Shown here: positions 1 to 64,000 of the stretch, piece after piece
Layout: each line of letters opens with the position of its first letter
Position numbering within the stretch: position 1 is the stretch's first letter
Sequence record: NC_054928.1
DNA length: 64,000 bases
Origin: Escherichia phage vB_vPM_PD112
Reading direction: 5' to 3' (one strand)
The notes under the pieces: model-generated
What the model was told of the DNA's origin: nothing
Seen by the model: the letters and a program-made list of their open reading frames with translations, nothing else
Database searches by the model: none
Made by a program: the position numbers and the translations under genes

Positions 1-44
1 TAAACGCTTTCTTCTTATCTTTATGGACAGAAGCTCTATTAAAA

Positions 45-263
45 TTATGTTTTGCGACTAAATTGTTCATAATGCTGAATTACCTCTCTTAAACATTTGC
101 ATGTGAATGAAAACTTTTTAGCTACACCACATTCAAATATATGTTCTCTTAAATCACGTGTATCAGTATATCCCATCTCAACAATAAAATGCCGTATTAG
201 ATTTTTATCTTTATCATTGAGAGAGTTAAAATAATCGGATTTTGAATTAATTTCCCTGGCCAA
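45..263 (-). CDS. hypothetical small protein (arn-motA interval)
   Basis: Track ORF 72 aa; first codon is TTG, true start may be an internal ATG; position upstream of motA. Confidence 0.35.
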   Translation of the reverse strand: MAREINSKSDYFNSLNDKDKNLIRHFIVEMGYTDTRDLREHIFECGVAKKFSFTCKCLREVIQHYEQFSRKT

Positions 264-543
264 ATTGAATCACCTTCAGTTGACGTTTTAACTCTTTTAT
301 CATTTCTTCGTTCATCGCAATATAAAGATCGCGTAAAGCAGGTTTTAGCATTCCATTTACTGGAGAACTAAATGGACATACATAATCTTTTCCTACGAGC
401 TTTTTAGTGAATTCCATATCGCAGAACTTAAATCCTGGTTCATTGGCATAAATTCCCCAATTAGTTGACATCATTTTATTAGCATATTCCAGTGCCTGGA
501 TTTGATTCATAATTCCATCAATTTGAAACTTTTTAATATTCAT
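247..543 (-). CDS. hypothetical protein, 98 aa
   Basis: Track ORF with ATG start; packed head-to-tail with neighbours. Confidence 0.5.
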   Translation of the reverse strand: MNIKKFQIDGIMNQIQALEYANKMMSTNWGIYANEPGFKFCDMEFTKKLVGKDYVCPFSSPVNGMLKPALRDLYIAMNEEMIKELKRQLKVIQFGQGN

Positions 544-1004
544 TAGTAAAGGTCCTCAGAGTAAAGTTCTTTTTCACTACCACCGCGTTCAATACGTACT
601 TGTCCAGCGTAAGTTGCAATAATCATTGCTTCTTCACGTGTCCAATAATTACTATATTGGTCAATAAACCCTTGATCATCATCACAAACTTGCTGAGTAA
701 CTAATTGAGGTTTAACTACATCTAAAACTTCGGCCATGTCTTTAGAATAATGACGAGCACCCGGAATAATAAGAGTTCGTCCATCTTTTAATTTAAAACG
801 ATTGGCTGCGCAAACAATCCGTCGTTGGTACTTTTGGTTTTCATCCCAGTATGCGGTCTGCCAACAGATTTCAGGAACTTCTTTCAGAATATCTTCTTCT
901 GTACATTTATAACCATGTGCTTTAAATTTTTGAACAAGACTTTCTGGAGTTTCACGAGATAAAGGAACATTCAGCATTTTTAAACGATTAATAAATGGAT
1001 TCAT
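543..1004 (-). CDS. hypothetical protein, 153 aa
   Basis: Track ORF with ATG start; stop overlaps next start. Confidence 0.55.
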
Positions 1005-1330
1005 TTAAACCATCCTTTAATACGTTGCCACAAAGTTTTCTGTTGCGCTTTGTTAACACCAATTGAGCGAATAACTGGTTGAGATTCCTGGAATTCTTTA
1101 TAATCAGCAAGGTAAATTTCGTAAGCTGAATCCGTAAAGGAACTTATAGCTGCCATAAAATTATTGCGAATACCTACTGGAGCATCTTTACTTTCACGAA
1201 TAATCATGTATTTACCAGTCTTAATCTTTACGATAGTTCCAAGATAAGCTCCATGGTACCAGATATCCCACCCCTCTTGAGTGGGTTCTGCACAACGACG
1301 AAGTTCATTGATAATTTCTAACTTGTTCAT
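1001..1330 (-). CDS. hypothetical protein, 109 aa
   Basis: Track ORF with ATG start; ATGA-type overlap with upstream ORF. Confidence 0.55.
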
Positions 1331-1340
1331 TATTTATTCC

Positions 1341-1976
1341 TCACAGTTCAGATGCTACGGTGATTACAGCTTCAATGTTTTCTGCCGAGCGTTTAATGTC
1401 AAGATACACATTACCGTTTTTAGCGATTTTACATGACATTCCGATGTCAGTAAATTTCTGAATATGATGTTCCATCATTTTGTATCCAAAAATTCGCATA
1501 TTTCCATTGTTGTTAATTTCAAAATTACGAATTCCGTGAGTGCGTTTTTCTAAAATAGCGAGATAGTTACTGCGATAAGTTTCAACCTTTTTAAGAACAA
1601 ATCCATTTTCATCTAAAAGTTTTAACATGAAGTCTTTATCTTCTTCCATATCAGAAGTAATCTCGCGAGCTTTACGAGTTGCTCGTTTTTTCAGCAGTTC
1701 CGGAGCATTTTCCTGTGCGTATAAAGTTGCTGCATTTGAAATAATATCCTGAGCTTCACCCGTAATGATTAATCCATCACCAGATTTCTCCACCAGGCCT
1801 TTTTTAATCAATACCCCAATATTACTATTAACTACTGCATTACCTAAATCTGGATGCACCTCACGAACTTCTGCAGCTGTAATGAAATCTTTCTTAGCAA
1901 TGGTAATTAAAATCGCAGCAGTTTTTTCATTCAGAATATCGTTAGAAGCTTTGATGATGTAAGTTACTTTAGACAT
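1341..1976 (-). CDS. motA: MotA, activator of middle transcription
   Basis: 211 aa, the T4 MotA length; N-terminus MSKVTYIIKASNDIL recalled as T4 MotA; own early promoter upstream. Confidence 0.9.
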   Translation of the reverse strand: MSKVTYIIKASNDILNEKTAAILITIAKKDFITAAEVREVHPDLGNAVVNSNIGVLIKKGLVEKSGDGLIITGEAQDIISNAATLYAQENAPELLKKRATRKAREITSDMEEDKDFMLKLLDENGFVLKKVETYRSNYLAILEKRTHGIRNFEINNNGNMRIFGYKMMEHHIQKFTDIGMSCKIAKNGNVYLDIKRSAENIEAVITVASEL

Positions 1977-2010
1977 TTTCTAATCTCCGTAATTCTGTAT
2001 CAGTAGTTGA

Positions 2011-2047
2011 TAGTTGTATAGTACCACAGTATGCTTTGGTTGTAAAC
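2011..2047 (-). promoter_or_regulatory. T4-early-type promoter upstream of motA
   Basis: Minus strand GTTTACA (plus 2041-2047), 17-nt spacer, TACTAT (plus 2018-2023), then SD GGAG and ATG at 1976. Confidence 0.7.
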
Positions 2048-2070
2048 CGTTTTGTGAAAAAATTTTAAAA

Positions 2071-2100
2071 TAAAAAAAGGGAGAGCTTCGGCTCTCCCTA
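2071..2100 (-). terminator. intrinsic terminator (hairpin plus U-run)
   Basis: Minus strand GGGAGAGCCGAAGCUCUCCC followed by UUUUUUUAUUUU, just before the motA promoter. Confidence 0.7.
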
Positions 2101-2103
2101 AAA

Positions 2104-2253
2104 TTACTGCATGACTGTGATAACTGTCATGATAACGCGTTGAATTCCGAACGCAAGAAGACCTCCTGCTACGGCTGGAACAACACCTAAACCCGCCAGT
2201 AAAATGCCGCCAGATACTAACGCCGCGCTTGTAATACCAATGAATGGACTCAT
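2104..2253 (-). CDS. small hydrophobic protein, 49 aa
   Basis: Hand-translated MSPFIGITSAALVSGGILLAGLGVVPAVAGGLLAFGIQRVIMTVITVMQ; ATG overlaps gene 52 stop (ATGA); not in ORF track. Confidence 0.5.
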   Translation of the reverse strand: MSPFIGITSAALVSGGILLAGLGVVPAVAGGLLAFGIQRVIMTVITVMQ

Positions 2254-3578
2254 TTGATTTCCTCTAAATCTTTGGTGTATTCGGTAACTACATCAGTAGT
2301 TTTCCAATATTCGTTTTCTTCTTTTTTAGCTTTAGCTTCTTCAGCAAGTTTCTTCGCTTCATCGGAAGTCATATGAAAAATATTCATTCCAACTAGTTTA
2401 TCAACATAAGAAGAATACATATCGATTTTCGAAAGTTCTTCGGTCAGTTCTTTACGAGTTTTACCTTGTACAACAATTTCACCTGAAATTACTTTCTTAA
2501 TGAAATGTGCCTTGGCAAAGGCTAAACGAAAAGCTGATTCAGTTTCTTTAATTTTGTTATCAATTCGTTTTTGAACATAAGTTTTACGAACTTCAACAAA
2601 GTCTTTAATTAAATCAACTACGTTATCGTAAACTTGCAGCTTTCCTTTCTCATTAATGACTGTAATATTCTGAGAACGACGCTCAATCAATCCAAAGTCT
2701 TTCATAATTTTTGCATGGCGTTCTTCTTCGTTATCGCTCAAAGAATATTCTTTACGGAATTTAACTTTAAAGCCAAAACCATGCTCACCGCAAGCATCAT
2801 CCCATGTAATGAAGCCTTTATCTTCAAGCGGGTCTAAGATTTTACTCACATAAGTTTCACGATCATACTTATACGGAATCTCAGTGATATTCATTTGAGT
2901 TCGTGAAGTAAACTTGTACGTTCCACGAATTTCATATTGACCGTCAATTTCAACGACTTCACCGCGAAATTCTGGGAATTCTACCTTCGGTTTAGTTACT
3001 TTCTTTCCTTGAAGAGCTTGTAGTACAGCTTTCTTGACAGAAGAAACACTATGAGGAAGAATGTAAGTTGCATAACCAGTTGCAATACCGGAAACACCGT
3101 TAAGAAGAACAGTAGGAATAATAGGCAAATAGAAAGCAGGCGGAATGTGTTCTTTATCTTGATGTACCGGAGCATATTCAGTATCTTTATATACGCTATA
3201 GAAATTTTTACTTACACGAGCAAAAATATAACGACTTGCTGCTGCTTTTTGAACGGTACGAGAACCAAAGTTTCCTTGACCATCTAACAAAGGAAAGTTA
3301 TTATTCCAAGTGTTAGCCATCAAAGCCCCCGCATCTTGTGCGGAGTTTTCACCATGATGATATCCAAGGTCAGCTACACCACCTGCAATAGAAGCGAGTT
3401 TGTGAAACTTATCTTTATTTCCTCGCGCCAAATCAAGAGCTCGAGCAATAACAAATCGTTGAACTGGCTTAAATCCATCAATCATATTTGGAATAGCACG
3501 ATTTTCAACCGTGTACATAGCATAAGCCAGTGCTTCATTATCAATGATACTTTTTAAATCGCGATTATTCAGTTGCAT
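2250..3578 (-). CDS. 52: DNA topoisomerase II medium subunit (GyrA-like)
   Basis: 442 aa, the T4 gp52 length; GyrA-like N-terminal region; ATG start. Confidence 0.95.
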   Translation of the reverse strand: MQLNNRDLKSIIDNEALAYAMYTVENRAIPNMIDGFKPVQRFVIARALDLARGNKDKFHKLASIAGGVADLGYHHGENSAQDAGALMANTWNNNFPLLDGQGNFGSRTVQKAAASRYIFARVSKNFYSVYKDTEYAPVHQDKEHIPPAFYLPIIPTVLLNGVSGIATGYATYILPHSVSSVKKAVLQALQGKKVTKPKVEFPEFRGEVVEIDGQYEIRGTYKFTSRTQMNITEIPYKYDRETYVSKILDPLEDKGFITWDDACGEHGFGFKVKFRKEYSLSDNEEERHAKIMKDFGLIERRSQNITVINEKGKLQVYDNVVDLIKDFVEVRKTYVQKRIDNKIKETESAFRLAFAKAHFIKKVISGEIVVQGKTRKELTEELSKIDMYSSYVDKLVGMNIFHMTSDEAKKLAEEAKAKKEENEYWKTTDVVTEYTKDLEEIK

Positions 3579-3582
3579 AAAT

Positions 3583-3723
3583 TTACCATACTAGTGAATG
3601 TAGTGCCATAATAACATCAGAAATGAAAAGCACGACTTGAATTAATCCGAACATTACTCCATAATATAGTGCTACCAGTAAAGCAGCAAGGGCTACTGAG
3701 TAGCCCAAGATTTTCTTAATCAT
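3583..3723 (-). CDS. small hydrophobic protein, 46 aa
   Basis: Hand-translated MIKKILGYSVALAALLVALYYGVMFGLIQVVLFISDVIMALHSLVW; ATG overlaps the ac stop; not in ORF track. Confidence 0.45.
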   Translation of the reverse strand: MIKKILGYSVALAALLVALYYGVMFGLIQVVLFISDVIMALHSLVW

Positions 3724-3871
3724 TAGATAACAACGCAAATGTTAAACATGCACACATACCCTGAGCTAAAGCTTGCGAAAACACGCTGCTGACATCAATA
3801 CAGATAGTTAAAACACATGCTACTATCCAACAAATAAATGAAATAACTCCTAATAATTTTGCAATATTCAT
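3716..3871 (-). CDS. ac: small membrane protein, probably Ac (acriflavine sensitivity)
   Basis: 51 aa hydrophobic ORF MNIAKLLGVISFICWIVACVL; size and position between 52 and stp fit T4 ac as I recall it. Confidence 0.5.
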   Translation of the reverse strand: MNIAKLLGVISFICWIVACVLTICIDVSSVFSQALAQGMCACLTFALLSND

Positions 3872-3878
3872 ATTTTCC

Positions 3879-3959
3879 TCACTGGCGTCCGAAGACGCCT
3901 TTAGTTTTAAGATTGTTACGATAGAACTGCATTACGTGTTCGTTATGGAAATTACTCAT
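3879..3959 (-). CDS. stp: Stp peptide (suppressor of three-prime phosphatase)
   Basis: 26-aa [29 protein letters not shown], recalled as T4 Stp; SD GAGGA; hairpin immediately downstream. Confidence 0.75.
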
Positions 3960-4414
3960 TAATATGCCTGCAAAACAAATTTAAAGTTATCAGCCAACAT
4001 ACGGTTCATTTCTTCAAGTGTTTGATACTCAGAATGATGATTACGAGTAAACGCCAAAGCTAACTGACCTTTTCCAAATCCTGTCGTCAAAGGTTTCATC
4101 TTAGAAGCAGGTAGATAAAATACCGTGTATGGAACATTGTTATTTGCAATAGTACGCGCAAGCTGAGACCGACGCTGACGAATATGACTTAGAACTGCAC
4201 TGAATCCTTGCTTAGAACGCTGATTACCTACATAAAATCGTGCAGATACACACGGACTATCAAATGGACCACCAAATTTGCTCACTAAAAAGTAAAATCC
4301 AGGGTTAGACAAAATGTCTTTATGCGGAGTTCCAAAAACCCATTCACCACCCTTGATTGTACCAATAACAGTAGCGCCTGCATTATTCAGATCAGTAACA
4401 GTCATGTATTTCAT
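3959..4414 (-). CDS. ndd: Ndd nucleoid disruption protein
   Basis: 151 aa, the T4 Ndd length; position downstream of denB and upstream of stp. Confidence 0.85.
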
Positions 4415-4473
4415 ATTAATTTCCTCTAATTATTTTCTACTCCAAGGCCGCATGAATACACACGGCCATTAAA

Positions 4474-4689
4474 TTAATCGTCGCAGTCGACGCTCAATTC
4501 CCAAAACTCTTCTACAGTATAAGTTTCAGTATCATTTTCAATACAGAAACGTTCATTACTGTTATTTGCTAAAGTAGCGTTAACTGTCGGTTTCTCGCTA
4601 GTGCTCTTAAGAGGTGAAATACGAATTAACTGATCACCACTATCTAAACAGAAAATTTCACCAACTTTTACATCTTTAAAAATTTTCAT
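4474..4689 (-). CDS. hypothetical protein, 71 aa
   Basis: Track ORF, ATG start. Confidence 0.5.
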   Translation of the reverse strand: MKIFKDVKVGEIFCLDSGDQLIRISPLKSTSEKPTVNATLANNSNERFCIENDTETYTVEEFWELSVDCDD

Positions 4690-4804
4690 AATTCACCTCA
4701 GGGAGTATAAAATCCGAATGCAGTTGTTGACCATCCCATCCAATATGGGAAATTTGCGCCAATGTAAAACATGAGAATATAAAACCAACCGCTCAGCAAA
4801 TTCA

Positions 4805-5002
4805 TCATTTTACGCCATTCCAAATTGTTTCAACCACGGATTTTAAACCATTTTGATGAATATCAATTCCGACTACTGTCATCAAATAGATTCCAACTAC
4901 AACTGAACCTAAGGCAAAAATCAGCATGAAAATGAATAAAGCCGGAAAAATATTATCGAAAAACCATTCAATAAATGTAAAAGCACTGCGTTTACGCTTC
5001 AT
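4805..5002 (-). CDS. small membrane protein, 65 aa
   Basis: Track ORF starts on TTG; first ATG with SD GAGGAAAAT gives MKRKRSAF..., one hydrophobic span. Confidence 0.5.
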   Translation of the reverse strand: MKRKRSAFTFIEWFFDNIFPALFIFMLIFALGSVVVGIYLMTVVGIDIHQNGLKSVVETIWNGVK

Positions 5003-5009
5003 ATTTTCC

Positions 5010-5123
5010 TCACATAAATCCAAAGTAAGCGTTTAATACATCAATCATTAAAACGATTGGGAATATACTCAAAACTATTAGTATTATAACTACATTCCAT
5101 ATAGCTTTAACAATCTTTTTCAT
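5010..5123 (-). CDS. small membrane peptide, 37 aa
   Basis: Hand-translated MKKIVKAIWNVVIILIVLSIFPIVLMIDVLNAYFGFM; SD GGAGGA; early promoter upstream; not in track. Confidence 0.35.
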   Translation of the reverse strand: MKKIVKAIWNVVIILIVLSIFPIVLMIDVLNAYFGFM

Positions 5124-5287
5124 TTTCTGTTCCTCCGTAGTTGATAGGGTAATAGTACCACGGAAGAACAGTCTTGTAAACAACTTTTTTTAAAAATATT
5201 CGTAATAAATGTGAATACCAACTACTACCGCTGAAACCTGTGCAACCCACCACGCACAAGCAATAAGTACAGAATTCAAAATTTTCA
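5117..5287 (-). CDS. small membrane protein, 56 aa, 3-prime end overlapping a promoter
   Basis: Hand-translated MKILNSVLIACAWWVAQVSAVVVGIHIYYEYFKK...; hydrophobic N-terminus; reading frame runs through promoter 5152-5180. Confidence 0.3.
5152..5180 (-). promoter_or_regulatory. T4-early-type promoter
   Basis: Minus strand TTTACA (plus 5175-5180), 17 nt, TACTAT (plus 5152-5157); followed by conserved leader and SD GGAGGA. Confidence 0.65.
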
Positions 5288-5370
5288 TAATAACCTCATC
5301 ACAAAAGTAAATGTTAAACAAATTACTGGAATACTAATTAACCAAACAAAACACCACCACCACAGTGAAC

Positions 5371-5634
5371 TCATAGTTCAATCTCAACGATTTCCAGGTG
5401 TTTTTGTTTTATTGCCTTTTTAACACAATCATGGACTAAATATGACCATGAATCATTATATTCTCCATTAACTAATCGTTGGAGATCTTCACGTGATGAT
5501 AAGTAAGGTTGATCTGATTCCCATTTTGATAAAAATACTGCAGTAAAAATATCTCCTTCACCTGTAGTTGAAGTCGTAAATGCAATAAATTCACCGGTAA
5601 TTTTATGTTTAGCGTAATAAAATTTAAATTTCAT
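5371..5634 (-). CDS. hypothetical protein, 87 aa
   Basis: Track ORF trimmed to the ATG that lies downstream of promoter 5662-5690 and has SD GGAGGA. Confidence 0.5.
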   Translation of the reverse strand: MKFKFYYAKHKITGEFIAFTTSTTGEGDIFTAVFLSKWESDQPYLSSREDLQRLVNGEYNDSWSYLVHDCVKKAIKQKHLEIVEIEL

Positions 5635-5661
5635 TTTTACTCCTCCGTAGCTGATAGTTGT

Positions 5662-5690
5662 ATAGTACCACAGTCCTTGTGGTATGTAAA
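5662..5690 (-). promoter_or_regulatory. T4-early-type promoter
   Basis: Minus strand TTTACA (plus 5685-5690), 17 nt, TACTAT (plus 5662-5667); spacer has dyad CCACA..TGTGG. Confidence 0.7.
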
Positions 5691-5708
5691 CTGTTTTGTG
5701 AAATTTTT

Positions 5709-6266
5709 TTAAATGGAAAGATACCATCCGTTGTAGTTGCTTTTTCTTACAACCTTACGAAGGTCTTCTCTGTCACCGATGAACTTCGGAGTGTACTGGA
5801 TGACACCTGGATGAATTTCTTTAGTGTTGAATATAATTATACAGTCAGCGACTTGGTGATTTAGAATGGGCCCTAGATTTATTCCAGAACCATATGGATA
5901 CTCTCCGCTGCATCCGGTTGTTACCGAAATCCAACGTGAGTCAGTTTGATGTGTCTTAACTTCTACACGAAGCCCACAGTATTTTGGATGCGCCAATACA
6001 TCCCATGCATATGTGTACGGATCATCGACATCTTCTTGACCTTTGTTAACATACCCGCTCAGCCAATCTGCTACAAAAAATTCTGCGTACACAGCGATAC
6101 GGCATCTTTCGATAACTTCTGCCTTATCTTGATTTGGGTTTTGTTTTAAAGAGTATCTTGCTGTATCAGCAATTTTGGCCTTCATTTCACTAGTCAAGTC
6201 ACTGTTCGATAGGGTAAATGTCGGAATCTGAAACAGTCTCTGTAACCCAGGATTCGTTTTCTGCAT
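5709..6266 (-). CDS. denB: DenB, endonuclease IV
   Basis: 185 aa, the T4 DenB length; position between ndd cluster and rIIB. Confidence 0.7.
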   Translation of the reverse strand: MQKTNPGLQRLFQIPTFTLSNSDLTSEMKAKIADTARYSLKQNPNQDKAEVIERCRIAVYAEFFVADWLSGYVNKGQEDVDDPYTYAWDVLAHPKYCGLRVEVKTHQTDSRWISVTTGCSGEYPYGSGINLGPILNHQVADCIIIFNTKEIHPGVIQYTPKFIGDREDLRKVVRKSNYNGWYLSI

Positions 6267-6528
6267 TTAGACTTTCCTTTTTACCACTGAGATAAGCGTT
6301 ATATACTTTAAGAGTGCCGTAATAAATTCGGTCATTTTCATCTAAAGACTCGCGGTCAAGTTCATCGAGCTCCTTTTTATCCATGACTATAACATCATTA
6401 CAGTAAAGAAACCCAAGTTTTTCGTGACCAAACTCAAATTTATTACAGTACACAATATTAGCGTGATGATTTCCGTGCAGTTTAATCTCTTTTATGTCGG
6501 AATCACCGATATTCATACAATAAATCAT
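6199..6528 (-). CDS. hypothetical protein, 109 aa
   Basis: Track ORF, ATG start, SD AAGGAAAA; 3-prime end overlaps denB start by 68 nt. Confidence 0.45.
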   Translation of the reverse strand: MIYCMNIGDSDIKEIKLHGNHHANIVYCNKFEFGHEKLGFLYCNDVIVMDKKELDELDRESLDENDRIYYGTLKVYNAYLSGKKESLNAENESWVTETVSDSDIYPIEQ

Positions 6529-6540
6529 AATTTTTCCTTA

Positions 6541-6560
6541 AAACAAAAGGGCCGAAGCCC
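6541..6560 (-). other. intercistronic hairpin with UUCG loop
   Basis: Minus strand GGGCUUCGGCCC followed by UUUUGUUUU, between ORF 6567-6761 and ORF 6199-6528. Confidence 0.6.
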
Positions 6561-6566
6561 TTTATT

Positions 6567-6761
6567 TTACTTGAATTGTGCAATTCTTTTCTCTAGACAT
6601 TCAGCATAAGATTTCATTGAGATAAACTGCGAAAGTAGCAGTTCTTGCTCAACTGCGCTAACTGTTAGAAACTTTGCGCTTTCTAAAAATTTGCTCAGTG
6701 CATTAATTTTGAGCATTAATTGATCGTATTCTTCTTTTACTCGTGCTTGATAACCTAACAT
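6567..6761 (-). CDS. hypothetical protein, 64 aa
   Basis: Track ORF, ATG start, directly downstream of rIIB. Confidence 0.5.
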   Translation of the reverse strand: MLGYQARVKEEYDQLMLKINALSKFLESAKFLTVSAVEQELLLSQFISMKSYAECLEKRIAQFK

Positions 6762-6793
6762 AATTTTCCTTAATGTAATAAGGGCCGAAGCCT

Positions 6794-7732
6794 TTATTTG
6801 AATTGTTCAGTAACGTCTTCAACTACTTCGTATTGGCAGGTACGCATTTTAGCATCGTTGTAATCAATCGGAATTGATACTACATCACGCGGATGTACTT
6901 TAACTTTTACAACTCGGCTGGTTGAACTGCCAAAGTGACGAATATAAGATTTAGAACACACATGCAGACCATGAGAACAAGTTTGTGTATCATCGTCATT
7001 CACACGAGTACGTGGCATTTTAACTACTTTACCCGGACTGTTATCAAAGGTGTTTGAGTGACAGTCAAAGTAATTGCTACGAACTACTTTCCAAGCATAG
7101 AAGTAACCATCTTCTGTAATTTCAATATCGTTTGCTACCAAGAAATCAAAGAGTCGAGATACCGCTTTTTGGCTTGGGTTTTCCAACAGATTTTCCAGGA
7201 ACGGAAAATAAAATTCAAAGTTTTCGCCTTTTTCCATCGAATCGAGAATACGATCAACTAAACCAGACCGCAATTCAATGTTTTGATAGAACAAGCTTCC
7301 ACCTTCAATTCGAACATCGCCGGAAATATATTTTTCAACAGCGCGACGAACATTAATTTTTTGTGCCGCTTCTTCCAACTTATCCGCTACAAGCAGATTA
7401 AGAATTTCCTGGAAGTTTGAATGAGTATTAGGAGTTGCGTTATAAGTTACACCGTCAACAGTAATTGAAATGAATTTTTTAGATGCATTCCAAATAATGT
7501 CAGATTTAGCAACTGGAGCAATAGCTACATCGCTCTTAACTTCAACTGTAATGTCACCGCTAATGGTAACTTTAGAGCGTTCAGCTTCTTCAGCATTTTT
7601 CAAAACACGACGGATTGTGTCAACCGATACACCTTGCCAATCAGCCAATTCCTGTTGGGTATAATTACCGCTTGAATACAGTTTGACAATTTCAGCTTGT
7701 TCGTTTTTGGTCAGGCATTTAATATTGTACAT
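6794..7732 (-). CDS. rIIB: rIIB protein
   Basis: 312 aa, the T4 rIIB length; immediately downstream of rIIA. Confidence 0.95.
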   Translation of the reverse strand: MYNIKCLTKNEQAEIVKLYSSGNYTQQELADWQGVSVDTIRRVLKNAEEAERSKVTISGDITVEVKSDVAIAPVAKSDIIWNASKKFISITVDGVTYNATPNTHSNFQEILNLLVADKLEEAAQKINVRRAVEKYISGDVRIEGGSLFYQNIELRSGLVDRILDSMEKGENFEFYFPFLENLLENPSQKAVSRLFDFLVANDIEITEDGYFYAWKVVRSNYFDCHSNTFDNSPGKVVKMPRTRVNDDDTQTCSHGLHVCSKSYIRHFGSSTSRVVKVKVHPRDVVSIPIDYNDAKMRTCQYEVVEDVTEQFK

Positions 7733-7743
7733 AATTTTCCTTA

Positions 7744-9921
7744 TTAGGCCGCAAGGGCCTTCATAGTTTTAGCGATTTGGGAAACTTCATCATCACTTAA
7801 AGAGTTGCGATATCCGATGAAGTCGGAAACAATACGGAATTTCTTGGTAAACTCAGCAACCATTTTATCACTGTTTTTTGAAGCATTATTTGATAATACA
7901 TCAAAAAGATTAGTTACTGTCCAGATGTCATGACCGATGGTATCTCTTCCACCGTTGAAATATACACCCTGTAATGAACTAACCATATTAGCAAGTCGTG
8001 TATATTCTTCAGAAACTTCATCTACACTGAAGTACTTCATCATAAAATCTAGTTCAGGATACTTAATAATTTTATCAATATATCGTTTAGCTGAACTTGA
8101 ATAACCTACATACTTATCATAATCTACAGCATCAAAAGCATCTACATATAAATCACGCAGAGTTTCAAAAATACATTGGCACTGACCAAGTTCTTTTACC
8201 TTTTTCTGCAAAAGCGGACGAATAACATAAAATTCATTAATGCCAATAAGATTCGCCATACGAGTCAAAATATTCGTAGATGGATGACAAAGCGATGTAG
8301 TACCATCCATAGAGAAAATATCAGAACGATGCATGTATGCTACATAACCAGTAATTTCATCTGCTTCTGATGTGAGCGTAAACAGTTCCTCTTTTTCCCA
8401 ACGCCCGTCTTTAATTTCAAACTTAAATGCAGTAGCAGTTTTAGGACGAGGAGCTGTACTTTTTACTGCCTTTGGAATATAACTTTTAACTAAAGCTTCA
8501 ATTTCTGACAAATAATGAATGTTAACTTCATCACTTTCAAACATTGCCATAATATCAGGGAGTAAATCAATCTGCGATTCTACTTCCGGATTAATAAACA
8601 GAAGACGCTCATTGTGATGAATATTCAAAGTGTTATTAAATTCACTATCATCTAATGCACGTGCTAATCCACGGACAATATTAACACGATTTTTAATATT
8701 ATCAATAACGATATTAATTTTTGTTGTGTTAATACCAAACAGACGATAACTTGATGCAACGGCTGAAGTTTCATGGCTTTGCTTAATGCGTTTCAGTCGA
8801 GGGTCAAGATTTACTTCATACACAACTCCTGCATTGCATAACTTACTGTCAGGTTCAAACATGCTCTGCATCTTTTTATATGACAGATTTTTAGTCGTGA
8901 ATTTGACTGAATTACTAATCATATAATCTCGAGCAGAATACCCCATCTTCATCAATTCACGGTATGTGTGACGAGGAGATGTAGATTCTTTAAATCGTTT
9001 TACATCTTCATTAAATGCCTGCTCACTGAGCTCTTTAACTCGTTCAATAATATTTTTACGAGTACGATCATCTAGTGAAAGAGCTTCACGTGATGGAGCA
9101 ATATCAAGTGAACCCATTGGAAACTTAATGTAATTCACTTCATTACGAATGCTTAACCAGTTACGATCTCTAATAACACCTTCGATAGGATAAACAATGC
9201 CGCCATAGATAGCATATAATCCACCACGATCTGGCCAGTATCTTTCTGGATTTACACCGTAATAGTCATCAAAATCCGGAAAATAATCAATTTCGCGATC
9301 AAGACCATTAATGATAGCCAAATCTTTAAATGGTCGCATGATATAAGAAACTTCATAAGCAAAGTTTCTAAAGTCTTTTTCTTCAACTGGAACTACGATT
9401 TCAATACCAGTTTTATCGTTTGGACCCATTTCTTTTACGAATGTAGGTTTAATCTGTGGACCATCACCATCCATGTAAGCTACATAACCACGAATTTCGC
9501 CTTTATGATATGAAGTGATACTAAACGTATCAGTATAACTAAACGGAGATTTAGAACCTAAACCAAATCCACCAATGAAATCATTAGATTCAGCCTTAGA
9601 TGAACTGAAGTATGAATTATACAACCCAGGAGAATTATCATCACCCTGAATATCAAAATCGCTCATACCCGGACCAAAATCTCGACAAACAAATCGCGGA
9701 TCTAATCGTCCTGGAACTTGAATGATAAATTTTTCAGGATTTCCATTAAGAGCATGGGCATCAATCATGTTGGTAATCAATTCACGGACTACTGCGCGAA
9801 TCTTGTTTGTATACAAATCAGATGATAGAATTTTAAATACTTTAGGAGATGCTGTGATGCTAAATGCTTTTGATTTAGAACCATTACCAAGAATTGTTTC
9901 TTTTTCAGTGGTGATAATCAT
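7744..9921 (-). CDS. rIIA: rIIA protein (GHKL-type ATPase domain)
   Basis: 725 aa, the T4 rIIA length; N-terminal histidine-kinase-like ATPase motifs. Confidence 0.95.
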
Positions 9922-9931
9922 AATTTCCTCA

Positions 9932-10135
9932 TTAATTCATATTGCGTTTAATAACTTCAACAACTTCTAGTAGTTCATCTTTAGTTGCGGTGTCGGATTG
10001 AATTTTATCTCTAATATCCTTAAAGCGGTTTTTAAACTCTTCAGCTTCTCCCATATCGAAAAAGCGTTGAATGATTCTATATTCTCGATGAACTGCTTTA
10101 TCAAAAAGTTCTAAATTTACTTTGTATGATTTCAT
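9932..10135 (-). CDS. rIIA.1: hypothetical protein, 67 aa
   Basis: Track ORF between gene 60 and rIIA; own early promoter at 10161-10190. Confidence 0.6.
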
Positions 10136-10160
10136 TTCAATATCCTCATTTGCTCAATTA

Positions 10161-10190
10161 ATTATACCACATCCTTGTGGTAAAGTAAAC
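10161..10190 (-). promoter_or_regulatory. T4-early-type promoter
   Basis: Minus strand GTTTACT (plus 10184-10190), 17 nt, TATAAT (plus 10161-10166); -35 abuts the gene 60 stop codon. Confidence 0.75.
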
Positions 10191-10722
10191 TACTGGCTCA
10201 TCCATTCTTTACGAAGGTCAGCATTATCTCCCATGAGCATTTCAAAAAGCTCTTTCCAATTCTCAGGAAGTTTAACAACATCATATACTGGGTTTTGAAT
10301 CATCTCACGATATTCAGATTTTTCCAAAGAGCCAAGTCCCTTAATATAACGGATGCTATGTTTAGGTAGAGCATCTTTGGCACTCTCATATTCAGCGACT
10401 GTATAAAACCATTCTTGTTTTTTGCCGACCTGAGCGATGATTACAGGAGTTTTGACAAAGCGAATTCTTCCTTGTTCAAACAGTTCTGGCCAATTACTAA
10501 AAAATCCGAGCAGAGAAGGATAAATAGAACCTAATCCAATAATCTCTTAATTATGAGGTATTTCTATAGATAGCCCGAAGGCTATCCATCGTGATCTGCG
10601 TCTGTCATAATAGCGACATTCGCATAGTTCATTGAAGAGGATTTAATAGAACGACGAACATTGTTCTGCAATTTATATTTTTTCATATCAACGCTAGAAG
10701 AATCAATTTTTACAAATTTCAT
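10190..10722 (-). CDS. 60: DNA topoisomerase II subunit gp60, made by 50-nt translational bypass
   Basis: Codons 1-46 at 10722-10585 (MKFVKIDSS...TDADHDG), then UAG; decoding resumes at UUA 10534 (LGSIYPSLLGFFSNWPELFEQGRIRF...MSQ) to stop 10190-10192; 160 aa total as in T4. Confidence 0.95.
10535..10584 (-). other. gene 60 coding gap (ribosome bypass element)
   Basis: Take-off GGA 10585-10587, stop UAG 10582-10584, take-off hairpin UAGCCUUCGGGCUA, landing GGA 10535-10537. Confidence 0.9.
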
Positions 10723-11521
10723 TATACACCTCATAGAACTTTTCATCAGGAATCCAACCGCGTTTAAATTCATTAAATGCTCGGCCGAATAATTTTGAAT
10801 TCACAGTTATATTATTAACTGATTTCCATTTAGCAACTCCTGTTCGTTTATAATGATCGGGGTCATATTTCGTGACGTACCATTCATATAAATTTGGTAT
10901 TAATTTTACAGCCTCTGGATTTGTCGCTGATTTATTATACCATGGTTTCGCTTTTTCAAGTTCAGCTGCTTTTGCAGTAGCAGCAACAGTATTTCCAATA
11001 CCAACTAATTTTTCAGCTTTAATGCGTGGATCATTAACATGAAGACGAAAAACTTCGCCCTTTTCATTTTTAAAGCATGTCATGCCTTTAATTCCAGGAA
11101 GCTTAACACCTTTATTAACACCACACCATTCCTTTGGGTTAAATGATCCTTTAATTAATAAGGCGCATTTACCCGATTTAATACTTCTCATTAAAACTTT
11201 ATCTTTCATAAAGTTTTTTGACCATTCAGATACTGCTCTTTGATGGTAAATTCTAGCAATTTCATATAATTTACTAGAACGTAAATATTTTTCAGTGTTT
11301 AACATTCTATTCATCGCATATGCCATTTCACGATTACGATGAATTTTATATAGTAGAAAATGTGCTAAAAAGTGTTCACGAAAAGTCAGTTTCACCAAAT
11401 TTTCTTTATCATCAGAACCTCCCATTGATCTTGGAAGGATATGATGAATTTCACCCTTAAATTTAGAAACGCGGGTTTTACCCCGCACTATTAAGTCATT
11501 ATAGATTTTTTCGTAATTCAC
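10703..11521 (-). CDS. mobA: MobA, HNH-family homing endonuclease
   Basis: 272 aa ORF with HNH motif EIHHILPRS...N...H near the N-terminus; no ATG before the motif (track start is GTG) and no clear SD. Confidence 0.8.
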   Translation of the reverse strand: MNYEKIYNDLIVRGKTRVSKFKGEIHHILPRSMGGSDDKENLVKLTFREHFLAHFLLYKIHRNREMAYAMNRMLNTEKYLRSSKLYEIARIYHQRAVSEWSKNFMKDKVLMRSIKSGKCALLIKGSFNPKEWCGVNKGVKLPGIKGMTCFKNEKGEVFRLHVNDPRIKAEKLVGIGNTVAATAKAAELEKAKPWYNKSATNPEAVKLIPNLYEWYVTKYDPDHYKRTGVAKWKSVNNITVNSKLFGRAFNEFKRGWIPDEKFYEVYNEICKN

Positions 11522-13049
11522 CTACTGTTATCCATTTACCATTAATCTGTACTTCATCATTTTCATTTACGATAATTGTATCGCCATTTAGTTCGAAAGT
11601 AAACCACTCGCCATCTTCTTTTTCTTCAAACGCCTTTTCACCAAGAACTAATCCAGTGATTGCGCAAATATCAAATAGTTCTTTGTTTTTAAGCATATCG
11701 GCATATGACATACCCCAGCTATTAAGAACTTTACCGCGCAATGGATAACCACCATGAAGTTCTTTATCACGAACATCAATAAGATATCCAATAGCAGAAT
11801 CACCCTCAGTCAAGAAAAGAGTAGTATCAGCATCTTTACCACAAAGATTCGCTTTGATATGTTTATGAACCTTAGCTTTAGAAGCCTTTTTAGCTGCTTT
11901 AGTTTCTGCTGCTTTTTCTGCCGCCAATTTACGAGCCAAAGCAGCTTCGATAATCGGCATTAGAATTGCTTCATTATTTAGAATAGCGCGTGAAATCTTT
12001 TTAGCATCAAGCTGAATATGACTACGAATTTCACCAAAAGGAGAAGTAAGTCGTTCTTTAGTTTGAGAATCAAATCGCATGTTTTTCATATCACGGACAA
12101 ACATAACGATAGTCAAACATTCTTTGACACGTGCTTTAGTTACATCAATTTTGAATTTACGTTTGATTTGTGGAATAAGGTCTTCACAAATATCATCCAT
12201 AACACAATCAATGTGATGGCCACCATTCTTAGTATGAATGTTATTCACATAAGTTAATTGACGAAAACCATCCGGTGAACGACCAACAGCAATAGAACAA
12301 TTTTCTTGTTCTTGAACGATAGCATGTTCATCATACTGTCGTGCATATTTCTTAAAATTACCCTGAACCTTTTTACCATTAAAGGTAAATTGAATATCAG
12401 GATAAACTACTGCAAGTGTCTGGAGACGATCCAGTGTAATGTCAAGATAAACTTGAGATAGCTCATTAGTTTCAAATGACATAAAATCAGGAATGAAAGT
12501 AACGCGAGTTCCTTTCCATTTTCCAGGAATAGTTTCCCAGGATTTATTTTCCATGCCATTTGAACAACGAACTACAATATTATTTTGACCATCGCCGGTT
12601 TCACCGACAAACATCACAGAAAAAATATTAGTTAAACTAGAACCAACACCATTCATACCACCAGTGACGCGTTCTTTATCATCACCGAAGTTACCACCTG
12701 CTTTTGGAATAGTCCATGCAGCAACTGGACCAGGAATTTCTTCACCGGTAGGTGTTTTAACCATCGCCTGTGGAATACCGCGACCGTTATCTTCAACTGT
12801 TACTTGATTGTTTTTAATAGTAACATTAATTTTATTTGCGAATTTAAACTTAGTACGAATACCTTCATCTACTGAGTTATCGATAATTTCATCAATAAGC
12901 TTAACAAGACCAGGTACATACTGAACACTTTCCCATTTACCAAACAGAAAGCGCTCATGCATTTCATTAGCTGAAGAGCCAATGTACATGCCGCTACGCT
13001 TTTTGATATGTTCAATATCGCTCAGAATTTTAATTTCATTCTTAATCAT
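11499..13049 (-). CDS. 39: DNA topoisomerase II large subunit (GyrB-like ATPase)
   Basis: 516 aa from the ATG after SD GAGGA (track adds an upstream GTG); GHKL and TOPRIM motifs. Confidence 0.95.
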   Translation of the reverse strand: MIKNEIKILSDIEHIKKRSGMYIGSSANEMHERFLFGKWESVQYVPGLVKLIDEIIDNSVDEGIRTKFKFANKINVTIKNNQVTVEDNGRGIPQAMVKTPTGEEIPGPVAAWTIPKAGGNFGDDKERVTGGMNGVGSSLTNIFSVMFVGETGDGQNNIVVRCSNGMENKSWETIPGKWKGTRVTFIPDFMSFETNELSQVYLDITLDRLQTLAVVYPDIQFTFNGKKVQGNFKKYARQYDEHAIVQEQENCSIAVGRSPDGFRQLTYVNNIHTKNGGHHIDCVMDDICEDLIPQIKRKFKIDVTKARVKECLTIVMFVRDMKNMRFDSQTKERLTSPFGEIRSHIQLDAKKISRAILNNEAILMPIIEAALARKLAAEKAAETKAAKKASKAKVHKHIKANLCGKDADTTLFLTEGDSAIGYLIDVRDKELHGGYPLRGKVLNSWGMSYADMLKNKELFDICAITGLVLGEKAFEEKEDGEWFTFELNGDTIIVNENDEVQINGKWITVGELRKNL

Positions 13050-13076
13050 CACTTATCCTCGTTTGGTTTCGGGAAT

Positions 13077-13100
13077 ATTATACTCCAATAATCATAAAGC
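13077..13100 (-). promoter_or_regulatory. MotA-dependent middle promoter upstream of gene 39
   Basis: Minus strand MotA box GCTTTA (plus 13095-13100), 12 nt, TATAAT (plus 13077-13082). Confidence 0.65.
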
Positions 13101-13101
13101 T

Positions 13102-13120
13102 AAAGGCCCGAAGGCCTTTT
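13102..13120 (-). other. hairpin with UUCG loop over the stop codon of ORF 13119-13379
   Basis: Minus strand AAAGGCCUUCGGGCCUUU; sits directly upstream of the gene 39 middle promoter. Confidence 0.6.
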
Positions 13121-13379
13121 ATTTAAAACGAATAGTCGAATCCTTGAAGAATAGTCCAGAACATACTGTTCCTTCTACTTTCTGCCCGGTAGGTCCAATA
13201 GCACGAAATCCAGTATGTTGGAAATCATTTTCAGAGCAACCGAACCAATTATATCCAGTGATTTCAATATTAGTAAAACCACTTGAAGACAAAACTTTGG
13301 TTGCATTATCAGCATCAGTACATCCTACTAAAGATACTGCTAATACTAATGCTGCAATAGAACGATTAATATATTTCAT
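13119..13379 (-). CDS. small lipoprotein, 86 aa
   Basis: Signal peptide with lipobox LVGC (MKYINRSIAALVLAVSLVGCTD); ATG start. Confidence 0.6.
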   Translation of the reverse strand: MKYINRSIAALVLAVSLVGCTDADNATKVLSSSGFTNIEITGYNWFGCSENDFQHTGFRAIGPTGQKVEGTVCSGLFFKDSTIRFK

Positions 13380-13382
13380 AAT

Positions 13383-13559
13383 TACCCTTTAAGCAAGTCG
13401 TAAAATCCACCATTCACATGCTTAGGGGCAGAGACTAACCGAATAGCAATCCGATGACAATCAGGACATACATCAGTATCCCTTTCAGAAATTTTCTTGA
13501 TTTTTTCGTATTCTTTTGCACAGTCTTTGGATTGACATTTATAATCATAAAGCGGCATA
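13383..13559 (-). CDS. small zinc-ribbon protein, about 58 aa
   Basis: Hand-translated MPLYDYKCQSKDCAKEYEKIKKISERDTDVCPDCHRIAIRL... with two CxxC pairs; coordinates approximate by 1 nt; not in track. Confidence 0.4.
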
Positions 13560-13560
13560 A

Positions 13561-13974
13561 TTATTCCTTAAAGTGAGCTTTCAACATCTGATACAAGGAC
13601 CATGCTTGTTCATTATTTTCAATAGTAACTTTCATTACCGGGAATTCAGATGGTTCAGTTACTGGTGCAGGGTCTTCCTGCTCTTCAGCTGCCTGGTATG
13701 GATTTTCAACTTCATCAAAGAATTCAGCTTCATTCGATGAAAGCCAAATAAAATCTTCATCCAAAATATCTTTACCGGAGGATAATGCCAATCTTCCAGT
13801 AGATGTCACAATTTTAGTAGGACGACCAAGATAGTCAATATCTATAACTTTAAAAGGTTCCATACCTAAACGTCGTGCATAAATTCCGTTTTCAGTATGA
13901 TATTTAATAAATTTTTCTTGAGCTTGTTTATTTTTAAATTGATACCATTTATTAACTTCAAATTTAATAGCCAT
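13561..13974 (-). CDS. hypothetical protein, about 137 aa (possibly goF by position)
   Basis: Track ORF starts on TTG; first ATG overlaps upstream stop (TAATG); name from T4 gene order only. Confidence 0.45.
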
Positions 13975-14189
13975 TAATAAATTTCCTTCCAATAAGTTGT
14001 GCCATTTTCAGTAATTTCACGAAATACACCATAAATTGGTTGTTTATCACCGACTTTCTCATACACATAAACAGAAGTCAAGTGAGTAAACTTGCTAGTA
14101 TGTTCCTTTTGAACTACTACCAAATTTGGATCAAATAATACATCTTCAAATTCATCATTAGTGCAATTCTGAACAATTTTACGTTTCAT
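13974..14189 (-). CDS. hypothetical protein, 71 aa (possibly cef by position and size)
   Basis: Track ORF, ATG start; name from T4 gene order only. Confidence 0.45.
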
Positions 14190-14360
14190 TACAATTTCCT
14201 CATTAATTGAACATTGGAGCGATGCGTTTCAGAAGAGTAGCAGCACCTTTGGCGAATTTTTCATTTTATTCTCCAAGTTGTTTTCTGTATCAGTAGTTGA
14301 TATTGATATAGTACCATAATCAACTACTGATGTATATAGTTTTATGAAAAATTTTAAACT

Positions 14361-14858
14361 TTATGCGCAGCGAGCGTTGCTGTAGTGTTTAATCCAACTT
14401 TCAGGAATGACTTTGTATGTTCCTAAAAATACCGCGTTGTATAGCTTAACGCCATCTTCTACCCACTGATCGGTAATGTATGCACACATAGCACGAGTAC
14501 GATGTTTTTGAACAACCCCTTCCTCATCTTCAGTAAATTCGAATTCATAAGGAGCAACGAACTTAATAGCCTGACCGAGTTTCCACTTAAAGTCTACACC
14601 TACATGCGAAGTATCAATCGTTTCAATTCCTTTAGCGGGAACAGCTTTCAAAAACGCAGACTCAAGAAATTTCGCACGAACATAGCCAAACTGAGGTTTA
14701 GACTTTCCATCTTTAGGAATGATACGCACTTTTACTTCAGAATCTTCATCTTTAACGCCATGTTTAAGCTGAATGCTTACAATTTCGACCAATTTTCCTG
14801 CTGCTTTAGAACGGGATTTATCAGATACACGAGCAATTTCACCAATATTAATAATCAT
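14361..14858 (-). CDS. motB: MotB-like protein
   Basis: 165 aa; position between cef-like ORF and dexA cluster; shares a C-terminal motif with the next ORF. Confidence 0.55.
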   Translation of the reverse strand: MIINIGEIARVSDKSRSKAAGKLVEIVSIQLKHGVKDEDSEVKVRIIPKDGKSKPQFGYVRAKFLESAFLKAVPAKGIETIDTSHVGVDFKWKLGQAIKFVAPYEFEFTEDEEGVVQKHRTRAMCAYITDQWVEDGVKLYNAVFLGTYKVIPESWIKHYSNARCA

Positions 14859-14902
14859 AGTTATCTCTCACTTGTTAAAAAGATTTTATACTCCACAGGA
14901 CC

Positions 14903-14931
14903 ATTATACTCTGGTCCCAAGAGTTTGTAAA
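14903..14931 (-). promoter_or_regulatory. T4-early-type promoter upstream of motB
   Basis: Minus strand TTTACA (plus 14926-14931), 17 nt, TATAAT (plus 14903-14908); spacer has dyad CTCTTGG..CCAGAG. Confidence 0.7.
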
Positions 14932-14934
14932 CTA

Positions 14935-15480
14935 TTAATTCAAAATAGCTACCACTGCACTACGAGGTACTACGCTAAAATCACCTGCATGAACAACATT
15001 CAGAAGTTCAACACCATCTTCAATCCACTGGTCTGTTACCCAACCACAGATAGGATTATCAAAAGGACGACGGATAGACACAGCAGCACACAACAGGTCT
15101 GTAGGGTCTTGCTCTTCAACTTCTTGGAACAGAATGAACTCTGCTTCATAAACCAGGATTTTCTCTATTTTGTTATTGTCTAAACGACGACCGTGGACAA
15201 TATAAGATTTAGTAAACCATTTACTTTTTTCAAAGTCTTCAACGGTAAATTCGCCTTCGCCAAAAACATCAGTCAAAGTTTTATGGCCGGAAATCAAGGC
15301 ATTAGTTTTAATTTCAGGTTCAACCAGTTTGTAGGTTTTGCCGATTTCAATAGCGATAGTCATAGTAGGTTCCTTAATTTCCAGTGGTTTAACAGGGCAT
15401 ACATAAGTGCTTACAACATCAAAATCAATCAGTTTAGCTACCGGATTTGGCGTGTATTCAGGATTATAATTAAATTTCAT
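14935..15480 (-). CDS. hypothetical protein, 181 aa, paralogue of the motB-like ORF
   Basis: C-terminus GWVTDQWIEDGVELLNVVHAGDFSVVP parallels AYITDQWVEDGVKLYNAVFLGTYKVIP in ORF 14361-14858. Confidence 0.55.
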   Translation of the reverse strand: MKFNYNPEYTPNPVAKLIDFDVVSTYVCPVKPLEIKEPTMTIAIEIGKTYKLVEPEIKTNALISGHKTLTDVFGEGEFTVEDFEKSKWFTKSYIVHGRRLDNNKIEKILVYEAEFILFQEVEEQDPTDLLCAAVSIRRPFDNPICGWVTDQWIEDGVELLNVVHAGDFSVVPRSAVVAILN

Positions 15481-15482
15481 AA

Positions 15483-15983
15483 TTATCTCATTTCAATAAA
15501 ATCTACGAGTTCAGCATGGGATTTACGGAACATTACTTGGTGCCCGCCAATGATAACTTCATCTTCAGGAACTTCATATACAGCGAGATAAAATCCTTTA
15601 GAAGATAATTCTTCGCGTTCTTCTCGTGTGAACCATCTCATCATATCATATTCGCTAGCGAAAGCAAAATGATAAAGAGCTATAAACCATCCTGGAATAT
15701 GATATTCGACTCCAACATAATCTTTCTTGAACTTAGTATTAATTACTATATTAGCGTTTTTAACTAATAGTTTATCTTCGTGTGGTAAAGGAATTCTTTT
15801 ATTATTATCGCTATGATGCATAAAATTAGGTCTATCATAACCTACGTGTAATAACCACTCTTCGCTCCATGAATCTATTATACTCCTGTACGGCGTTATT
15901 TGAACACAAAGATTTCGACGTATTGTTATAGCATCTTCACAATTAAGAATACTAAAAGATGATTCAACACGATAAATTTTCAT
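15483..15983 (-). CDS. hypothetical protein, 166 aa
   Basis: Track ORF trimmed to ATG MKIYRVESS with SD GAGGA, which lies downstream of promoter 16011-16039. Confidence 0.5.
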   Translation of the reverse strand: MKIYRVESSFSILNCEDAITIRRNLCVQITPYRSIIDSWSEEWLLHVGYDRPNFMHHSDNNKRIPLPHEDKLLVKNANIVINTKFKKDYVGVEYHIPGWFIALYHFAFASEYDMMRWFTREEREELSSKGFYLAVYEVPEDEVIIGGHQVMFRKSHAELVDFIEMR

Positions 15984-16010
15984 TTTATTATCCTCAGTAG
16001 CTATGGTGTT

Positions 16011-16039
16011 ATAATACCACAACTAACCGAGGAAGTAAA
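16011..16039 (-). promoter_or_regulatory. T4-early-type promoter
   Basis: Minus strand TTTACT (plus 16034-16039), 17 nt, TATTAT (plus 16011-16016). Confidence 0.6.
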
Positions 16040-16046
16040 CAACTTT

Positions 16047-16730
16047 TTATCGTTTTGTTGGAAGAGATAGAGGATCGCACTCTTCCTCTGACGGAGCATC
16101 TTCAAGACCCATAGCATATCGCAAAGCATACTTCATCATCAGGATGTCTTTCGCACAGTCATGAATAGAATTATGCGCAACAAATCCATCTAAAGTTCCC
16201 TTTGGAAGGGGACACGTTGTCATATCACGAACAAGTAGAAGTGCTTCAATTCTGGTACGAATATCACGCTGATTCCAGAATTTACATGGTTCTAACTTAA
16301 ATGTGTCAAGCTCATTCTCAGATACACCATTAAGGCGTTGAATATCACGAATGAGATCGACTAAAATTGGAAAATCAAACGACATTCCACGGCACCAGCC
16401 TTGAGATTTCCAAGGATCGATATTGTGTGCATTGATGTAATCATTAAATTTTGCAATACCATCGATAGTGCTTACATCTTCATCTGATGGTGCAATATTT
16501 TTTCTAGCTTCAGGAGATTGATTCTTCCACCATTCGATAGTGCTTTTAGTAAAAAGACGATGTCCTTTTTGGCTTTTTAAATCAAATTTGATTTTAATGC
16601 CACGTGAAACTAATTCATCGAATGTTTCAACGACTTCTGGATTAGGATCAAAAGCAATTACAGCCAAATCAATAACAGCTGCTTTTTCACCACTTCCCAT
16701 TGTTTCAAAATCTATAATAAAATCAAACAT
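16047..16730 (-). CDS. dexA: DexA, 3-prime to 5-prime exonuclease (DnaQ-like)
   Basis: 227 aa, the T4 DexA length; N-terminal DFETMG exonuclease motif. Confidence 0.85.
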   Translation of the reverse strand: MFDFIIDFETMGSGEKAAVIDLAVIAFDPNPEVVETFDELVSRGIKIKFDLKSQKGHRLFTKSTIEWWKNQSPEARKNIAPSDEDVSTIDGIAKFNDYINAHNIDPWKSQGWCRGMSFDFPILVDLIRDIQRLNGVSENELDTFKLEPCKFWNQRDIRTRIEALLLVRDMTTCPLPKGTLDGFVAHNSIHDCAKDILMMKYALRYAMGLEDAPSEEECDPLSLPTKR

Positions 16731-16987
16731 TAAATTTTCCTTGCTAAATCGCGAATTTGACCTACAGTATAGTCTTGAATATAAACTTTATTAATGGGCT
16801 CATCAATAAATTTTGCCACAGATTCAATGTCTTTTTGTATCTCTTCAAGACTGTATACTATCTTTGAAGCTTTTTCGCGAATAGTAATATTTTCAGGACC
16901 TGGATTTTCTTCAATGACATCTTTAACACTTGTCATAAGAGATTTAAACTGCCACCAACTTAATTCAATCATTAATAATCGCCTCAT
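16730..16987 (-). CDS. hypothetical protein, 85 aa
   Basis: Track ORF, ATG start; resembles the next ORF. Confidence 0.5.
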   Translation of the reverse strand: MRRLLMIELSWWQFKSLMTSVKDVIEENPGPENITIREKASKIVYSLEEIQKDIESVAKFIDEPINKVYIQDYTVGQIRDLARKI

Positions 16988-17225
16988 AAAGATAGCTAAT
17001 TTCGCCTAAAACGTAATCATTGATTGTAACAGTTTTCACTTCACCGCAAAAGAATTCTAACGCAATTAAATCTCGTTCAATTTCTTCTAATTGAAGCCTC
17101 AACTTACTAGATTCTATTTTTACAGTTTCACGATTTTTGCCATAAGCAATTTCATAAATTTCGCTTACTTTATCTTGAAGAAGATAAAACTGATCTTTAG
17201 TTATTTCCACGAATAGCTTCCTCAA
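16965..17225 (-). CDS. hypothetical protein, 86 aa, apparent TTG start
   Basis: No in-frame ATG; begins MRKLF like its neighbour MRRLL; both carry an EEI..D..I and INDY/IQDY pattern. Confidence 0.4.
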   Translation of the reverse strand: MRKLFVEITKDQFYLLQDKVSEIYEIAYGKNRETVKIESSKLRLQLEEIERDLIALEFFCGEVKTVTINDYVLGEISYLYEAIIND

Positions 17226-17231
17226 ATTTAA

Positions 17232-18551
17232 TCATACATAAAACACATCATAACGACCACGGGTAACACCAACATAAAGAAGTTGTTGAGCCAATTCAGC
17301 ATCTGCATAATGAATACAAGGCGTATAGATGAAAGCACGGTCTACAGACATGCCCTGAGCTTTGTGGAATGTTGATGCAGGAAGTGCTTTCACTTTACTG
17401 AACTGTGATTTAGCATCCCAAAAATCACTCCATGGAGCTTTTCCACCTTTATTCCAATTTTTATAAGTTTCTGCCGTTTTACCTAAAAATAGGTTAAACT
17501 TATATAGCTCTTCATCAGATGAAATTATTTTAATCTTTTCACGATAATATTCATCATCGCCATAAGTTTCTACTGTTAAATCCCAATGACGAATTAAGTA
17601 TTCTCCAGAAACACCACGAGCTTTAACAAACGTCGATGTATACTCTGCTTCTATAATACGAACTAATTGTCCGTTATTAAAAATAATTTCTGACACAGGC
17701 TTTCCATCAATTTTATATGTTTTAATTAACGGTTCCTGCATTACAATAATTTCACCGACAATAAAATCTTTATCAGTTTCAAAAATCTTTTTACGAATAA
17801 TGCTATTTAACTTGTCAACAGATTTATTCGTAAATGCCATTACACGATTTTCAAACAAATCATCTAGTGATTTGACGATTGAAAAATAATTTACCATAAA
17901 ATCGCGTAAAGCGGTATCACCTGTAAATCCACGTACTCCATGCCCGTCAACAATTTTATCATAAATCCACTTACCGTTACGAACGTCAGTAGCTACATCA
18001 ATAATAGGAGCATTACTGCGTTTAACTTCAGTGAGTTCACACTGATAAAAGTCTTTGTGTGTAAAGAATGGACTGATATAAGCAGTGTTTTCTCCTGGGT
18101 CAACAGGTCTAATTTGCTTATTATCCCCTATTCCAATTATAGTACACCAAGGTGGAATAGTTGAAAGCAGAATTTTAAATAGCTTTCTATCATACATTGA
18201 CACTTCGTCGCAGATTAATACCCTGCATTTAGCTAAATCCGGTACTTCTTTTTGTTCAAAAAGAACGTTTTCTTCGTATGTTACTGGGTTAATTTTAAGA
18301 ATACTGTGAATAGTACTCGCTTCTTTCCCTGACAGTTTTGAAAGAATCTTTTTGGCTGCATGTGTAGGAGCTGCTAAAATAATTCCAGTTTCGCCTGTAG
18401 ATATTAAAGCTTCAATGATGAACTTAGTAAGAGTAGTCTTACCAGTACCAGCAGGTCCATTAATAGTTACATGATGTTTCTTTTCTTTGATAGCCCTCAT
18501 AACGATGTTAAAGGCGTTTTTCTGGCCTTCGGTCAAATCATCAAATGTCAT
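17232..18551 (-). CDS. dda: Dda DNA helicase (SF1B)
   Basis: 439 aa, the T4 Dda length; Walker A GPAGTGKT. Confidence 0.95.
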   Translation of the reverse strand: MTFDDLTEGQKNAFNIVMRAIKEKKHHVTINGPAGTGKTTLTKFIIEALISTGETGIILAAPTHAAKKILSKLSGKEASTIHSILKINPVTYEENVLFEQKEVPDLAKCRVLICDEVSMYDRKLFKILLSTIPPWCTIIGIGDNKQIRPVDPGENTAYISPFFTHKDFYQCELTEVKRSNAPIIDVATDVRNGKWIYDKIVDGHGVRGFTGDTALRDFMVNYFSIVKSLDDLFENRVMAFTNKSVDKLNSIIRKKIFETDKDFIVGEIIVMQEPLIKTYKIDGKPVSEIIFNNGQLVRIIEAEYTSTFVKARGVSGEYLIRHWDLTVETYGDDEYYREKIKIISSDEELYKFNLFLGKTAETYKNWNKGGKAPWSDFWDAKSQFSKVKALPASTFHKAQGMSVDRAFIYTPCIHYADAELAQQLLYVGVTRGRYDVFYV

Positions 18552-18859
18552 CGTAAATTCCCTGCAATTGGTATACTAACAATACGCCCAGTATCTAAAA
18601 TTCGCCGATATAATCTTTGTGTGTCTACATCAGGCTTAACATGTTTAACTTCTATTTTATTAAACCAAAACTTGCGTGGAGTCTCAACTAATCTCGGAAT
18701 TCCCATACCTAAAGCTAGTCGATACTGCTCTTTAAGAGTTGTAAATACTTTATCAGCAATCTCCCTTTCAAAAAATACAGCAGGACGATGTTCATCAAGA
18801 GGAACAGGCACCGCAAATCCATCTTTATCTCTATACACTATCGCATATACATAAAACAT
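18548..18859 (-). CDS. hypothetical protein, 103 aa
   Basis: Track ORF, ATG start, overlaps dda stop by 4 nt. Confidence 0.5.
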   Translation of the reverse strand: MFYVYAIVYRDKDGFAVPVPLDEHRPAVFFEREIADKVFTTLKEQYRLALGMGIPRLVETPRKFWFNKIEVKHVKPDVDTQRLYRRILDTGRIVSIPIAGNLR

Positions 18860-18860
18860 A

Positions 18861-19607
18861 TTATCCTCGGATAAGTTTAAAAATTGAACAATTTAGCGGG
18901 TATCCTCTTTTCAGTTTAAGTTTATCAATAAAAGACAAGTTTTGATACCGCTCTACACCTTGAATAATTTTATCACACATATCATATTGCATTTCTGCTT
19001 CTGACAACTTTTTCACGGTTTTCCAATCCGAGCCTTTAAGAAGAACGTTCAATTTAACAACTTCAGCGCCTTCTGCTATACGAGAACCATCAATACGAGC
19101 TTTGAGTGCTACAATCGTTAGCTTAATATCAGAGGTTTGTTTTGATTTAGAAAGCTGAGAAATGTGTTCAATTCGGTTTTCGCGTTTTTTCTGTATAGCT
19201 TTAATTTGATTATAAGTCTTTTTGATTTTAGCCCATTTCTTTTCATCTAAATTTAGTTTATGAACTTTTTTCGCAGATGAACGACCAATTCGCAAAGCAA
19301 ATAAATCACGCTTTTCAATCAACTCTTCTAAAGTATAATCAGAACGAAATGTATTATACTTTTTCTTTACTGCAATAACATTCCCTTTAATGTATCCAAC
19401 GTTATTATCAAAACGTTCTAACGATAATTTCTCTCCTTCAATACGATTATCAAAAGGTTCTCCTGAGTAAGCGCAAACTTTCTGATCTAAAATGTTCTTA
19501 ATGTAATTGAAGTCTAAGTTAAAATCTTTAGAACGTCTTTTAGCTGATGCCTGAGTGTGCTCTAAACGACGTGTAATTTTACGAATTTGATTTTTAGACA
19601 GTTTCAT
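18861..19607 (-). CDS. srd: basic 248-aa protein, probably Srd
   Basis: Position between dda and modA as in T4; Lys/Arg-rich; identity is from gene order and size only. Confidence 0.5.
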   Translation of the reverse strand: MKLSKNQIRKITRRLEHTQASAKRRSKDFNLDFNYIKNILDQKVCAYSGEPFDNRIEGEKLSLERFDNNVGYIKGNVIAVKKKYNTFRSDYTLEELIEKRDLFALRIGRSSAKKVHKLNLDEKKWAKIKKTYNQIKAIQKKRENRIEHISQLSKSKQTSDIKLTIVALKARIDGSRIAEGAEVVKLNVLLKGSDWKTVKKLSEAEMQYDMCDKIIQGVERYQNLSFIDKLKLKRGYPLNCSIFKLIRG

Positions 19608-19637
19608 ATTTTTCTCACGGACGGGTTAACTACTTAT

Positions 19638-19666
19638 ACTATAACATTTTTACTTCAGCTTGTAAA
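19638..19666 (-). promoter_or_regulatory. T4-early-type promoter upstream of the srd-like gene
   Basis: Minus strand TTTACA (plus 19661-19666), 17 nt, TATAGT (plus 19638-19643). Confidence 0.6.
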
Positions 19667-19679
19667 CAACTTTATGAAA

Positions 19680-19706
19680 AATGCTTTAAAACTTTCATGG
19701 TATAAT
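19680..19706 (+). promoter_or_regulatory. plus-strand promoter-like element (MotA box plus extended -10)
   Basis: Plus strand aaTGCTTTA, 12 nt, TGgTATAAT; points into modA in antisense. Confidence 0.35.
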
Positions 19707-19723
19707 GAATCTAAGTCCTTCCA

Positions 19724-20326
19724 TTATAGATTAAATCCTTCAAAATCAAGAGTATAGATAGTGTATGTTGAATACTTTTTATACTCGTATCTATCCGCAA
19801 TTCTAAATACACTTCCAGCTGGTATCATTACTTCTTGTTCATCTGAAACTAATTCCATATTACGATAACGATGGCTATCTGGAAACTTAAAACTCGGACT
19901 ATATTCTTTACAACGTAAAGCTTTTATAGCATACTCCTGGAAATTAAATACCATAGGAGCTTTGAATTCAAAAATAACTTGTGTATTGTATTCTAATCCA
20001 GAAGCAAAATGTAGAGCTATATTTTTATCATATGAAGCTGATACTACTTTATCAAATGTAATAATATCAATTCCTTGATTTAATACTTGTTTAGTCTCAG
20101 CTGGAACACCTCTCCAAAGAGGTTTATCGTTTGGAACCAAACGAGATTTGATTATTTCATTTAACCAAGAGTGGTCGTCTGGCTTATTAGTAATACAATG
20201 AATTAAAAGTTCAATTTCGGATAAATTAAATCCTTCAGAAAGTAATTCTTCACGAATAGAAGCACGAACCGATGTATCCATTGATTTTATTTTAAAATCT
20301 TTTAGTTGCATTACTGAGTATTTCAT
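19724..20326 (-). CDS. modA: ModA ADP-ribosyltransferase
   Basis: 200 aa; R-S-E toxin-type motifs (WRGV, SAS, EQEVMIP). Confidence 0.85.
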   Translation of the reverse strand: MKYSVMQLKDFKIKSMDTSVRASIREELLSEGFNLSEIELLIHCITNKPDDHSWLNEIIKSRLVPNDKPLWRGVPAETKQVLNQGIDIITFDKVVSASYDKNIALHFASGLEYNTQVIFEFKAPMVFNFQEYAIKALRCKEYSPSFKFPDSHRYRNMELVSDEQEVMIPAGSVFRIADRYEYKKYSTYTIYTLDFEGFNL

Positions 20327-20958
20327 TCAACTACCTCAATATCATAAACTTTAAATGTTCCAAATGAATCGTGTAATTTTTCTTTTGAAATAGAAGTTAT
20401 TTTATACTTTCCAATTGGAATCATCCATTCTTGTTCACGCACAATCATCATTAAGTTATCAGTACGTTCTGAATCTAATCCATCAGTATCTTCATATGTA
20501 TACTTAAACTCAGTATTAGGAGAAGAAAGTATAATATCGCTGATATGGTCAGAATAATTAAAAGCTTTATCAGTTTTTAAGCGAAATATTATTTCAGTGA
20601 AATACTCAACATAAGAAAAACCACATGCTGTGTGCAAACTAGTAGTAAATGAATCTACTCTGTTCGTTGAAAACACTTCTCCAACTTGTAAATCTTTAAT
20701 GAGCTCTTTTGTCGATTTTGATATACCACGATATAGCTGATAAGGTGATTCAGTTAAATGCTTTTTAATGATTTTATTCAACTGCCGATGAAGAGCTTCA
20801 TTCTTTTTGGCTTCCATACATTGCCAAAGAACTGATTGTTCAAAGTCAGTAAATTTTTCACAGACCTTTTTATACATATCATATTGAAAATCAACGCTTT
20901 CAGCTTTTATAGATAACTGTTCAACATCTGCAAGATTAATAATCATGATAGCCTCCAT
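20323..20958 (-). CDS. modB: ModB ADP-ribosyltransferase
   Basis: 211 aa paralogue of ModA with LYRGIS, STN, EQEWMIP motifs. Confidence 0.85.
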   Translation of the reverse strand: MEAIMIINLADVEQLSIKAESVDFQYDMYKKVCEKFTDFEQSVLWQCMEAKKNEALHRQLNKIIKKHLTESPYQLYRGISKSTKELIKDLQVGEVFSTNRVDSFTTSLHTACGFSYVEYFTEIIFRLKTDKAFNYSDHISDIILSSPNTEFKYTYEDTDGLDSERTDNLMMIVREQEWMIPIGKYKITSISKEKLHDSFGTFKVYDIEVVE

Positions 20959-21013
20959 ATACTTCAGAAGCTATCATATCATCGTTAGGAAGGAAAGTAA
21001 ACAACTTTTTGAA

Positions 21014-21196
21014 TTATTTTACCCAGGGAGCCCAGGGCGGAGGGTCAAGATGGTATGAAGCTAGTTCTTCTAGAAGAGCATCTGGGGCTTCAATTCCATA
21101 ATTCTGTAATACTATACGGTATTCTTTCTTATAATCACTAGAATCATTCTGGATATTCGTAGAATGATTATCTTCTAACATCTCAAATAAATCCAT
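21014..21196 (-). CDS. hypothetical protein, 60 aa
   Basis: Track ORF, ATG start. Confidence 0.45.
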   Translation of the reverse strand: MDLFEMLEDNHSTNIQNDSSDYKKEYRIVLQNYGIEAPDALLEELASYHLDPPPWAPWVK

Positions 21197-21204
21197 ATTA
21201 ATTC

Positions 21205-21675
21205 CTAGCGATAAAAACCAAAATAACGATTAGCTTCAATAATCTTTCTTTCTTCTTCGGACATTCTCCAGCGTAGTCCAACGTCAAAATGAGCCCAGAC
21301 CATCTTAACAAATGCATGTATATCTTTAATATCTTCAATAATGAATGTTTTACTTTTAAAAGGTTGACTCGCTAATTTAACTTTATCATCTTCAAACAGG
21401 TCAAAAAGACCATATTCATGAGCTCTTTTATAGCCTTTAATAGTTAAAGCTTCAGAAGAAGAAAACGGTGAATCAGTATTCTGCAAAATATCTTCAGTAT
21501 GCTTTATAATTAGAATAACATTTTCTGGATATTTTCTTTCTTTTATATCTTTAATTAAAATATCCGGATTTTCTGCTAAAGGAATAATCAATGAGCACTT
21601 TTTATCAAGTGTATTTACTGATTTACCTTCTTTAGACATAAATTCTATTGAATAATGTTTTGCTACTTCAATCAT
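21205..21675 (-). CDS. hypothetical protein, 156 aa
   Basis: Track ORF, ATG start. Confidence 0.5.
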
Positions 21676-21832
21676 GTGATTTCCTCTTGCCTACTAACGG
21701 GCCGTCAGGAATTTTGTTTTCCTGGATATATTTCTCATTTTCTTCCATCATTTTACTACCGATTTTAAGAAGCAAATCCAATGCTTCATTTGCTTTAGCC
21801 TTGGCCTCTTCTAACGTCATATCTCTGTTCAT
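21668..21832 (-). CDS. small protein, 54 aa
   Basis: Hand-translated [31 protein letters not shown]...; fills gap between track ORFs. Confidence 0.35.
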
Positions 21833-22032
21833 GATTTATCCCCATAGATGTCTCTCATCAATTTAAGAGCTGAGCGTTCTAGTTTCTTTTCTTTCTCAGC
21901 ACTAATCATTGATTTCATCCATTCTTCTGATTCGTTCTGCATTTCTTTATTTGCTTGTTCAACCCAACCATCGTCAATGTACATTGAGTTTGGTCTATTG
22001 AACCATTCAAACATTTTCTTCAGAACTTTCAT
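21829..22032 (-). CDS. hypothetical protein, 67 aa
   Basis: Track ORF, ATG start. Confidence 0.45.
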
Positions 22033-22492
22033 TTGTTTTACCTAAAACAACAGTAGGAGCATCATCAAATTCATGAATTTTTAGCAAATTTGGATGTAAA
22101 CTATTCCATACAGAAGAAATAAAGTATGATAACGCATCTTCACTCGCAATTATAAATTTATTTCCTTTATCTATTTTCCAACTATATAATGAATCATACG
22201 AATAGAAAGATAAAGGTTTATCATTATATTGTTCTGCGCTAACATTAATGTATTCGGATTTAGTAAATGCTTCAATTGCTCTAAATGGAATATTTGGTAC
22301 AGTTTCAATAATTCCGATCTTTTTAAGTTTTATTTCAGCATCTTCTGGAACTGGCATTGAAACGAAATTTTCTACGAGATACATTGGGTCACAATAACCC
22401 TTATCAATCATTACTGCTACGGTAATTGGAACATCTTTAGCAAATGACATGCTATTACTGCTAATATACATTTCAAACAAAATCGCTTCCAT
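22007..22492 (-). CDS. hypothetical protein, 161 aa (possibly mrh by size and position)
   Basis: Track ORF starts on TTG; first ATG gives 161 aa. Confidence 0.45.
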
Positions 22493-22500
22493 AATTTTCC

Positions 22501-22839
22501 TCAATCACAAGATGTAGATGAACAACTAGAATCACAAGAACTTCCACATGAATCGCCCGTCCACACATGAACAGGAACATTAGTATCATATGAATCAGAA
22601 CTAGACTGTGTATTCTGCGTATTAGATGATGTAGGTGTTGACCAGCGCCAAGGATTTTTATAATATTCTTGGGCTTCTTCATAAGTCATAATAACTGCTT
22701 CTACTGTTCCATCTCCCATATAAACATACTCAACTACATTTAAAGGAAGGTAGTCATTTGAAATAGGAACTACACCTTCTCCAGGAGTCGTAGAGAAAAA
22801 ATCCGTAAAGAAACTTTTAAACCAATTAAAGATAAACAT
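22501..22839 (-). CDS. hypothetical protein with Cys/Ser-rich C-terminal tail
   Basis: Track ORF trimmed to first ATG; tail [17 protein letters not shown]. Confidence 0.45.
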
Positions 22840-23051
22840 TACAAAAAGCCTCTTTGAAATTCGACTCTTTGAAATCCACCCCAATCAGTGTATCGCATTT
22901 CAGCATTGAACTCGACTGAACCATCTGCATGCATCATGAATGAATGCGTGACGACATCACAATCCCAGCTTTTCATACCCCATTTATCAGAGATAGCTTT
23001 ATCAAGAACCTTCTGAAGGTCTTCATTTGGTTTAATCCAACGATTTAACAT
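22839..23051 (-). CDS. hypothetical protein, 70 aa
   Basis: Track ORF, ATG start, SD AGAGGAG, own early promoter. Confidence 0.5.
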   Translation of the reverse strand: MLNRWIKPNEDLQKVLDKAISDKWGMKSWDCDVVTHSFMMHADGSVEFNAEMRYTDWGGFQRVEFQRGFL

Positions 23052-23077
23052 AGTGCTCTCCTCTATAAGATAATTCT

Positions 23078-23106
23078 ATTATACCATACTCATTTTGGAA
23101 AGTAAA
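23078..23106 (-). promoter_or_regulatory. T4-early-type promoter
   Basis: Minus strand TTTACT (plus 23101-23106), 17 nt, TATAAT (plus 23078-23083). Confidence 0.7.
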
Positions 23107-23115
23107 CCGGTAAAA

Positions 23116-23141
23116 TGAAAAAAGGACTCCCGAAGGAGTCC
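23116..23141 (-). terminator. intrinsic terminator downstream of soc
   Basis: Minus strand GGACUCCUUCGGGAGUCC followed by UUUUUUCAUUUU. Confidence 0.7.
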
Positions 23142-23149
23142 TTAAATTA

Positions 23150-23386
23150 TTAACCACCTATTGTTGTAGGCGTAAACATTGCAGCATTCTTAGTTTTCCA
23201 AGTTGCTGCATCGGAAACTACATCAGAATAAGCTGCTTTTTCTGACGGAAAGATTTGATAATGAGAATCTGCAATACGGTGTTCATTTGAATATACATCA
23301 AATGCTACAGAAACTTCCATACCTTTAACTTCTTTGCCTTCACCCGCTGGATGAGTAAAGGTCTTGATGTTAACGAAACCACCCAT
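23150..23386 (-). CDS. soc: Soc small outer capsid protein
   Basis: 78 aa; motifs FVNIKTF, VSVAF, HYQIFPSEKAAYS resemble T4 Soc as I recall it. Confidence 0.75.
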   Translation of the reverse strand: MGGFVNIKTFTHPAGEGKEVKGMEVSVAFDVYSNEHRIADSHYQIFPSEKAAYSDVVSDAATWKTKNAAMFTPTTIGG

Positions 23387-23425
23387 AATAAACTCCTTTA
23401 TTGTTTAATTACAAGTGTATTTATA

Positions 23426-23599
23426 TCAATCTTCAATGAAAACTTGTGCCAGGAATTCATGCTCATCTTGAATTTGTTTATATAAAGCCATTACAGCATT
23501 TATGTTAGAGCTATCTACTTTAAGTTGATAAGCATACCACTCATGTAAATTAATTAAAGCTTTTTGACGTCTAATAAATTCTTCTTTGGATATTTTCAT
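23426..23599 (-). CDS. small protein, 57 aa
   Basis: Hand-translated MKISKEEFIRRQKALINLHEWYAYQLKV...; ATGA overlap with upstream ORF. Confidence 0.4.
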   Translation of the reverse strand: MKISKEEFIRRQKALINLHEWYAYQLKVDSSNINAVMALYKQIQDEHEFLAQVFIED

Positions 23600-23796
23600 T
23601 TTGAATGCTCTATAATTAATTTTAAGGCTTCTTCACTTACAAAAATTTCGTCAGGGCTTTCTTCTGCAACCCAATCAACCGCACGAAGCTGATTAGATAA
23701 GAGCTCGTATGTGAGCTCCTTGTCATAATTTTTAAATAGCTGGTCAATACGTTTCTTGTGGGCTTTCTTAAGTTGACGTTTATTTAAACGAGCCAT
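23596..23796 (-). CDS. hypothetical protein, 66 aa
   Basis: Track ORF, ATG start. Confidence 0.5.
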   Translation of the reverse strand: MARLNKRQLKKAHKKRIDQLFKNYDKELTYELLSNQLRAVDWVAEESPDEIFVSEEALKLIIEHSK

Positions 23797-24311
23797 TAAT
23801 AACCTCGGTCTTGACGTTCAAAATTATGTTTATTTTTCAAATAATAAAGTTTAAAGATTTCTTCCGCATTCATTCCAAGGCCAGCAAACATATTTAATAC
23901 GAAATGAAATATATCCACAAGCTCAAATTTAATTTCGAGCTGATCTTCTGGGGACATTTCATCAATGCGTTTTTCTTGCGCTTCAATATAACGTGCTTTC
24001 CATTTTTTCCAAACTGCCGATGCATCTTTTTCACCACGTGACATTTCACCAAGAGAAGTCAGAAGTTCGCGGAATTCATCGTCAATGCAGTCTTTTTGTT
24101 CACGCATCCAAGAAACAACATCACCGGCAGTTTCTAATTTATCTGGATGATAGCAGTATTCGCGGTCATTTGCTAAACGAACCTGTAAAGATTTCTGCAT
24201 ATCAAGCATAACTTGCAGAGGGTCTTTTTCATCACCGAGAATATCCCAGTATTCATTTTGAGCTTTATCAGCGCCTTCGATCAGATGACTACATTCGTTG
24301 AAATGTGGCAT
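23796..24311 (-). CDS. 56: dCTPase-dUTPase (MazG-like pyrophosphatase)
   Basis: 171 aa from first ATG (track adds a TTG extension); T4 gp56 length; position next to soc and dam. Confidence 0.8.
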   Translation of the reverse strand: MPHFNECSHLIEGADKAQNEYWDILGDEKDPLQVMLDMQKSLQVRLANDREYCYHPDKLETAGDVVSWMREQKDCIDDEFRELLTSLGEMSRGEKDASAVWKKWKARYIEAQEKRIDEMSPEDQLEIKFELVDIFHFVLNMFAGLGMNAEEIFKLYYLKNKHNFERQDRGY

Positions 24312-24374
24312 GTTATTTTTTCCTTTCAATTCATTAATAAGTTAAATAATTATATCATTTGAGTATGTAAGCAA

Positions 24375-25163
<789 letters not shown>

Positions 25164-25262
25164 TCATTTATTGCAGCAAAAAATGAATTATACAATTCAT
25201 CATATGTATTTGATAATAATACTAACACGTTTTGCGATAAATATTAATTTAAAGGAGGACAT

Positions 25263-25463
25263 ATGGTACAAAAATTAATGACACTTGTTAATGCCATCAA
25301 AGGTAATAAGAAACGTATAGCTTTTACTATTTCTGCTATGATAGGAATTTTACTTTGGAATTTTGTTTTATCGCCAGTTGCTATTGCTCATGGCGTTAGT
25401 ATTCCAGTAATTACTCTTGATACATTCGTAGATTTAGCGTTTGCTTTAGTTGGGTTAATTTAA
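25263..25463 (+). CDS. small hydrophobic protein on the plus strand, 66 aa
   Basis: Fills the only sizeable gap between dam and 61; strong SD AAAGGAGGA 5 nt before ATG; two hydrophobic spans. Confidence 0.45.
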   Translation: MVQKLMTLVNAIKGNKKRIAFTISAMIGILLWNFVLSPVAIAHGVSIPVITLDTFVDLAFALVGLI

Positions 25464-26488
25464 ATCTTAGCATATTTAGATAGCCGCATTTTAGCCATCA
25501 ACCCCTGGGCAATATTATTTTTCATATATTCCATAATTTGTTCAGGGGTTGCACCTTCCTTTCTAATCATATCATTGACATCTTTTGATTTCCAGGGAGA
25601 TTTATCCCAAAACATAACCCTTTCTCCTGCATCAACTAATTTAGTCATTCGTTTAATAGTGTCAGGGTGACGAGGTTCATTATCTAAAACCCATACACGC
25701 CTATCTTTAAATGGAACAATTTCTAGGTCTAATTGACCACCCGTAATAGCTATACCATTTTCAATAAAAAGTGAATCTATAGGTCCTTCTAGAACATATA
25801 CATCACCATCTTTAACCCGTTCAACACCATAGATTTTTGTTGCCTCAGGATAAGCTTTGATGGTGATATATTTTTGAGGAGCATCTTTCTTTAATGCGCG
25901 TCCTTGAAAAGACTCAGCTTTTCCATTAGCGTTATAAATTGGAATAACAAGACGAGGCTCAGGTATTTCCTTTTTATATGTTCCTGGCGCTATACTATTA
26001 ACTAATTTAGGCCATTCAGTTGTAAACCAAAGATATTTCCATTTATCCTTTGGAATACAACGAGCTTTTACGTATTTTATAATTGGATGGTCTTCCGCCA
26101 GTTTATCTAATCTAACACATGACGGAAGAGATTTAATTATTTTCTTCTCAGGTTGTTTAGGAAGTTCTTTAGGTTTTTCTACTGGACGACTTTTACCTTT
26201 TTCTTTTCTTATTTCAAAGATATACTCACGATATAAATCGGGTTCAAACTCCTTTAAATATATTCCGATTGGTGCATGATAGTTACAGTTATAACAATGA
26301 ATATTTCCTTCATTATTATCACCATAATACCATCCACGGGCTTTATTTTGGTCGGTTTTTGAATCTCCACAAACAGGGCATCTAAACCGTAATTTAAAAG
26401 TTGAACTATTATTTACTTGTGTGAATTTAGGTAAATGAGCCAATGCACGATATGCAAACTCATTATCAATCCAAGGTATTGATGACAT
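25460..26488 (-). CDS. 61: DNA primase
   Basis: 342 aa, the T4 gp61 length; zinc ribbon CPVCGDS...CYNC and TOPRIM region. Confidence 0.95.
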   Translation of the reverse strand: MSSIPWIDNEFAYRALAHLPKFTQVNNSSTFKLRFRCPVCGDSKTDQNKARGWYYGDNNEGNIHCYNCNYHAPIGIYLKEFEPDLYREYIFEIRKEKGKSRPVEKPKELPKQPEKKIIKSLPSCVRLDKLAEDHPIIKYVKARCIPKDKWKYLWFTTEWPKLVNSIAPGTYKKEIPEPRLVIPIYNANGKAESFQGRALKKDAPQKYITIKAYPEATKIYGVERVKDGDVYVLEGPIDSLFIENGIAITGGQLDLEIVPFKDRRVWVLDNEPRHPDTIKRMTKLVDAGERVMFWDKSPWKSKDVNDMIRKEGATPEQIMEYMKNNIAQGLMAKMRLSKYAKI

Positions 26489-26490
26489 TT

Positions 26491-26655
26491 TTACTCTTCT
26501 TTTTCTTTAGATTCCTCTTTTTTCTTTTTAGGAATCTGTTCAGGACCTTTATTTACTACAGCGCCTGACGTTGTTCCAGTGGAGATATTTTCAGGATTAC
26601 CACCTGAATCTCCAGCTACCATATCTTCTTTAATAAATTCTTTATATGTTTTCAT
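26491..26655 (-). CDS. small acidic protein, 54 aa
   Basis: Hand-translated MKTYKEFIKEDMVAGDSGGNPENISTG...; not in track. Confidence 0.4.
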   Translation of the reverse strand: MKTYKEFIKEDMVAGDSGGNPENISTGTTSGAVVNKGPEQIPKKKKEESKEKEE

Positions 26656-26656
26656 A

Positions 26657-27013
26657 TTAACCTCTATTCATAAAAGCATTAAAAATTTGGTCATCAATCG
26701 ACGGAATAGCAACCTTTTCTGCATCATTTAACAAATCATTAATTTCATCAGATAGCATAACACATGTACCTTTATTTCCTGTAATTGTTACTGCACAATT
26801 ACGAACGTTTTCTTTATCAAATTTTAGGTTAATATTTTCGTAGTGAAAATCCTTTAATGCCGAATATATTTTTAAAATGAAATTGTCTTTTACTACAATA
26901 AACCCAACCTCGCTATTAAAACGTGGTTCATGGAAACTGTAATAAACCTTTTCATCTATAAAATCGTATGAAATTTTTTCCATTTTTAAATATGAAAATT
27001 CAGAACTATACAT
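26657..27013 (-). CDS. hypothetical protein, 118 aa
   Basis: Track ORF, ATG start. Confidence 0.5.
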   Translation of the reverse strand: MYSSEFSYLKMEKISYDFIDEKVYYSFHEPRFNSEVGFIVVKDNFILKIYSALKDFHYENINLKFDKENVRNCAVTITGNKGTCVMLSDEINDLLNDAEKVAIPSIDDQIFNAFMNRG

Positions 27014-27025
27014 ATTAACCTCTAA

Positions 27026-27319
27026 TTACTCACCTACCACTTCAGCGATGATATTTTTATTATTGAAGTTTTTATCGCAATACAGAATATAATTATACTG
27101 CATTACACCACCAGACTTAAGCTGTTTTTGCACTTCAGCTTTCATTTCAGGACGATCACGCTTAACGATATTCATAATATCTGCTTCAATTTGAGTTTCA
27201 ACCTCAGTCTGATCTGCAGTCATAGACCATTCGCACAAATCTTTATCATAACCTGCCATAGCAGGCTGAGCAGCACAAGAAGCTAAAGCAAAAATTGCAG
27301 CAAAAACAAATTTTTTCAT
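27026..27319 (-). CDS. sp: periplasmic protein, probably Sp (spackle, superinfection exclusion)
   Basis: 97 aa with cleavable signal peptide MKKFVFAAIFALASCAAQPAMA; size and place in the 61-41 interval fit T4 Sp. Confidence 0.55.
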   Translation of the reverse strand: MKKFVFAAIFALASCAAQPAMAGYDKDLCEWSMTADQTEVETQIEADIMNIVKRDRPEMKAEVQKQLKSGGVMQYNYILYCDKNFNNKNIIAEVVGE

Positions 27320-27347
27320 GATAATCTCCTCAGTAGTTTATGTTTAT

Positions 27348-27376
27348 ATAGTATCTCAATTTCCAACAAAAGTAAA
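27348..27376 (-). promoter_or_regulatory. T4-early-type promoter upstream of the sp-like gene
   Basis: Minus strand TTTACT (plus 27371-27376), 17 nt, TACTAT (plus 27348-27353). Confidence 0.65.
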
Positions 27377-27631
27377 CTATTTTATTTCCTCAAGTTCGTT
27401 AATCAATAAAAGTTCTCTGACGCTAAAAACAAAGAAAAATGTGTTCCCATCAACCAGAGCATGACCGCTAATAGAACACCCTCTGCGGAATTTAGAAACT
27501 TCACAATCTAGAACTGTAAAGGGTTTTAATCCTATGACTTTAGCTGTGCGTCTATTCAGTTCACAACCACTTGCGAATTTTTCCAAATCTTCTTCTGATT
27601 TAAACTGATATTCTCTATTAACTAGCATCAT
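27377..27631 (-). CDS. hypothetical protein, 84 aa
   Basis: Track ORF, ATG start; early promoter upstream. Confidence 0.5.
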   Translation of the reverse strand: MMLVNREYQFKSEEDLEKFASGCELNRRTAKVIGLKPFTVLDCEVSKFRRGCSISGHALVDGNTFFFVFSVRELLLINELEEIK

Positions 27632-27662
27632 TTTCTTTTCTCCGCGATTAGCTGATAGAATT

Positions 27663-27691
27663 ACTATAACACAACTCTATCAGCTTGTAAA
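27663..27691 (-). promoter_or_regulatory. T4-early-type promoter
   Basis: Minus strand TTTACA (plus 27686-27691), 17 nt, TATAGT (plus 27663-27668). Confidence 0.65.
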
Positions 27692-27715
27692 CTACTATTT
27701 TACTAGCATCAATAA

Positions 27716-27976
27716 CTATTTCTCTAACTTGACGATTTTACGAAAGTATCTTTTGCATTGACGAATCTGTCGCTTCGTAGGGCGCACAGCAAACTTAATA
27801 AATTCCACTCGACCAAATGGAGGACTTTCTTCTGCTGGAATATCTAACACCAATTCCCACGTATCGGCAATAAGTGCTTTGAATTGCGTATTTTTCCTGA
27901 CGTTATACGGAGTAGGTTTAAATAAAACGATATGCATATTATCCTCGGCAATCCACTTCGCATACTTTCTTATCAT
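27716..27976 (-). CDS. hypothetical protein, 86 aa
   Basis: Track ORF trimmed from TTG to the adjacent ATG. Confidence 0.5.
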   Translation of the reverse strand: MIRKYAKWIAEDNMHIVLFKPTPYNVRKNTQFKALIADTWELVLDIPAEESPPFGRVEFIKFAVRPTKRQIRQCKRYFRKIVKLEK

Positions 27977-28121
27977 CAATGAAAGCTTTAACTAAAGCTT
28001 TATTAACTTCAGCATATTGAGTAGTAGCCCATTGAACGTCATCTTTCATCATTGCGGTTTCTTTAGTAAACATGCTTTCATTCTTAAACCACCCCATAAA
28101 AACTACCTTTACCAATTCCAT
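27939..28121 (-). CDS. dmd: Dmd-like antitoxin (inhibitor of RnlA/LsoA RNases)
   Basis: 60 aa, the T4 Dmd length; sits immediately downstream of helicase 41 with its own early promoter. Confidence 0.55.
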   Translation of the reverse strand: MELVKVVFMGWFKNESMFTKETAMMKDDVQWATTQYAEVNKALVKAFIDDKKVCEVDCRG

Positions 28122-28150
28122 AACAATCTCCTCATTTAACCAACAAGACT

Positions 28151-28179
28151 ACTATACCATAGTCTTGTCAGCTTGTAAA
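28151..28179 (-). promoter_or_regulatory. T4-early-type promoter upstream of dmd
   Basis: Minus strand TTTACA (plus 28174-28179), 17 nt, TATAGT (plus 28151-28156); palindrome CAAGACT..AGTCTTG spans the -10. Confidence 0.65.
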
Positions 28180-29607
28180 CTAAAATTTTAATTCATTTGC
28201 CAAAGCATCTAACTGAGCTCGAGTCGATTCGTTTCTTTGATAGCGATTCTGTTCAGCCTGAATCTGTTGTGAACCTGCTACTTCACTCACTTCAGTTGGA
28301 GTAGAATCTTGTTCAATTTCTACCCATTTCTGATTTCCTTTTTGAACACCCATCAAAAACTTATTCCATTTATTCTTATCACCATATCGTGATTTGATTT
28401 GCTTAATGAGTTGTTGTTCAGCAGCTGCTAGCTCCTCGGTTTCAATGACCGCAAGCATAAAATCAGCTGTCGCTGGAAGACCAGCAGATTCTGCAATATC
28501 GCTCATGTTAACATCAGAAGAATCCCAAGCTTGTTTACCAACCTGTGCTGCAGTCCAAAGAACAGTTTCGGTTTCAACAGCCAGAGCACGCAATTCTTCT
28601 GCAATAGCTTTAACAGTTGTGTAACTATTTTCTGAATAAACTCTAATGCGGCAAGATTTACAAATACCTAGATAGTCGACAATAATGATTGTTGGAACAA
28701 AATTCTTCTTGAGCTTCAATTCATTCAAGAGAGACCTGAATGTGTTAGCATCTGCTCCACCAGTAGGATACTGTTTAACGATTAAACGACCAAGAGTAGA
28801 TTTCTCACGCCATTTTTCCATTTTTCCTTTATACTCAGCGTAAGAAATATGCCCATCATCAATGTCATCAAGAGAAACATCGAGCATATTAGCGTCAATA
28901 CGTTTAGCACAGACTTCTTCTGCCATTTCCATGGAAATGTAAAGAACATTATGACCGAGCTGTAAATAATCTGCTGCCAATGAACACAATCCTAATGACT
29001 TACCAACGTTAACACCAGCCATTAAAACGTTCAGTGTTCCAGTCTCAGCTCCGCCTTTAGTAATTTTGTTTAGAATTCTGAGTTTAAATGGAACCTTACG
29101 AGCTTTATTCATATAAGATAGCCAACGTGCTTCGTAGTCATCCATCCAATCATGACCAACGTAACTATCAAATGAAATTGATAATGCTTGACGCATAATG
29201 TCAGGAATAGCACCAACATCCGGCATTTTCTTATTTCGTTTTTCCGGAGGAAGCTCAGCATTAGTTTGAATTTCGATTATTTTAGACGTAGCATTAAACA
29301 TCGCCCTTTGCTGAACATATTTTTCTGTTTCTTTTACTAACCAGCTGTGGTCTTCCGGAGAATCAGCTAGTTTTGAAATAAGTGTTTTTACACCAGAATA
29401 TTCTGTTTCAGTAAATGAACTATTTTCTAATGCAACATTTAACGCATTAATAGATGGAACGCTATGGTACTCATTAACATGAGATTTAATTAATTTGAAT
29501 GTATTTTTAGCTGGACCACTTTCAAAATATTCTGAATCCATATATGGCCAAACTTTTGAAAAATAAGCTTGATCAAATATGAGATGAGAAAGAATAATTT
29601 CTACCAC
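28180..29607 (-). CDS. 41: replicative DNA helicase (DnaB-like)
   Basis: 475 aa, the T4 gp41 length; start codon is GTG with SD AAGGAG 6 nt upstream. Confidence 0.95.
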   Translation of the reverse strand: MVEIILSHLIFDQAYFSKVWPYMDSEYFESGPAKNTFKLIKSHVNEYHSVPSINALNVALENSSFTETEYSGVKTLISKLADSPEDHSWLVKETEKYVQQRAMFNATSKIIEIQTNAELPPEKRNKKMPDVGAIPDIMRQALSISFDSYVGHDWMDDYEARWLSYMNKARKVPFKLRILNKITKGGAETGTLNVLMAGVNVGKSLGLCSLAADYLQLGHNVLYISMEMAEEVCAKRIDANMLDVSLDDIDDGHISYAEYKGKMEKWREKSTLGRLIVKQYPTGGADANTFRSLLNELKLKKNFVPTIIIVDYLGICKSCRIRVYSENSYTTVKAIAEELRALAVETETVLWTAAQVGKQAWDSSDVNMSDIAESAGLPATADFMLAVIETEELAAAEQQLIKQIKSRYGDKNKWNKFLMGVQKGNQKWVEIEQDSTPTEVSEVAGSQQIQAEQNRYQRNESTRAQLDALANELKF

Positions 29608-29616
29608 ACTTACTCC

Positions 29617-29961
29617 TTAAAAGAATTTAAATTTTTTCTTTGACCTTTTATTAAATGCATCTTGTAGTTGCATTGTAATACATTTTTCTACATGAGGAGC
29701 TAACTCAGCTTTTCTTTCTTGGTCAAGAACAGCAAAGTCCATTACGACTTTTCCATCAACCCAATCTAATTTTGTCACATACACAATGTGTGTAGAACCA
29801 TCTTCTAGTTTAATGACAATCTCCTGGATAACATTTTCCATGGCAGATTTAATTATCTTAAGAGATTCATTAAAAAGACGTTCTTTTCTTTCTTCTTCCC
29901 CCTCCGAAGAGGGGGATTCATCGATAATTTCTAGATCTAAATCTAAATCATCTTTATTCAT
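29617..29961 (-). CDS. 40: acidic protein, about 114 aa, probably gp40
   Basis: Position between uvsX and 41 as on the T4 map; track start is GTG, first ATG used. Confidence 0.45.
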   Translation of the reverse strand: MNKDDLDLDLEIIDESPSSEGEEERKERLFNESLKIIKSAMENVIQEIVIKLEDGSTHIVYVTKLDWVDGKVVMDFAVLDQERKAELAPHVEKCITMQLQDAFNKRSKKKFKFF

Positions 29962-31129
29962 TAAATTCTTCCATATCACTTAACTGTTCGAGGTCAGTTT
30001 CTAAATCAGCAGCTGATTTACTTTTACTTTCTGGAGATTTAAATTTTTCAACCTTTGAGTTAATCAATTCATCAACTTCAGCTTCAACAATTTCATTACT
30101 ATCAATAGCACCTAACTGATAAGCACGTTTAATAGCATCTCGGAATGGTTGATGCTTAAATAAAGGACCCCAGAATGTAGTGCAGTTGGTATCTTTTGCA
30201 CGCCAAGATTTTTCTTCGCGAATCATCTCACCGGTTTCTTCATCAAGAAATTCACGAGCATACCAGCCATTTTTAGGTTTTACCACGAATCCTAATTCTA
30301 GAGCCATATCTAACAATCCAGAATAAGGATCGATACCACCATCAAATTTAACATCAATAAAGAATTTACTTTTTTCTTTAACGGTACGAGATTTTTCTAC
30401 ATTTAGAACAAATTGATACCCCTGAAGATCAGAACCATCTTTAATCTGACGCTTACCGATAATGAATACAGTATCAGCCGAATACATCGGTCCAGTCCCG
30501 CCTCCCATAACGGTTTTACTAAACATTTCTTGTGTTTCGTATGTATGGTTAATAGCAATACATGGAATATTTTTAGTACTAAAATAGGGAGTTACGATAC
30601 GAAATAAGCTTTTCATTGTTTTAGCTCTAGTCATATCACTAACAACTTTTTCATTTAAAGCATCTTCAGTTTCTTTCTTAGAAGCTAAGTTACCAAGCGA
30701 ATCAATAAAAACGACTACCTTTTCACCACGTTCAATTGCATCCAATTGATTAACCATATCAATACGTAATTGCTCAAGTGATTGAACCGGAGTATGAATT
30801 ACTCGTTCTGGATCAACCCCCATGGATCGCAAATAAGCTGGAGTGATACCAAATTCGCTGTCATAAAACAAACATACTGCGTCAGGATATTGCCGCATGT
30901 AAGATGACACCATTGTTAATCCAAAGTTTGATTTAAATGATTTTGATGGACCTGCCAAAATTAACAGACCAGATTGCATACCACCAGTAATTTCACCAGA
31001 AAGCGCAATATTCATCATAGGAATTTTTGTTCGAACTACATCTTTTTCATTAAAGAATTTAGATGTAGTCAGTTCAGCGGTCAATTTAGAAGTAGAAGCT
31101 TTAATCAAACGAGATTTTAAATCAGACAT
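29954..31129 (-). CDS. uvsX: UvsX recombinase (RecA-like)
   Basis: 391 aa, the T4 UvsX length; Walker A GPSKSFKS. Confidence 0.95.
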   Translation of the reverse strand: MSDLKSRLIKASTSKLTAELTTSKFFNEKDVVRTKIPMMNIALSGEITGGMQSGLLILAGPSKSFKSNFGLTMVSSYMRQYPDAVCLFYDSEFGITPAYLRSMGVDPERVIHTPVQSLEQLRIDMVNQLDAIERGEKVVVFIDSLGNLASKKETEDALNEKVVSDMTRAKTMKSLFRIVTPYFSTKNIPCIAINHTYETQEMFSKTVMGGGTGPMYSADTVFIIGKRQIKDGSDLQGYQFVLNVEKSRTVKEKSKFFIDVKFDGGIDPYSGLLDMALELGFVVKPKNGWYAREFLDEETGEMIREEKSWRAKDTNCTTFWGPLFKHQPFRDAIKRAYQLGAIDSNEIVEAEVDELINSKVEKFKSPESKSKSAADLETDLEQLSDMEEFNE

Positions 31130-31137
31130 ATAATACC

Positions 31138-31803
31138 TTATAATAGTGTTCTTGTTCCACGAAATACTTCGAGCATTCTTGCATAAGATTTATTTGGAAA
31201 TCCAGCCTCAATTGCTAATTTTTTAAGCTTAATAGCACCGGGTTTTCCAGAGTTTTCCCATATTTCTTTAATCTTTTCAATGTTACCCCACATTATTGGG
31301 TCACGTTTATGTGATGGTTTATTTCTATTATAACCATATGGATTATTAAGCAAAGCTTCTTTTCGTCTTGCTTTAGTTTCTTCTGACTGCTTTTTGCCTA
31401 GCTGGACTTTCCGGCAAACATCACTAAATCCAAGATGTTTTGGTTTTCCTTTTTGAGCTTTCGAAATTTTTTCTTTAGTTTCTGATGAAACTCTATAACC
31501 AATTCTTCTACCACCCTCTCCGCCAATTTTTAAATTATAGGTCATAGGATCATTTACAACATCTATTGTTACTAATTCTCTTTCAGCATCCCGGGCTGAT
31601 TTAAAATCTTTATAAAACCCAAGAATGCTTAAATTAAAATTTTTCTTACCATACTTTTTCTTGGCTTGTGCTAATAAAGTTCCTGACCCCAGATAACCAT
31701 CATTTAAGTCATCGGTTGAATGAGTTCCGTAGTAAATTTTATTATTAACTAAATTAGTTATAACATAAGTATAATTATATTTCTTTTCTTTGTGTCTTTT
31801 CAT
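31138..31803 (-). CDS. segA: SegA, GIY-YIG homing endonuclease
   Basis: 221 aa from first ATG; GIY-YIG motif YVITN...KIYYGTHS and NUMOD-like repeats; position after uvsX as in T4. Confidence 0.9.
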   Translation of the reverse strand: MKRHKEKKYNYTYVITNLVNNKIYYGTHSTDDLNDGYLGSGTLLAQAKKKYGKKNFNLSILGFYKDFKSARDAERELVTIDVVNDPMTYNLKIGGEGGRRIGYRVSSETKEKISKAQKGKPKHLGFSDVCRKVQLGKKQSEETKARRKEALLNNPYGYNRNKPSHKRDPIMWGNIEKIKEIWENSGKPGAIKLKKLAIEAGFPNKSYARMLEVFRGTRTLL

Positions 31804-31807
31804 GTCA

Positions 31808-32650
31808 TTAATCAACTGCTATTGGATGAATAGCATTAAACTTATGAAACGCTTCTGATTTTTCTTTGCGCGAAACACACATGCGAAGAACCTTTAATGG
31901 CTCGTCTTCTTCACCCAACGATTTTCGTTTTTCAATATTAGAAGTTTTCCAACGAGCTTGCTCTGGAAATTCTCTATTGATTTGCTCGAGAGCTCTATTA
32001 TGTTTTGAATTACTACGAATTGAACTACATCCGCCAGGAGCTTGTGCTTTTCCGGATACAACCAGATATTTGAACAAGGCCAAATGCGGATAACCTTGAT
32101 TAATTAAATTGAGAAATGCATACATATCTTCGCATAAATCAATTTTTCCATACCCAATTTGTTCTGTTGTAAGTTTTCCAAGGTCATACCATGTATTCGT
32201 GAATCCATATGAATTTTCACGATAATTACCCCAAGATGAAGTAATTTTAAAAATAGGTAGACGAGCATGGCCATGATAATACCCGCAATCCATGGCATCT
32301 TCAACGTATTGAATCAATTCATAGAACTGTTCACGAGTTAATTGATTAATTTTATCTACGCAGCGACGATCATCTTTCTTTCGCATTGAACTCATACGAA
32401 TAGTAGTATCATCATCGATCATCCAAATTCGTTGACCTGCATACATATCAGTAATTGCTTTACGAGTTCCAGCAATTCCATTAACATCATCAGGAATAGT
32501 TACAATTTTAGCTCTAGACCCGTAAGCGTCATAATAAGCTTTTTCTTCATGTTCACGTACTACAATATGAGGTTCATAATCAGTCGGAAACATATCAAGG
32601 GCAGAAACTGCCCCTACACGTTGATAGCTTGGAATTACGAATTGAATCAT
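31808..32650 (-). CDS. GT-A fold (family 2-like) glycosyltransferase in the T4 beta-gt slot
   Basis: 280 aa; FVIPSYQR N-terminus and DxD-like WMIDDDTT; too short for T4 beta-gt (351 aa). Confidence 0.7.
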   Translation of the reverse strand: MIQFVIPSYQRVGAVSALDMFPTDYEPHIVVREHEEKAYYDAYGSRAKIVTIPDDVNGIAGTRKAITDMYAGQRIWMIDDDTTIRMSSMRKKDDRRCVDKINQLTREQFYELIQYVEDAMDCGYYHGHARLPIFKITSSWGNYRENSYGFTNTWYDLGKLTTEQIGYGKIDLCEDMYAFLNLINQGYPHLALFKYLVVSGKAQAPGGCSSIRSNSKHNRALEQINREFPEQARWKTSNIEKRKSLGEEDEPLKVLRMCVSRKEKSEAFHKFNAIHPIAVD

Positions 32651-33387
32651 TTCCACTCACCGTTATAATCTTTTTTCGCAATATGAGTTTCACCAGTTTT
32701 CCACCAATGGTCAACTAAATAAAACTGATTTTCGTAAACATGAAGACTTCCAACGTTCCATATAATAGAACCTGCTTTATATTGCCGCGATGGGTCGCCT
32801 GCATTCAAATCAGATACTAATTTATCTAGTACGTATTTTTGCCATGCATAATCATTACGATAGCCTGCCCAGCAATCATTGCTTCTCATGTTAACAACCG
32901 CATTGATTTTCTTGTCACGAATCAGGTACTGTACTGTATTCGTACACATGAAATCTGACATGCCATCTTTATTGTAGTCAAACTGCATGGATGGACGAGT
33001 ATAAATCATGATACCACGTCGAGAATCAGGATTTTGACCAAGTTCAGCTAAACACATGTCATACTGAGCATAGTTATCTTCTGACCAGATAGCCCAACCA
33101 TAATTCGAGTTAATTTCACCTTTAGAAGATGCTACCTGCTGCCAAATCTTTGGTGTTTCACCTGGAATATCTTTAACAAACAGACTTTGAGACTTATACC
33201 ATTCAAGTTCACGCTGAATGTATTCATCATTAAGAGCGCCAAAAATAAACGGTTCATCTGCTACAAATGATGCGCCAATAATTTCAATAGTTTTAACGCC
33301 AGTTTTATCAACTACGAAATCTTTTTCCTTTAATGCAAGCCCCAAATGAAGACGGATTTCTTCAACTGTCATAGAGTCACTAATCAT
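32647..33387 (-). CDS. 42: dCMP hydroxymethylase
   Basis: 246 aa, the T4 gp42 length; thymidylate-synthase-like fold; N-terminus MISDSMTVEEIRLHL. Confidence 0.95.
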   Translation of the reverse strand: MISDSMTVEEIRLHLGLALKEKDFVVDKTGVKTIEIIGASFVADEPFIFGALNDEYIQRELEWYKSQSLFVKDIPGETPKIWQQVASSKGEINSNYGWAIWSEDNYAQYDMCLAELGQNPDSRRGIMIYTRPSMQFDYNKDGMSDFMCTNTVQYLIRDKKINAVVNMRSNDCWAGYRNDYAWQKYVLDKLVSDLNAGDPSRQYKAGSIIWNVGSLHVYENQFYLVDHWWKTGETHIAKKDYNGEWK

Positions 33388-33394
33388 TTAAACC

Positions 33395-33544
33395 TCAATT
33401 GATACATTCATATTTAACTTGTAACAGTAATAAACTCCAACCTAAAACAATAGTTGGAATCATAAGAGGAACCGTTACACTATAGTATATACTTATTATA
33501 ACCATCAAGATTAAAAGCAACACTGCTATAATTTTGCTTTTCAT
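33395..33544 (-). CDS. small membrane protein, 49 aa
   Basis: Hand-translated MKSKIIAVLLLILMVIISIYYSVTVPLMIPTIVLGWSLLLLQVKYECIN; ATGA overlap with imm stop. Confidence 0.4.
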   Translation of the reverse strand: MKSKIIAVLLLILMVIISIYYSVTVPLMIPTIVLGWSLLLLQVKYECIN

Positions 33545-33792
33545 TCCTTCTCTCTGATGATAATTACCTGATTTGGCTGCGCAGACTTTTTAGTTTCACC
33601 TGCAATTGACCAAATAAATGTAATAAACCAACCAATAATTGACCAGTTAAACAGTAAAGATGTGAAAAAGATTCCTACTGTCGATTTTGACCCACGCATC
33701 AAGGCGATAAACCATGGAAGCATGTATATAATAATAGCCAACACGCCTGAAACTAAAACCATAAAAATTGAACCTGCTACTAAAGTTTCCAT
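33541..33792 (-). CDS. imm: Imm, membrane immunity protein
   Basis: 83 aa, the T4 Imm length; two hydrophobic spans; position between 42 and 43. Confidence 0.6.
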   Translation of the reverse strand: METLVAGSIFMVLVSGVLAIIIYMLPWFIALMRGSKSTVGIFFTSLLFNWSIIGWFITFIWSIAGETKKSAQPNQVIIIREKE

Positions 33793-33799
33793 GTTTTCC

Positions 33800-34180
33800 T
33801 CACTTAGTCAAATTTTTTACACATGAATTATAAGAATTTACTACATACTCCATCGGAGCATTTTTACCAGTACGCCATTGGTAATTATTAGCCCAATTAG
33901 CCCAAAGCTCGGCGCAGTAGTTTTCAATTTTTTCTTCGCGTGTAATTACATCCGAATTACGATATGCTTGAGCAGATTCATCTGGACGAATAGCTTCGTC
34001 AAAATTCGCCTGCATTTGTTCTACTGTCTGTTTTGGAGCTTCTTTATAACACTTGACGTTAGGATTATAAAATTTGCTTGAACAGTTTACAATTTTTCCT
34101 ACATCAGACTGATTTACTACCGGTCCTTGAGCTACACAACCAGTAAGACCCAATGCAATAACCAAAATAGCGATTTTCAT
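33800..34180 (-). CDS. lipoprotein, about 126 aa
   Basis: Track start is TTG; first ATG gives MKIAILVIALGLTGC with lipobox; early promoter upstream. Confidence 0.55.
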   Translation of the reverse strand: MKIAILVIALGLTGCVAQGPVVNQSDVGKIVNCSSKFYNPNVKCYKEAPKQTVEQMQANFDEAIRPDESAQAYRNSDVITREEKIENYCAELWANWANNYQWRTGKNAPMEYVVNSYNSCVKNLTK

Positions 34181-34217
34181 TTCATTCTCCAAATCCGTAT
34201 CAGTAGTTGATAGTTGT

Positions 34218-34246
34218 ATAGTACCATGGAATAACAGGGATGTAAA
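34218..34246 (-). promoter_or_regulatory. T4-early-type promoter
   Basis: Minus strand TTTACA (plus 34241-34246), 17 nt, TACTAT (plus 34218-34223). Confidence 0.7.
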
Positions 34247-34330
34247 CAGTTTTGTGAAAAAATTTTTAGGGAATCCAAAGGGTCCAGAATCATCTCTTTT
34301 TCATAAGTATAGATTTATATTACTTGTATG

Positions 34331-34351
34331 AAAAAGGGACCTGGAGGTCCC
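34331..34351 (-). terminator. intrinsic terminator after gene 43
   Basis: Minus strand GGGACCUCCAGGUCCC followed by UUUUU, 14 nt past the polymerase stop. Confidence 0.7.
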
Positions 34352-34364
34352 TAGATTTATTCTA

Positions 34365-37061
34365 TCAGCCAAACAGGAAGTCTAACGAAGCTTTTTCTTC
34401 ATAGTCCATGCCAGCCGATTCACACATACCCGCAAGCGGTTTAACAAACGATTTTTGGAACAAAGTTGAGTGGTCAATCCAAGATAGCACATCAGAACGA
34501 ATTTCTTTTGGAAGTTCTGTACCCGATGGCCAAGCAATGCACTTGTCACCAAATGGATTTCCCTCACGTAATGGAAGAACCATTACCTTATTTCCATCCA
34601 AAATTGGAGCTACACCTAGACCACTAACAGCTCGACGATAAGTTAGCACCCCACGAATATGGAACGGGCATTTAAATCCTGGCCAACCTTTATCATCATA
34701 TTTCGCTATATCATTCGCAGTTTTTACTTCAGCAATAACTTTATAGTCAAGTTGACGATATTCTTTCTCGAAGTTCTTGTAATATTCTTGGACAGACTCT
34801 TCACCTTCCTGAAGAATACGACGAATACTTTCTTCGAGAGCTTCTTGCACTGCTTTTGGTGTTGAACTCTGCTGAGTTTCCATACCCATGATTTTTAGAT
34901 GTGGTTCAGCAAATCGCTTATCTTCCATATCATAAACGTTCAGAGCATAACGTTTTTTCGCTTTCCAAAATCCACCGACACCCTTTGAACCAAGCGGAGG
35001 ACAAGAAATAGCTTCACGGTCCATATGCATCAGATGCTCGCGATTATTCATATAATCACATAACTCACGATATGCAACATCAATCATAGGTTCCATCTTT
35101 TTCTTACCGAACTGATTCATGAATTCAACTAAATCATTTTGTTCTTTAAAGCGGTCAAGACCTACTTTTTCAATAACTTTATCTACACAAACATATACCG
35201 AATCAGTATCACCCGCGGCGATGAAATCTTCATCATTAGTTCCGCATACTTTATTCAGATATTCGTTAATTTTACGAGCAATCCACTGAATACCAACTTG
35301 ACCAAAAATTGTGATAGCAGTAGCATTTCGCAAATCATAGTAACGGAAATGAATGTTACCAAGAGCACCATAAAGACTGTTAATAAGAATTTTACGGTTC
35401 AGCTGATTTGTGTTAGCAAGTGTAGCTGCTTTTTCACATTCTTCAATCAGACTATTGAGAACGGATTCGGTGTAATTCGATAGTTCATTTAAGAAATCAT
35501 CATTGAACTTAACATATCGTTCAACTTCTGGTTTAGTTGAACAAGACCCTGCGCCTTTCATAATAATCTTTTTAATAGCTTCGGCATTCATTTCTTCAGC
35601 GAACATTTTCTTTTTCCAATCTTTACGCTGGAAAAATACTTTAGCGATTTCCTTTGGAATGATACCTTCTTGATGCTTATCATACATCCATCCATTCGGA
35701 GAACAAGAATATTCATCACTCGGTTTAGGAGCTGTTCCTGCAATATATTCATGAATTGGATGAACTTTAAACTGCCCACGAATAGTCTCAGGACTAATGT
35801 TAACCTGACGAATAATGCTAGGATACAGAGACGTCAAGTCAAAACTCATAATATATCGACGAGCAATTGGTTTAGGTTCAAACACAAATGCACCCGGAAA
35901 ACTTTGTTTAACGTGCGAACCCTGTTGAGGAATAACCTTATGTTCACCTTTCAGTGAGTTAAAAATAATAGCGTCCCAAGTTTTAATAGGACTCATTACG
36001 CCAGAAAAAGGCATTTTAGCGTAATAAGACATACTTAAAACTAGATCGATAAACCCACGAATTTTATCAATTGCTTGAACTGATTCTACGTCAATGATGT
36101 TATAACTAATGTATCGTTGATGATTAGTCTCACGAAGTTTATTAATAGGACCATCATACGGTAATTTACCTTTTTTGGTTTCATGCTGAGCAACTGATTC
36201 CAAAGAGAATGACGGCAAATTAGTAAATGCGAATTTCTTATACAAATCTAAATAATCAAGAATAGATACGCCATCAATAGAATAAATTTCTTTGCTACCG
36301 TACACATTTTGAATTAGTTTAGATTTTACCCGACCGATTGGAGAGAAGCGTTTCATACTACGTTCGCCAAGAACCATTTTAACACGATTCATGATATACG
36401 GAACGTCAAATCCCTCAATATTCCAACCAGTAAAAATAGCAGGTCGTTTCTGTTCCCAGAGATTAATATATTCCATGAGCATATCACGCTCATTATCAAA
36501 TGGCATATAAATTACTCGGTCAAGAATTTCTTGAGGAACTTCATCACCACCTTCACAGTCAAGCTTAGCAGCTAACTTTGCATCCCATTTTGATACTGAA
36601 CCGTACATTGAATTCAAAAGGTCGAAAACATAAAAACGGTCATCAATTGAATCGTAATGAGTGATAGCATCAATTTCATATTCTGCTTTCATTGGGTCAG
36701 GAAATTTATCACCAGTAACCTCAATGTCACAGTTAGCTACACGAACAAATTTTCGGTCATAAACAATTTCTGAACCATATGTATCACTGATATAAGCGAG
36801 TTTAAAATCGTTCATACCGAGAGCTTCGAGACCGATGTCTTCCATTCGTTTCATCCAATCTCGTGCATCTTTCATTGATGGAAATTTTTGAGGAGCGCAA
36901 TTTTTACCATAAATGTCTTTGTATTTTGATTCTTCCTTACAGTGTCTAAACATAGTCGGAATATATTCTACTTCACGAGTACGTTCCTTTCCGTTTTCAT
37001 CAATATAACGTTCAACAATGTTATTTCCGACTGTTTCAATAGAGATATAAAATTCTTTCAT
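34365..37061 (-). CDS. 43: DNA polymerase (family B) with 3-prime exonuclease
   Basis: 898 aa, the T4 gp43 length; N-terminus MKEFYISIETVGNNIVERYIDENGKERTREVEY; exo and pol motifs. Confidence 0.98.
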   Translation of the reverse strand: MKEFYISIETVGNNIVERYIDENGKERTREVEYIPTMFRHCKEESKYKDIYGKNCAPQKFPSMKDARDWMKRMEDIGLEALGMNDFKLAYISDTYGSEIVYDRKFVRVANCDIEVTGDKFPDPMKAEYEIDAITHYDSIDDRFYVFDLLNSMYGSVSKWDAKLAAKLDCEGGDEVPQEILDRVIYMPFDNERDMLMEYINLWEQKRPAIFTGWNIEGFDVPYIMNRVKMVLGERSMKRFSPIGRVKSKLIQNVYGSKEIYSIDGVSILDYLDLYKKFAFTNLPSFSLESVAQHETKKGKLPYDGPINKLRETNHQRYISYNIIDVESVQAIDKIRGFIDLVLSMSYYAKMPFSGVMSPIKTWDAIIFNSLKGEHKVIPQQGSHVKQSFPGAFVFEPKPIARRYIMSFDLTSLYPSIIRQVNISPETIRGQFKVHPIHEYIAGTAPKPSDEYSCSPNGWMYDKHQEGIIPKEIAKVFFQRKDWKKKMFAEEMNAEAIKKIIMKGAGSCSTKPEVERYVKFNDDFLNELSNYTESVLNSLIEECEKAATLANTNQLNRKILINSLYGALGNIHFRYYDLRNATAITIFGQVGIQWIARKINEYLNKVCGTNDEDFIAAGDTDSVYVCVDKVIEKVGLDRFKEQNDLVEFMNQFGKKKMEPMIDVAYRELCDYMNNREHLMHMDREAISCPPLGSKGVGGFWKAKKRYALNVYDMEDKRFAEPHLKIMGMETQQSSTPKAVQEALEESIRRILQEGEESVQEYYKNFEKEYRQLDYKVIAEVKTANDIAKYDDKGWPGFKCPFHIRGVLTYRRAVSGLGVAPILDGNKVMVLPLREGNPFGDKCIAWPSGTELPKEIRSDVLSWIDHSTLFQKSFVKPLAGMCESAGMDYEEKASLDFLFG

Positions 37062-37100
37062 AGATATTCCTTAGTTTATAGCCCGAGTTATTAGGCTCTT
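37062..37100 (-). promoter_or_regulatory. gp43 translational operator
   Basis: mRNA GAGCCUAAUAACUCGGGCU hairpin then SD AAGGA and AUG; the loop matches the classic T4 gp43 binding site. Confidence 0.75.
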
Positions 37101-37105
37101 GATAT

Positions 37106-37137
37106 ATTATACTCCAATTAAGGGGCCGAAGCCCCTT
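37106..37137 (-). promoter_or_regulatory. -10 element and UUCG hairpin between regA and 43
   Basis: Minus strand GGGGCUUCGGCCCC (plus 37120-37137) then TATAAT (plus 37106-37111). Confidence 0.5.
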
Positions 37138-37139
37138 GC

Positions 37140-37508
37140 TTAATTACCAATCGTATATTTAGGAACGAGTTTCCATTCATGTTTTTGTTTAAAAGAAATA
37201 ACTCGGAAGTTATTAGTTAAATCTTTCATAAAAGTTCTTTGACCAGGAACGATTTCAATTAGTCCCCAATCTTCTAATAGCCATGCAATCGAATCACGAC
37301 GAACTTCATCTTCTTCTGTCATTTCAACCTGGCGACCATCCATACGAAGCATTTCTTTAAAATGAACGATATAGTATAGTCCTTTTTTCTGGAGAATATG
37401 ACAGGATTGATACAGAACTTTATCTTTATTATTAGCAATTCCCATACGAGTCAGAGTTTCTTTAACTTTCAGAAAATCTTCAGGTTTTTTAAGAGTAATT
37501 TCAATCAT
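37140..37508 (-). CDS. regA: RegA translational repressor
   Basis: 122 aa, the T4 RegA length; N-terminus MIEITLKKPEDFLKVKETL. Confidence 0.9.
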   Translation of the reverse strand: MIEITLKKPEDFLKVKETLTRMGIANNKDKVLYQSCHILQKKGLYYIVHFKEMLRMDGRQVEMTEEDEVRRDSIAWLLEDWGLIEIVPGQRTFMKDLTNNFRVISFKQKHEWKLVPKYTIGN

Positions 37509-37509
37509 T

Positions 37510-38073
37510 TTACCATTCCAATGCTAGTTTTTTGAGTTGTTTCTGTTCTTTTACATTCTTAGTCACTTCTTTCAAAAAATCATCCGTGACTAAACCTTTT
37601 AGTTCTTTTAATACTAAAGGAAGTTTTCCATTTTTAGTAAGAATTGATTTATAGTTAATTGCATCGTTTGTATTAACTTGATACCGCTTAGCAAGTAACT
37701 TAATAATCAATACTTCAGTAGAATCTTCGACCAGTTTTGCCCATTTACCATATCTTTTACCCCGAGGAACAGCAGCCATCAGATAATTAAAATGGGCTTC
37801 ATCGCTTAAACCTGATCCAATTAAATTCATAGCATATACAGCTGGCATGCACTCAGGAAATTGTGATAATGCATTCTCAACCATGTATTTTGAATAATCT
37901 TTTTGAGCAATAGAGCATTTAGTTTTATTATTAATAGCTCCAATTATTTCAAAAAACTCATTTTCAGCTTTTTCCTTAAAAGAATCAGCAGCAGATTGGA
38001 CAGCTGTCCAATCTTTTGAATACCAAGCAACTTGATGCTCGTTTAATTGAATATCATCTTCAAATAAGCTCAT
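37510..38073 (-). CDS. 62: clamp loader small subunit
   Basis: 187 aa, the T4 gp62 length; between regA and 44. Confidence 0.9.
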
Positions 38074-38074
38074 A

Positions 38075-39034
38075 TCACTTCCACTGCATTTCGCATGCCA
38101 ATTGAATGAAAAGATATGCTAAATGTAATTCCGTATTAGCCGCAATTCCATGATACTGGTTATTTTCACCAACAATTTCATACATACGAATAATACTTTG
38201 CGGAGTTACGCGTGTATAAATTTCTTCGGCAAGTTTACCAACGAACCACGAATAATCAGCCGCATATTTTGGTGCTAAAGCTCTGAGTTGTTTAACATCT
38301 TTATTTTTGAGAGACTCAAGAACATCATCAATAGCACCACGATCGTTAGTAACCAGTGATAAAATACCAGCATCCAAAACACCTTTAGATGAATAACTAT
38401 CGAGCTCACCAATAGTTTTACGAAAATCAGGAAAATTCTTTTTAACCAAAGCTGCTACAACTTTCATATCAGCTATAGCAATTCCTTCACGCTTGCAGAT
38501 TTCAGTCAATCGACGAATCATCTGCTTCATCATTTCAATTTTATCTTCATCGGTCGGTTGACCGAATGTGATAACTCGACAGCGTGACTGAAGCGGTTTA
38601 ATAATACCATCAATATTGTTAGCAGTAATAATAATACTACAGTTTGAACTATAAGCTTCCATAAAGGAACGAAGATGTCGCTGAGATTCTGCTAACCCTG
38701 AACGGTCAAATTCATCAATAACGATTACTTTTTGACGACCATCAAATGAAGCGGCGCTGGCAAAATTAGTCAAAGGACCACGAACGAAATCAATTTTACA
38801 ATCTGATCCATTCACAAACATCATATCAGCATTTACATCATGACACAATGCTTTTGCTACAGTTGTTTTACCTGTTCCTGGAGAAGGAGAATGAAGAATA
38901 ATATGTGGAATCTTACCTTTACTTGTAATAGATTTAAAGGTTTCTTTATCAAAGGCGGGAAGAATACATTCATCGATAGTAGATGGACGATATTTCTGTT
39001 CAAGAATGTGTTCTTTTTCATTTACGGTAATCAT
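38075..39034 (-). CDS. 44: clamp loader large subunit (AAA+ ATPase)
   Basis: 319 aa from ATG MITVNEK (track adds a TTG extension); Walker [10 protein letters not shown]. Confidence 0.95.
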
Positions 39035-39069
39035 AATTTCCTCATTCAAGTTTTAGTGTAAATTATAAA

Positions 39070-39081
39070 GGGCCGAAGCCC
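39070..39081 (-). other. intercistronic UUCG hairpin between 45 and 44
   Basis: Minus strand GGGCUUCGGCCC; 4 nt past the gene 45 stop. Confidence 0.6.
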
Positions 39082-39085
39082 TTTA

Positions 39086-39772
39086 TTAAAAATCGTGGGT
39101 AGAATCAGCTTCAAGAGCTACCACATAATTCGCGTGTTCACCTTCAAATTTAGCAGCACCTTGTTTACCTTTTGCCCAGAGCAGAAGTTTATAATTTCCT
39201 GGTTGCATTTTCATATTTGCCATATTGATAATGAAATTAAATGTATTTTCACCATCATAATCGCCAAGAGTCAAAGAATATTTAACACGAGTCAAAGCAG
39301 AATCTTCTACTTTATTAAAACCGTTAATTACGATTTTACCTTCTTTTACCGTGATAGCAATTGTATCAATTTGCAGACCACGAGATACACGCAACAGTTG
39401 TTGAAGGTCTTCAGCTTTAATTTCAGTAACAACAGATGCTACCGGGAATGGAATTGGTTTATTAGGAGCAACTACTGTACTCGGATCGGCTGCTGGCCAA
39501 AAAATTGTTGAGCGAGCATCAGCAATTTTAATATTACCATCTTCTGACTGGGAAATTTCTGCATCATCATTAACTAGAGACAGAATACCGAGAAAACCGT
39601 TCAAATCGTAAATTGCTACATCAAAATCAATAACGTCAGAAATATTTGCTTCAGCATAAGTTGTACCATTAACTGCACGAGTCATAATAAATTGACCAGA
39701 TTTAAGCATAATACCGGAGTTAATAGTAGCGAAATTTTTCAAAATATTCAGTGTATCTTTAGACAGTTTCAT
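39086..39772 (-). CDS. 45: sliding clamp
   Basis: 228 aa, the T4 gp45 length; N-terminus MKLSKDTLNILKNFATINSGIML. Confidence 0.95.
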   Translation of the reverse strand: MKLSKDTLNILKNFATINSGIMLKSGQFIMTRAVNGTTYAEANISDVIDFDVAIYDLNGFLGILSLVNDDAEISQSEDGNIKIADARSTIFWPAADPSTVVAPNKPIPFPVASVVTEIKAEDLQQLLRVSRGLQIDTIAITVKEGKIVINGFNKVEDSALTRVKYSLTLGDYDGENTFNFIINMANMKMQPGNYKLLLWAKGKQGAAKFEGEHANYVVALEADSTHDF

Positions 39773-39801
39773 GTAATTTCCTTCAATTCAAATGAGATTT
39801 A

Positions 39802-39825
39802 ATTTTATAACTAATTTAATAAAGC
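39802..39825 (-). promoter_or_regulatory. MotA-box middle promoter upstream of gene 45
   Basis: Minus strand TTGCTTTA (plus 39820-39827), 12 nt, TAAAAT (plus 39802-39807). Confidence 0.5.
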
Positions 39826-39827
39826 AA

Positions 39828-40217
39828 TTAACGATTAAAATCAGCAGCAATTGTTTCCGCAACAATTTGAGCAGCAACAATTAGACGTTCATCTGCATTA
39901 CCGCAATAACCATCTTCAAGGCGTTCACCACATGAAGTCATAATAAATTTGGCACCAGCGTTTAGGGATTCTGTAGTATGTTTGCGCATTAGTTCAATCC
40001 ATTTATCACTCACTTCACGATCGATAGCTTCATAATACGCATGACGAGCAGGTGCAGATTTAATTTTGTTCTGAATAACTTCCATTGCGTTATCAGAAAG
40101 AGACAAAACCCATGCTCGACGAATTTTATTTTGGTTTTGTGGATTTGAATCAGAACGCACGTGTTTTGGCTGAATATCTTTTACATCAACAGTATAATTC
40201 ACAGTAATTTTAGTCAT
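39828..40217 (-). CDS. rpbA: RpbA, RNA polymerase binding protein
   Basis: 129 aa; position between 45 and 46 as in T4. Confidence 0.75.
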
Positions 40218-40226
40218 AATACACCT

Positions 40227-40415
40227 TTAGTCATAATAATCAGTAACAGTCCAAGCTTCATTTCTATTGGACATTATTTTTGTATATTCTGATTTAAATG
40301 CATTCCTAAGCATAGATTCAGTAACTATATGCTCTTCATTAGAAAAATTATTTCTCAGAATATATCGTTTTATTTCAGGAATAGTTAATAGATGCTGTCC
40401 AGTTGAATATTCCAT
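40227..40415 (-). CDS. hypothetical protein, 62 aa
   Basis: Track ORF, ATG start; middle promoter upstream. Confidence 0.5.
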   Translation of the reverse strand: MEYSTGQHLLTIPEIKRYILRNNFSNEEHIVTESMLRNAFKSEYTKIMSNRNEAWTVTDYYD

Positions 40416-40432
40416 GTTTTTCCTCCATAGAG

Positions 40433-40456
40433 ATTATACTCTAATAAATTAAAGCA
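40433..40456 (-). promoter_or_regulatory. MotA-box middle promoter
   Basis: Minus strand TGCTTTA (plus 40450-40456), 11 nt, TATAAT (plus 40433-40438). Confidence 0.6.
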
Positions 40457-40470
40457 TAATCTCTTATAAA

Positions 40471-42153
40471 TTAAACCATTACAGTAAATCGACCAACTTT
40501 CTTCATTTGAAGATGCTGACCATATTCTTGCGGGTCATGGTCTTTATGCGAAATTATAAAGACATTAGTGTTTTTCATTGAATTTATAATATTAGCTACA
40601 CCTTTAATACCTTCGGCATCAAATGACCCATCAAACACTTCATCAAGAATTAATGTACTAATACTAACACCAGATACGATAGAAGCAATATCACGCCAAG
40701 TAAATAAAAGAGCAATATCAATTCGTGCCTTTTCGCCTTCACTAAATGAAGCATAACTAAAATCTTCACGACCACGGGATTTAATTGTCTCATTAAATTC
40801 TTCATCTAATGTAAACACATAATCCGCTTCCATTATTTTAAGATAATGGTTAATCTGCTTATTAAATAATGGAATGTACTTTTTAATAATAGCACCTTTA
40901 ATACCAGAATCTTTGAGCATATCAGTCAAAATTCCTCGGTGGTATTTTTCCATTACTAAATTAGTTTTTGTCTTAACAATTTTATCAAGTTCTTCTTGAA
41001 GCAGTGCTATTTCATCAGCATGGTCAATAAACTCAGAAGATGCTTTTTCTATAGCCGCTTTAACCTTTTTGGCTTTATCTACCGTCGTGATTAGAGATTG
41101 CTTTTTATTGCGAATATCATTTGCCAACGTCTGCTGGGTTTTAATATTATCTCGGTATTCATCAACAAGAACTTTTAAATTATCACGATGCGTTGAAAGC
41201 TGTTCAAATGAATGCGTACATTCAGAAACTTTATCTTTAATTTTAGAAACAACTTTATCACCGGAACTTAATTGTGACAAACAGGTTGGACATAATCCAC
41301 CTTCGTGATACATATTAATGACTTTATTATACGAATCAATTTTTGATTTAATTAAAAATGCTTCTTGACCAATTTTATTAAATGCATCAGTCGGGTCTTC
41401 ATCTAAAACAATATTAACTAATCTTTCGTTAGCTTCTTCTATTTCCGATTTTAGTGTTCTAGCTTCTTTTGCCAAATCATCATACATATTTTGCAGACGA
41501 GTAAGGTTTTCACCAGACAATTTTTTCTGGCGTTCAACATTATCGTTATATATTTTAATTTGTTGGATAATACTATCTTTTTTAACATCAAGCACTTGGT
41601 TTTGTGAATTTAATTCACGTATTAGTGCTTTATTAAGCTTATCCATTTCAGCTAATGTTCCTACTTCGAGCAGGTCTTCGACGAGTTTTCTTCTTGCAGG
41701 AGTGGATAGGCCCATAAAAGGGGTATATCCAGCCGTGCCGAGTACGACGATCTGTTTGAAACTGGCGTATGACATTCCGATAAGCTGTTCAAATTCTGCT
41801 TGGAAATCTTTACTGCTGGCAGATTCATTAAGACGTGTACCGTTAACGGTGATTTCGAAAACATTTGGTTTTTGTCCTCTTTTGATATAGTACTTTTTCT
41901 CATCATATTCCATCCACAGTTCAACTAAAAGTTCTTTCTTATTTGTGCTGTTTATTAATTGGCCTTTCTTTACATCACGAAATGGCTTGCCAAAAAGCCC
42001 AAATGTGATGGCTTCTAACATAGTAGACTTACCACCGCCATTTCGTCCAGTAATAAGAGTTTTTTGAACCTTATCTAGTTGAATGTCAATCCCATTTTGA
42101 CCAACTGACATTATATTTTTATATTTTACTCTATTAAGTTTAAAATTCTTCAC
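40471..42153 (-). CDS. 46: recombination nuclease ATPase subunit (Rad50/SbcC-like)
   Basis: 560 aa, the T4 gp46 length; Walker A GRNGGGKST and C-terminal signature; GTG start with SD AAAGGAA. Confidence 0.95.
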   Translation of the reverse strand: MKNFKLNRVKYKNIMSVGQNGIDIQLDKVQKTLITGRNGGGKSTMLEAITFGLFGKPFRDVKKGQLINSTNKKELLVELWMEYDEKKYYIKRGQKPNVFEITVNGTRLNESASSKDFQAEFEQLIGMSYASFKQIVVLGTAGYTPFMGLSTPARRKLVEDLLEVGTLAEMDKLNKALIRELNSQNQVLDVKKDSIIQQIKIYNDNVERQKKLSGENLTRLQNMYDDLAKEARTLKSEIEEANERLVNIVLDEDPTDAFNKIGQEAFLIKSKIDSYNKVINMYHEGGLCPTCLSQLSSGDKVVSKIKDKVSECTHSFEQLSTHRDNLKVLVDEYRDNIKTQQTLANDIRNKKQSLITTVDKAKKVKAAIEKASSEFIDHADEIALLQEELDKIVKTKTNLVMEKYHRGILTDMLKDSGIKGAIIKKYIPLFNKQINHYLKIMEADYVFTLDEEFNETIKSRGREDFSYASFSEGEKARIDIALLFTWRDIASIVSGVSISTLILDEVFDGSFDAEGIKGVANIINSMKNTNVFIISHKDHDPQEYGQHLQMKKVGRFTVMV

Positions 42154-42413
42154 AAAAGATTCCTTTTAATGTATCTTTTAGACCATTCTATCATATCATC
42201 ATAATCTAAAAAGTATTCATCAAATTCAGCCATGCAAACAACACCTTGTGCTGCTTTTGATGTGATATAAATTATTCCAACATATCTAGAATCTTCTTCG
42301 GTGTAATCAATATTTGCTATGAATTCATCGTTAATGTCAAATGTCGAAAACTTCACAGTATGCATCCTTAATACAAGATACAGCCATATCTCGTAATGAT
42401 TTAGGTGTGTCAT
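42150..42413 (-). CDS. hypothetical protein, 87 aa
   Basis: Track ORF, ATG start; overlaps next ORF by 77 nt, so one of the two starts is uncertain. Confidence 0.4.
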   Translation of the reverse strand: MTHLNHYEIWLYLVLRMHTVKFSTFDINDEFIANIDYTEEDSRYVGIIYITSKAAQGVVCMAEFDEYFLDYDDMIEWSKRYIKRNLL

Positions 42414-42600
42414 TATCTAAAATGTTGAAGTTAAAAGATACAGCCCAGTCAGTGCATACCGTAACCTTTTTAATACAATTATCTTCAACCTCTAGCGGTT
42501 CAAACCAATATTCAATAATTTCTTTATGCCCAATATCATCTTTTACTTCGCATTCAAAATGCTGACTCATCATAACATTTTTAAATTCATCAAAAGTCAT
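42337..42600 (-). CDS. hypothetical protein, 87 aa
   Basis: Track ORF, ATG start, overlaps gene 47 stop by 4 nt. Confidence 0.45.
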   Translation of the reverse strand: MTFDEFKNVMMSQHFECEVKDDIGHKEIIEYWFEPLEVEDNCIKKVTVCTDWAVSFNFNILDNDTPKSLRDMAVSCIKDAYCEVFDI

Positions 42601-43616
42601 TGTGTTGCCTCTACATATAACTGATTTGCATATTGAATAAGTGCTTCGCGGTCAGAATCAGTGATGTCTGGAATTGCATTAATGTATTCTTCCATCAACG
42701 TCTGAAGAGATTGAACTTCTACTTCTTCGCTATCATCTGACTCGACAGAGTTATCAATCTTTGACACAACTCGTAATGAATGCACAACTTTTTCTAGTTC
42801 AGATTCGAACTTCGTTAGATTTTTGTCTACTTCAGTTACTATAACACGTACTGATAGATTTGTAAAATCTTTATAGTCAATTTTTCCTTTAAATGGATAA
42901 TGAATTCTACGATGCCAGGTAGTATTGTTTGGAATAAATTCCATTCGTTCTGTTTCTGTATCAAACATCCAGAACCCACGAGGGTCATTCTCGTCACCTG
43001 CAGTTAGTGTCCATGGTGTCCCAATATATCTGACGTTAGCAGCCTCAGAGATAGTATGGAAGTGACCAGACCACACTTCTTTATAAGTCTTAAGGAAATC
43101 AGGTTCAAGACCGTGAGATTTCATTCCTTTATAAAAATAAAATCCATTCAGTTCCCAGTGACCAACACAAAAGGAAGCAGATGAAGTTTTAATATGTTCA
43201 AGAATTTCACCGGTATTTTCTTCACACATCCAAGGAATTAAATCAATCAAACACCCGTCAAAATCTACTGTAGTAGGCTTATCATATACTTTAACATTAG
43301 GATATTTAGCCAAAAGCTCAGTAGAAGCATTTGGATGCATTACATTTTTATAGTGGAGATCGTGATTTCCTACAATAGTATGTAATGTGATTCCAGCGTC
43401 ATCAAGCATTTGAACTATTTCACGGGCAAACTCCATAGTTTTATGCGTGATCGCTTTTCGTACATCAAAAATATCACCGTATTGAATCCAGGTAGTAATT
43501 CCATTTTTCTTAGAATATTCTATTGCTTGTTTAATTCCATCAATTTGAATACCGCGAATCCATTCATCATCAGCTTTAACGCCTAAATGCCAATCACCTA
43601 AATTTAAAATTTTCAT
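42597..43616 (-). CDS. 47: recombination nuclease subunit (Mre11/SbcD-like)
   Basis: 339 aa, the T4 gp47 length; phosphoesterase motifs GDWH, GNHD. Confidence 0.95.
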   Translation of the reverse strand: MKILNLGDWHLGVKADDEWIRGIQIDGIKQAIEYSKKNGITTWIQYGDIFDVRKAITHKTMEFAREIVQMLDDAGITLHTIVGNHDLHYKNVMHPNASTELLAKYPNVKVYDKPTTVDFDGCLIDLIPWMCEENTGEILEHIKTSSASFCVGHWELNGFYFYKGMKSHGLEPDFLKTYKEVWSGHFHTISEAANVRYIGTPWTLTAGDENDPRGFWMFDTETERMEFIPNNTTWHRRIHYPFKGKIDYKDFTNLSVRVIVTEVDKNLTKFESELEKVVHSLRVVSKIDNSVESDDSEEVEVQSLQTLMEEYINAIPDITDSDREALIQYANQLYVEATQ

Positions 43617-43751
43617 ATATCAAGAACCGTCATTGAAATGCAAAATAAAATTATTGAAATAAACCCATCTGGTGTGCTAAAGAACCCAATCCAACACGCT
43701 CTGGTGAACAAATAAAACGCGAGAAAAAGTATCACATATCCAAGAAATATC

Positions 43752-43775
43752 ATTATATCAAACTCCGTATAAAGC
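43752..43775 (-). promoter_or_regulatory. MotA-box middle promoter upstream of gene 47
   Basis: Minus strand GCTTTA (plus 43770-43775), 12 nt, TATAAT (plus 43752-43757). Confidence 0.6.
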
Positions 43776-43779
43776 TAAA

Positions 43780-43791
43780 GGGCCGAAGCCC
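43780..43791 (-). other. UUCG hairpin abutting the alpha-gt stop codon
   Basis: Minus strand GGGCUUCGGCCC directly after the stop at 43793-43795. Confidence 0.6.
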
Positions 43792-43792
43792 T

Positions 43793-44995
43793 TTATTTTG
43801 TAATAATGTCAAACTGCTCTTTAAAGCAGAAGCTTGAATCTTGGTGCTGATACAAAAATTCATAAGCTTTTTCGCGTTCACGGTCATAAAGAGCTCGGTC
43901 AGATGACAGTTCTTTAATACGTTCAAATGTTGATTCCATGTCATTTTCATCAAACCAAACGATACCGCTATCGTGCGAAATTAATGGAGTATTATCAACA
44001 CGGAATTTTAAATTTTCGCCAGTAGATTTCCAAAATACTGGAATTGTTCCACATGCACCAAGCTCGAGATGAGTATATTCTAAAGAACGCTGTAGATATT
44101 TTTTATCTAATTTACTCAGCTGATAACCAAATCCGGATTTACTCATGCGTTCAAGCATTTCGCTATTTACATAACGGTCGAGAATTTGCGTCGGCAAATT
44201 AGGAGCAATTTTAATTTGGTCTACTTGATGAAGACGATAATACTCGTATGGAATTCCTTTTTCTTTAATAGGAATGAAAGCTGGAGAACGTTCCAGACCT
44301 TCCATAATAGTACTTAGTCCTGCAGGTTTAAGATGTTTTTCGTGAAAATCAAACATCTGATAAAAGCCTTTCCATGTAGTAGTACGACCAATCCAACGGT
44401 TGATATTCATGTTAATTTCAGAAACATCTTTCCAGTAGGTTGATCGAACCTTCGCAATATCCATAGGAGGCTGAAAGTTATATACGGTCGGTGCTTCTTC
44501 AATATCATCAAACAGAGAAACAGTTTCCGGATACCATTCTTTCATCAAAACTTTATTAAAGTCACCATTATCAGAATGGCTAAAAATAACATCAGCTCGA
44601 CGAACAGTTTCTTCTAATCCCAAATTTCGGCGTAAAGAAAGAGAAGAATGGTCATGCTGATAAACTACAACACGAACCGAAGGTTTAATGTTATCAATAA
44701 TTTTTTTATAGTTATTAATAGTGTCTTCTTCTACTGAAGTAGCAGGAACTGAATTGATAATTAGAATATCACAATCATTTACCAACTTAAGTGTTTTATC
44801 GTATTCTTTTGCCAATAAAACCGGAATTGAAAATGACTTATAATCATGCGCGCAATTACGAGTAAATGATTTATCTTTAGCATAAACCAAAGTTACTTCA
44901 TGACCATTTTTAATAAACCAATCACGCTGCTCAAGAGAAAATTTAGTTACACCGCAACCTTCAAGACCTCGAGCCATAAAAATACATGCTTTCAT
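43793..44995 (-). CDS. agt: alpha-glucosyltransferase
   Basis: 400 aa, the T4 alpha-gt length; N-terminus ...CIFMARGLEGCGVTKF. Confidence 0.9.
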   Translation of the reverse strand: MKACIFMARGLEGCGVTKFSLEQRDWFIKNGHEVTLVYAKDKSFTRNCAHDYKSFSIPVLLAKEYDKTLKLVNDCDILIINSVPATSVEEDTINNYKKIIDNIKPSVRVVVYQHDHSSLSLRRNLGLEETVRRADVIFSHSDNGDFNKVLMKEWYPETVSLFDDIEEAPTVYNFQPPMDIAKVRSTYWKDVSEINMNINRWIGRTTTWKGFYQMFDFHEKHLKPAGLSTIMEGLERSPAFIPIKEKGIPYEYYRLHQVDQIKIAPNLPTQILDRYVNSEMLERMSKSGFGYQLSKLDKKYLQRSLEYTHLELGACGTIPVFWKSTGENLKFRVDNTPLISHDSGIVWFDENDMESTFERIKELSSDRALYDREREKAYEFLYQHQDSSFCFKEQFDIITK

Positions 44996-45019
44996 TTAAT
45001 ATCCTCATTGTTTTGGTTT

Positions 45020-45043
45020 ATTTTACCAAAAATTTATAAAGCA
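45020..45043 (-). promoter_or_regulatory. MotA-box middle promoter-like element upstream of alpha-gt
   Basis: Minus strand TGCTTTA (plus 45037-45043), 11 nt, TAAAAT (plus 45020-45025). Confidence 0.45.
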
Positions 45044-45061
45044 ATATAGGAGCCGAAGCTC

Positions 45062-45235
45062 CTATCCACATAATACACCATACAGAGGCTCATTAGAGCT
45101 TCTAAATTTTATACGTTTATATGTTATAGTTCCTTCTGCTTTAGCTTTATCATGAGACTCTTTAAAGCGCCTCATCATTTCTACTTTAGAGGAACGAATT
45201 TTATTATAATCTATTTCAGAAGTCTGGGTGTTCAT
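45062..45235 (-). CDS. small basic protein, 57 aa
   Basis: Hand-translated MNTQTSEIDYNKIRSSKVEMMRRFKESHDKAKAEG...; stop lies in a UUCG hairpin; not in track. Confidence 0.3.
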   Translation of the reverse strand: MNTQTSEIDYNKIRSSKVEMMRRFKESHDKAKAEGTITYKRIKFRSSNEPLYGVLCG

Positions 45236-45238
45236 CTT

Positions 45239-45442
45239 TCACAGTTGCCACCATTTTTTGACTTGATAAGAATCAACCCACACTTTCATATTAGGGTCTG
45301 CTCTTACAATAGGAGGATTAACTTCTTTAATTGAACTATCATGGTATTCTTTTTCAGAAATTTTCACGCAAAGATGACCATTCAAAGATTCAGTAAATCC
45401 TGCATTAATTTTAAGACGCTTGAATTTTACGTGTGTAAGCAT
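45239..45442 (-). CDS. hypothetical protein, 67 aa
   Basis: Track ORF trimmed from TTG to the adjacent ATG. Confidence 0.45.
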   Translation of the reverse strand: MLTHVKFKRLKINAGFTESLNGHLCVKISEKEYHDSSIKEVNPPIVRADPNMKVWVDSYQVKKWWQL

Positions 45443-45728
45443 CAATCATATCCTCAATCTGCGATCTAGTAGTCTTCCAAAGAATACTGATGAGTTCATC
45501 GTTATATGGCTGTTTTAGAATATCCCGACTTTTCTTGATAGCATATTCGTATTGAGCAAAATTATTATTTTCAGCTGCAATCTGAGCGTGCTTATAAAGA
45601 CGATTCAGTTCGCGTTTGTTTTTAGACAATAACTTATTTGCTTTTCTTTCTGCTTCAAGACGGTTCTTTTCTTCAATAGAAGAAATAAGCTTTTCCACTT
45701 CATCATTAATTTCGGGTTTATCAGTCAT
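45411..45728 (-). CDS. hypothetical protein, 105 aa
   Basis: Track ORF, ATG start. Confidence 0.5.
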   Translation of the reverse strand: MTDKPEINDEVEKLISSIEEKNRLEAERKANKLLSKNKRELNRLYKHAQIAAENNNFAQYEYAIKKSRDILKQPYNDELISILWKTTRSQIEDMIDAYTRKIQAS

Positions 45729-45729
45729 A

Positions 45730-45948
45730 TTATTTCTCTAATATAAAATAAAAATCATCATCTGTTAAATGATACCGATAGTTTAATTCTACACCATTAG
45801 ATTTAAAAGCGGTATCATACGGATTTTCTGGATCAATATCAATGTCAAGAGCTAAAACTTCCCTGAGATACATTTTAAGTAAATAGGGAATAGCTTCAAC
45901 TTCAGGTATTTCTTCCAAGAATCCGGAGAGGTTAATCGTTAGCCTCAT
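45730..45948 (-). CDS. hypothetical protein, 72 aa
   Basis: Track ORF, ATG start. Confidence 0.5.
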
Positions 45949-46489
45949 ATAAAAAATCCAAACTAGGAGAATCGTCTACAACACTTTTCTTTTCAGCCCC
46001 CGGTGTTCTATAGGTTGATTCTTCGTAATGCGTCATTTTATCGTAGATGTCTTGAATAAAAGTTTCATCTACTAACGCAACCATATCGTCGTCACGACTG
46101 TCATAGACATTGTGAACGAAGTAACTATATTTCTTTGCAACTTCCTTACGTTCTTTTTTAATACGCTGGACGAATGCATTAAAACAAGCTTGAGTTATAT
46201 ATGCATGTGGGTTTTTATATTTCGTTTCATCAAAATTATGAAGCCCCTTAATAGAAGCTTCTATACCATCTGCAATCATTTCTTGTTTCCAAGATTGGGT
46301 GTATCCTGAAAAGTTGAAACGTTTAGATAAGCCTTCTGCAATAAGCATAATGGCTAATCCGATAGTATCATTCTGACGAACTACTTTATTTGGGTCTTTA
46401 TTATTTGCTAATTCTGTTTTCCAATCAATAATAGCTTGTAAAAGCTCTTTATTGTTTACGTAATTATATTTAGGCTTAGTTTCTGACAT
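45932..46489 (-). CDS. 55: gp55, sigma factor for late transcription
   Basis: 185 aa from [20 protein letters not shown] (track adds a GTG extension); T4 gp55 length. Confidence 0.9.
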
Positions 46490-46567
46490 TTTCACCTCTT
46501 AGCTCAATTCATAGATCTATTATATCATAATATTTTAAGATCTATCTTAAAGCATAGAGGATATCAG

Positions 46568-46837
46568 TTATCTAAGTAAACAGTATGCTTGGAACACTTT
46601 CTCCATCATCTTTTTAAATTCATGAATATCTATGTAATGATCATTAATATCAGCACGATATAAAAAGTCTAAAAACTTTTCATGTGTGCTAACATATTCA
46701 CTTTCATTTAATTCAGAAACATGGCTTTCCCAATATCCAACACCAGTCTTATTTGGGAAAAATGAAATTTTCATATATTGGTCAACATAGAAAATTCCAT
46801 AATTTTCAATAGTAATAGAAATATTAATAAATTTCAT
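46568..46837 (-). CDS. hypothetical protein, 89 aa
   Basis: Track ORF, ATG start. Confidence 0.5.
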   Translation of the reverse strand: MKFINISITIENYGIFYVDQYMKISFFPNKTGVGYWESHVSELNESEYVSTHEKFLDFLYRADINDHYIDIHEFKKMMEKVFQAYCLLR

Positions 46838-47055
46838 GTATTCATCAACTTAGCCGCTTCAAGAGCTGCATCTAGTGAATCAAATTGATCGACATATTCA
46901 ATCAATTCGCCGTAATTAGCGTATAACCACCATTGGCTAAATTCATACTCAAGGATGAATCCATTTCCTTCAATTTGAGTTAAACCAATGCCGTTTGTAT
47001 TTACTTCATATCCGGCAAGACGCAAATCGTTAATAAGAGCTTCGTTCATATTCAT
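46834..47055 (-). CDS. hypothetical protein, 73 aa
   Basis: Track ORF, ATG start. Confidence 0.5.
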   Translation of the reverse strand: MNMNEALINDLRLAGYEVNTNGIGLTQIEGNGFILEYEFSQWWLYANYGELIEYVDQFDSLDAALEAAKLMNT

Positions 47056-47378
47056 ACCTTAGCAATTTTCAGGTCAGCAAATTTTTTCTTGCGTTGATTT
47101 TTCATACGACGAATAGTTTTATCAGAAATTTCATGCTTTTGATAAGCTTTAGATTCTACGCCAAAAGCTTTAACATCAAATTCTGACAAGATATATTGAA
47201 CCAACAATTCACGAATAGTATTTCGTCCAATTTTCTGATCATTCTGTTTCATCATCTGATGAAGCTCTTTTTCCCATTTATCCAAAATTTGAGGAGTTAC
47301 AATATCGCCTTTTTCTAGCAGAGAAACTACTTTATCATATGCATAAGAATTGATGGCGTTTTTAATTTGAATAGTCAT
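47052..47378 (-). CDS. hypothetical protein, 108 aa
   Basis: Track ORF, ATG start. Confidence 0.5.
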   Translation of the reverse strand: MTIQIKNAINSYAYDKVVSLLEKGDIVTPQILDKWEKELHQMMKQNDQKIGRNTIRELLVQYILSEFDVKAFGVESKAYQKHEISDKTIRRMKNQRKKKFADLKIAKV

Positions 47379-47410
47379 ACATTATCCTCAATTGCGTTAA
47401 AATTTTATTA

Positions 47411-47430
47411 TCCAAAAAGGGCCGAAGCCC
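47411..47430 (-). terminator. UUCG hairpin with U-run (terminator-like)
   Basis: Minus strand GGGCUUCGGCCC followed by UUUUUGG, directly after the stop of ORF 47431-47631. Confidence 0.55.
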
Positions 47431-47631
47431 TTAGCTAAACTGTTTGGCGCCCTTCCAGCCTTCGTACATCATTGCGGCTGATATTAATATTGCCCCTGAA
47501 CAGCTTGAATATTTGTGATTCCAAAACCAGTTCAGAAAAACTTCGTCATCAATACCTTGGGCTATCATATTTTCAAAGAACTGACGACGAGCTTCGGCAA
47601 TTCGTTGCGATAATTTAGATTCAGGATTCAT
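47431..47631 (-). CDS. hypothetical protein, 66 aa
   Basis: Track ORF, ATG start. Confidence 0.5.
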   Translation of the reverse strand: MNPESKLSQRIAEARRQFFENMIAQGIDDEVFLNWFWNHKYSSCSGAILISAAMMYEGWKGAKQFS

Positions 47632-47844
47632 TTAAATTTTCCAATTGCCGTTTTCATCAATGAATTTAATCCAGTCATTTACTGACCACTTGGTCGTATC
47701 ACCTTTTGGAGCAACATTTAAAGTGTATAATCCTTGTTTAAAAAGCATACGTTTGATATTCATATTTTCCTCAGCTGTAACGATAGCACTCGTTTGATTT
47801 ACGTTTAGCAACTCGTTGAGAAGTATTATAATCAAAATCGTCAT
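47632..47844 (-). CDS. small membrane protein, start uncertain
   Basis: Track first codon is TTG; ATG at 47844 or internal ATG at 47763; hydrophobic N-terminus. Confidence 0.4.
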   Translation of the reverse strand: MTILIIILLNELLNVNQTSAIVTAEENMNIKRMLFKQGLYTLNVAPKGDTTKWSVNDWIKFIDENGNWKI

Positions 47845-48064
47845 CAATGTAAACTGATTTTTTCAACTTTCTTACTTCACTACGTAATTGACGATTTAAC
47901 TCATCTTTAACTTCTGAATCAATGCCTTTCATTCTACGCCATTTATCTGAGCGAAAAATGTTTTCAACCATATCTTTATGACTTACGCCATCAGGAGCTT
48001 TGCGCTTTCCAAAATAGTCATAATCACGTACTTTTAAATCTTTACGACGATATGTTTTACCCAT
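47771..48064 (-). CDS. basic protein, about 97 aa
   Basis: Track start is GTG; first ATG gives MGKTYRRKDLK... Confidence 0.45.
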   Translation of the reverse strand: MGKTYRRKDLKVRDYDYFGKRKAPDGVSHKDMVENIFRSDKWRRMKGIDSEVKDELNRQLRSEVRKLKKSVYIDDDFDYNTSQRVAKRKSNECYRYS

Positions 48065-48239
48065 GGAGTTTAATTTCCTTAGCAACTGAACTAAATACAG
48101 CACGATCACAAATCATCTGTTTATGTAACTTAAGTATAAGATAATAAACTTCAAAACCGTTTACATAAGTAACACGAACAACATTACCATTAATAAAATA
48201 ATATTGTCCCTTTTTAATTTCTTTATCAACCACAACCAT
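48057..48239 (-). CDS. hypothetical protein, 60 aa
   Basis: Track ORF, ATG start; early promoter upstream. Confidence 0.5.
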   Translation of the reverse strand: MVVVDKEIKKGQYYFINGNVVRVTYVNGFEVYYLILKLHKQMICDRAVFSSVAKEIKLHG

Positions 48240-48269
48240 ATCAATTCCTCAAAGGTAATTCATATGTTA

Positions 48270-48298
48270 ATAATACCACAGTTTGAACTTGTTGTAAA
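48270..48298 (-). promoter_or_regulatory. T4-early-type promoter
   Basis: Minus strand TTTACA (plus 48293-48298), 17 nt, TATTAT (plus 48270-48275). Confidence 0.65.
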
Positions 48299-48370
48299 CA
48301 ACTTTGTGAAAAATATTTTAGGGAATGATAAGAAAGGAACGATAGCTTAGAATGGTAATATACAGAATGT

Positions 48371-48393
48371 GAAAAAGAAAGGCCCAGAGGGCC
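48371..48393 (-). terminator. intrinsic terminator after the nrdH-like gene
   Basis: Minus strand GGCCCUCUGGGCC followed by UUUCUUUUUC. Confidence 0.6.
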
Positions 48394-48397
48394 CGTC

Positions 48398-48721
48398 TTA
48401 ATCTTCTATGATATCTCTATCATATCCAAGTGAAATGAGAGTTTCTTTGAAGTGTTTAATGTTCTTTTGTCTAGAATCATTAATGAAAATGACTGGATAA
48501 CGAATGTTAAGAGATGTGAATCCAGCGCGTTTAGCAAGAGATACAATCAGTGGACGATCATACTCAATCTTACCATTATTTGTAAGAACTTTATAGAAAG
48601 TAAAAGGAGCATTGAGCTCCTTTAGAAGTTTTGTAACTGATTGACATCCAGGACAACGACCTACTTCATCTGGAATTCCATAGACTTCAATCTTATTCTT
48701 TGAGTTCGAGTTTTGTTCCAC
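48398..48721 (-). CDS. nrdH: glutaredoxin-like redoxin, NrdH-type
   Basis: Thioredoxin fold starting KIEVYG with CPGC active site; no ATG near the fold start; best candidate start is GTG at 48719-48721 with SD AAGGA. Confidence 0.55.
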   Translation of the reverse strand: MEQNSNSKNKIEVYGIPDEVGRCPGCQSVTKLLKELNAPFTFYKVLTNNGKIEYDRPLIVSLAKRAGFTSLNIRYPVIFINDSRQKNIKHFKETLISLGYDRDIIED

Positions 48722-49004
48722 GAGAAATAATTCCTTGATAAGCCCAGTATGGCGGGTTAACAGAATCATCGCCAGAATTTTCTTCAGGAAAATAAACCTG
48801 GATAACAAATCCAGATGCATCAAAGGTAAAATAAACCGTAGGCAGTTCACCTAACAATTCAGCACGAGCATTAATTTCTTCGAGATCTCGTTCACGTCCA
48901 GCCCAAAAACTAGGATTTAGACTACATTCATAGAAATAATAGTCATTACCGAACATATCAAAACCCTTCCAACTCTCTACCACATATCGCTCAAAACTAA
49001 TCAT
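48693..49004 (-). CDS. hypothetical protein, 103 aa
   Basis: Track ORF, ATG start; its 3-prime end overlaps the redoxin ORF. Confidence 0.5.
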   Translation of the reverse strand: MISFERYVVESWKGFDMFGNDYYFYECSLNPSFWAGRERDLEEINARAELLGELPTVYFTFDASGFVIQVYFPEENSGDDSVNPPYWAYQGIISRGTKLELKE

Positions 49005-49006
49005 AA

Positions 49007-49222
49007 TTAGGCCTTTTTATCAAGAACAGCATTTAGTTTGTTAGTAATTTTATCCAGACGCTCATTGAACTCGCTAGAAGATAGTCCTTTTTCTGGAGAA
49101 ATTAAGCTAATCACGAAAAATATAGCAATAAAAGGAATAAGAAAAATAGCACCAACTGCCATAAACAAAAAGAACGTTACAGTTGTAAGAAAATCAGCTA
49201 AACCTTTACGAAATTTATACAT
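49007..49222 (-). CDS. small membrane protein, 71 aa
   Basis: Track ORF, ATG start; one long hydrophobic span. Confidence 0.5.
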   Translation of the reverse strand: MYKFRKGLADFLTTVTFFLFMAVGAIFLIPFIAIFFVISLISPEKGLSSSEFNERLDKITNKLNAVLDKKA

Positions 49223-49337
49223 ATTTTACCCTTAATTGATTAACCAAGCATTGATAAGCACTAAACTATACTGTGAATAAAATTCTGGACCAAAATGAAA
49301 AATCATATCATTTATAGTATCCATAATGTAATTCAAT

Positions 49338-49808
49338 TTAATCATGTTTCCACACCCCATCGGTATTTGACCAAAGTCGCTGATTATCTGATCCTCGCCA
49401 CAGCTTTTTGGTCGGAAGATTTTTCTCATACTTCCCATCAATAATAACATCAACATATTTAAGCATTTCTAGTTGTTTAATATCTTCAAACTTATATCCT
49501 GTCCACAACCAAATGCTTTTATTGGGATAAAGATTTTTTACTGTTTGAACAATGCAATGAACATCATCTCGGTTATCAGGATAAAGAGGGTCTCCTCCAG
49601 TTATAGTTAATCCTTCTATATAATCATTATTCAAACATTCAATTAATTGTTCTAGTGTTTCACCAGTGAATGGAACGCCATTTCTAGCATTCCATGTTGA
49701 TTTATTATAACACCCTTCACATTTATGCAAACACCCCGTAACGAAAAGAACGACCCTGCATCCAGGGCCATTTACAAAGCAGCACGGGTATATTCTGTCA
49801 TAATTCAT
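49338..49808 (-). CDS. nrdG: anaerobic ribonucleotide reductase activase (radical SAM)
   Basis: 156 aa from ATG (track adds a TTG extension); CxxxCxxC in GCLHKCEGCYN. Confidence 0.9.
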   Translation of the reverse strand: MNYDRIYPCCFVNGPGCRVVLFVTGCLHKCEGCYNKSTWNARNGVPFTGETLEQLIECLNNDYIEGLTITGGDPLYPDNRDDVHCIVQTVKNLYPNKSIWLWTGYKFEDIKQLEMLKYVDVIIDGKYEKNLPTKKLWRGSDNQRLWSNTDGVWKHD

Positions 49809-50047
49809 AATAATATCCAATTTTTCCAAGCTTCATCAGTAGAATTACAGCGTTTTAGTATAAGATGTCTAGAAACTTTTATGGCATTTGAGCACTTTTT
49901 AATTGAATCATATTTTAATAAAGCGGCACGAATCAATGTTCCTGACCCCATATAACCGTCATTTATGTTATCGGTGCTATGCGCACCGATATATTCCTTT
50001 GAATTAATTATATTTGTTATTTTATAAATTATATAATACCTATGCAT
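49805..50047 (-). pseudogene. truncated GIY-YIG homing endonuclease remnant, 80 aa
   Basis: YYIIYKITN...KEYIGAHSTDNINDGYMGSGTLI parallels the SegA N-terminus, then ends with no DNA-binding domain. Confidence 0.6.
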
Positions 50048-51857
50048 GTTTTACTCGTTTTACCATTTCTTTCATTTTACCTAAATTCCATGGAACAACG
50101 CTAGGAGTTCCAAGATATCCGCATGTTCTTCTTATGGTGTTCATCTTTTTAGGATCAGTTTCTCCACAAATAGAACAAACAAATCCGTTCTCGGTTGGAG
50201 TCATTTCATGGGTACTTCCACACGTAAAACATTTATCTACTGGCATATTAACGCCAAAATAATCTAAATGTTGTGCAGCATAATCCCATACAGCCTCAAG
50301 GCCTTTTAGGTTATTTTTCATATCAGGAAGTTCAACATAAGAAATGTGACCGCCTGTCGCGATGAAATGATATGGGGCTTCGCGAGAAATCTTTTCAAAT
50401 GGAGTAATATTTTCTTCTACTGAAACGTGGAAACTGTTAGTGTACCAGCCTTTATCAGTAACATCTTTTACACTTCCATATTTTTCGGTATCAAGTTTAC
50501 AGAAGCGATAGCACAGGTTTTCAGCAGGAGTAGAATACAAGCTAAAAGCAAATCCGGTTCTTTCAGTCCACTGCTTAAGATGAGTATTCATTTTAGTTAA
50601 AATTTCTTGTCCAATATCACGACCGACAAGAATATTCAATTCGTGAATACCAATGTATCCTAGGGACACTGAACTTCTACCATTTTTAAATAACTCAATT
50701 ATATCGTCATCAGGTTTAAGACGAACCCCGAATGCACCTTCCTGGTAAAGAATAGGAGCAACAGTAGCTTTAACTCCTTTTAAGGAACTAATTCTACACA
50801 TCAATGCTTCAAAACATAAATCCATTCGTTCATTGAACAATTCGGCAAATTTCTGTTCATTGAACTGTGTTCCAATATAAGAATCTAATGCAATACGAGG
50901 AAGATTCAGTGTTACAACACCAAGATTATTACGTCCATCAAGAATTTCATTACCAGTCGAATCTTTCCATACGCCCAAGAAACTACGGCAACCCATTGGA
51001 GAAACAGGAATAGATGAACCGGTGATAGCTTTATTGTTCTTAGCCGAAATGATGTCAGGATACATTCTTTTGCTTGCGCACTCTAAAGCAAGCTGCTTAA
51101 TATCATAGTTCGGATCGTCTTTATAAAGATTAACACCTTCTTCAACGAACATAACAAGTTTAGGGAAAATAGGAGTTATCCCATCACGACCGAGACCTTT
51201 AATACGATTTTTCAGAATTGCTTTCTGAATCATTCGTTCAGTCCAGTCAGTTCCCGTACCAAATGTAATTGTTACAAAAGGAGTTTGTCCGTTTGAACTA
51301 AAGAGAGTATTTACTTCATATTCATAAGCTTGGAACGCATCGTATACGTCTTTTTCTGTTTTAGATTGGGCATAATTCAACGCATCAGTGATTTGCCATT
51401 TTTCCGCGTCCTCAATATGTTTCGCATAGGTGCGTTTAACATAAGGAGAAAGTACTTTATCTACATTCGCAAAAGTCGTTCCGCCATATTGATGAGAAGC
51501 AACCTGTGCAGTAATTTGTGCCATAATTGCAGTAGCAACGCCAATTGATTTAGGAGTTTCAATCTGTGCATTACCGAGCTTAAATCCGTTCTCAAGCATT
51601 CCTTTTAAATCTACTAAACAGCAATTAGTAAAAGGCAATGATATACTGTAATCTAAATCATGAAAATGAATTAACCCGGCATTATGAGCATTTACAATAT
51701 GGCTTGGAAGAATACTGCAAGCGATATGTTTAGAAACAATACCGGCCATTAAATCTCTTTTTGTTGGAAAGACACGAGAATCTTTGTTGGCGTTTTCGGT
51801 ATTTAATTCTTTATCTTTATTTGAAATAAAATTTAAAACATCTTTCTCTAAAGACAT
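50040..51857 (-). CDS. nrdD: anaerobic ribonucleotide reductase, glycyl-radical enzyme
   Basis: 605 aa uninterrupted ORF; C-terminal glycyl-radical motif RRTCGYLG and zinc ribbon. Confidence 0.95.
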   Translation of the reverse strand: MSLEKDVLNFISNKDKELNTENANKDSRVFPTKRDLMAGIVSKHIACSILPSHIVNAHNAGLIHFHDLDYSISLPFTNCCLVDLKGMLENGFKLGNAQIETPKSIGVATAIMAQITAQVASHQYGGTTFANVDKVLSPYVKRTYAKHIEDAEKWQITDALNYAQSKTEKDVYDAFQAYEYEVNTLFSSNGQTPFVTITFGTGTDWTERMIQKAILKNRIKGLGRDGITPIFPKLVMFVEEGVNLYKDDPNYDIKQLALECASKRMYPDIISAKNNKAITGSSIPVSPMGCRSFLGVWKDSTGNEILDGRNNLGVVTLNLPRIALDSYIGTQFNEQKFAELFNERMDLCFEALMCRISSLKGVKATVAPILYQEGAFGVRLKPDDDIIELFKNGRSSVSLGYIGIHELNILVGRDIGQEILTKMNTHLKQWTERTGFAFSLYSTPAENLCYRFCKLDTEKYGSVKDVTDKGWYTNSFHVSVEENITPFEKISREAPYHFIATGGHISYVELPDMKNNLKGLEAVWDYAAQHLDYFGVNMPVDKCFTCGSTHEMTPTENGFVCSICGETDPKKMNTIRRTCGYLGTPSVVPWNLGKMKEMVKRVKHA

Positions 51858-52669
51858 AATTCTAATTTATCCTTTTGAAATTCTTCGTCTAAATATGGGT
51901 TCCAACCCATTTTAAACCTTTTGATGAAATTATCAATTCTAAATTTCGGTAAGTTTAAATCCGCAAAAATAGATGATTTACTTTTAAAATCTGGACCTAA
52001 ATAATCATATAAAATTTCTGCGTATTTTAACCATAATATATAAGTACCAGATTTAATTGCTCTCGGAGTTTTCCAAGGTTTTACACCATACATCGGATTT
52101 CCACTTCCTTTATGCCTGATAGAAGATGAAATTCCAATTTTAATTTTAGCTTCCTCTGTATGCGAAAATCCATGATGTGGATTTTCTTTCCAGTATTTTT
52201 TAGAAGCTTCTGATATTTTCTTTCTGGCTAAATTAGTATGATGCTTTCCATAAAATCCATGATTTTTACCTTTATTACGATTTCTTTTAATCATGGTTAT
52301 TGATTGCTTTTTTCTAGTTTCTTTAGAAGGAGAAACACCGTATGTTGTAAATTGACCATTAGCATATGCTAAATTAAAATACTCTTTATTCCATATATCT
52401 TTTTCTATATTCTTTTGAAATTCAGCTTCAATGCTAGTTATTTGCTCATCTCCGACTAATTGAAAATATAATATTTCAACTTTCGGCGTTTCTTTCAACA
52501 GGGCTTTTTGAAATTCGGAAGATGACGAAGACGAATAATAAAATTTACCATTTTTATCAATAATATTCGTTCCGTCAAAAGTGCAATTGGTTTTACTTCC
52601 AATATAATAATACGGCGGGGTTTTAGCATTAATTCTACTAATAAATGATAGTTTATATACTACATTCAT
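51848..52669 (-). CDS. Seg-like GIY-YIG homing endonuclease
   Basis: 273 aa; divergent GIY-YIG (VYKLSFI...PYYYIGSK) and two NUMOD-like repeats (GKNHGFYGKHHT, GSGNPMYG); free-standing between nrdD and 49. Confidence 0.65.
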   Translation of the reverse strand: MNVVYKLSFISRINAKTPPYYYIGSKTNCTFDGTNIIDKNGKFYYSSSSSSEFQKALLKETPKVEILYFQLVGDEQITSIEAEFQKNIEKDIWNKEYFNLAYANGQFTTYGVSPSKETRKKQSITMIKRNRNKGKNHGFYGKHHTNLARKKISEASKKYWKENPHHGFSHTEEAKIKIGISSSIRHKGSGNPMYGVKPWKTPRAIKSGTYILWLKYAEILYDYLGPDFKSKSSIFADLNLPKFRIDNFIKRFKMGWNPYLDEEFQKDKLELCL

Positions 52670-53139
52670 TTTAAACTCTTTCTAAGCTGCTTCTTAAATG
52701 AAGCTATTAATTGTGTTTTGGTGTCAGATTCATTATATTCAAATCCTCTTTGAAGCATCTCAGCCATCATTTCCTCTTTTCCTAAACGAGAAAATTCCTT
52801 TGATTTATCTCCAACGAAGTTAGGGTGAATATTATTTTGGGTGTAATCGGATTTTAAATAAGTAAGTAAATTTTCTAACCATTCAAGATAATCAACGCCT
52901 TGTCCCTTTAAGCCAGAACGATTAAATTTGTGTTTCATTTGACCTTCTGCAGCATTACACAGATTACAAAGCAATCCACGTACCTTTCCAGCTTTCGGTC
53001 CATTTAATTCATGGTCATGGTCAAGGTGATTAGCTTGAACATCAGGATTTAGTTCTCGTTGGCAAATTAAGCATTTACCGTTTTGTGCATTATAAAATTT
53101 TTGTTTTTCTTCTTTGTATAATTTGCCAGTCAATAACAT
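52666..53139 (-). CDS. 49: endonuclease VII (Holliday junction resolvase)
   Basis: 157 aa, the T4 gp49 length; zinc-binding CLIC...C...C and His motif. Confidence 0.9.
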   Translation of the reverse strand: MLLTGKLYKEEKQKFYNAQNGKCLICQRELNPDVQANHLDHDHELNGPKAGKVRGLLCNLCNAAEGQMKHKFNRSGLKGQGVDYLEWLENLLTYLKSDYTQNNIHPNFVGDKSKEFSRLGKEEMMAEMLQRGFEYNESDTKTQLIASFKKQLRKSLK

Positions 53140-53181
53140 AATAAAACCCTTACCTTGAATAGATAAGGGTATTTATTATTT

Positions 53182-53358
53182 TCAAGTATTGTAAAACATT
53201 CGATGCAATCGCTTATATTGTCGAATCATCTTTTTAGTAGGACGAGAATAAGTTCCTACACAAGTGGTCATATTAGGGTCAGTAGGACTTCCTTTAATAA
53301 AAAGTTTCCAGACTTTACCACCATTTAACTTTTCAGTATAAATCAATTCAGTTTTCAT
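53182..53358 (-). CDS. small protein, 58 aa
   Basis: Hand-translated MKTELIYTEKLNGGKVWKLFIKGSPTDPNM...; not in track. Confidence 0.3.
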   Translation of the reverse strand: MKTELIYTEKLNGGKVWKLFIKGSPTDPNMTTCVGTYSRPTKKMIRQYKRLHRMFYNT

Positions 53359-53804
53359 TAAAATGCTCGGTCAGAAAAAGAAATTTGAGTTTCAAGCCAT
53401 TCAATATATTCTGCCGCAGCTTGCATCAAATTTCCTTCATAACCATCGTTATTTTCTTGTGCAGCTAATTTAGCTAATGCATATGAAATACGTTCACCCT
53501 GAAAAGCGGCTTTAGGTTTATGAATAGCTTGATCAACTCGTTCTACGACTTCTTCAATTTCGCCATTTTCTACTGATTCAGTGTTCCACAAGCACCAATA
53601 GGCAGTTGGCTTATCGTAGATGTTAATAATCTTTCCATCAGAAAGTTCAATTTCAATAATTCCAATATCAGGTTCTATATCATCTTCACATTCTTTTACA
53701 AGTTCACGAACTTTAAAGACAGTACCTGCACTAAGTTCCGGCCAGTAATTACACAGCTCTTTATCAGCACGATTAATTCTAAACCACTTATCTACTGCAA
53801 TCAT
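53358..53804 (-). CDS. acidic protein, about 148 aa (possibly pin by position)
   Basis: Track start is TTG, first ATG used; name is from T4 gene order only. Confidence 0.4.
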   Translation of the reverse strand: MIAVDKWFRINRADKELCNYWPELSAGTVFKVRELVKECEDDIEPDIGIIEIELSDGKIINIYDKPTAYWCLWNTESVENGEIEEVVERVDQAIHKPKAAFQGERISYALAKLAAQENNDGYEGNLMQAAAEYIEWLETQISFSDRAF

Positions 53805-53926
53805 GTCCCATCTCCATATCAATTATGTCATTTATTGTAGGTTCATTATATACTGTTTCTTCATCAGTGTAAACCGGTTCTTCCGGCTCTGGCTCTACAG
53901 TTTCCCATCTAACCGCCCACCAAGGT

Positions 53927-54097
53927 TTAACCCCGAAGCTTATTAAGTTCTTCATAATCAATCCAGGATTCTAGTCCTGATGGCAAATCATATTCAATTT
54001 CCCAAAGAAGTTCTTCAATTTTCTGAAGACGATCTAATTCTTCAGCTGGAATAGTAACCATTGACGGAGCTCTTGCTACATTAATATCGTAAATCAT
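53927..54097 (-). CDS. hypothetical protein, about 56 aa
   Basis: Track ORF trimmed from GTG to first ATG, which removes the overlap with the upstream ORF. Confidence 0.4.
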   Translation of the reverse strand: MIYDINVARAPSMVTIPAEELDRLQKIEELLWEIEYDLPSGLESWIDYEELNKLRG

Positions 54098-54099
54098 AT

Positions 54100-54315
54100 T
54101 TACCCCAGTTTGACCATACAATCGCCGTATTTCCACTTAGAAATAGACTTTTCACCGTTAGAATAATAAACTTCGAGTTTAGCACGGTTATTTTTAATTT
54201 GAATAATCTTTGCTGTCATCAAAGTTCCATACCCATAATAAACTGCAACTTCATCACCTACATATACCGCGCTTCCGCGGTAGTCATGGATATAATCAGT
54301 TCCTTCGAGCATCAT
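54100..54315 (-). CDS. hypothetical protein, 71 aa
   Basis: Track ORF, ATG start. Confidence 0.5.
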   Translation of the reverse strand: MMLEGTDYIHDYRGSAVYVGDEVAVYYGYGTLMTAKIIQIKNNRAKLEVYYSNGEKSISKWKYGDCMVKLG

Positions 54316-54575
54316 TTAAAGTATTCCCGCAATTGGTCAAATCCACCAATATGACTTCCATCAGGAGCAAATACTTGTGGCATTGTCAAACCAATTTGAG
54401 TATCACGACCTAGTTTCGTCAGAAGCTCAGCGATTTTCTCATCATCAAAAACACCTTTTTCCGGCATAATATTGATAAATTCAAACGGCTGTTTCTTCAC
54501 AGTCAAAAGACGTTTTGCATTATCGCAATACACACATTTGTGTATGTTGCTATCATAACCATATACTTTAAACAT
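54312..54575 (-). CDS. nrdC: thioredoxin (NrdC)
   Basis: 87 aa with CVYC active site; T4 NrdC length. Confidence 0.85.
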   Translation of the reverse strand: MFKVYGYDSNIHKCVYCDNAKRLLTVKKQPFEFINIMPEKGVFDDEKIAELLTKLGRDTQIGLTMPQVFAPDGSHIGGFDQLREYFK

Positions 54576-54643
54576 ATTATTCCTTAATTCCTAATACTTG
54601 TTTAAAAGTCTCGTCGTAATCAAGACTTTGGCCCGTTTGTTCT

Positions 54644-54817
54644 TTATGTTTGTATAATATCACTTACTTCTGATAGCATATTTTTATATGAACGAGTTAA
54701 AGCTGATTTAAGCACGCTGTATCTATCAGGAAATTTACCATGTTCATTATAATAAGCTATTGCTAATTCACGGACTGCCTTTTCAGCAGTCTCCATATAT
54801 TCTTTACGCTTGGTCAT
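54644..54817 (-). CDS. hypothetical protein, about 57 aa
   Basis: Track ORF trimmed from TTG to first ATG. Confidence 0.4.
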
Positions 54818-55121
54818 TTTCTTCTCGGTTAAATCGGTGTTTGCAATGACGACATTTATATTCAAGCTCTGGTTTACGCCAGTTAATCAATTGGACCTGT
54901 TCAGTACCACATTTTGGGCAGTTCGGAACATTCTTAGAAGCCCTTTCGCGGCGTTCAACCATAACCATAATGGCATCCCAAGCAGGAGGTTTAAAGTCTA
55001 GATCGTCACAGCCATGAATCTTTCCACGCATTTCCAGATCGTCTTCTTCACCAGCCATAATGATTTTAATTAGACTGGAATTACTTGAAGCTGCAATATC
55101 TTCTAATAGACGCTTTTTCAT
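54804..55121 (-). CDS. zinc-finger protein, 105 aa
   Basis: Two CxxC pairs (CPKCGTE, CRHCKH); ATG start. Confidence 0.5.
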
Positions 55122-56044
55122 TTCAATACCTCAATAGCATTACGTAAACCATTTGCTTTTGCATTAAGAGCTTTTAACAATTTGGTATGTTCGGCAATCT
55201 GGACTTCAACTTCAATCAAACGAGCATTGAGATATTCGCGTTCTTCGCTCAAGTTATCAATCTTTTCTACTTTAGGTTCTTTTACAACTGGCTTATATGT
55301 ATTAGGGTTCTTCAGTTTAATTAGAATGCGTGAACTGTATAACATTGAACCATTATCTTCGGTTTCATCATACATTTCCACTACGTCCATCATCTCCACC
55401 ATCGTGCAGAGTTTATAAGACAGCGAACGAATAGTTTTGTTATGCTTATTAATTTCTCTAGCTGTCATGGTGCCGAGATTACGTGAGTAATAATAAGGAA
55501 CCTGGATATTAATTAATACTGATGAACCACCTGGCTTGTGTGTTACTTCATCAGCAATAACCCAGTCCTTAACATGAACTGTATTTGTACGGTCATCGCC
55601 CGCGGTAAATAGTTTACGAGCATGCTTAAAAAGCATATTCACTTGGTCATTGAATTGACAAGCGAATTTATCAGCAAATTTAGTTTCAGGAATGGTAGAT
55701 AACCAATCAGCTAAATGGGTCTTTTTAACATCGTTAACAATAGTAAATTCAACCAAATCGGTTATAGATGTCGCAGTTTTAATGAATCTCGGCTTCATAA
55801 AGTTTTTAATGTTATCGCGAGCTACAGTAGAAGATAACAGACGAGAACGTTTAAACCATTGAAGCAAATTGCCTAACGAATGAGAATAAGCGTTTTGAGT
55901 ATCTTTACAGATATGATTTTCCTGGCCAACATATTGAAGGAAATCACGAAGAATATTATTGATTACTGCTCTGTGCCCAATCTGATAATTACGGTGTTTA
56001 GTAATAAGACTGTCAAAATAATCAATATAATGTTTACGAGTCAT
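55118..56044 (-). CDS. hypothetical protein, about 308 aa, C-terminal coiled coil
   Basis: Track ORF trimmed to ATG MTRKHYID with SD GGAG, downstream of promoter 56073-56101. Confidence 0.5.
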   Translation of the reverse strand: MTRKHYIDYFDSLITKHRNYQIGHRAVINNILRDFLQYVGQENHICKDTQNAYSHSLGNLLQWFKRSRLLSSTVARDNIKNFMKPRFIKTATSITDLVEFTIVNDVKKTHLADWLSTIPETKFADKFACQFNDQVNMLFKHARKLFTAGDDRTNTVHVKDWVIADEVTHKPGGSSVLINIQVPYYYSRNLGTMTAREINKHNKTIRSLSYKLCTMVEMMDVVEMYDETEDNGSMLYSSRILIKLKNPNTYKPVVKEPKVEKIDNLSEEREYLNARLIEVEVQIAEHTKLLKALNAKANGLRNAIEVLK

Positions 56045-56072
56045 ATTAATCTCCTCAGTAGAAAGTAAGAAC

Positions 56073-56101
56073 ATTATACCACATCCTTGCGGCAAAGTAA
56101 A
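56073..56101 (-). promoter_or_regulatory. T4-early-type promoter, near-copy of the one at 10161-10190
   Basis: Minus strand TTTACT (plus 56096-56101), 17 nt, TATAAT (plus 56073-56078); 28 of 30 nt identical to 10161-10190. Confidence 0.7.
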
Positions 56102-57115
56102 CTAGTTCAGTGCATTTAGTGCATTGTTCAGTTTAGAACGTTGCTTCGTGAGATTTTTGACTTTTTCTTGAGCTTTTTCTAACATCTTTTCAGCTTCTAA
56201 CACTTCATTAGTTGCTTTAACGAGTTCATCATCTACTGCCTTAAGAGACTTCTCAATCGCGTCAGCGTGCCATTTTTCTACAGGTTTAAAATTTGAATTT
56301 TCAGTAGGAAGAAAATTCACTTTATTGAATTTCCATGCATTTTTATTACCTGAACTATACATCCAAAATTTAGGATCGTTTGATAAGTAATTGGATAAAT
56401 TTAAATTTAAGTTATCTTGCACTTCCTGCTTTTTCTCTTGCGTGACTTCGTCCTTTCTCAAAAAATCGTATTTAAATGAAACGATCATATCAAGTTCATA
56501 TGTTGTGTCTAAGAAATGCTGTGAAATCTTAGACTGAACAGCGGCAACAACATCCATATACTTAAATGCTTCTGTCAACTGCGATTTAAGGCATTCACAA
56601 ATTGAAAGAGAATTTTTTGTATTAGGTTTAAAGCTAATTCGTGCAGTTCTATTATTTTCTTTTAATGGTCTTACTTCCATCTGAAGAGTATAACCATCAA
56701 ATTTCAGATTCTTTAAGTTAATATCAGAACCTTTCAATCGACTCGCAGTTGATAAAATTTGTTTTAATTGTTTACGGAATAGAGCAATAAATCTCCATTC
56801 AAGACGATAATGATTTGGATTAAAAAATCCTGTTGATAAATCGACCTTACTTTGACCAACGCCTTGAACAAATAGAGGATTTTTATAATCAATAGTTTTA
56901 CAGAAATCGGTGAGCTGCTCACGAGCCGTCATTTGCGTAATATACCCTGCTTCGCTAAAATTACGCACCCATTCACTGCTATTCGTATACTTAAAGTGAT
57001 GAATAACACGATTAACTTTATCAGGGTCTAAATTATTTTCACACAAAAATGTCATAACATCACGAGTATAACTGGCATTACGAACCATATCTTCAATTTG
57101 AGAACGAGTTTTCAT
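56102..57115 (-). CDS. hypothetical protein, 337 aa, C-terminal coiled coil
   Basis: Track ORF, ATG start. Confidence 0.55.
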   Translation of the reverse strand: MKTRSQIEDMVRNASYTRDVMTFLCENNLDPDKVNRVIHHFKYTNSSEWVRNFSEAGYITQMTAREQLTDFCKTIDYKNPLFVQGVGQSKVDLSTGFFNPNHYRLEWRFIALFRKQLKQILSTASRLKGSDINLKNLKFDGYTLQMEVRPLKENNRTARISFKPNTKNSLSICECLKSQLTEAFKYMDVVAAVQSKISQHFLDTTYELDMIVSFKYDFLRKDEVTQEKKQEVQDNLNLNLSNYLSNDPKFWMYSSGNKNAWKFNKVNFLPTENSNFKPVEKWHADAIEKSLKAVDDELVKATNEVLEAEKMLEKAQEKVKNLTKQRSKLNNALNALN

Positions 57116-57123
57116 GGTGTTCC

Positions 57124-58014
57124 TTAAGATTTAAGTAAATCAACAATTTTAATTAACTTTTCACGCTCAGATTTAGCTTTACTACTCAATCCAGATAGTC
57201 TGAAAATTTCATCGTCATATTGTTGAATAGAAATATTCAGCTCTTCAATTTGCTTATTAAAATAATCAATTTGTTCAGAATGTTTTTCGTTACTACGAAC
57301 TGGTACAGGTTTTGTAGGCAATTTAGTTGAACTGGATTCATCCGGGCGATAAATTAAAATACAACTTGAACCAATCGGACATTTAGCACCAGACACATAT
57401 TCTAATGTTCCGGCTTCTTTTAAAACTTCAAAAGCTAAACAGAGATGATGACCCATATTGGCATAATCTGTAGAGTGAGCTCTGATGTAATAATCATCTC
57501 CACGAGTACTAAATTTAAAGCATTTAAGGTCTTCTGTATTATTGGTCTTAAAAATCATTTGTTTATCTAGACCTTTAGCTAATCGAGCGCCTAATGCTAA
57601 TAATCGTCGTTGATTTTCCCACAAATCCGCAATCATTTGGTCAAATGATAATTTCGGCATTAGTCGACCATAAAGGTCATATCCTTTATTATAATTACGA
57701 AGGATTTCACTCGCATTAATACGAGACAACGCTCCAATTTTATTAAGGGCTTTCATAATGCGATTAGATAAACTCATTCCAGACCCGTTTGGTCGCTGTA
57801 AATGTTTTTCTAATCCAAATCCAATATCAACTTTAAACTTATCTAAAATTTCGGCATGAACATCTTTATCAATAACATTCAAATCCAAAGTTGGGTTAAA
57901 TCTATGAAAAAATTTATCTGGCTCTCCACGACGAAATACAGTCCATTCATTCATCATTTTTTTATTAACTAAAGATTTAATTACTGTATTGACATTATTA
58001 ATTACTACTGACAT
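57124..58014 (-). CDS. hypothetical protein, about 296 aa
   Basis: Track start is GTG; first ATG gives MSVVINNV... Confidence 0.5.
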   Translation of the reverse strand: MSVVINNVNTVIKSLVNKKMMNEWTVFRRGEPDKFFHRFNPTLDLNVIDKDVHAEILDKFKVDIGFGLEKHLQRPNGSGMSLSNRIMKALNKIGALSRINASEILRNYNKGYDLYGRLMPKLSFDQMIADLWENQRRLLALGARLAKGLDKQMIFKTNNTEDLKCFKFSTRGDDYYIRAHSTDYANMGHHLCLAFEVLKEAGTLEYVSGAKCPIGSSCILIYRPDESSSTKLPTKPVPVRSNEKHSEQIDYFNKQIEELNISIQQYDDEIFRLSGLSSKAKSEREKLIKIVDLLKS

Positions 58015-58021
58015 ATTTTCC

Positions 58022-58429
58022 TCACTCAATTTCAATTTTACTAAATACACAGAATATGATTGAACAGACTACATAAGCACCACACACAGATTGAACTAAT
58101 ACCATCCCAAAGAACCAAACAATATTATCAAACAGTGTCTGTTTTACGTCGAAAGGACGTAAACTTACAGTAATATTATCACCTTTTTCTATTGAAGAAT
58201 ACATCTCTGGGGAAATATATTCACTAAATCTATAACCGTCTTTGAGTTCATATACAGCAATAAACGATAAACTAGACCCCTTTCCTTGTGTTCCTGTAAT
58301 GGTATTAACTACAGTAACATCATAATCTTTATAATGCATATAATCATTAATTGCGTAATAACCGTATGCAACTACTACACATAAACAACATATCAATAAA
58401 TTCAATCTTTTAATTATCAACTGTTTCAT
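58022..58429 (-). CDS. membrane protein, 135 aa
   Basis: N- and C-terminal hydrophobic spans; ATG start; middle promoter upstream. Confidence 0.5.
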   Translation of the reverse strand: MKQLIIKRLNLLICCLCVVVAYGYYAINDYMHYKDYDVTVVNTITGTQGKGSSLSFIAVYELKDGYRFSEYISPEMYSSIEKGDNITVSLRPFDVKQTLFDNIVWFFGMVLVQSVCGAYVVCSIIFCVFSKIEIE

Positions 58430-58458
58430 AATAATCTCAATTAAAAGGGCTTAGAACC

Positions 58459-58482
58459 ATTATACCATCCTTGGTATAAAGC
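58459..58482 (-). promoter_or_regulatory. MotA-box middle promoter
   Basis: Minus strand GCTTTA (plus 58477-58482), 12 nt, TATAAT (plus 58459-58464). Confidence 0.55.
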
Positions 58483-58484
58483 GG

Positions 58485-59012
58485 TTATGCGAGTACCGTC
58501 TTTAACCGTTCTTCAAACTTCCGAAGAGTATTTTGGCGTTCAGCTCTTTGCTTTTTGTAAGTTTCAATACGCTCTGAAATGAGAGTGTATCGTTCATTTA
58601 CTGATTCTTTCATAAAATCAGGAATTTCACGAGAAGCTTTAATCTCATCAAATTTATCAATAACAGCTTGCTCTTCAGCAATTAAGTTATCATACATTAA
58701 AATATCTTTCTTGATGAACTCAATATCTTCTTGAGTTACACGAGATAATTTAGATGCTTTATCCTTTTTGTACTGTTCGTTAGTATCACGAGACCAGTGT
58801 AATGTACGATTTTTATTCGTATTCTTATAAATTTCTACAATACCAATCTCATCGATAATAACGATCCAATTCCAATGGGATTTGTAAATTTGTCCTCCAT
58901 CAACCGTGATTTCACCTCCAATTGAGATGTCATTAAAGAACTTGCTTTGTGCTTCAGATTTAAATTTACCATCGTTATAATTTACCAAGTTGAAAATATC
59001 TTTAGCGTTCAT
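58485..59012 (-). CDS. hypothetical protein, 175 aa
   Basis: Track ORF, ATG start, SD GGAGGA. Confidence 0.55.
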   Translation of the reverse strand: MNAKDIFNLVNYNDGKFKSEAQSKFFNDISIGGEITVDGGQIYKSHWNWIVIIDEIGIVEIYKNTNKNRTLHWSRDTNEQYKKDKASKLSRVTQEDIEFIKKDILMYDNLIAEEQAVIDKFDEIKASREIPDFMKESVNERYTLISERIETYKKQRAERQNTLRKFEERLKTVLA

Positions 59013-59040
59013 TTTCTGTTCCTCCGTAGTTGATAGTTGT

Positions 59041-59070
59041 ATAGTACCACAGAGGAACAGTCTTGTAAAC
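59041..59070 (-). promoter_or_regulatory. T4-early-type promoter
   Basis: Minus strand TTTACA (plus 59065-59070), 18 nt, TACTAT (plus 59041-59046); leader nearly identical to the motA promoter. Confidence 0.65.
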
Positions 59071-59072
59071 CA

Positions 59073-59387
59073 CTAAAAGAAACTTCTTTCACAATTTTTT
59101 CCACTAAACCATGCGCTCACTGCTTTCTTAGTCTCAGGAGCAGTGTTATCCATAAACCATTCAAAGGCAGCCTTTTTATGATTCTGGAGGGCTTCTCGGG
59201 CTTTAATCTGCTCACGGTCTATTAACACTAACATATGAGCCTTTCTTGTCACCATGGGCTTCTTATGATTTTTTGAATACTCCCAGTCATTTGTCCATCG
59301 CATTGTCGTTGCGAACTGAAATACAGCTTCTTTAATCTTAGTTTCGTAAATTTCACGAGCCTTTGAGTATAACATCACTACCTCCAT
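59073..59387 (-). CDS. hypothetical protein, 104 aa
   Basis: Track ORF, ATG start. Confidence 0.5.
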   Translation of the reverse strand: MEVVMLYSKAREIYETKIKEAVFQFATTMRWTNDWEYSKNHKKPMVTRKAHMLVLIDREQIKAREALQNHKKAAFEWFMDNTAPETKKAVSAWFSGKNCERSFF

Positions 59388-59477
59388 TCACCAGTTTAAT
59401 TCTAGTCATCTTTTTAATGGCAGTCCATATAATCTATTTCTGAACTGCCTTTTTGTCTTAGAAGGCCTCTTATGAAT

Positions 59478-60446
59478 TTATTTCAGAAGAGTAACCTCAG
59501 CAATTTCTTGCCAACCGTTTTTGTCGGTCATAATAAAGTCAGCAAGATAAAGTGCAGTACGCAGTGAAACATTGCGTAAACGGTTAACATTGACTTTCAT
59601 CCATGATAATGCTTTATAAGTTTCTTCATCAGAAAGACCGCGCTTTTGCATCATGTCGGTTGAAAGAATAACATCTTCAACCCTGACCATAATTTCTTCA
59701 TTAGTGTGAACACCCAAATCCAAATAAACTGAGCGGGATACTAATGCTTGTAAATGTGGAGCAAGTTTAGTACCACGGTCTAATTCGCGGTCAATGTCAA
59801 CGTTTGTGATAAAAACAATCGTTCCTTTAAATTCAAACTCACGCTCAATGCCTTTTTCTTCTAAGTAAGAAGATGCAGTGCTCCAGCAGACTTTACGGGT
59901 CTCTCCAGTGTCCAGAGCGGCTTTTAGAAGATTAAGAATGTCCATATCAGAGAAAACATCCACATCATCAATCAAAAGGACAGAATTCTCTTCACGATTA
60001 TTCCAAAGTTGTTCATAAAGACCGATACCGGAGATTTTACCGTTAATGCTTTTATATTCAATGTATCCATTATCATTTGCTTTATTCAAAGCTTTATCTA
60101 AAGAATACGTTTTACCAATACCTGCTGCACCAGAGATAATTAATGAACGAATGTTTCCGTTAATAATACCATTCGTCATCATTCCCATAACATTAAATCT
60201 TTTATTAATGCGGGTTTTCATATCTTCATACGATTCTTTAACTTCTTCAACTTTTACACCATCATATGAAATGTCTGATTTGTAAACCCAAACACCGCGA
60301 CGTTTACCGTCAATTTCAACAAAAACTTTACCATCTCCTTGTGCATCTACCGGAGCATTATCTGGGAACCATTCACCTAAGAGCTCAAAAGTTCCAGAGA
60401 TTTCTTTACCGAAGTAGATACCCTTATTGATAGTTACAGTTTTCAT
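59478..60446 (-). CDS. P-loop ATPase (AAA-like), function unknown
   Basis: Walker A GAAGIGKTY and Walker B VLLIDDVD; track start is TTG, first ATG used. Confidence 0.6.
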   Translation of the reverse strand: MKTVTINKGIYFGKEISGTFELLGEWFPDNAPVDAQGDGKVFVEIDGKRRGVWVYKSDISYDGVKVEEVKESYEDMKTRINKRFNVMGMMTNGIINGNIRSLIISGAAGIGKTYSLDKALNKANDNGYIEYKSINGKISGIGLYEQLWNNREENSVLLIDDVDVFSDMDILNLLKAALDTGETRKVCWSTASSYLEEKGIEREFEFKGTIVFITNVDIDRELDRGTKLAPHLQALVSRSVYLDLGVHTNEEIMVRVEDVILSTDMMQKRGLSDEETYKALSWMKVNVNRLRNVSLRTALYLADFIMTDKNGWQEIAEVTLLK

Positions 60447-60482
60447 TTTATTCTCCAATTTTACATTTGTTTTGATAGGGTA

Positions 60483-60511
60483 ATAGTATCACACTACTAC
60501 CCTGCTGTAAA
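60483..60511 (-). promoter_or_regulatory. T4-early-type promoter
   Basis: Minus strand TTTACA (plus 60506-60511), 17 nt, TACTAT (plus 60483-60488). Confidence 0.65.
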
Positions 60512-60515
60512 CAAT

Positions 60516-60779
60516 TTATTTTAATGTTCGCCAAATTTTTACTGCTTCGCGACGAGATACTTCTACAGCTCCAAGTTCTACAGCTTTTTGGCGTCGCCGA
60601 GCGTGTAAGTCATAATGTTTAATGCGTTTATCTTGAAACCAAGAACGTTTCATTCCTATTGCTTCTGCCATTTCGTGAAGCTCTTCAATATCTCCATCAG
60701 TGAACATATGACAATTTTTAGTTGGATGACCGCGAAGTTTCCATCCATGATTCATTAAAACATCTACGTAAACTGTCAT
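60516..60779 (-). CDS. hypothetical protein, 87 aa
   Basis: Track ORF, ATG start. Confidence 0.5.
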   Translation of the reverse strand: MTVYVDVLMNHGWKLRGHPTKNCHMFTDGDIEELHEMAEAIGMKRSWFQDKRIKHYDLHARRRQKAVELGAVEVSRREAVKIWRTLK

Positions 60780-60925
60780 TGATTCTTCTCCAAATAAGTT
60801 TCGATAATTTTCTGAGCGAGATAAACTGCATTATCTTCAGTTGCATCTTCTAAGAAACTTTCAAAACACTCTGAAATTTCTTCTGTGTCAATCAACTTTT
60901 TTACTTCAATTGGTGTAATTTTCAT
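60776..60925 (-). CDS. small acidic protein, 49 aa
   Basis: Hand-translated MKITPIEVKKLIDTEEISECFESFLEDATEDNAVYLAQK...; ATGA overlap; not in track. Confidence 0.35.
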   Translation of the reverse strand: MKITPIEVKKLIDTEEISECFESFLEDATEDNAVYLAQKIIETYLEKNQ

Positions 60926-60963
60926 TTTGTTTTTCCGTTTAAGTGTTTGTTTTGATAGTTGTA

Positions 60964-60991
60964 TAGTACCATAAAGCTTTATGCTTGTAAA
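60964..60991 (-). promoter_or_regulatory. T4-early-type promoter
   Basis: Minus strand TTTACA (plus 60986-60991), 16 nt, TACTAT (plus 60964-60969). Confidence 0.65.
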
Positions 60992-60999
60992 CCGTTTTG

Positions 61000-61040
61000 T
61001 GAAAAATTTTTGAAATAAAAAAGGGAGCCCGAAGGCTCCC
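61000..61040 (-). terminator. intrinsic terminator
   Basis: Minus strand GGGAGCCUUCGGGCUCCC followed by UUUUUUAUUUC, just past the stop of ORF 61043-62056. Confidence 0.7.
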
Positions 61041-61042
61041 TA

Positions 61043-62056
61043 TCATTTATAATAACTTCGGTGGTTTTCAAGATAGACCTTCTCAAGGAAGTCATCCCAG
61101 AAACTCATGTCTACTGTTTTAGGCATACCGTTCTTAGAAGCTTCAGTAGATGCTGCTTCTACTTGATCGACCACATCTTCCAAAAACTCTTGAACCGTTT
61201 TAAATGGATGTTTACCCAACTTCACGTCAAGAATAAATGGAGCGTCTTGAAGTGGATAAACCAAGTCACCAGTTTTGTAAATTTCCAATAGTTGAAGTCC
61301 ACCACGACAAGCATGGCTCAGAGCTTTCCAGTCAATACCTTCGTTGGCTTTGGCCTTACGGGCACGTTCACCATATTCAGCATCTAATTTGTTCAGTGAC
61401 TGCTTAAGCTCAATAAGAGAAAGCGTTGTCTGATATTTACGACCCAACACAGTGTAGAACATTTGCGGGCCTGTTTTCTCATAATTATGGAACACCCATT
61501 CACAGAACTCGTTTTCTGGAAGACGATGCTTAATATCTTCAACTTTAGTGCGACGAAGTCTATCAGGGATTCCTTCTTGATAGTCGACCCACTGGTCAGG
61601 GATTTGATTAACTACTTTCAATACATCACGTAATGCGGCCAAACGAGAACCCTTGACACCGTATTTAGAAGCTTGCTTACGGACATATCCTAAATAGGAT
61701 TTCATGTTAGTCGTATAAAAACGAGAACGGTTGTCTTGAATAAACTTCCACACATCAGGCAAATCAGATTTAACCACTAGCTCAGGTGGAGTGTGAAGCA
61801 TATCTAATGCTACAGTTTCACCATCTGCTGCTAATTTAAAGAAATACTTAAGACTGTATAGTTCATGGTCAATATCATCTTTAGTGTTTTTAGATGATGT
61901 GTTGTTAGTGTTTTTACTCATGTGCTCTTTAACGTTTCCAATAAGAATATCACGAGCAGGAGGAACAAAGATTTCTTTAAAATCTACATCAGATTCTGGA
62001 GTAGAAGTTCCATAAAGATGACTACCAAAATAACTTTTCATTACTGTTTTCATCAT
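61043..62056 (-). CDS. nucleotidyltransferase-like protein (Pol-beta superfamily motif)
   Basis: 337 aa; N-terminal GSHLYGTSTPESDVDF fits the GS...DxD nucleotidyltransferase signature. Confidence 0.55.
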   Translation of the reverse strand: MMKTVMKSYFGSHLYGTSTPESDVDFKEIFVPPARDILIGNVKEHMSKNTNNTSSKNTKDDIDHELYSLKYFFKLAADGETVALDMLHTPPELVVKSDLPDVWKFIQDNRSRFYTTNMKSYLGYVRKQASKYGVKGSRLAALRDVLKVVNQIPDQWVDYQEGIPDRLRRTKVEDIKHRLPENEFCEWVFHNYEKTGPQMFYTVLGRKYQTTLSLIELKQSLNKLDAEYGERARKAKANEGIDWKALSHACRGGLQLLEIYKTGDLVYPLQDAPFILDVKLGKHPFKTVQEFLEDVVDQVEAASTEASKNGMPKTVDMSFWDDFLEKVYLENHRSYYK

Positions 62057-62062
62057 TCAGCC

Positions 62063-62515
62063 TTATATTCCAATAACAGGACACACTTTAGCTTTACGAG
62101 CTTTTAAAAATTCAACGATAATCGATTTCTTGGGTTGAATAGGAGGTAAACCTTTATACGCCCTATCAATGTTTTCTACGTGTAAAGCATAATCCTTTTT
62201 CCATTTATAATCTTTATATTTTTCACGCAAATGTGCAGGAATAACAAATGAACCGATAATAAGTAAAACAACAAAAAGCGCAAGTATAAATGCCGATGGA
62301 AGAAGAATCCATAAACTACCGAAAATAAGCCAACGTTGTAGGCTTTCTGCACAAATAATTGTTAGCCCTACGAGTATAGCACATCCAAAAATAGAAACGA
62401 AAAATGTAGGAATGGCAATAGACCAAAAATATGCGCATAGTGTCTTAGGTCGTTGCCATTCATCGTTAAACAATTTGAATAATTTATAGTGCCAAGAGTT
62501 TTCATTAATAATCAT
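62063..62515 (-). CDS. membrane protein, 150 aa
   Basis: Two to three hydrophobic spans; ATG start. Confidence 0.55.
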   Translation of the reverse strand: MIINENSWHYKLFKLFNDEWQRPKTLCAYFWSIAIPTFFVSIFGCAILVGLTIICAESLQRWLIFGSLWILLPSAFILALFVVLLIIGSFVIPAHLREKYKDYKWKKDYALHVENIDRAYKGLPPIQPKKSIIVEFLKARKAKVCPVIGI

Positions 62516-62517
62516 AA

Positions 62518-63039
62518 TTATCCTTTCATTGAAGGTGTAACAGTTGTTAAATACTTAATCATAGCCTCAGCTTCTGATTTTGATAATGAAATTTCTCCAT
62601 TGTTTTGACGAATAGAAATAAAATCCGGATGACGGTCACCACCAGCTTTTAAAACACACATATAAGTATCAGTTTCATCTTCAATATTTGAAATGATTGA
62701 AGCAGTTCCACATGAATGCGGTTTTTGATAAATCAATACAGCTTTTCTTCCGCCATTTGACTGTTCATAAACTTTTAATACATCAAACAAATCACTTCTT
62801 TTATCAATAGCTAAAATGTTATTTTCATCTTCAATGTTAAATCCTTCGGATACTTCATAAAGTGTCACCCATAAATCGCCAATATCAATAACAGCGTTCA
62901 CTTTTCCATGACTTTCAAGAGCATGACAAATTTTCTTGATTTCGTCATAACTCATTTTAATAATATCATCTCCTTGACTAAGAAAGATGTCATTTTTAAA
63001 TTCAACACGAATTAAACCGCTTCCACTTGAAATAAACAT
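62518..63039 (-). CDS. hypothetical protein, 173 aa
   Basis: Track ORF, ATG start; paralogue of the next ORF. Confidence 0.55.
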   Translation of the reverse strand: MFISSGSGLIRVEFKNDIFLSQGDDIIKMSYDEIKKICHALESHGKVNAVIDIGDLWVTLYEVSEGFNIEDENNILAIDKRSDLFDVLKVYEQSNGGRKAVLIYQKPHSCGTASIISNIEDETDTYMCVLKAGGDRHPDFISIRQNNGEISLSKSEAEAMIKYLTTVTPSMKG

Positions 63040-63045
63040 ATTTCC

Positions 63046-63588
63046 TCACTTTGAAATCATAGTTGGAATAACAGAATCAAGATAAGTCTTTAGCGCAATA
63101 GCTTCGTCTTTGGTAAATGTGACAATATGTGCTCGAGAATCATCAATTTGACGAATAGTTAAGACATCTCCTTCTTCATAGCATTTTGATACATTTAAAA
63201 CAGTTTCATCATTCTGATCGCACTGATCGCAAGCGTTAGTAATAATAGCATTGCAATTTTTAAGCCATTTTAAACTATGTTTTCTTTCATTAGAATAATA
63301 AAAATATTTAATGTAAGTTATAAAATTATCCCAATTATTAATTGATAAGCATATTGACTCGCTTTCAATGTTAAATCCTGGGCATAAAGAATAGAAATGA
63401 ATTTTATGCTCATCATTAATGCTTACAATTTTATCAGTATAAGGATATTCAATTTGGGTTAAATGAATGATTTCACTAGGCGTAAAATATAGCATATCGT
63501 CTTCTTGCGTCAAACGATACATGTTATTTACTTTTTCTATAGCCAATTCACCAAAAAGCGGACTAACTTCTAGTACTAATCGTTTCAT
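63046..63588 (-). CDS. hypothetical protein, about 180 aa
   Basis: Track start is GTG, first ATG used; shares GFNIE and C-terminal YL..V.P.M motifs with ORF 62518-63039. Confidence 0.5.
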   Translation of the reverse strand: MKRLVLEVSPLFGELAIEKVNNMYRLTQEDDMLYFTPSEIIHLTQIEYPYTDKIVSINDEHKIHFYSLCPGFNIESESICLSINNWDNFITYIKYFYYSNERKHSLKWLKNCNAIITNACDQCDQNDETVLNVSKCYEEGDVLTIRQIDDSRAHIVTFTKDEAIALKTYLDSVIPTMISK

Positions 63589-63589
63589 A

Positions 63590-63856
63590 TTAATCCTTTT
63601 TATTGGCACGAATTTGTTCTAAAATTTTAGAATATTCCTTTGTATCAGATTTACGTACAATTGATACACTATAAGGCATACTATCGGTGTCTTTTATAAA
63701 GCGTTCCAAATGACACTCTAACAAAATTTCTGGATTATAAATCGTGTACATCAAATTACCTGTTGCTCCACGATATTGGCAGATTTCTACTGATTGAACA
63801 CCATTCCATAATTTTGTTAAAACTAAATCACCTACTTCTAATTTAGGAAAGCCCAT
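63590..63856 (-). CDS. hypothetical protein, about 88 aa
   Basis: Track start is TTG; first ATG gives MGFPKLEVGDLV... Confidence 0.45.
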   Translation of the reverse strand: MGFPKLEVGDLVLTKLWNGVQSVEICQYRGATGNLMYTIYNPEILLECHLERFIKDTDSMPYSVSIVRKSDTKEYSKILEQIRANKKD

Positions 63857-63857
63857 G

Positions 63858-64000
63858 TTATTCACCAATTAAAGTTTCAATATAAGAATCAAGATTTACT
63901 TTAGCTTCTTCCATAAGAGTTTTGTATTTAATCTTGTTAGCATGTCCGGAGAAAGCTGATTCATCAATAATTGTTGATGTATGAACAGCTTTACTATACG
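63858..64000 (-). CDS. partial ORF (C-terminal end only)
   Basis: Open frame ending ...YIETLIGE then TAA at 63858-63860; 5-prime end lies beyond the window. Confidence 0.35.
   Translation of the reverse strand, partial: YSKAVHTSTIIDESAFSGHANKIKYKTLMEEAKVNLDSYIETLIGE

Follow-up and report, generated by a model that had tools for sequence, protein, structure and literature searches.

The window, i.e. the whole stretch of DNA analysed, comprises 64,000 nucleotides of Escherichia phage vB_vPM_PD112 (sequence record NC_054928.1). Transfer of T4 gene names by tblastn assigns it to Tequatrovirus and reveals collinearity with T4 over arn.1, rIIB, rIIA, 60, 39, 43, regA, 62, 44, 45, 46, 47, a-gt, 55 and the nrdC cluster, up to mobD.1. 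All of these genes lie on the minus strand, which carries the early and middle genes, so the mRNAs correspond to the reverse complement of the strand as given. The G+C content is 33-37% and the GC skew is uniformly negative. A 3-kb piece around the focal site matches Escherichia phage vB_EcoM_CE1 at 100% identity and many other Tequatrovirus genomes at 98%, with similar results for the first 25 kb. Compared with T4, the window has indels at 60458-60952, 6280-6476, 5393-5644, 44983-45011 and 23156-23809; there are ~490 bp extra, including two small ORFs, between nrdC.11 and nrdC.10, and extra segments near denB, whereas mobB, segF, I-TevII and 49.2/49.3 are absent.

At the junction of genes 45 and 44, positions 39070-39081 read GGGCCGAAGCCC on the plus strand and GGGCUUCGGCCC on the minus (mRNA) strand, and lie within a C(UUCG)G hairpin (Table 1). 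The predicted minimum free energy (MFE) structure corresponds exactly to this hairpin (-13.1 kcal/mol, z = -4.15), with none of 200 shuffles being as good. The UAA stop codon of gene 45 contributes its final A as the first base of the hairpin, a U tail is absent, and the gene 44 AUG follows 30 nt past its end. A promoter for gene 44 does not appear in the 2010 list of mapped middle promoters (Hinton 2010); with no such listed promoter and with its start only 30 nt downstream, gene 44 is thus expected to depend on read-through of the hairpin. The T4 entry X00769 annotates a '-10 region (g44)', in which the 3′ end of the focal hairpin and the AAT that follows it form TATAAT (39062-39067).

Table 1. 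Coordinates of the hairpins in the window (mRNA-sense strand; stems and positions relative to neighbouring genes as read in the minus-strand RNA)
Feature	Coordinates	Strand	Stem	Position and tail
Focal C(UUCG)G hairpin, 45/44	39065..39086	-	9 bp, perfect, AUAAAGGGC-UUCG-GCCCUUUAU	
C(UUCG)G hairpin, regA/43	37120..37137	-	7 bp	2 nt past regA stop, 58 nt before gene 43 AUG
C(UUCG)G hairpin, a-gt/47.1 side	43776..43795	-	8 bp	a-gt UAA forms first three stem bases
C(UUCG)G hairpin after a-gt.2	45046..45065	-	8 bp	a-gt.2 UAG within 5′ arm
C(UUCG)G hairpin, 55.3/55.2	47417..47432	-	6 bp	overlaps 55.3 stop, 38 nt before 55.2 AUG
C(UUCG)G hairpin after nrdC.11	61022..61041	-	8 bp	1 nt past stop; tail UUUUUAUUUC
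C(UUCG)G hairpin after soc	23122..23143	-	9 bp	6 nt past stop; tail UUUUCAUUUU
C(UUCG)G hairpin after 39.1	13102..13119	-	7 bp	1-nt overlap with 39.1 stop
C(UUCG)G hairpin after denB.1	6546..6563	-	7 bp	3 nt past stop; tail UGUUUUAAGG
Weak interrupted C(UUCG)G hairpin	6777..6798	-	3-bp GC core plus 5 AU pairs	rIIB stop/denB.1 start
C(UUCG)G hairpin in 3′ end of stp	3884..3899	-	6 bp	
C(UUCG)G hairpin inside gene 40	29897..29916	-	8 bp, UCCCCCUC-UUCG-GAGGGGGA	37 nt past uvsX stop
Gene 60 take-off stem-loop	10566..10589 (C(UUCG)G core 10569-10586)	-	GGA UAG CC-UUCG-GG CUA UC	
Non-member hairpin, motA.1/motA	2078..2099	-	9 bp, CGAA loop	U7 tail, terminator-like

The first-pass annotation had named nine sites at which such hairpins recur. 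When both strands of the whole window were scanned for perfect stems capped by a UUCG loop, all nine were recovered as perfect-stem C(UUCG)G hairpins on the minus strand, together with four more (those starting at 3884, 23122, 29897 and 6777). The description of the stems as GGGC...GCCC holds for the hairpins at 6546, 37120, 39065, 43776 and 47417, but elsewhere the stems differ. This brings the C(UUCG)G hairpins of the mRNA-sense strand to 13, of which 12 have perfect stems of 6-9 bp; the weak one at 6777 has a predicted energy of -6.5 kcal/mol (z = -1.7). The contexts of all 13 are 93-100% identical to T4.

Several measures indicate that these numbers are far above chance. With stems of at least 6 bp there are 12 UUCG hairpins on the minus strand versus one on the plus strand, whereas 200 dinucleotide-preserving shuffles, counted at a looser cut-off (stems of at least 5 bp), contained 0.28 on average and never more than three. 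The hexamer CTTCGG is present 33 times against 12.3 expected, a count reached in none of 100 shuffles, and, of the 56 tetraloop hairpins having at least 6 bp of stem, 12 have UUCG as the loop, every other loop occurring at most twice. Nine of the 12 perfect hairpins are intergenic and one lies in the gene 60 coding gap; given that intergenic DNA makes up 7.8% of the window (as computed with genes transferred from T4), the binomial probability of nine out of 12 is ~2e-8. The MFE fold (ViennaRNA) includes the hairpin at every site, and nearest-neighbour predictions of the bare hairpin energies range from -8.8 to -15.9 kcal/mol, with several single-site z-scores being modest (-1.6 to -2.1). Some hairpin of -8 kcal/mol or better is present in about one-third of the intergenic regions of the window. 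Curated Rfam families gave no matches at the gathering score across the whole window.

Among the strong intergenic hairpins of the window, roughly half have loops other than UUCG. Two such hairpins on the minus strand are terminator-like, i.e. AGGGACC-UCCA-GGUCCCU followed by UUUUCAUACA just past gene 43 (34335-34352), and GGGCC-CUCUG-GGCCU followed by UUCUUUUUCA upstream of nrdH (48380-48394). Three 14-bp intergenic hairpins of related sequence on the same strand (28138-28173, 27650-27685 and 20944-20978), two of which begin AGCUGA, hold a -10-like UGGUAUAG or UGUUAUAG in their loops; they recall those stem-loops overlapping a -10 box that occur among the PeSL cassettes, the composite terminator/promoter stem-loops of T4-like phages (Arbiol et al. 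2010; Comeau et al. 2014). The hairpin between motA.1 and motA, which has an early-type promoter match 32 nt downstream, is an ordinary terminator/promoter pair. We considered and rejected the possibility that it is a bidirectional element; T4 reads CGAG at this loop, so the plus-strand UUCG is incidental, and the minus strand reads as a terminator with a U7 tail.

The hairpins are concentrated at stop codons, which extends the earlier remark that several of them sit directly on stops. At 10 junctions the hairpin is on, or within a few nucleotides of, the stop codon, starting from -4 to +6 nt relative to its end, and the distance to the downstream start codon is 12-70 nt in most cases. The simplest reading of this placement is genome compaction, the hairpin being pressed against the stop codon because a promoter and/or a ribosome-binding site takes up what is left of each spacer of 40-70 nt.

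Two hairpins lie within coding sequence. That in stp is separated by 2 nt from the stp UGA, with which the Shine-Dalgarno sequence of ac overlaps. For that in gene 40, the arms (CCCCCUC/GAGGGGG) are kept in relatives, the loop changing from UUCG to UCAG. In a genome of 35% G+C, the gene 40 hairpin consists of the codons CCC, UCU, GAG and GGG, and its 16 stem bases are constant in relatives with differing flanking codons. T4 has a counterpart of a coding-embedded hairpin at 123409-123424, inside alt.-1 and 29 nt past the alt stop.

The gene 60 hairpin, which the first-pass annotation had pooled with the others, has a different, translational, role and should be set apart from them. It marks the start of the 50-nt translational bypass gap, the region being 100% identical to T4 2777-2914, which spans the annotated bypass region (2803-2852), and it has the GGA take-off codon, the in-frame UAG and the UUCG-capped stem of the take-off element.

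Analysis of T4 itself, for which the whole reference was assembled from five pieces, reveals that all 20 C(UUCG)G hairpins with stems of at least 6 bp are sense with respect to the local genes. These include two on the plus strand, which are located just past the plus-strand late genes 23 and 37; antisense cases are confined to stems of 4-5 bp. The UUCG hairpins of other relatives are likewise sense-only, with fewer being used in some lineages.

To the extent that relatives have been compared, there is also evidence for conservation of structure at individual junctions. Across 16 loci around gp45 homologues (53-100% identity), taken from IMG/VR, a tetraloop hairpin is present at the 45|44 junction in every one of ten lineages (gp45 identity 53-100%). 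The loop is UUCG, UACG, GAAA or UUUG and the stems, although GC-rich, differ, including AUAGAGGGC/GCCCUCUAU, UGGGCC/GGCCCA, AGGGAC/GUCCCU, UGAGGCC/GGCCUCA and GGAGGA/UCCUCC. Double changes occur in seven of nine pairs and the covariation score exceeds those of all 500 shuffles and all slid registers, in alignments that were anchored on hairpins picked in each relative and are hence biased towards pairing. The pattern is the same at the regA|43 junction, with alignments anchored in the same way, where the loops are UUCG, CGUG, UCCG, UUAC and GAAA, with TATAAT following each. That hairpins are kept at the same junctions with changed stems, and sometimes changed loops (UACG, UCCG, GAAA), implies selection on RNA structure. 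The hairpins are real and under selection as structures, and a fair summary of the sequence comparisons is that each junction retains a stable hairpin although the sequence of the hairpin is replaced over time.

Comparison with the T4 reference reveals that the latter is one C short in the GCCC arm at three sites, i.e. 31899-31914, 40823-40838 and 167716-167745, the equivalents of the focal, 55.3/55.2 and denB.1 hairpins, respectively. In the case of 45|44, the short form is present in only four records, namely NC_000866, AF158101, and M10160 and X00769, the last two dating from the 1980s. The extra base is found in the remaining 249 Tequatrovirus records, among them those of resequenced T4 (OZ209023, OZ209057, HM137666), and the short form was absent on searching IMG/VR. 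The one-base T4 differences are probably legacy gel-compression errors. At 55.3 the base difference shifts the annotated reading frame, giving 79 aa in T4 versus 66 aa here. One use of the hairpins is to flag likely legacy errors in the T4 reference sequence.

The relationship of the hairpins to promoters was examined using the MotA-box/-10 pattern GCTTYA-N11-13-TANNNT, which is present in 22 copies versus 6.6 expected and which begins 1-4 nt past the hairpins at 13102, 43776 and 45046. The MotA box and -10 element of P39 (13077-13100) and those of P47 (43752-43775) directly follow the first two of these, whereas the third is followed by AUUGCUUUA and UAAAAU (45020-45042), the equivalent of T4 PmobB/Pa-gt.1. 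The T4 equivalents of the three hairpins are at 5381-5398, 36607-36626 and 38715-38734, and the published T4 start sites are 5349 for P39, 36576 for P47, 38682 for PmobB/Pa-gt.1 and 29933 for P43 (Hinton 2010 Table 1). Counting 7 nt from the -10 element reproduces exactly the published P39, P47 and PmobB/Pa-gt.1 starts, which in T4 lie 32, 31 and 33 nt past the respective hairpins. The earlier proposal that some of the hairpins are directly upstream of MotA-box promoters is thus substantiated for three of them, in agreement with experimentally mapped starts.

The arrangement at gene 43 is different, in that the mapped P43 start is 19 nt past the regA|43 hairpin (T4 29952-29969), so that the hairpin DNA includes the -30 region of P43. 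The sequence directly 3′ of this hairpin is UUGGAGUAUAAU. The GCTT of GGGGCTTCGG in the hairpin is at -31 to -28, i.e. at the canonical centre of a MotA box, although its spacing from the TATAAT hexamer is ~15 bp versus 12 +/- 1. It may be that the DNA of this hairpin doubles as the P43 MotA box. We rejected the GCTTCG loop as a general MotA box, since only P43 has a -10 element and a mapped start at a compatible distance. Early-type (sigma-70) promoter matches follow the hairpins at 61022 (TTTACA-17-TACTAT with TG, 60963-60991) and 23122 (TTTACT-17-TATAAT with TG, 23078-23106).

With respect to mRNA processing, Durand et al. 2006 (PMC1702504) examined RegB cleavage at the GGAG and GGAU motifs between T4 genes. 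GGAG motifs within stable stem-loops, 'often' UUCG-capped, were reported to be RegB-resistant (PMC1702504), an observation that would cover the GGAG motifs in the stems of the hairpins at 45046 and 61022. In the same study, RegB cut moderately at the GGAG upstream of 47.1 and efficiently at a GGAU upstream of 55.2 (PMC1702504). In the window, the 47.1 GGAG lies 10 nt past the hairpin at 43776, and the 55.2 spacer has two GGAU motifs, 3 and ~30 nt past that at 47417, the tail of which (UUUGGAUAAUAAAA) includes a RegB-consensus-like GGAU. The first of the two (GGAUAAUAAAA) is the better match to the published 11-nt consensus, although either of the two could be the one cut. A link to RegB, as raised in the first-pass annotation, is consequently visible as adjacency, with cuts from a few to ~30 nt downstream of two hairpins. 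This arrangement fits with a hairpin located near the new 3′ end of the upstream fragment after a RegB cut. Overall, the first-pass interpretation is reasonable and partly supported; its structural claims hold, and a role in termination together with stability or processing would agree with published statements on CUUCGG hairpins. A consideration against a punctuation role is that each terminating ribosome would have to melt the hairpins that overlap stop codons.

Taken together, the results make it probable that the hairpins constitute T4-type CUUCGG RNA punctuation at the 3′ ends of early and middle cistrons, with distinct roles in subsets. The copies with a U tract (61022, 23122, 6546 and probably 47417) would act as Rho-independent terminators, those at 61022 and 23122 being placed just ahead of the early-type promoters. 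The copies without a proper U tract (13102, 43776, 45046, 37120 and 39065) would stop RNA polymerase inefficiently and, in transcripts that read through, would probably delimit the upstream cistron. They would block 3′-to-5′ exonucleases after RegB or RNase E has cut near the next ribosome-binding site, and would nucleate local folding such that the neighbouring initiation region stays single-stranded. We infer these exonuclease-barrier and insulator roles from the architecture of the junctions and from the general logic of bacterial mRNA decay. The gene 60 copy functions in translational bypassing.

The possibility that all of the hairpins are simply Rho-independent terminators has some precedent, in that the literature names some T4 UUCG stem-loops as terminators, and four of the 13 (61022, 23122, 6546 and 45046) pass a stem plus U-tail rule. 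Those at 61022 and 23122 indeed look like intrinsic terminators and that at 6546 is terminator-like. In several of the remaining hairpins the GC core is followed closely by three U residues (GCCC-UUU...), and such imperfect U-rich tails (GCCC-UUUAGCUUUA) could give partial termination, so blurring the split into subsets. The terminator scan, however, rejects the hairpins at 39065, 37120, 43776, 47417 and 6783 (within the weak 6777-6798 hairpin), and the tails of those at 13102, 10569, 29897 and 3884, as read directly, are plainly not U-rich. With nine of 13 hence being without a U tract, the termination role suggested in the first-pass annotation would apply to a minority. Moreover, the set includes two coding-embedded hairpins as well as the bypass element of gene 60, and gene 44 lies beyond the focal hairpin in a manner requiring read-through. 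We therefore consider a purely terminator function for the entire set to be unlikely. Our search of the literature for a genome-wide T4 3′-end or Term-seq data set found none.

A primary function at the DNA level, with the hairpins being inverted repeats for recombination or shuffling and RNA folding being incidental, would account for the near-identical AAAGGGCTTCGGCCCTTT copies at four or five junctions, for the resemblance of the hairpin-plus-promoter modules to PeSLs and for the reported T4 deletions at GGGC/GCCC repeats (PMC2839356; PMC4122927). A DNA palindrome is, however, indifferent to TTCG versus CGAA, yet the hairpins are sense-only (12 to 1 in the window, 20 of 20 in T4), and their stems co-vary with retention of structure, which renders this explanation decidedly unlikely. 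Clustering of indels at UUCG hairpins gave a weak signal; four of 19 window-versus-T4 indel breakpoints are within 70 nt of a hairpin, a proximity not clearly above that expected for indels between genes, and most of the hairpins flank core genes. It is very improbable that the hairpins are sites for regulatory proteins (RegA or gp43 operators) or for a processing nuclease. The hairpins at 39065 and 37120 precede genes 44 and 43, the translation of which is repressed by RegA and gp43 (PMC3014915), but the gp43 operator is a different hairpin, having a UAAC-containing loop and lying closer to the start codon (PMC3014915), and is itself visible downstream of the hairpin at 37120. The stem sequences also vary among sites and lineages, the UUCG loop has been described as protein-non-binding (PMC4371310), and GGAG within stems of this type resists RegB (PMC1702504).

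A further proposal concerns the stop/hairpin/MotA-box/-10 modules before 39, 47 and a-gt (mobB in T4), which might be a middle-promoter counterpart of the PeSLs that combines several overlapping functions within ~50 nt. Following cleavage by RegB or RNase E, the upstream cistron would be capped and protected by the hairpin, and the MotA box, being T-rich, would also act as an imperfect tail for termination. In the case of P43, the GCTT core at -31 to -28 would come from the DNA of the hairpin. Occupancy by MotA/AsiA-RNA polymerase might then shift the balance of read-through versus re-initiation, and the repeated modules could also be usable as recombination joints. We regard this proposal as doubtful. 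In practice, the hairpins are useful in the annotation of T4-like genomes, where they indicate the true ends of cistrons and the positions of known promoters.

The feature is an ordinary, textbook T4 motif that has been known since 1988, which the first-pass annotation did not recognise. It consists of a short GC-rich stem under a UUCG tetraloop of the UNCG class, a loop of exceptional stability when closed by a C-G pair, for which melting data have been published. The UUCG tetraloop was reportedly discovered in this very motif by Tuerk, Gauss, Thermes and colleagues (PNAS 1988). A passage of PMC8948821, citing Tuerk 1988, describes CUUCGG hairpins as common, predominantly intergenic and especially abundant in T4; the same passage states that they stop reverse transcriptase and that their functions vary, including stabilisation of gene 32 mRNA. 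A 2022 preprint on gene 60 refers to CC-UUCG-GG as 'recurrent in T4 hairpins', acting as a terminator or RNA stabiliser, and a review of T4 post-transcriptional control mentions the tetraloop for gene 60 only (PMC3014915). The hairpins described here share with the T4 CUUCGG hairpins their loci and lineage, the UUCG loop, the C-G closing pair, the mostly intergenic location and the sense orientation; nothing essential differs, the GCCC arms being intact here and one base short at three sites in the T4 reference.

The resemblance to other systems is more partial. As with Rho-independent terminators, there is a GC-rich stem-loop past the stop codon and, in four copies, a U-rich tail, but most copies are without a U tract and are followed by the promoter or ribosome-binding site of a gene that needs read-through. 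The gene 60 take-off stem-loop has in common with the other hairpins only a stop codon in the 5′ arm and the UUCG cap, and acts on the ribosome in a coding gap rather than at a cistron end. E. coli REP sequences are intercistronic stem-loops that stabilise upstream mRNA against 3′ exonucleases. They are longer, imperfect palindromes of unrelated sequence, but the presence of a stable hairpin at the cistron 3′ end, upstream of endonuclease-sensitive sites, suggests that the copies without U tails may work by a comparable mechanism. As in the PeSL cassettes, the stem-loops adjoin a promoter and a Shine-Dalgarno sequence in short spacers, with some indels nearby, the promoters being early-type matches at 61022 and 23122, and the mapped P39, P47 and PmobB at 13102, 43776 and 45046. 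The PeSLs, however, have early sigma-70-like promoters and GGGG...CCCC stems and are found in the hyperplastic regions of RB49/phi1, whereas three of the modules here have MotA-dependent middle promoters and precede core replication genes.

Follow-up and report, generated by a model that had tools for sequence, protein, structure and literature searches.

A segH allele with an internal in-frame deletion, probably a non-functional homing endonuclease remnant, between nrdD and nrdG of a T-even phage

The site between nrdD and nrdG differs among T-even phages. In T2 it is empty, with the end of nrdD and the beginning of nrdG sharing an ATGA; in T4 it holds the HNH gene mobC; and in T6 and about 70 other phages it holds segH. 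SegH is said to have been described by Sandegren, Nord and Sjöberg in 2005 (NAR 33:6203). It is a free-standing GIY-YIG homing endonuclease of T6, RB3 and LZ2 (GenBank AY262137-9; via PMC2988022), and in these three phages segH is annotated between nrdD and nrdG. The T6 gene (MH550421) is 831 bp long and encodes 276 amino acids. In the T6 annotation it lies at 3506..4336, with nrdG at 3039..3509 and nrdD at 4329..6146; it shares 8 nt with the end of nrdD and an ATGA with the start of nrdG. Homing endonuclease genes pass through a cycle of degeneration and deletion (PMC2988022). A defective T-even endonuclease is already on record in I-TevIII, of which RB3 has the active form; its annotation in the T4 record reads "defective DNA endonuclease ... 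deletion in proximal half".

We investigated the nrdD/nrdG junction in a 64,000-nucleotide stretch of Escherichia phage vB_vPM_PD112 (NC_054928.1), referred to here as the window. The window is of T-even (Tequatrovirus) type, and its minus-strand genes around this site are gene 49 (endonuclease VII), a seg-like gene, nrdD, a short ORF and nrdG. The short ORF (delta-segH, here called the stub) occupies 49805..50047 (-), with an ATG start, 80 codons and a TGA stop, as established by the ORF list and by alignment with T6 segH. The original prediction of an 80-aa ORF with a GIY-YIG N-terminus, located between nrdG and nrdD, was confirmed. Residues 1-46 contain the GIY and YIG motifs and match PHROG 314 "homing endonuclease" (E 1.2e-15); Pfam SegE_GIY-YIG scores 11.6 bits on the stub, under its cut-off of 25, and Pfam alone makes no call. 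A likeness to SegA had also been pointed out, and it holds, the stub being 57% identical over 44 aa to the SegA encoded in the window (31138..31815), but SegA is a paralog and the parent is segH.

The stub is adjoined upstream by nrdD (50040..51857 (-)), a contiguous, intron-less gene of 605 aa whose stop overlaps the stub start by 8 nt (ATGCATAG, 50040..50047 (-)). Downstream lies nrdG (49338..49808 (-)), encoding a radical-SAM activase of 156 aa (Pfam Fer4_12, E 2.4e-48), whose translation start is inside the segH 3' end. The overlap with the nrdG start noted in the original prediction is real and consists of the 4-nt ATGA at 49805..49808 (-); like the overlap with nrdD, it is identical to that of intact segH. 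Its extent was exaggerated in the ORF list because nrdG was extended there to an upstream TTG at 49829 (163 aa; added segment 49809..49829 (-)). This TTG was rejected as the start, since the annotated homologues use the ATG at 49808, from which nrdG measures 471 bp, equal to that of T6, T2 and T4.

A megablast search of 50,697 phage records was carried out with 49300..50600 as the query, which returned 833 matching records. In 78 records covering this query the match was split in two, spanning 1,889 bp versus the 1,301 bp of the query, and the extra DNA was annotated "segH" or "homing endonuclease". With a 341-bp query, the matches in 71 phage records consisted of two pieces spanning 929 (or 927) bp, equal to 341 + 588, as seen in all 60 of the matches listed. 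Base-by-base comparison of the window with T6 revealed a single gap of exactly 588 bp, with flanks that are 99-100% identical. The gap removes 196 codons in frame and keeps the native start and stop. The segH 5' segment (codons 1-46, 49910..50047 (-)) carries the GIY and YIG motifs and the GSG...LLKY helix start, and the 3' segment (codons 243-276 and the native stop, 49805..49908 (-)) was located by tblastn with SegH residues 240-276. T6 segH contains the heptamer AAATATG twice, at nt 133 and at nt 721, 588 nt apart, and alignment and a repeat scan placed a single copy at the junction in the window (49909..49915 (-)). These comparisons show a microhomology-flanked in-frame deletion, from AAATATG to AAATATG, that fuses codons 1-46 to codons 243-276.

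The 243 nt that are retained are about 99-100% identical in DNA to segH (98.9-99.7% over the kept parts). Compared with segH of T6, RB3 and other phages, these segments show 97-100% identity, and at the protein level they match SegH at 97-98%; the sole amino-acid change relative to T6 SegH in the kept parts is A42 in the stub instead of S42. When the window was searched by tblastn with the full T6 SegH, residues 1-46 (97.8% identity) and 240-276 were recovered, contiguous and in one frame, together with the SegA paralog, and residues 47-239 were absent from the whole window in any frame. The stub is thus not the full-length 276-aa SegH, 196 codons being absent. Frameshift or read-through to a full-length protein was also considered and rejected: no full-length homologue is reachable by frameshift because the 588 bp are physically absent. 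The ORF had been called truncated, and here the prediction needs correction. A premature stop or 3' truncation is rejected by the T6 alignment, which places an internal 588-bp in-frame deletion in the gene, with the native stop in use. The element is almost certainly derived from segH. As judged from the alignments, it is a member of the segH gene lineage by descent, a pseudogene allele predicted to make no SegH enzyme.

We examined how common the deleted allele is. A tblastn search with T6 SegH found 71 records at 89% identity or above, and every sampled one contained a single intact 276-aa piece. With an 84-bp junction query, no junction-spanning record was detected among the 71 segH+ phage records (coverage at most 58%), and the exact 80-aa sequence was found once among ~15 billion proteins, in a cluster of one member. 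A deletion that ends in a short direct repeat and is seen in no annotated phage genome might be the product of an assembly or sequencing artefact, in which 588 bp were lost by mis-assembly between the repeats. However, a repeat of 7 bp is far too short for assembly collapse, and exactly the same junction was found in an independent 634-bp ENA metagenome contig, L002 (ERZ9424069 NODE_246577), which is where the single exact 80-aa match lies. The 243-bp stub and the junction of L002 are identical to those of the window, and in its nrdD and nrdG flanks the differences from the window fall on sites of T6 and T2 polymorphisms; near the contig end it also has some G-to-T changes that appear error-like. 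Since L002, with its different flanks, carries the same junction, the deletion is not an assembly artefact, an explanation that we find hardly credible and regard as effectively excluded. The deleted allele is present in at least two genomic backgrounds, yet it is rare.

The junction 29-mer (CTTTATTAAAATATGATTCAATTAAAAAG) had no match in IMG/VR or the JGI metagenomes, but these negative results carry little weight because a control 25-mer from intact segH was also unmatched in IMG/VR. In two Logan assemblies from different runs, L003 (SRR23364229) and L004, the same A-run, immediately past segH codon 48, carries a -1 frameshift. In both, the frameshifted segH start (L003:4001-4219 and L004:1681-1899) gives a 72-aa product, and L004 contains a further -1 frameshift in a later A-run. 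These frameshifts may be genuine decay alleles or homopolymer sequencing errors.

The flanks of the insertion site were then compared across the phages. The last ~22 codons of nrdD are TPSVVPWNLGKMKEMVKRVKHA in segH-bearing sequences versus NPNERGFNLGKNKEIMHRVKHQ in T2 and T4. This variant 3' end, which covers 50040..50110 (-) in the window by comparison with T2, T4, T6 and L002-L004, was common to all segH-bearing sequences examined, namely the window, L002, T6, L003 and L004. Besides the window, it is listed for contigs L001, L002, L003 and L004, and most segH-bearing sequences also deviate within the first ~35 nt of nrdG. The recoded nrdD end appears to be a flank that is inherited together with segH, either co-converted or resistant to cleavage. 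Because the nrdD 3' end in the window is the variant linked to the segH cassette, the window descends from a segH+ ancestor. At the level of alignment, the comparisons show an ancestor that carried a complete segH cassette between nrdD and nrdG, with the recoded nrdD 3' end. The proposal that the ORF is what remains of a homing endonuclease, at a site occupied by mobile genes in relatives, was borne out, the site holding segH in 71 records, mobC in T4 and nothing in T2.

Several further features of this region were observed. The nrdD gene is intron-less here. The I-TevII group I intron is present in nrdD of T4 and of vB_EcoM_CE1, the closest relative (98.8% identity over 94% of a 22-kb query). 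Between nrdD and gene 49 (endonuclease VII, 52666..53139) lies an apparently intact Seg-like homing endonuclease gene (51848..52669 (-)), which overlaps both neighbours and encodes 273 aa (NUMOD3, E 1.1e-8; phrog_7504, E 9e-34). It is present at full length in 47 of 555 matching phage records and is not found in T6, T2, T4 or CE1. With this gene adjoining on one side and the stub on the other, nrdD has endonuclease genes at both sides here. In L003 (4001-5300), an ORF downstream of the frameshifted segH (72 aa + 212 aa) opens with the first 13 codons of T2-type nrdG and continues as a MobC-like HNH sequence to the contig end (38% over 60 aa to T4 MobC, E 9e-8; no Pfam match). Either two endonuclease genes may have accumulated at this site, or nrdG may have received an insertion.

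The domains kept and lost were mapped by aligning SegH directly with I-TevI, the sequence of which was taken from the T4 record. In I-TevI, the metal-binding Glu75 and the conserved Asn90 are needed for catalysis. SegH 7-101 aligned with I-TevI 5-106, the GIY-YIG domain (E 1e-3), and SegH 224-276 aligned with I-TevI 194-243, the C-terminal helix-turn-helix (HTH; BLASTP E 3e-4). A NUMOD3 at SegH 200-228 (Pfam) lies wholly inside the deletion, and the stub has no NUMOD3 repeats. Pfam PF20987 I-TevI_DNA-bd matched SegH 226-273 with E 2.5e-4 and scored 21.3 bits against a cut-off of 27, even for intact SegH. A search of the PDB with the SegH sequence gave no meaningful match, and a single-sequence AlphaFold model of the stub, all-helical with a mean pLDDT of 64, was uninformative.

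We found that YIIY (residues 5-8) and YIG (19-21) of the stub align with I-TevI Y6 and Y17, the N-terminal segment as a whole aligning with I-TevI residues 5-52. The part aligned with I-TevI 53-106, which includes SegH E68/E70 and N84 (I-TevI Glu75 and Asn90), falls inside the deletion, and a complete GIY-YIG domain (~90-100 aa, with the conserved Glu and Asn) is not present in the stub. At the other end, the stub holds 34 of the ~50 residues of the HTH module; both helices, aligned with I-TevI 211-243, are kept, and the preceding strand is lost. The statement that the ORF stops before any DNA-binding domain therefore did not hold, as the last 34 segH codons, aligned with the I-TevI C-terminal HTH, are retained. 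Because the second GIY-YIG half and the NUMOD3 linker are lost, the stub should be unable to cleave DNA or to promote homing, and we strongly infer that its nuclease activity is lost.

The 80-aa stub was searched against 1.84 billion representatives by exhaustive phmmer, which was used in place of a word-indexed protein search that gave 5 candidates, and 7,662 matches were obtained. The best match was the 276-aa SegH, aligned in two stretches. Among the best 150 of the 7,662 matches, the proteins were mostly 150-400 aa long and the best stretch was nearly always query residues 1-47 only, and proteins of less than ~100 aa among the matches listed corresponded to the N-terminal part of the query only. 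No ~80-aa family joining a GIY N-terminus to an HTH was found among the 1.84 billion representatives, and the cluster of the stub has one member, so that the short protein does not appear as a conserved functional unit. The same matches bear on the direction of the change. From the bare length difference alone, the short form could be ancestral and the 276-aa SegH could have arisen by a 588-bp insertion. However, the N-terminus is common to 7,662 relatives, the best 150 of which are mostly 150-400 aa, and it takes the extra 196 residues to make up the full GIY-YIG domain and NUMOD3 linker. These residues are also collinear with I-TevI and, over residues 17-276, with Seg-like proteins from phages of Klebsiella, Cronobacter and Enterobacter (46% identity). 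We give next to no credence to the short form as the ancestor, which is effectively excluded.

A different possibility is that the stub is an expressed and selected small DNA-binding protein, in which a GIY beta-hairpin and an I-TevI-like HTH are combined. Such a mini-protein might bind the SegH target or operator at the nrdD/nrdG junction and so shield it from an incoming segH+ phage (anti-homing), or, by analogy with I-TevI, whose autorepression acts through its DNA-binding domain, it might repress local transcription. The fusion is in frame and retains the residues aligned with I-TevI 211-243, including both HTH helices, the start and stop contexts are intact, and the identical allele occurs in a second genomic background. 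However, the two known occurrences are 100% identical and for that reason provide no signal of purifying selection, and no family of this architecture was found among the 1.84 billion representatives. The DNA-binding region has also lost its NUMOD3 and minor-groove parts and the strand before the HTH, and the AlphaFold model is of low confidence. In addition, segH contains 88 pairs of direct 7-mer repeats, 41 of which (~47%) are spaced by a multiple of three; ~47% of candidate deletions at such microhomologies would thus keep the frame by chance, and the in-frame state is weak evidence for selection. What supports the mini-protein comes down to the open frame; we consider both the protein and the roles suggested for it very improbable. 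If true, it would be a homing endonuclease domesticated by deletion.

Overlapping free-standing endonuclease ORFs are translated by coupling or ribosome scanning (PMC2988022). The deletion left the start context and both overlaps (8 nt with nrdD, ATGA with nrdG) unaltered, and low-level translation of the stub therefore probably persists. Its role would at most be that of a translated spacer by which ribosomes are handed on from nrdD to nrdG. The stub may, in addition, be kept at the level of the nucleic acid, with the segH 3' end acting as the ribosome-binding region of nrdG and the open frame coupling nrdG to nrdD, in which case only deletions that spare both ends and the frame would survive. 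Consistent with this possibility, nrdD and nrdG are coupled by ATGA at the empty site of T2 and through segH in segH+ genomes, both other frames past the junction run into stop codons ~70-95 nt before the nrdG ATG, and embedded signals favour the retention of free-standing endonuclease genes (PMC2988022). On the other hand, frameshifted segH alleles with early stops occur in nature (L003 and L004), and simple pattern searches of segH found no T4 late (TATAAATA) or MotA-box middle promoter consensus. Moreover, selection on nrdG may be weak because nrdG is required only under anaerobic conditions. Retention of this kind is possible but somewhat doubtful, and it is plausible as an addition that is compatible with the main reading of the stub as a remnant.

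Local signals were also examined. A promoter scan of the region detected 2 sigma-70-like sites versus a shuffle mean of 5.9. A sigma-70-like site at 49907..49936 (-) reads TTGATT-18 nt-TATGAT, with a -10 hexamer that was created by the junction (TATGGT in the intact gene); because the count for the region is below the shuffle mean, this site is probably due to chance. A whole-region RNA fold gave a z-score of -0.15 and thus no special RNA structure. At 49969..49991, within segH codons 19-27, there is a perfect 9-bp inverted repeat with a 5-nt loop (TATCGGTGC GCATA GCACCGATA, gene strand), which is conserved in all segH copies and is present in both the MFE and the centroid RNA folds.

Taken together, the comparisons suggest that the stub is a catalytically dead allele of the free-standing GIY-YIG homing endonuclease gene segH, with a probability of about 0.87; for the reading as a non-functional remnant we estimate 0.85-0.9. 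The in-frame state of the deletion, the retention of both HTH helices and the occurrence in two genomic backgrounds are the points that count against the remnant reading. We propose that a complete segH cassette sat between nrdD and nrdG in the ancestor and that slipped mispairing or illegitimate recombination between the AAATATG repeats then removed 588 bp; slippage or illegitimate recombination at short direct repeats is a classical route of deletion in T4. The product would have been left without the second GIY-YIG half and the NUMOD3 linker, and cleavage and homing would have been lost. The stub would then be translated weakly, by coupling or by scanning from nrdD, and ribosomes would be delivered to the nrdG start. 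Under this scheme, the allele would be a snapshot of the degeneration phase in the life cycle of a homing endonuclease gene.

The feature is an ordinary one, a new, rare and degenerate allele of a known homing endonuclease gene, and its scientific weight is modest. The allele is a clear case from nature of a free-standing T-even homing endonuclease gene caught while degenerating, and at the nrdD/nrdG locus one can recover the ancestral state, the empty site and the exact deletion with its probable mechanism. In annotations, the ORF would be better labelled a pseudogene or remnant of segH than a "hypothetical protein" or "GIY-YIG endonuclease". As a natural segH-null in which the segH-linked flanks persist, the phage could be used in crosses on re-invasion by intact segH and on the dependence of nrdG expression on translation across the inserted gene.

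Among known systems, SegH is matched by the stub in its locus, its orientation, the overlaps at its start and stop and the same variant nrdD 3' end. The stub differs from SegH in that codons 47-242 are gone, and with them the second GIY-YIG half, the NUMOD3 linker and the start of the DNA-binding end, leaving 80 instead of 276 aa. The stub resembles I-TevIII of T4 nrdB in its location at a T-even ribonucleotide reductase locus, its inactivation by deletion and the presence of intact copies in relatives (PMC2790892), but I-TevIII is an intron-encoded HNH enzyme without its N-terminal half, whereas the stub is a free-standing GIY-YIG gene product without its middle. I-TevI, the GIY-YIG enzyme of the T4 td intron, serves as the structural model for the catalytic domain, the linker and the HTH. 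SegH is collinear with it at both ends at ~30% identity, with NUMOD3 repeats in SegH where I-TevI has a zinc finger, and the stub keeps the equivalents of I-TevI 1-52 and ~211-243 without those of E75 and N90. SegA (31138..31815 (-)), a full-length 225-aa ORF next to uvsX (29954..31129), is 45% identical to SegH over 115 aa, but it belongs to another locus and is not the parent of the stub. MobC of T4 occupies the same position between nrdG and nrdD and overlaps both neighbours as the stub does; it is, however, an HNH protein of an unrelated fold family with no sequence similarity to the stub.

Follow-up and report, generated by a model that had tools for sequence, protein, structure and literature searches.

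The nrdD gene of phage T4 is interrupted by a group I intron that carries I-TevII (PMC2988022, Table 1), which raises two questions for the nrdD gene in the 64-kb stretch of phage DNA analysed here (referred to hereafter as the window): whether this gene is truly continuous and, if so, whether its empty site could receive such an intron. The preliminary description of this DNA had proposed both, namely a single uninterrupted reading frame and a potential recipient for intron homing. The features on which an answer turns all lie on the minus strand:

49338..49808, minus strand: nrdG, 156 aa when read from the ATG at 49808, encoding the radical-SAM protein that activates NrdD (Pfam Fer4_12, E = 2.4e-48, and Radical_SAM)
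49805..50047, minus strand: segH remnant, 80 aa, matching SegH at both ends (46 residues at the N-terminus, 34 at the C-terminus)
50040..50147, minus strand: diverged 3' block of nrdD (CDS nt 1711–1818, the last 108 nt), co-occurring with segH
50040..51857, minus strand: nrdD, large subunit of the anaerobic (class III) ribonucleotide reductase, 605 aa, ATG start, one ORF
51300..51329, minus strand: empty intron insertion site with flanks (−10 to +20), reading GCTTATGAAT/ATGAAGTAAATACTCTCTTT (the slash marks the insertion point, here and below)
51618..51857, minus strand: diverged 5' block of nrdD (CDS nt 1–240), ~65% identical to T4 and T2
51848..52669, minus strand: seg-like gene for a GIY-YIG/NUMOD3 homing endonuclease of the free-standing kind, 273 aa, lying between gene 49 and nrdD and overlapping both
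52666..53139, minus strand: gene 49, endonuclease VII, 157 aa, the upstream neighbour (Pfam Endonuclease_7 and Endonuc-dimeris)

Continuity of nrdD and position of the empty site

Three lines of evidence agree that nrdD is uninterrupted at 50040–51857, as first described: the list of open reading frames, a Pfam match to NRDD (PF13597) that spans residues 21–604 of the product and positions 1–562 of the 562-position model in one stretch (E = 1.1e-170), and an ungapped alignment with spliced T4 nrdD. The coding sequence (1818 nt) equals the spliced T4 gene in length and is 89% identical to it at the nucleotide level and ~92% identical in amino acids. The product also matches Gly_radical (PF01228, E = 6.6e-25), and it retains an intact Cys4 metal site (the CFTC...CSIC cluster at residue 543) followed by an intact glycyl-radical motif (RRTCGY, residue 576); a full-length NRDD match, these radical and Cys4 motifs and an NrdG encoded nearby place the protein in class III NrdD. 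The surrounding region resembles Tequatrovirus (T4-like) phages at 93–97% identity. The orthologous nrdD sits in a neighbourhood shared with T4, from gene 49 (96.9% nucleotide identity between window and T4) upstream to nrdG (471 nt in both phages) downstream.

The T4 gene itself (NC_000866) is annotated as two joined pieces spanning 2851 nt with the I-TevII gene inside, in agreement with the published table cited above, and the statement in the preliminary description that T4 has such an intron with its endonuclease is correct. Excising 1033 nt after CDS nt 538 of T4 nrdD restores the 605-aa frame; exon 1 then ends in T and the intron in G, which fits the expectation for a group I intron. Mapped by comparison with T4, fPS-2, G8, F26 and Lv5cm, the insertion point in the window falls on the minus strand between 51320 (T, the last base of exon 1) and 51319 (A, the first base of exon 2), the position at which T4 differs by holding its 1033-nt group I (IA2) intron with I-TevII. 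The T4 exon junction reads GCTTATGAGT/ATGAAGTGAACACGTTATTC, with GCTTATGAAT/ATGAAGTAAATACTCTCTTT as its counterpart in the window. The junction of exons 1 and 2 is uninterrupted there (GCTTATGAAT/ATGAAGT... at 51329..51300), and compared with intronless homologues the window has no ~1-kb insert after CDS nt 538. Alignment with T4 nrdD locates the site, finds it empty and reveals no hidden intron of the kind that would have refuted the preliminary description.

A 200-bp probe centred on the insertion site matched 681 records in a phage collection, 610 of which are contiguous across the site, the remainder being split by an insert. Intronless nrdD is the majority state (~90% of sequenced relatives), and T4 is the exception. 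The T4-type intron (1033 nt, with I-TevII) accounts for ~25 records, many of which duplicate T4. A second type (type 2 hereafter, 1045 nt) occupies exactly the same position in 44 full-length records and is further represented by two ORF-deleted derivatives, in BYEP01 (~345 nt) and 215Ecol030PP (~479 nt). The two intron types are 64% identical in nucleotides and their endonucleases 56% identical in amino acids; membership of the group I family RF00028 and the internal guide sequence are common to both. The intronless state alone matters little, being the default of a well-studied system and already known biology: the T4 introns are present in some T-even phages and missing from others, early work on the nrdD (sunY) intron already described such a sporadic distribution, and it was this pattern that first pointed to the mobility of the intron (PMC2988022).

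The allele at the site and its flanks

We compared the site in five intron-carrying and 16 intronless genes, the latter set comprising the window, OES_C-3, T2, T6, ECO07P3 and 11 IMG/VR contigs. All 16 intronless alleles read GAAT/ATGAAGT..., and eight of the first 13 are identical to the window. The base at −2 is A (GAA before the final T of exon 1) in every intronless allele and G (GAG before that T) in every intron-carrying allele compared. The window carries the commonest intronless version, identical from −13 to +37 to those of T2, T6 and ECO07P3; over the wider span of −30 to +40 it shows two to three mismatches to T2 and T6, whose nrdD is likewise uninterrupted and encodes 605 aa. We hold it to be very probable that the window nrdD is an ordinary, functional, intronless Tequatrovirus gene, bearing the commonest intronless allele of a site used by two introns.

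The window and T4 exon junctions differ at seven bases (−2, +8, +11, +14, +15, +17 and +20), all of them synonymous. Since the intronless OES_C-3 shares many exon 1 bases with intron carriers, we restricted the test for co-conversion to T4-private sites, and exon 1 sites −104 to −17 of fPS-2, many of which OES_C-3 also shares, were dropped as evidence. The central 1470 nt of nrdD contain 17 T4-private bases (bases absent from five intronless genes), of which seven cluster at −2 to +20, and fPS-2 and G8 share all seven. Clustering of this degree was reached in none of 200,000 permutations, also when third-codon positions only were considered. The T4-type introns of fPS-2 and G8 are 99.7–99.9% identical to that of T4, and the nrdD backgrounds in which they sit are otherwise window-like. 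When the fused T4 exon junction was searched against the phage collection, no intronless match exceeded 93.5%; the bulk lay at 88.7%, and these bulk matches are the window-type allele. The T4 flank from −2 to +20, with its seven intron-linked synonymous bases, is confined to phages with the T4-type intron (T4, fPS-2 and G8).

Obligatory co-conversion during homing would be the simplest explanation of this T4-specific flank, judging from the three T4-type carriers compared in detail. Bell-Pedersen et al. in 1990 reportedly placed I-TevII cleavage at +13/+15, so that the donor would have to supply all sequence between cut and intron; of the seven differences between window and T4, six surround this reported cut site. 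The seventh, at −2, touches the P1 helix, in which exon AUGAGU pairs with GCUCAU (intron positions 14–19) in both intron types. With the A of the window at −2, P1 would contain an A.C mismatch adjoining its splice-site U.G pair; the helix needs G there, a further reason for this base to accompany the intron. Cuts by intron endonucleases fall no more than 25 bp from the insertion site, and flanking exon sequence is co-converted during homing (PMC2988022). That the T4-specific flank travels with its intron fits such a co-conversion pattern, which would make window-like alleles natural homing targets. The flank of the type-2 carrier F26 lies closer to the window, with three differences from −10 to +25 (seven for T4); the type-2-linked bases at −11 and −8 are missing from the window.

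The empty site as a potential recipient for homing

We infer that the empty site in the window is a potential recipient of the nrdD intron, as had been suggested from the uninterrupted frame; identity of the site with T2 and T6, together with the presence of the fPS-2 and G8 introns in window-like backgrounds, supports this proposal. T2 reportedly served as the experimental recipient in intron homing. Were a relative with the intron to infect the same cell, the GIY-YIG endonuclease of that intron would cut within exon 2, a few bases from the empty junction; the break at the window site would then be resected and repaired from the intron-carrying copy, which would install the intron along with a short donor exon tract, including the G at −2 needed for P1. 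With a donor that lacks the 273-aa endonuclease gene, such as T4, the homology on the 5' side extends over only ~300 nt, and part of the 2004 work of Sandegren and Sjoberg reportedly states that optional flanking genes lower homing efficiency.

A different reading, to which we give a low probability, is that the two intron lineages have diverged in target preference, the window allele being the cognate target of type 2 and one that I-TevII cuts poorly, with the 273-aa gene and its diverged block limiting homing from phages that do not carry them. Were target preferences to have diverged in this way, the nrdD locus would host competing selfish elements that partition the target alleles.

Slightly less probable, in our estimate, is the reading that the window allele is simply a poor or resistant I-TevII substrate, protected by its seven synonymous differences and a realistic target for the type-2 endonuclease only. 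The clustering of these differences around the reported I-TevII cut site would suit such protection, as would the nearly window-like exon flanks of type 2 (the three F26 differences, set against seven for T4) and the fact that distinct phages with type 2 outnumber those with the T4 type; the endonucleases, being only 56% identical, could moreover differ in specificity. The pattern in fPS-2 and G8, however, is the one expected from endonuclease-driven homing into the common-type allele, and the database offers no intronless T4-type allele as an alternative target for I-TevII. Like I-TevI, I-TevII tolerates sequence variation. Its recognition site is long and is bound across the minor groove (PMC2988022), which also argues against protection by a few substitutions.

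A different history, in which the window gene once held an intron and lost it precisely, such that the empty site is secondary and not ancestral, appears very unlikely. The ORF-less type-2 introns of BYEP01 and 215Ecol030PP indicate that intron decay happens in the population, and the neighbouring segH is itself decaying; yet the window shows none of the intron-linked exon bases (it has the common sequence from +8 to +20 and A at −2), nor does it have those tied to type 2 at −11 and −8, its site is identical to that of T2 and T6, and no intron remnant was found in it. A remnant elsewhere in the 64 kb was rejected, the matches being at chance level only: blastn with both intron types returned noise, and tblastn with I-TevII and the type-2 endonuclease returned nothing at E <= 1. 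Rfam at the gathering threshold found no group I intron in the whole 64 kb, and a scan of 49000–53500 with laxer filters found no RF00028 group I core at E <= 1; the sole RNA family match in this interval at that level was a chance-level sRNA outside nrdD. The positive controls for the Rfam scan scored 105 bits (T4 intron) and 70.6 bits (type-2 intron). Because the large gathering-threshold run missed the type-2 control, the local scan and the alignments are the meaningful negatives. A cryptic intron or intein hidden within the nrdD ORF is already refuted by a length equal to spliced T4 NrdD in an ungapped alignment, by the single-stretch Pfam match across the whole NRDD model and by the absence of relevant hits when the region was scanned for RNA families at E <= 1.

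Mobile endonuclease genes around nrdD

Besides the empty site, which we continue to read as a potential recipient of the intron, the surroundings of nrdD, a hotspot of mobile endonuclease genes, hold further mobile elements. Three independent selfish elements meet around the window gene: the intron site, an intact seg-like gene and a decaying segH. This catalogue of elements, together with two by-products of the analysis (a base-exact map of the empty site and the linkage of the T4 flank to its intron), could guide homing or marker-exclusion work. Gene order from gene 49 to nrdG compares as follows:

Window: gene 49, 273-aa gene, nrdD, segH remnant, nrdG
OES_C-3: gene 49, 273-aa gene, nrdD, segH, nrdG
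fPS-2, F26 and Lv5cm: the order of OES_C-3, plus the intron
G8: gene 49, 273-aa gene, nrdD with intron, nrdG
T6: gene 49, nrdD, segH, nrdG
T2 and ECO07P3: gene 49, nrdD, nrdG
T4: gene 49, nrdD with intron, mobC, nrdG

T6 resembles the window in having segH downstream of nrdD, although its copy is full-length where that of the window is a remnant, and T2 differs in having no segH. Both T2 and T6 lack the 273-aa gene and carry a T4-like 5' block of nrdD that is ~65% identical to the window over nt 1–240. T4 has nothing between gene 49 and nrdD, and mobC in the place of the segH remnant.

The window segH copy shares with SegH of RB3, LZ2 and T6 its location between nrdD and nrdG, and it retains a GIY-YIG N-terminus, but it is no longer a complete protein of ~276 aa. 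As defined by alignment to segH of OES_C-3 and T6, an in-frame deletion of 588 bp has removed residues 47–242 of the 276-aa SegH, its junction (49909..49920) lying between short direct repeats TTAAA(A)TATG. The deleted residues hold the catalytic core and the DNA-binding NUMOD3 repeats, and only residues 1–46 of the remnant match PHROG 314. This copy is therefore an inactivated remnant and not a functional member of the family. Full-length genes are annotated as segH in T6 (MH550421), RB3 (AY262138) and LZ2 (AY262139), the RB3 and LZ2 records stemming from the original SegH study of Sandegren, Nord and Sjoberg in 2005. The top-ranked matches listed, from a total of 71 records, are all full-length and none has the deletion; none appears to share it, because an identical deletion would have ranked first. 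The 3' block of nrdD is 97–99% identical to the window in phages with segH, versus 67–71% in those without.

On the other side of nrdD, the 273-aa ORF matches Pfam NUMOD3 (E = 1.1e-8) and PHROG 7504, 'homing endonuclease' (E = 9e-34), and over its N-terminal 126 aa only it is 39.8% identical to T4 SegG; the Pfam GIY-YIG model gave no match to it at E = 0.01. A SegG-like N-terminal GIY-YIG domain with NUMOD3 likens the gene to the seg family, as do its form (a promoterless-looking cassette that overlaps conserved genes and is optional among relatives) and its linkage to a diverged segment of neighbouring nrdD. It differs from SegG in position (between 49 and nrdD, as against 32 and 59 for SegG) and in its C-terminal half, which is unrelated. 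The gene occurs in 48 records and is absent from T4, T2, T6 and ECO07P3, marking it as an optional insertion between conserved genes; we found no experimental characterisation of it in the literature.

The 5' block of nrdD follows this gene closely, with at least 95.8% identity to the window in six carriers of the 273-aa gene versus ~65% in four non-carriers. Over the block, identity reaches 95% or more in only 48 database records and drops to ~75% in the next best, and a database search for a donor of the block found none, the best non-linked match again standing at ~75%. The block is strictly linked to the 273-aa gene, which hints at an endonuclease target within nrdD nt 1–240. Within the framework of PMC2988022, linked diverged blocks of this kind are typical of homing endonuclease genes that are free-standing and arrive with donor flank, and that flank probably contains a cleavage-immune version of the endonuclease target.

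A second group I intron at the T4 nrdD insertion site

The site at which the T4 nrdD intron is inserted, empty in the window between 51320 and 51319, is in 44 phage records the exact position of a second group I intron (referred to hereafter as type-2), which shares 64% identity with the T4 intron and whose endonuclease is 56% identical to I-TevII. More distinct phages carry the type-2 than the T4-type intron, and our literature search found no description of it.

Type-2 intron and apparent derivatives
L005 (phage F26 locus) 2181-3225: type-2 group I intron, 1045 nt; also in L001 (Lv5cm locus)
L005 2252-2387: type-2 core segment, intron nt 72-207, with matches in other phages
OR757453 (BYEP01): apparent ORF-deleted derivative, insert ~345 nt, nrdD insertion site
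PP328843 (215Ecol030PP): apparent ORF-deleted derivative, insert ~479 nt, nrdD insertion site

The BYEP01 and 215Ecol030PP inserts appear to be derivatives of the type-2 intron that lack its ORF and occupy the same nrdD site, which suggests that the endonuclease gene decays within the intron. The core segment finds 80-85% matches in records for phages of E. coli, Campylobacter and Vibrio (mostly of ~140 kb, often with HNH endonuclease genes adjoining the match). Other phage groups probably carry related intron cores.

An Rfam run at gathering threshold over two loci (L003 and L005) missed the type-2 intron, yet a local run by E-value scored it at 70.6 bits, above the gathering score of 50 bits. 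Group I introns can therefore escape a scan of a whole window at gathering threshold.

Endonuclease genes flanking nrdD

Window features, all on the minus strand
49805..50047: segH remnant, deletion junction at 49909..49920
51618..52669: seg-like GIY-YIG/NUMOD3 endonuclease gene (predicted, 273 aa) plus nrdD 5′ block
53138..53204: weak Rfam match to ohsC_RNA, 28.4 bits, E = 0.26
53182..53358: 58-aa ORF between gene 49 and the next gene upstream

The free-standing endonuclease gene segH is reduced to a remnant by an in-frame deletion of 588 bp, with TTAAA(A)TATG repeats on either side, and this deletion is absent from the top-ranked matches listed among 71 segH-matching records. Between gene 49 (endonuclease VII) and nrdD lies an intact gene for the predicted 273-aa endonuclease. 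Its constant companion is a diverged 240-nt block at the nrdD 5′ end, ~65% identical to T4 and T2, for which no donor was found in the phage collection.

Region upstream of gene 49

The ohsC_RNA match, below the gathering score of 50, is probably due to chance. The 58-aa ORF has no counterpart in the T4, T6 or Lv5cm annotations; OES_C-3 carries an annotated ORF at the corresponding position.

Follow-up and report, generated by a model that had tools for sequence, protein, structure and literature searches.

A SegG-type GIY-YIG homing endonuclease gene between gene 49 and nrdD of T4-like phages and its linked variant nrdD segment

Between gene 49 and nrdD, some T4-like phages carry a free-standing gene that encodes a GIY-YIG homing endonuclease of the kind typified by T4 SegG. 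It is described here from the window, a stretch of 64,000 nt from Escherichia phage vB_vPM_PD112 (NC_054928.1), where it occupies positions 51848..52669 on the minus strand (ATG start, 273 aa plus stop) and is referred to as the seg gene. The best explanation, to which we assign a probability of roughly 80%, is that it forms a SegG-type homing-endonuclease cassette that would move by intronless homing with co-conversion of nt 1-222 of nrdD.

Results

The seg ORF is a promoterless-looking cassette set precisely between gene 49 and nrdD. An earlier note on this DNA had reported a 273-aa ORF at 51848-52669 in just this place. The ORF listing returned exactly the same bounds, on the minus strand and with an ATG start, with no other ORF of more than 44 aa inside them, and Pfam identified both neighbours. 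Upstream lies endonuclease VII (gene 49, ORF 52666..53139; Endonuclease_7, 8e-22; Endonuc-dimeris, 1.5e-33) and downstream NrdD (ORF 50040..51857; NRDD, 1e-170). At the empty site, as found in BMB16, T4 and mar005P1, gene 49 and nrdD overlap by ATGA. The seg ATG occupies the exact position of the nrdD ATG of these gene-less phages and overlaps the stop codon of gene 49 in the same way, by ATGA. At its other end the seg gene overlaps the start of nrdD by 10 nt (51848..51857, minus strand, from coordinates and sequence), and the nrdD ribosome-binding region falls within the seg coding sequence; the overlap presumably has a functional role. The T4 late promoter motif TATAAATA has a single occurrence in the window, far away from the seg gene, and the scan of the window revealed none near it. 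Sigma-70-like matches were set aside as evidence, being mere consensus matches in AT-rich DNA. PHROG 7504 ('homing endonuclease') matches the ORF (E 9e-34). Most carrier records annotate it as 'homing endonuclease', some as 'hypothetical protein', and GenBank record MK962756 as 'SegG'. A literature search for a seg gene at the gene 49/nrdD locus found no paper describing it.

The protein is built from an N-terminal SegG-type GIY-YIG catalytic domain (~aa 1-110; 52340..52669, minus strand), a linker with two NUMOD3 motifs (~aa 112-195; 52085..52336, minus strand) that is absent from T4 SegG, and a SegG-like, presumably DNA-binding C-terminal domain (~aa 196-273; 51851..52084, minus strand) recognised by Smith-Waterman comparison with SegG. 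The reading of the earlier note, a free-standing Seg-like GIY-YIG endonuclease, is supported by homology to SegG, profile-profile links and the NUMOD3 matches. Its NUMOD-like repeats were recovered as Pfam NUMOD3 in two stretches (E 1.1e-8, exceeding the curated cut-off), the better one at aa 130-153. The divergent GIY-YIG motif that it had claimed proved correct as well, by way of T4 SegG homology and the profile-profile links and not by way of Pfam. The Pfam GIY-YIG models (PF01541, PF19835) did not match the seg protein even at E≤1, and a Pfam search of T4 SegG itself gave no match at all, GIY-YIG models included. The N-domain profile reached P0104 (E 2e-13) and P0107 (E 6.5e-11), both of which exceed the cut-off of Pfam SegE_GIY-YIG (PF19835). 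Judged from these profiles, the tie of the seg protein to a curated GIY-YIG model is transitive only, running through P0104 and P0107. A first hhalign run with a canonical GIY-YIG set gave a probability of only 23%; the values of 99.1%, 96.4% and 90.3% in three profile comparisons were obtained after addition of Seg-type sequences and an intermediate group.

In the structure model, the catalytic domain adopts the GIY-YIG alpha/beta fold, with the GIY and YIG motifs on two N-terminal beta-strands. The strand at aa 2-8 holds a degenerate GIY motif, 'VVY', and the strand at aa 21-26 holds 'YYIGSK'. Residues invariant in the family are Y5, R12, P19, Y22, G24, S25, K26, Y44, S47, E81, N99 and A103. 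Of these, E81 and N99 correspond to the catalytic Glu and Asn of I-TevI (E75, N90), and in the hhalign alignment with Pfam-positive GIY-YIG domains they fall opposite the Glu and the 'YN' Asn (90.3%, E 1.5e-6). No Arg aligns with the catalytic R27 at the start of helix 1 of I-TevI, which is likewise true of other Seg proteins. The 'Y44-x-S-S47' of the seg family stands where other Seg proteins have 'Y-x-G-S-G', and R12 and K26 are invariant too. Neither the full model nor the N-domain model had a significant Foldseek match in the PDB, and phmmer and profile searches against the PDB gave nothing meaningful for the seg protein. Confidence in the full-length model is low throughout the C-terminal half (pLDDT <60). 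The model phrog_655 matches aa 118-264 (E 1.1e-7), and the sole NCBIfam match, to TIGR01453 'group I intron endonuclease' on aa 63-184, is sub-threshold. Pfam detected neither a zinc finger nor a helix-turn-helix in the seg protein.

The earlier note considered the named seg family undecidable from sequence alone and proposed BLAST and HMM comparison with the named endonucleases. With these tools the family can be decided, and both terminal domains place the protein in the SegG type. Among named proteins, T4 SegG is the closest (tblastn 39.8% identity, E 3e-17). In BLASTP the N-domain shares 51 of 128 residues with SegG (40%, E 5e-27), including the motifs VVY, YYIGSK, Y-x-S-S, E and YFN. BLASTP did not detect SegG similarity in the C-terminus; it was revealed by Smith-Waterman alignment with shuffles (score 72, z 9.9, attained by 0 of 1000 shuffles), and the SegG-like protein P0004 gave a z of 24.5 over the same region. 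Since identity is only 40%, we call the seg gene a SegG-type paralogue at another locus, orthologous to none of SegA to SegH; the label 'SegG' in MK962756 denotes similarity rather than orthology. T4 SegG (gene 32.1) lies between genes 32 and 59 and targets gene 32, whereas the seg gene sits between gene 49 and nrdD.

Of the other endonuclease loci named in the earlier note, the segA-like ORF (31138..31815) matches both GIY-YIG and NUMOD3 in Pfam, and the remnant at 49805..50047 turned out to be an internally deleted segH. This segH lies at the opposite end of the window's nrdD and adjoins a second mosaic patch. An ORF occupies the mobA slot (10703..11521), and its HNH match is sub-threshold (20.1 versus 21.4 bits).

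At a nucleotide identity of at least 95%, the seg gene is present in 48 phage records, and among 891 records with a match to the nrdD-49 region it occurs in 47 (about 5%). Carriers fall in two genera, Tequatrovirus (G8, G10400 and fPS-2, among others) and Mosigvirus (including JK42, AV114, ST0 and phage 55). Presence at this precise site between conserved genes is sporadic: JK42 has the gene, and mar005P1, which belongs to the same species according to the record of JK42, is without it. Sequence does not reveal the direction of transfer, gain or loss. The copies are 97-99% identical and the flanking genes much less alike. For instance, the window and JK42 share 97-100% identity over ~51608-52707; in gene 49 the value falls to 68-87%, and in the remaining nrdD to 87-98%. 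The element is thus more similar between the two lineages than its flanks are, which indicates recent spread. A distant metagenomic phage (contig L013) has a 58%-identical homologue at the corresponding place between gene 49 and nrdD. This homologue is split, and upstream of it a resident nrdD fragment of 55 codons is left over, consistent with a break inside nrdD.

The mobile unit exceeds the ORF and takes in the first 222 nt of nrdD (codons 1-74; 51636..51857, minus strand, from allele comparison). Over nt 1-222, carrier and gene-less alleles share only 62.6% nucleotide and 62% amino acid identity and synonymous sites are saturated, in contrast to 96.3% nucleotide identity over nt 223-1650. 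Codons 1-74 of the carriers are an anciently diverged version of this part of nrdD. The window and Mosigvirus JK42 share the variant tract at 98% identity, and it accompanies the seg gene in all eight carriers examined, as expected of a linked, co-converted tract. At ≥95% identity it was found in 48 records, the same number as for the seg gene, and nearly all other records match it at 60-80%. Two candidate sources of the tract were rejected. Citrobacter phage Merlin, the best non-carrier match (~74%), is no closer than T4 (~71%), and the nrdD N-terminus of L013 matches the variant at 46 of 74 positions and the T4 type at 40 of 74, a slight difference.

Both junctions of the cassette can be located. 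On the nrdD side, nt 223-279 (51579..51635, minus strand, from allele comparison) form a near-invariant stretch that encodes FTNCCLVDLKGMLEN and differs hardly at all among the 11 alleles compared; across it, the sequence of JK42, AV114 and phage 55 passes from the cassette into their own nrdD of the Mosigvirus type. Towards gene 49, polymorphisms place the junction in the ATGA overlap and the last ~27 nt of gene 49 (52666..52696, minus strand): the Mosigvirus carriers retain Mosigvirus-type gene 49 polymorphisms until ~27 nt before the stop codon.

Substitution patterns show purifying selection on the seg ORF. Pairwise dN/dS of the copies ranges from 0.06 to 0.72 and does not exceed 0.47 except in one near-identical pair, and of the 43 variable sites 26 fall on third codon positions. 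Seven of the eight copies examined have an intact ORF. Some copies are decaying, namely those of Pu-Krd-SF3 and SF4, which are frameshifted (2 of 48).

Discussion

The seg enzyme probably targets the nrdD alleles of gene-less phages, cutting them in the 5′ part, and probably owes its spread to intronless homing. The seg gene occupies the translation start that serves nrdD in a gene-less phage, the ATG within the ATGA shared with the gene 49 stop codon. In the proposed mechanism, during a mixed infection, the enzyme would cut the ordinary nrdD allele of a gene-less phage, with the break predicted within roughly the first 270 nt and most likely at nt ~130-270. Repair on the carrier-genome template would then copy in both the endonuclease gene and the variant 222-nt segment of nrdD, and this segment would most likely shield the carrier from its own enzyme. 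Cleavage, target-site position and self-protection by the variant tract are here proposed from comparison of natural alleles. The strict linkage of the tract could also reflect only suppressed recombination in a 63%-identical segment, and not self-protection.

The insertion point lies exactly at the gene 49/nrdD junction, and intron-encoded relatives cut at most 25 bp from their insertion site (PMC2988022). Both points would suit a target in gene 49 or at the junction rather than in the interior of nrdD, with the variant tract as mere passenger DNA of the donor. We regard this as unlikely, since co-conversion is one-sided in every carrier, reaching less than ~30 nt into gene 49 and at least 222 nt into nrdD. 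The 3′ end of gene 49 is alike in carriers and non-carriers of one genus and thus would offer no protection from self-cleavage there. Moreover, the L013 relic retains 55 resident nrdD codons upstream of its seg gene, and the free-standing endonucleases of T4 as a rule cleave at a distance of hundreds of bp from the gene that encodes them (PMC2988022). Slightly less likely again is that the seg gene is a decaying or inactive relic kept by hitch-hiking and by the dependence of nrdD on it for its start, the recombination at the locus being ordinary homologous exchange. Seven intact copies of eight, with dN/dS well under 1, speak against this, as does the conservation of Y5, Y22, E81 and N99 with SegG, which is listed as active (PMC2988022). 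Copies 97-99% identical in two genera, with far more diverged flanks, likewise argue for recent spread. A relic would nevertheless agree with the two frameshifted copies among 48, the split L013 homologue, the internally deleted neighbouring segH of the window and the lack of an identifiable counterpart of the canonical catalytic arginine; a nrdD start and ribosome-binding region inside the seg ORF would favour its retention.

It is very improbable that the protein serves mainly to regulate the gene 49-nrdD operon by sequence-specific DNA binding, or to harm competing phages by marker exclusion without homing. The entire catalytic domain is conserved under purifying selection, and both the presence/absence pattern and the co-converted tract fit a mobile element. 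Marker exclusion, for its part, is a known consequence of homing and no alternative to it (PMC2988022). What recommends a regulatory role is the location within an operon, the precedent of I-TevI, which also serves as an autorepressor (PMC2988022), and the presence of NUMOD3 and a C-terminal domain, DNA-binding-type modules common to other homing endonuclease families (phrog_655).

Within the preferred reading of a homing cassette, a more far-reaching picture can be drawn, for and against which we see even odds. The endonuclease and an anciently diverged stand-in for codons 1-74 of its own target gene would make up a composite mobile unit that crosses genera as a whole. Three unrelated selfish elements, namely this unit, the I-TevII intron in mid-gene and segH/mobC at the 3′ end, would divide nrdD into modules that can be exchanged separately. 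The relic in L013 would then mark the break, with cleavage near nrdD codons 55-90, a region encoding the highly conserved HD(I/L)DY...PFTNCCLVDLK segment.

With this gene, the T4 model system gains an uncharacterised free-standing endonuclease whose locus is missing from the classic list of T4 endonucleases (PMC2988022). It is an ordinary member of a well-known class and leaves the understanding of such elements unchanged. It does provide a clean natural case of an endonuclease gene that ferries a divergent part of the gene it targets from genus to genus, and up to three selfish elements can border or interrupt nrdD in one phage. As natural data already delimit the cassette, both junctions and a candidate target region of ~140 nt, cleavage and mixed-infection experiments are easy to design. 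The labels 'SegG' and 'hypothetical protein' can be replaced by 'SegG-like GIY-YIG homing endonuclease'.

Among known systems, T4 SegG is listed as an active homing endonuclease of the GIY-YIG class with gene 32 as its target (PMC2988022); the target suggested for the seg enzyme is nrdD. Neither gene shows a promoter motif of its own, and each is part of an operon and oriented like its neighbours (for SegG, PMC2988022). The architecture is not the same: the seg protein has 273 aa versus 210 aa in SegG, and the additional ~60-80 aa contain the two NUMOD3 motifs, of which SegG has none. SegF, another free-standing GIY-YIG gene, replaces part of the recipient's neighbouring gene as it spreads (Belle et al. 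2002, via PMC2988022). The seg gene resembles it in this and in an expected distance of some hundreds of bp between gene and cleavage site, and differs in protein family branch, in locus and in that its mechanism is proposed from sequence comparison only. A modular arrangement of catalytic domain, linker and DNA-binding domain is shared with I-TevI and I-TevII (PMC2988022). Compared with these two, the seg catalytic domain has an extra beta-hairpin and no identifiable counterpart of I-TevI R27. I-TevII also targets nrdD and sits in an nrdD intron, in contrast to the seg gene, which is not in an intron; the two coexist in phages fPS-2 and G8. SegH and MobC are free-standing endonucleases that target anaerobic reductase genes (Sandegren et al. 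2005, via PMC2988022). Like the seg gene they abut nrdD, in the nrdG/nrdD slot of T4-like phages, but at its 3′ end, opposite the seg gene. Unlike the seg protein, SegH contains a GIY-YIG domain of the classic Seg type, and MobC belongs to the HNH enzymes. The model phrog_655 is common to the DNA-binding half of the seg protein and the ORF in the nrdG/nrdD (mobC) slot of T4.

Results

The source phage of the window is T4-like, and the record nearest to bases 39001-64000 is Escherichia phage vB_EcoM_CE1 (98.8%). The seg ORF proposed in the earlier note appears intact in the ORF listing at 51848..52669 on the minus strand, with an ATG start and 273 codons, downstream of gene 49 (endonuclease VII; 52666..53139) and upstream of nrdD (50040..51857); no other ORF within its limits exceeds 44 aa. 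The gene 49 stop codon and the seg ATG share an ATGA overlap, and the nrdD start overlaps the final 10 nt of the seg ORF. A 10-bp stem-loop with a T-run behind it (53146-53170, minus strand) immediately precedes gene 49; a terminator is annotated at the equivalent position in phages G8, G10400 and fPS-2, and the structure may restrict read-through transcription of the gene 49-seg-nrdD unit.

Pfam found two NUMOD3 stretches in the seg protein (E 1.1e-8), bearing out the predicted NUMOD-like repeats, and PHROGs assigned its N-terminal 126 aa to phrog_7504 'homing endonuclease' (E 9e-34). The nearest named relative is T4 SegG, with 39.8% identity over aa 1-126 (E 3e-17) in a tblastn search of 50,697 phage records and 51/128 identities (E 5e-27) by direct BLASTP. 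BLASTP detected no similarity between the C-terminal part and SegG. In a Smith-Waterman alignment, aa 186-273 scored 72 against the SegG C-terminus (z 9.9; shuffle mean 25.4, sd 4.7), a score reached by none of 1000 shuffles, and the C-terminus scored z 24.5 against a SegG-like metagenomic protein, so that SegG-like domains form both ends of the protein. The middle 60-80 residues, extra in comparison with SegG, contain both NUMOD3 motifs, whereas T4 SegG lacks NUMOD3 and has no Pfam match whatever; its gene lies between genes 59 and 32, not between gene 49 and nrdD. Because both end domains are SegG-like and the NUMOD3 middle is absent from SegG, the protein is a SegG-type paralogue. Thus, the seg family, which had been considered undecidable from the sequence alone, can be named with these database comparisons. 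A literature search for this particular gene found no paper describing it, and GenBank labels it 'homing endonuclease', 'hypothetical protein' or, once, 'SegG'. The gene is uncharacterised, yet of a sort expected in T4-like phages.

Direct family models, including Pfam, fail to give GIY-YIG in the N-terminal domain (approx. aa 1-110). A profile built from 18 such domains, in which Y5, R12, P19, Y22, G24, S25, K26, Y44, S47, E81, N99 and A103 are invariant, matched the proteins P0104 (E 2e-13) and P0107 (E 6.5e-11) among 5.8 billion sequences, and both exceed the curated cut-off of Pfam PF19835 (SegE_GIY-YIG). By hhalign, the SegG-like profile was linked to this intermediate group at 99.1%, the intermediate group to Pfam-positive GIY-YIG domains at 96.4%, and the SegG-like profile directly to the latter at 90.3% over the C-terminal half of the domain, placing E81 and N99 onto the catalytic Glu and Asn; with less broad reference sequences, an earlier run had reached only 23%. 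AlphaFold modelled aa 1-112 confidently (pLDDT 90.5, pTM 0.83) with its elements in beta-beta-alpha-beta-alpha-alpha order, and the GIY-YIG protein 9u75, T4 EndoII, Eco29kI, UvrC and SLX1 are among the structural matches listed. Foldseek against the PDB returned no significant match for either the full-length or the N-domain model, and the C-terminal half was modelled with low confidence. The stretch following the YIG strand contains an additional hairpin as well as a 'Y-x-S-S' motif resembling the 'Y-x-G-S-G' of other Seg proteins; no counterpart of the catalytic arginine was identified in the domain. Profile links, hhalign and structure thus agree in pointing to a GIY-YIG nuclease domain. 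The HHpred/BLAST-type comparison suggested in the earlier note, run as BLASTP to SegG and hhalign to GIY-YIG domains, supports the divergent GIY-YIG assignment made there.

The seg gene occurs in 48 phage records at 95-99.6% identity and in 47 of the 891 records matching the nrdD-gene 49 region. At the empty site (BMB16, T4, mar005P1), gene 49 and nrdD form an ATGA overlap, and the seg ATG lies precisely where gene-less phages have the nrdD ATG. The gene is carried in Tequatrovirus (G8, G10400, fPS-2) and in a second genus, Mosigvirus (JK42, AV114, ST0, phage 55); JK42 has the gene and mar005P1, the same species according to the JK42 record, lacks it.

In a 100-nt sliding comparison, 97-100% identity between the window and JK42 was confined to approx. 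51608-52707, beyond which JK42 tracks its sister mar005P1. The common segment comprises the seg ORF and the first 222 nt of nrdD. This tract is only 62.6% (nt) and 62% (aa) identical to the ordinary allele with saturated synonymous sites (pS 0.76), as against 96.3% and 99.2% for nt 223-1650, and for this reason is an old, foreign allele rather than a recent recoding. Sensitive blastn with bases 51600-51850 gave at least 95% identity in 48 records, the number with the seg gene; nearly all remaining matches lay at 60-80%, the best non-carrier seen at approx. 74%. An alignment of eight carriers shows the variant tract stopping at nrdD nt ~222 in each, followed by a near-invariant stretch of approx. 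50 nt encoding FTNCCLVDLKGMLEN and then by each phage's own lineage sequence. At the opposite end, gene 49 in the Mosigvirus carriers stays Mosigvirus-type up to approx. 27 nt from its stop codon. Given these two limits, the cassette measures approx. 1,034 bp (51636-52669), replacing 222 bp, and its co-conversion is strongly one-sided, toward nrdD. The reading as a free-standing Seg-like endonuclease is upheld and refined by a family name and a mobile unit including nrdD nt 1-222.

Pairwise dN/dS among seven intact seg copies ranged from 0.06 to 0.72 and was at most 0.47 in all pairs except the near-identical AV114/phage 55; third codon positions account for 26 of the 43 variable sites. Frameshifts near codon 245 disrupt the copies of Pu-Krd-SF3 and SF4, which represent decay inside an otherwise conserved set. 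In Pu-Krd-SF3 (L011, 1586-2323), with SF4 an identical case, a 1-nt insertion cuts off the last ~28 codons. An enzyme that is active, or was so very recently, is favoured by the purifying selection on the ORF, by its recent sharing across genera and by the conservation of its catalytic residues.

The GIY-YIG-related remnant at 49805-50047 (minus strand; 80 aa) is an internally deleted segH. It aligns at 98.8% to the gene annotated as segH in phage PP01, in two separate segments that extend over 828 nt where the gene is full-length; it occupies the nrdG/nrdD slot, where T4 has mobC. The adjacent last 165 nt of nrdD (50043-50207) reach only 79% identity with other alleles versus 96% mid-gene and form a second mosaic patch, which leaves endonuclease-cassette traces at both ends of this nrdD. 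The carriers fPS-2 (L010) and G8 (L012, 41846-45508) also have an nrdD group I intron with an endonuclease ORF, named I-TevII in a review (PMC2988022), and fPS-2 has a full-length segH. Up to three selfish endonuclease genes can thus lie in or beside a single nrdD gene. Elsewhere, the expected segA-like locus was recovered after uvsX (31138-31815, minus strand) with a classic SegA-type GIY-YIG and NUMOD3 (Pfam E 3e-9). For the proposed HNH mobA, a 272-aa ORF (10703-11521, minus strand) lies at the mobA position, in the rIIA/gene 39 slot, and its only HNH match fell below threshold (20.1 vs a cut-off of 21.4 bits). On a metagenome contig (L014, 4001-4822; ENA ERZ13617658), protein P0003 combines a 56%-identical SegG-type catalytic domain with a different C-terminal half; its gene follows directly on that for the gp5 baseplate hub, in T4's segC neighbourhood. 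This suggests that, at different loci, recombination has joined one and the same catalytic domain to alternative DNA-binding halves.

Discussion

A more distant metagenomic phage offers a clue to the break point. Its contig L013 (Logan SRR27536177; region 2188-3180) carries P0002, a 58%-identical homologue, in the same slot, in the order gene 49, duplicate 55-codon nrdD 5' fragment, seg homologue, complete nrdD with a different N-terminus; the homologue is split by a frameshift that could be an assembly error. The arrangement resembles a scar left when nrdD was interrupted by an insertion and would be the expected leftover of one-sided repair after a break at or beyond codon 55; illegitimate repair of this type has been described for T4 introns (PMC2988022). 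Moreover, the common nrdD-side junction lies directly past nt 222, and the highest density of mismatches between carrier and non-carrier nrdD falls at nt ~134-168 and ~197-224. Based on this relic, the junction and the mismatch-dense stretches, the cleavage site is likely to lie within nrdD nt ~130-270 of gene-less phages.

A scan for the T4 late promoter motif found none near the seg gene. The core TATAAATA has a single match on both strands of the 64 kb, at 23418-23425 (minus strand), as compared with a mean of 10 (sd 3.4) and at least one in each of 100 dinucleotide-preserving shuffles, and thus appears strongly avoided in the window's early/middle gene region. Expression of seg would presumably occur via read-through and translational coupling from gene 49, and the ribosome-binding region of nrdD would then be supplied from within the seg ORF.

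Intronless homing has been described for SegF, SegG and others (PMC2988022), and the cassette fits that pattern. The seg enzyme would cut the adjacent gene, hundreds of bp from its own, and repair would copy the seg gene together with the sequence between it and the cut. As in SegF/SegG-type homing, seg is a free-standing, putative GIY-YIG gene without its own promoter, oriented as its neighbours.
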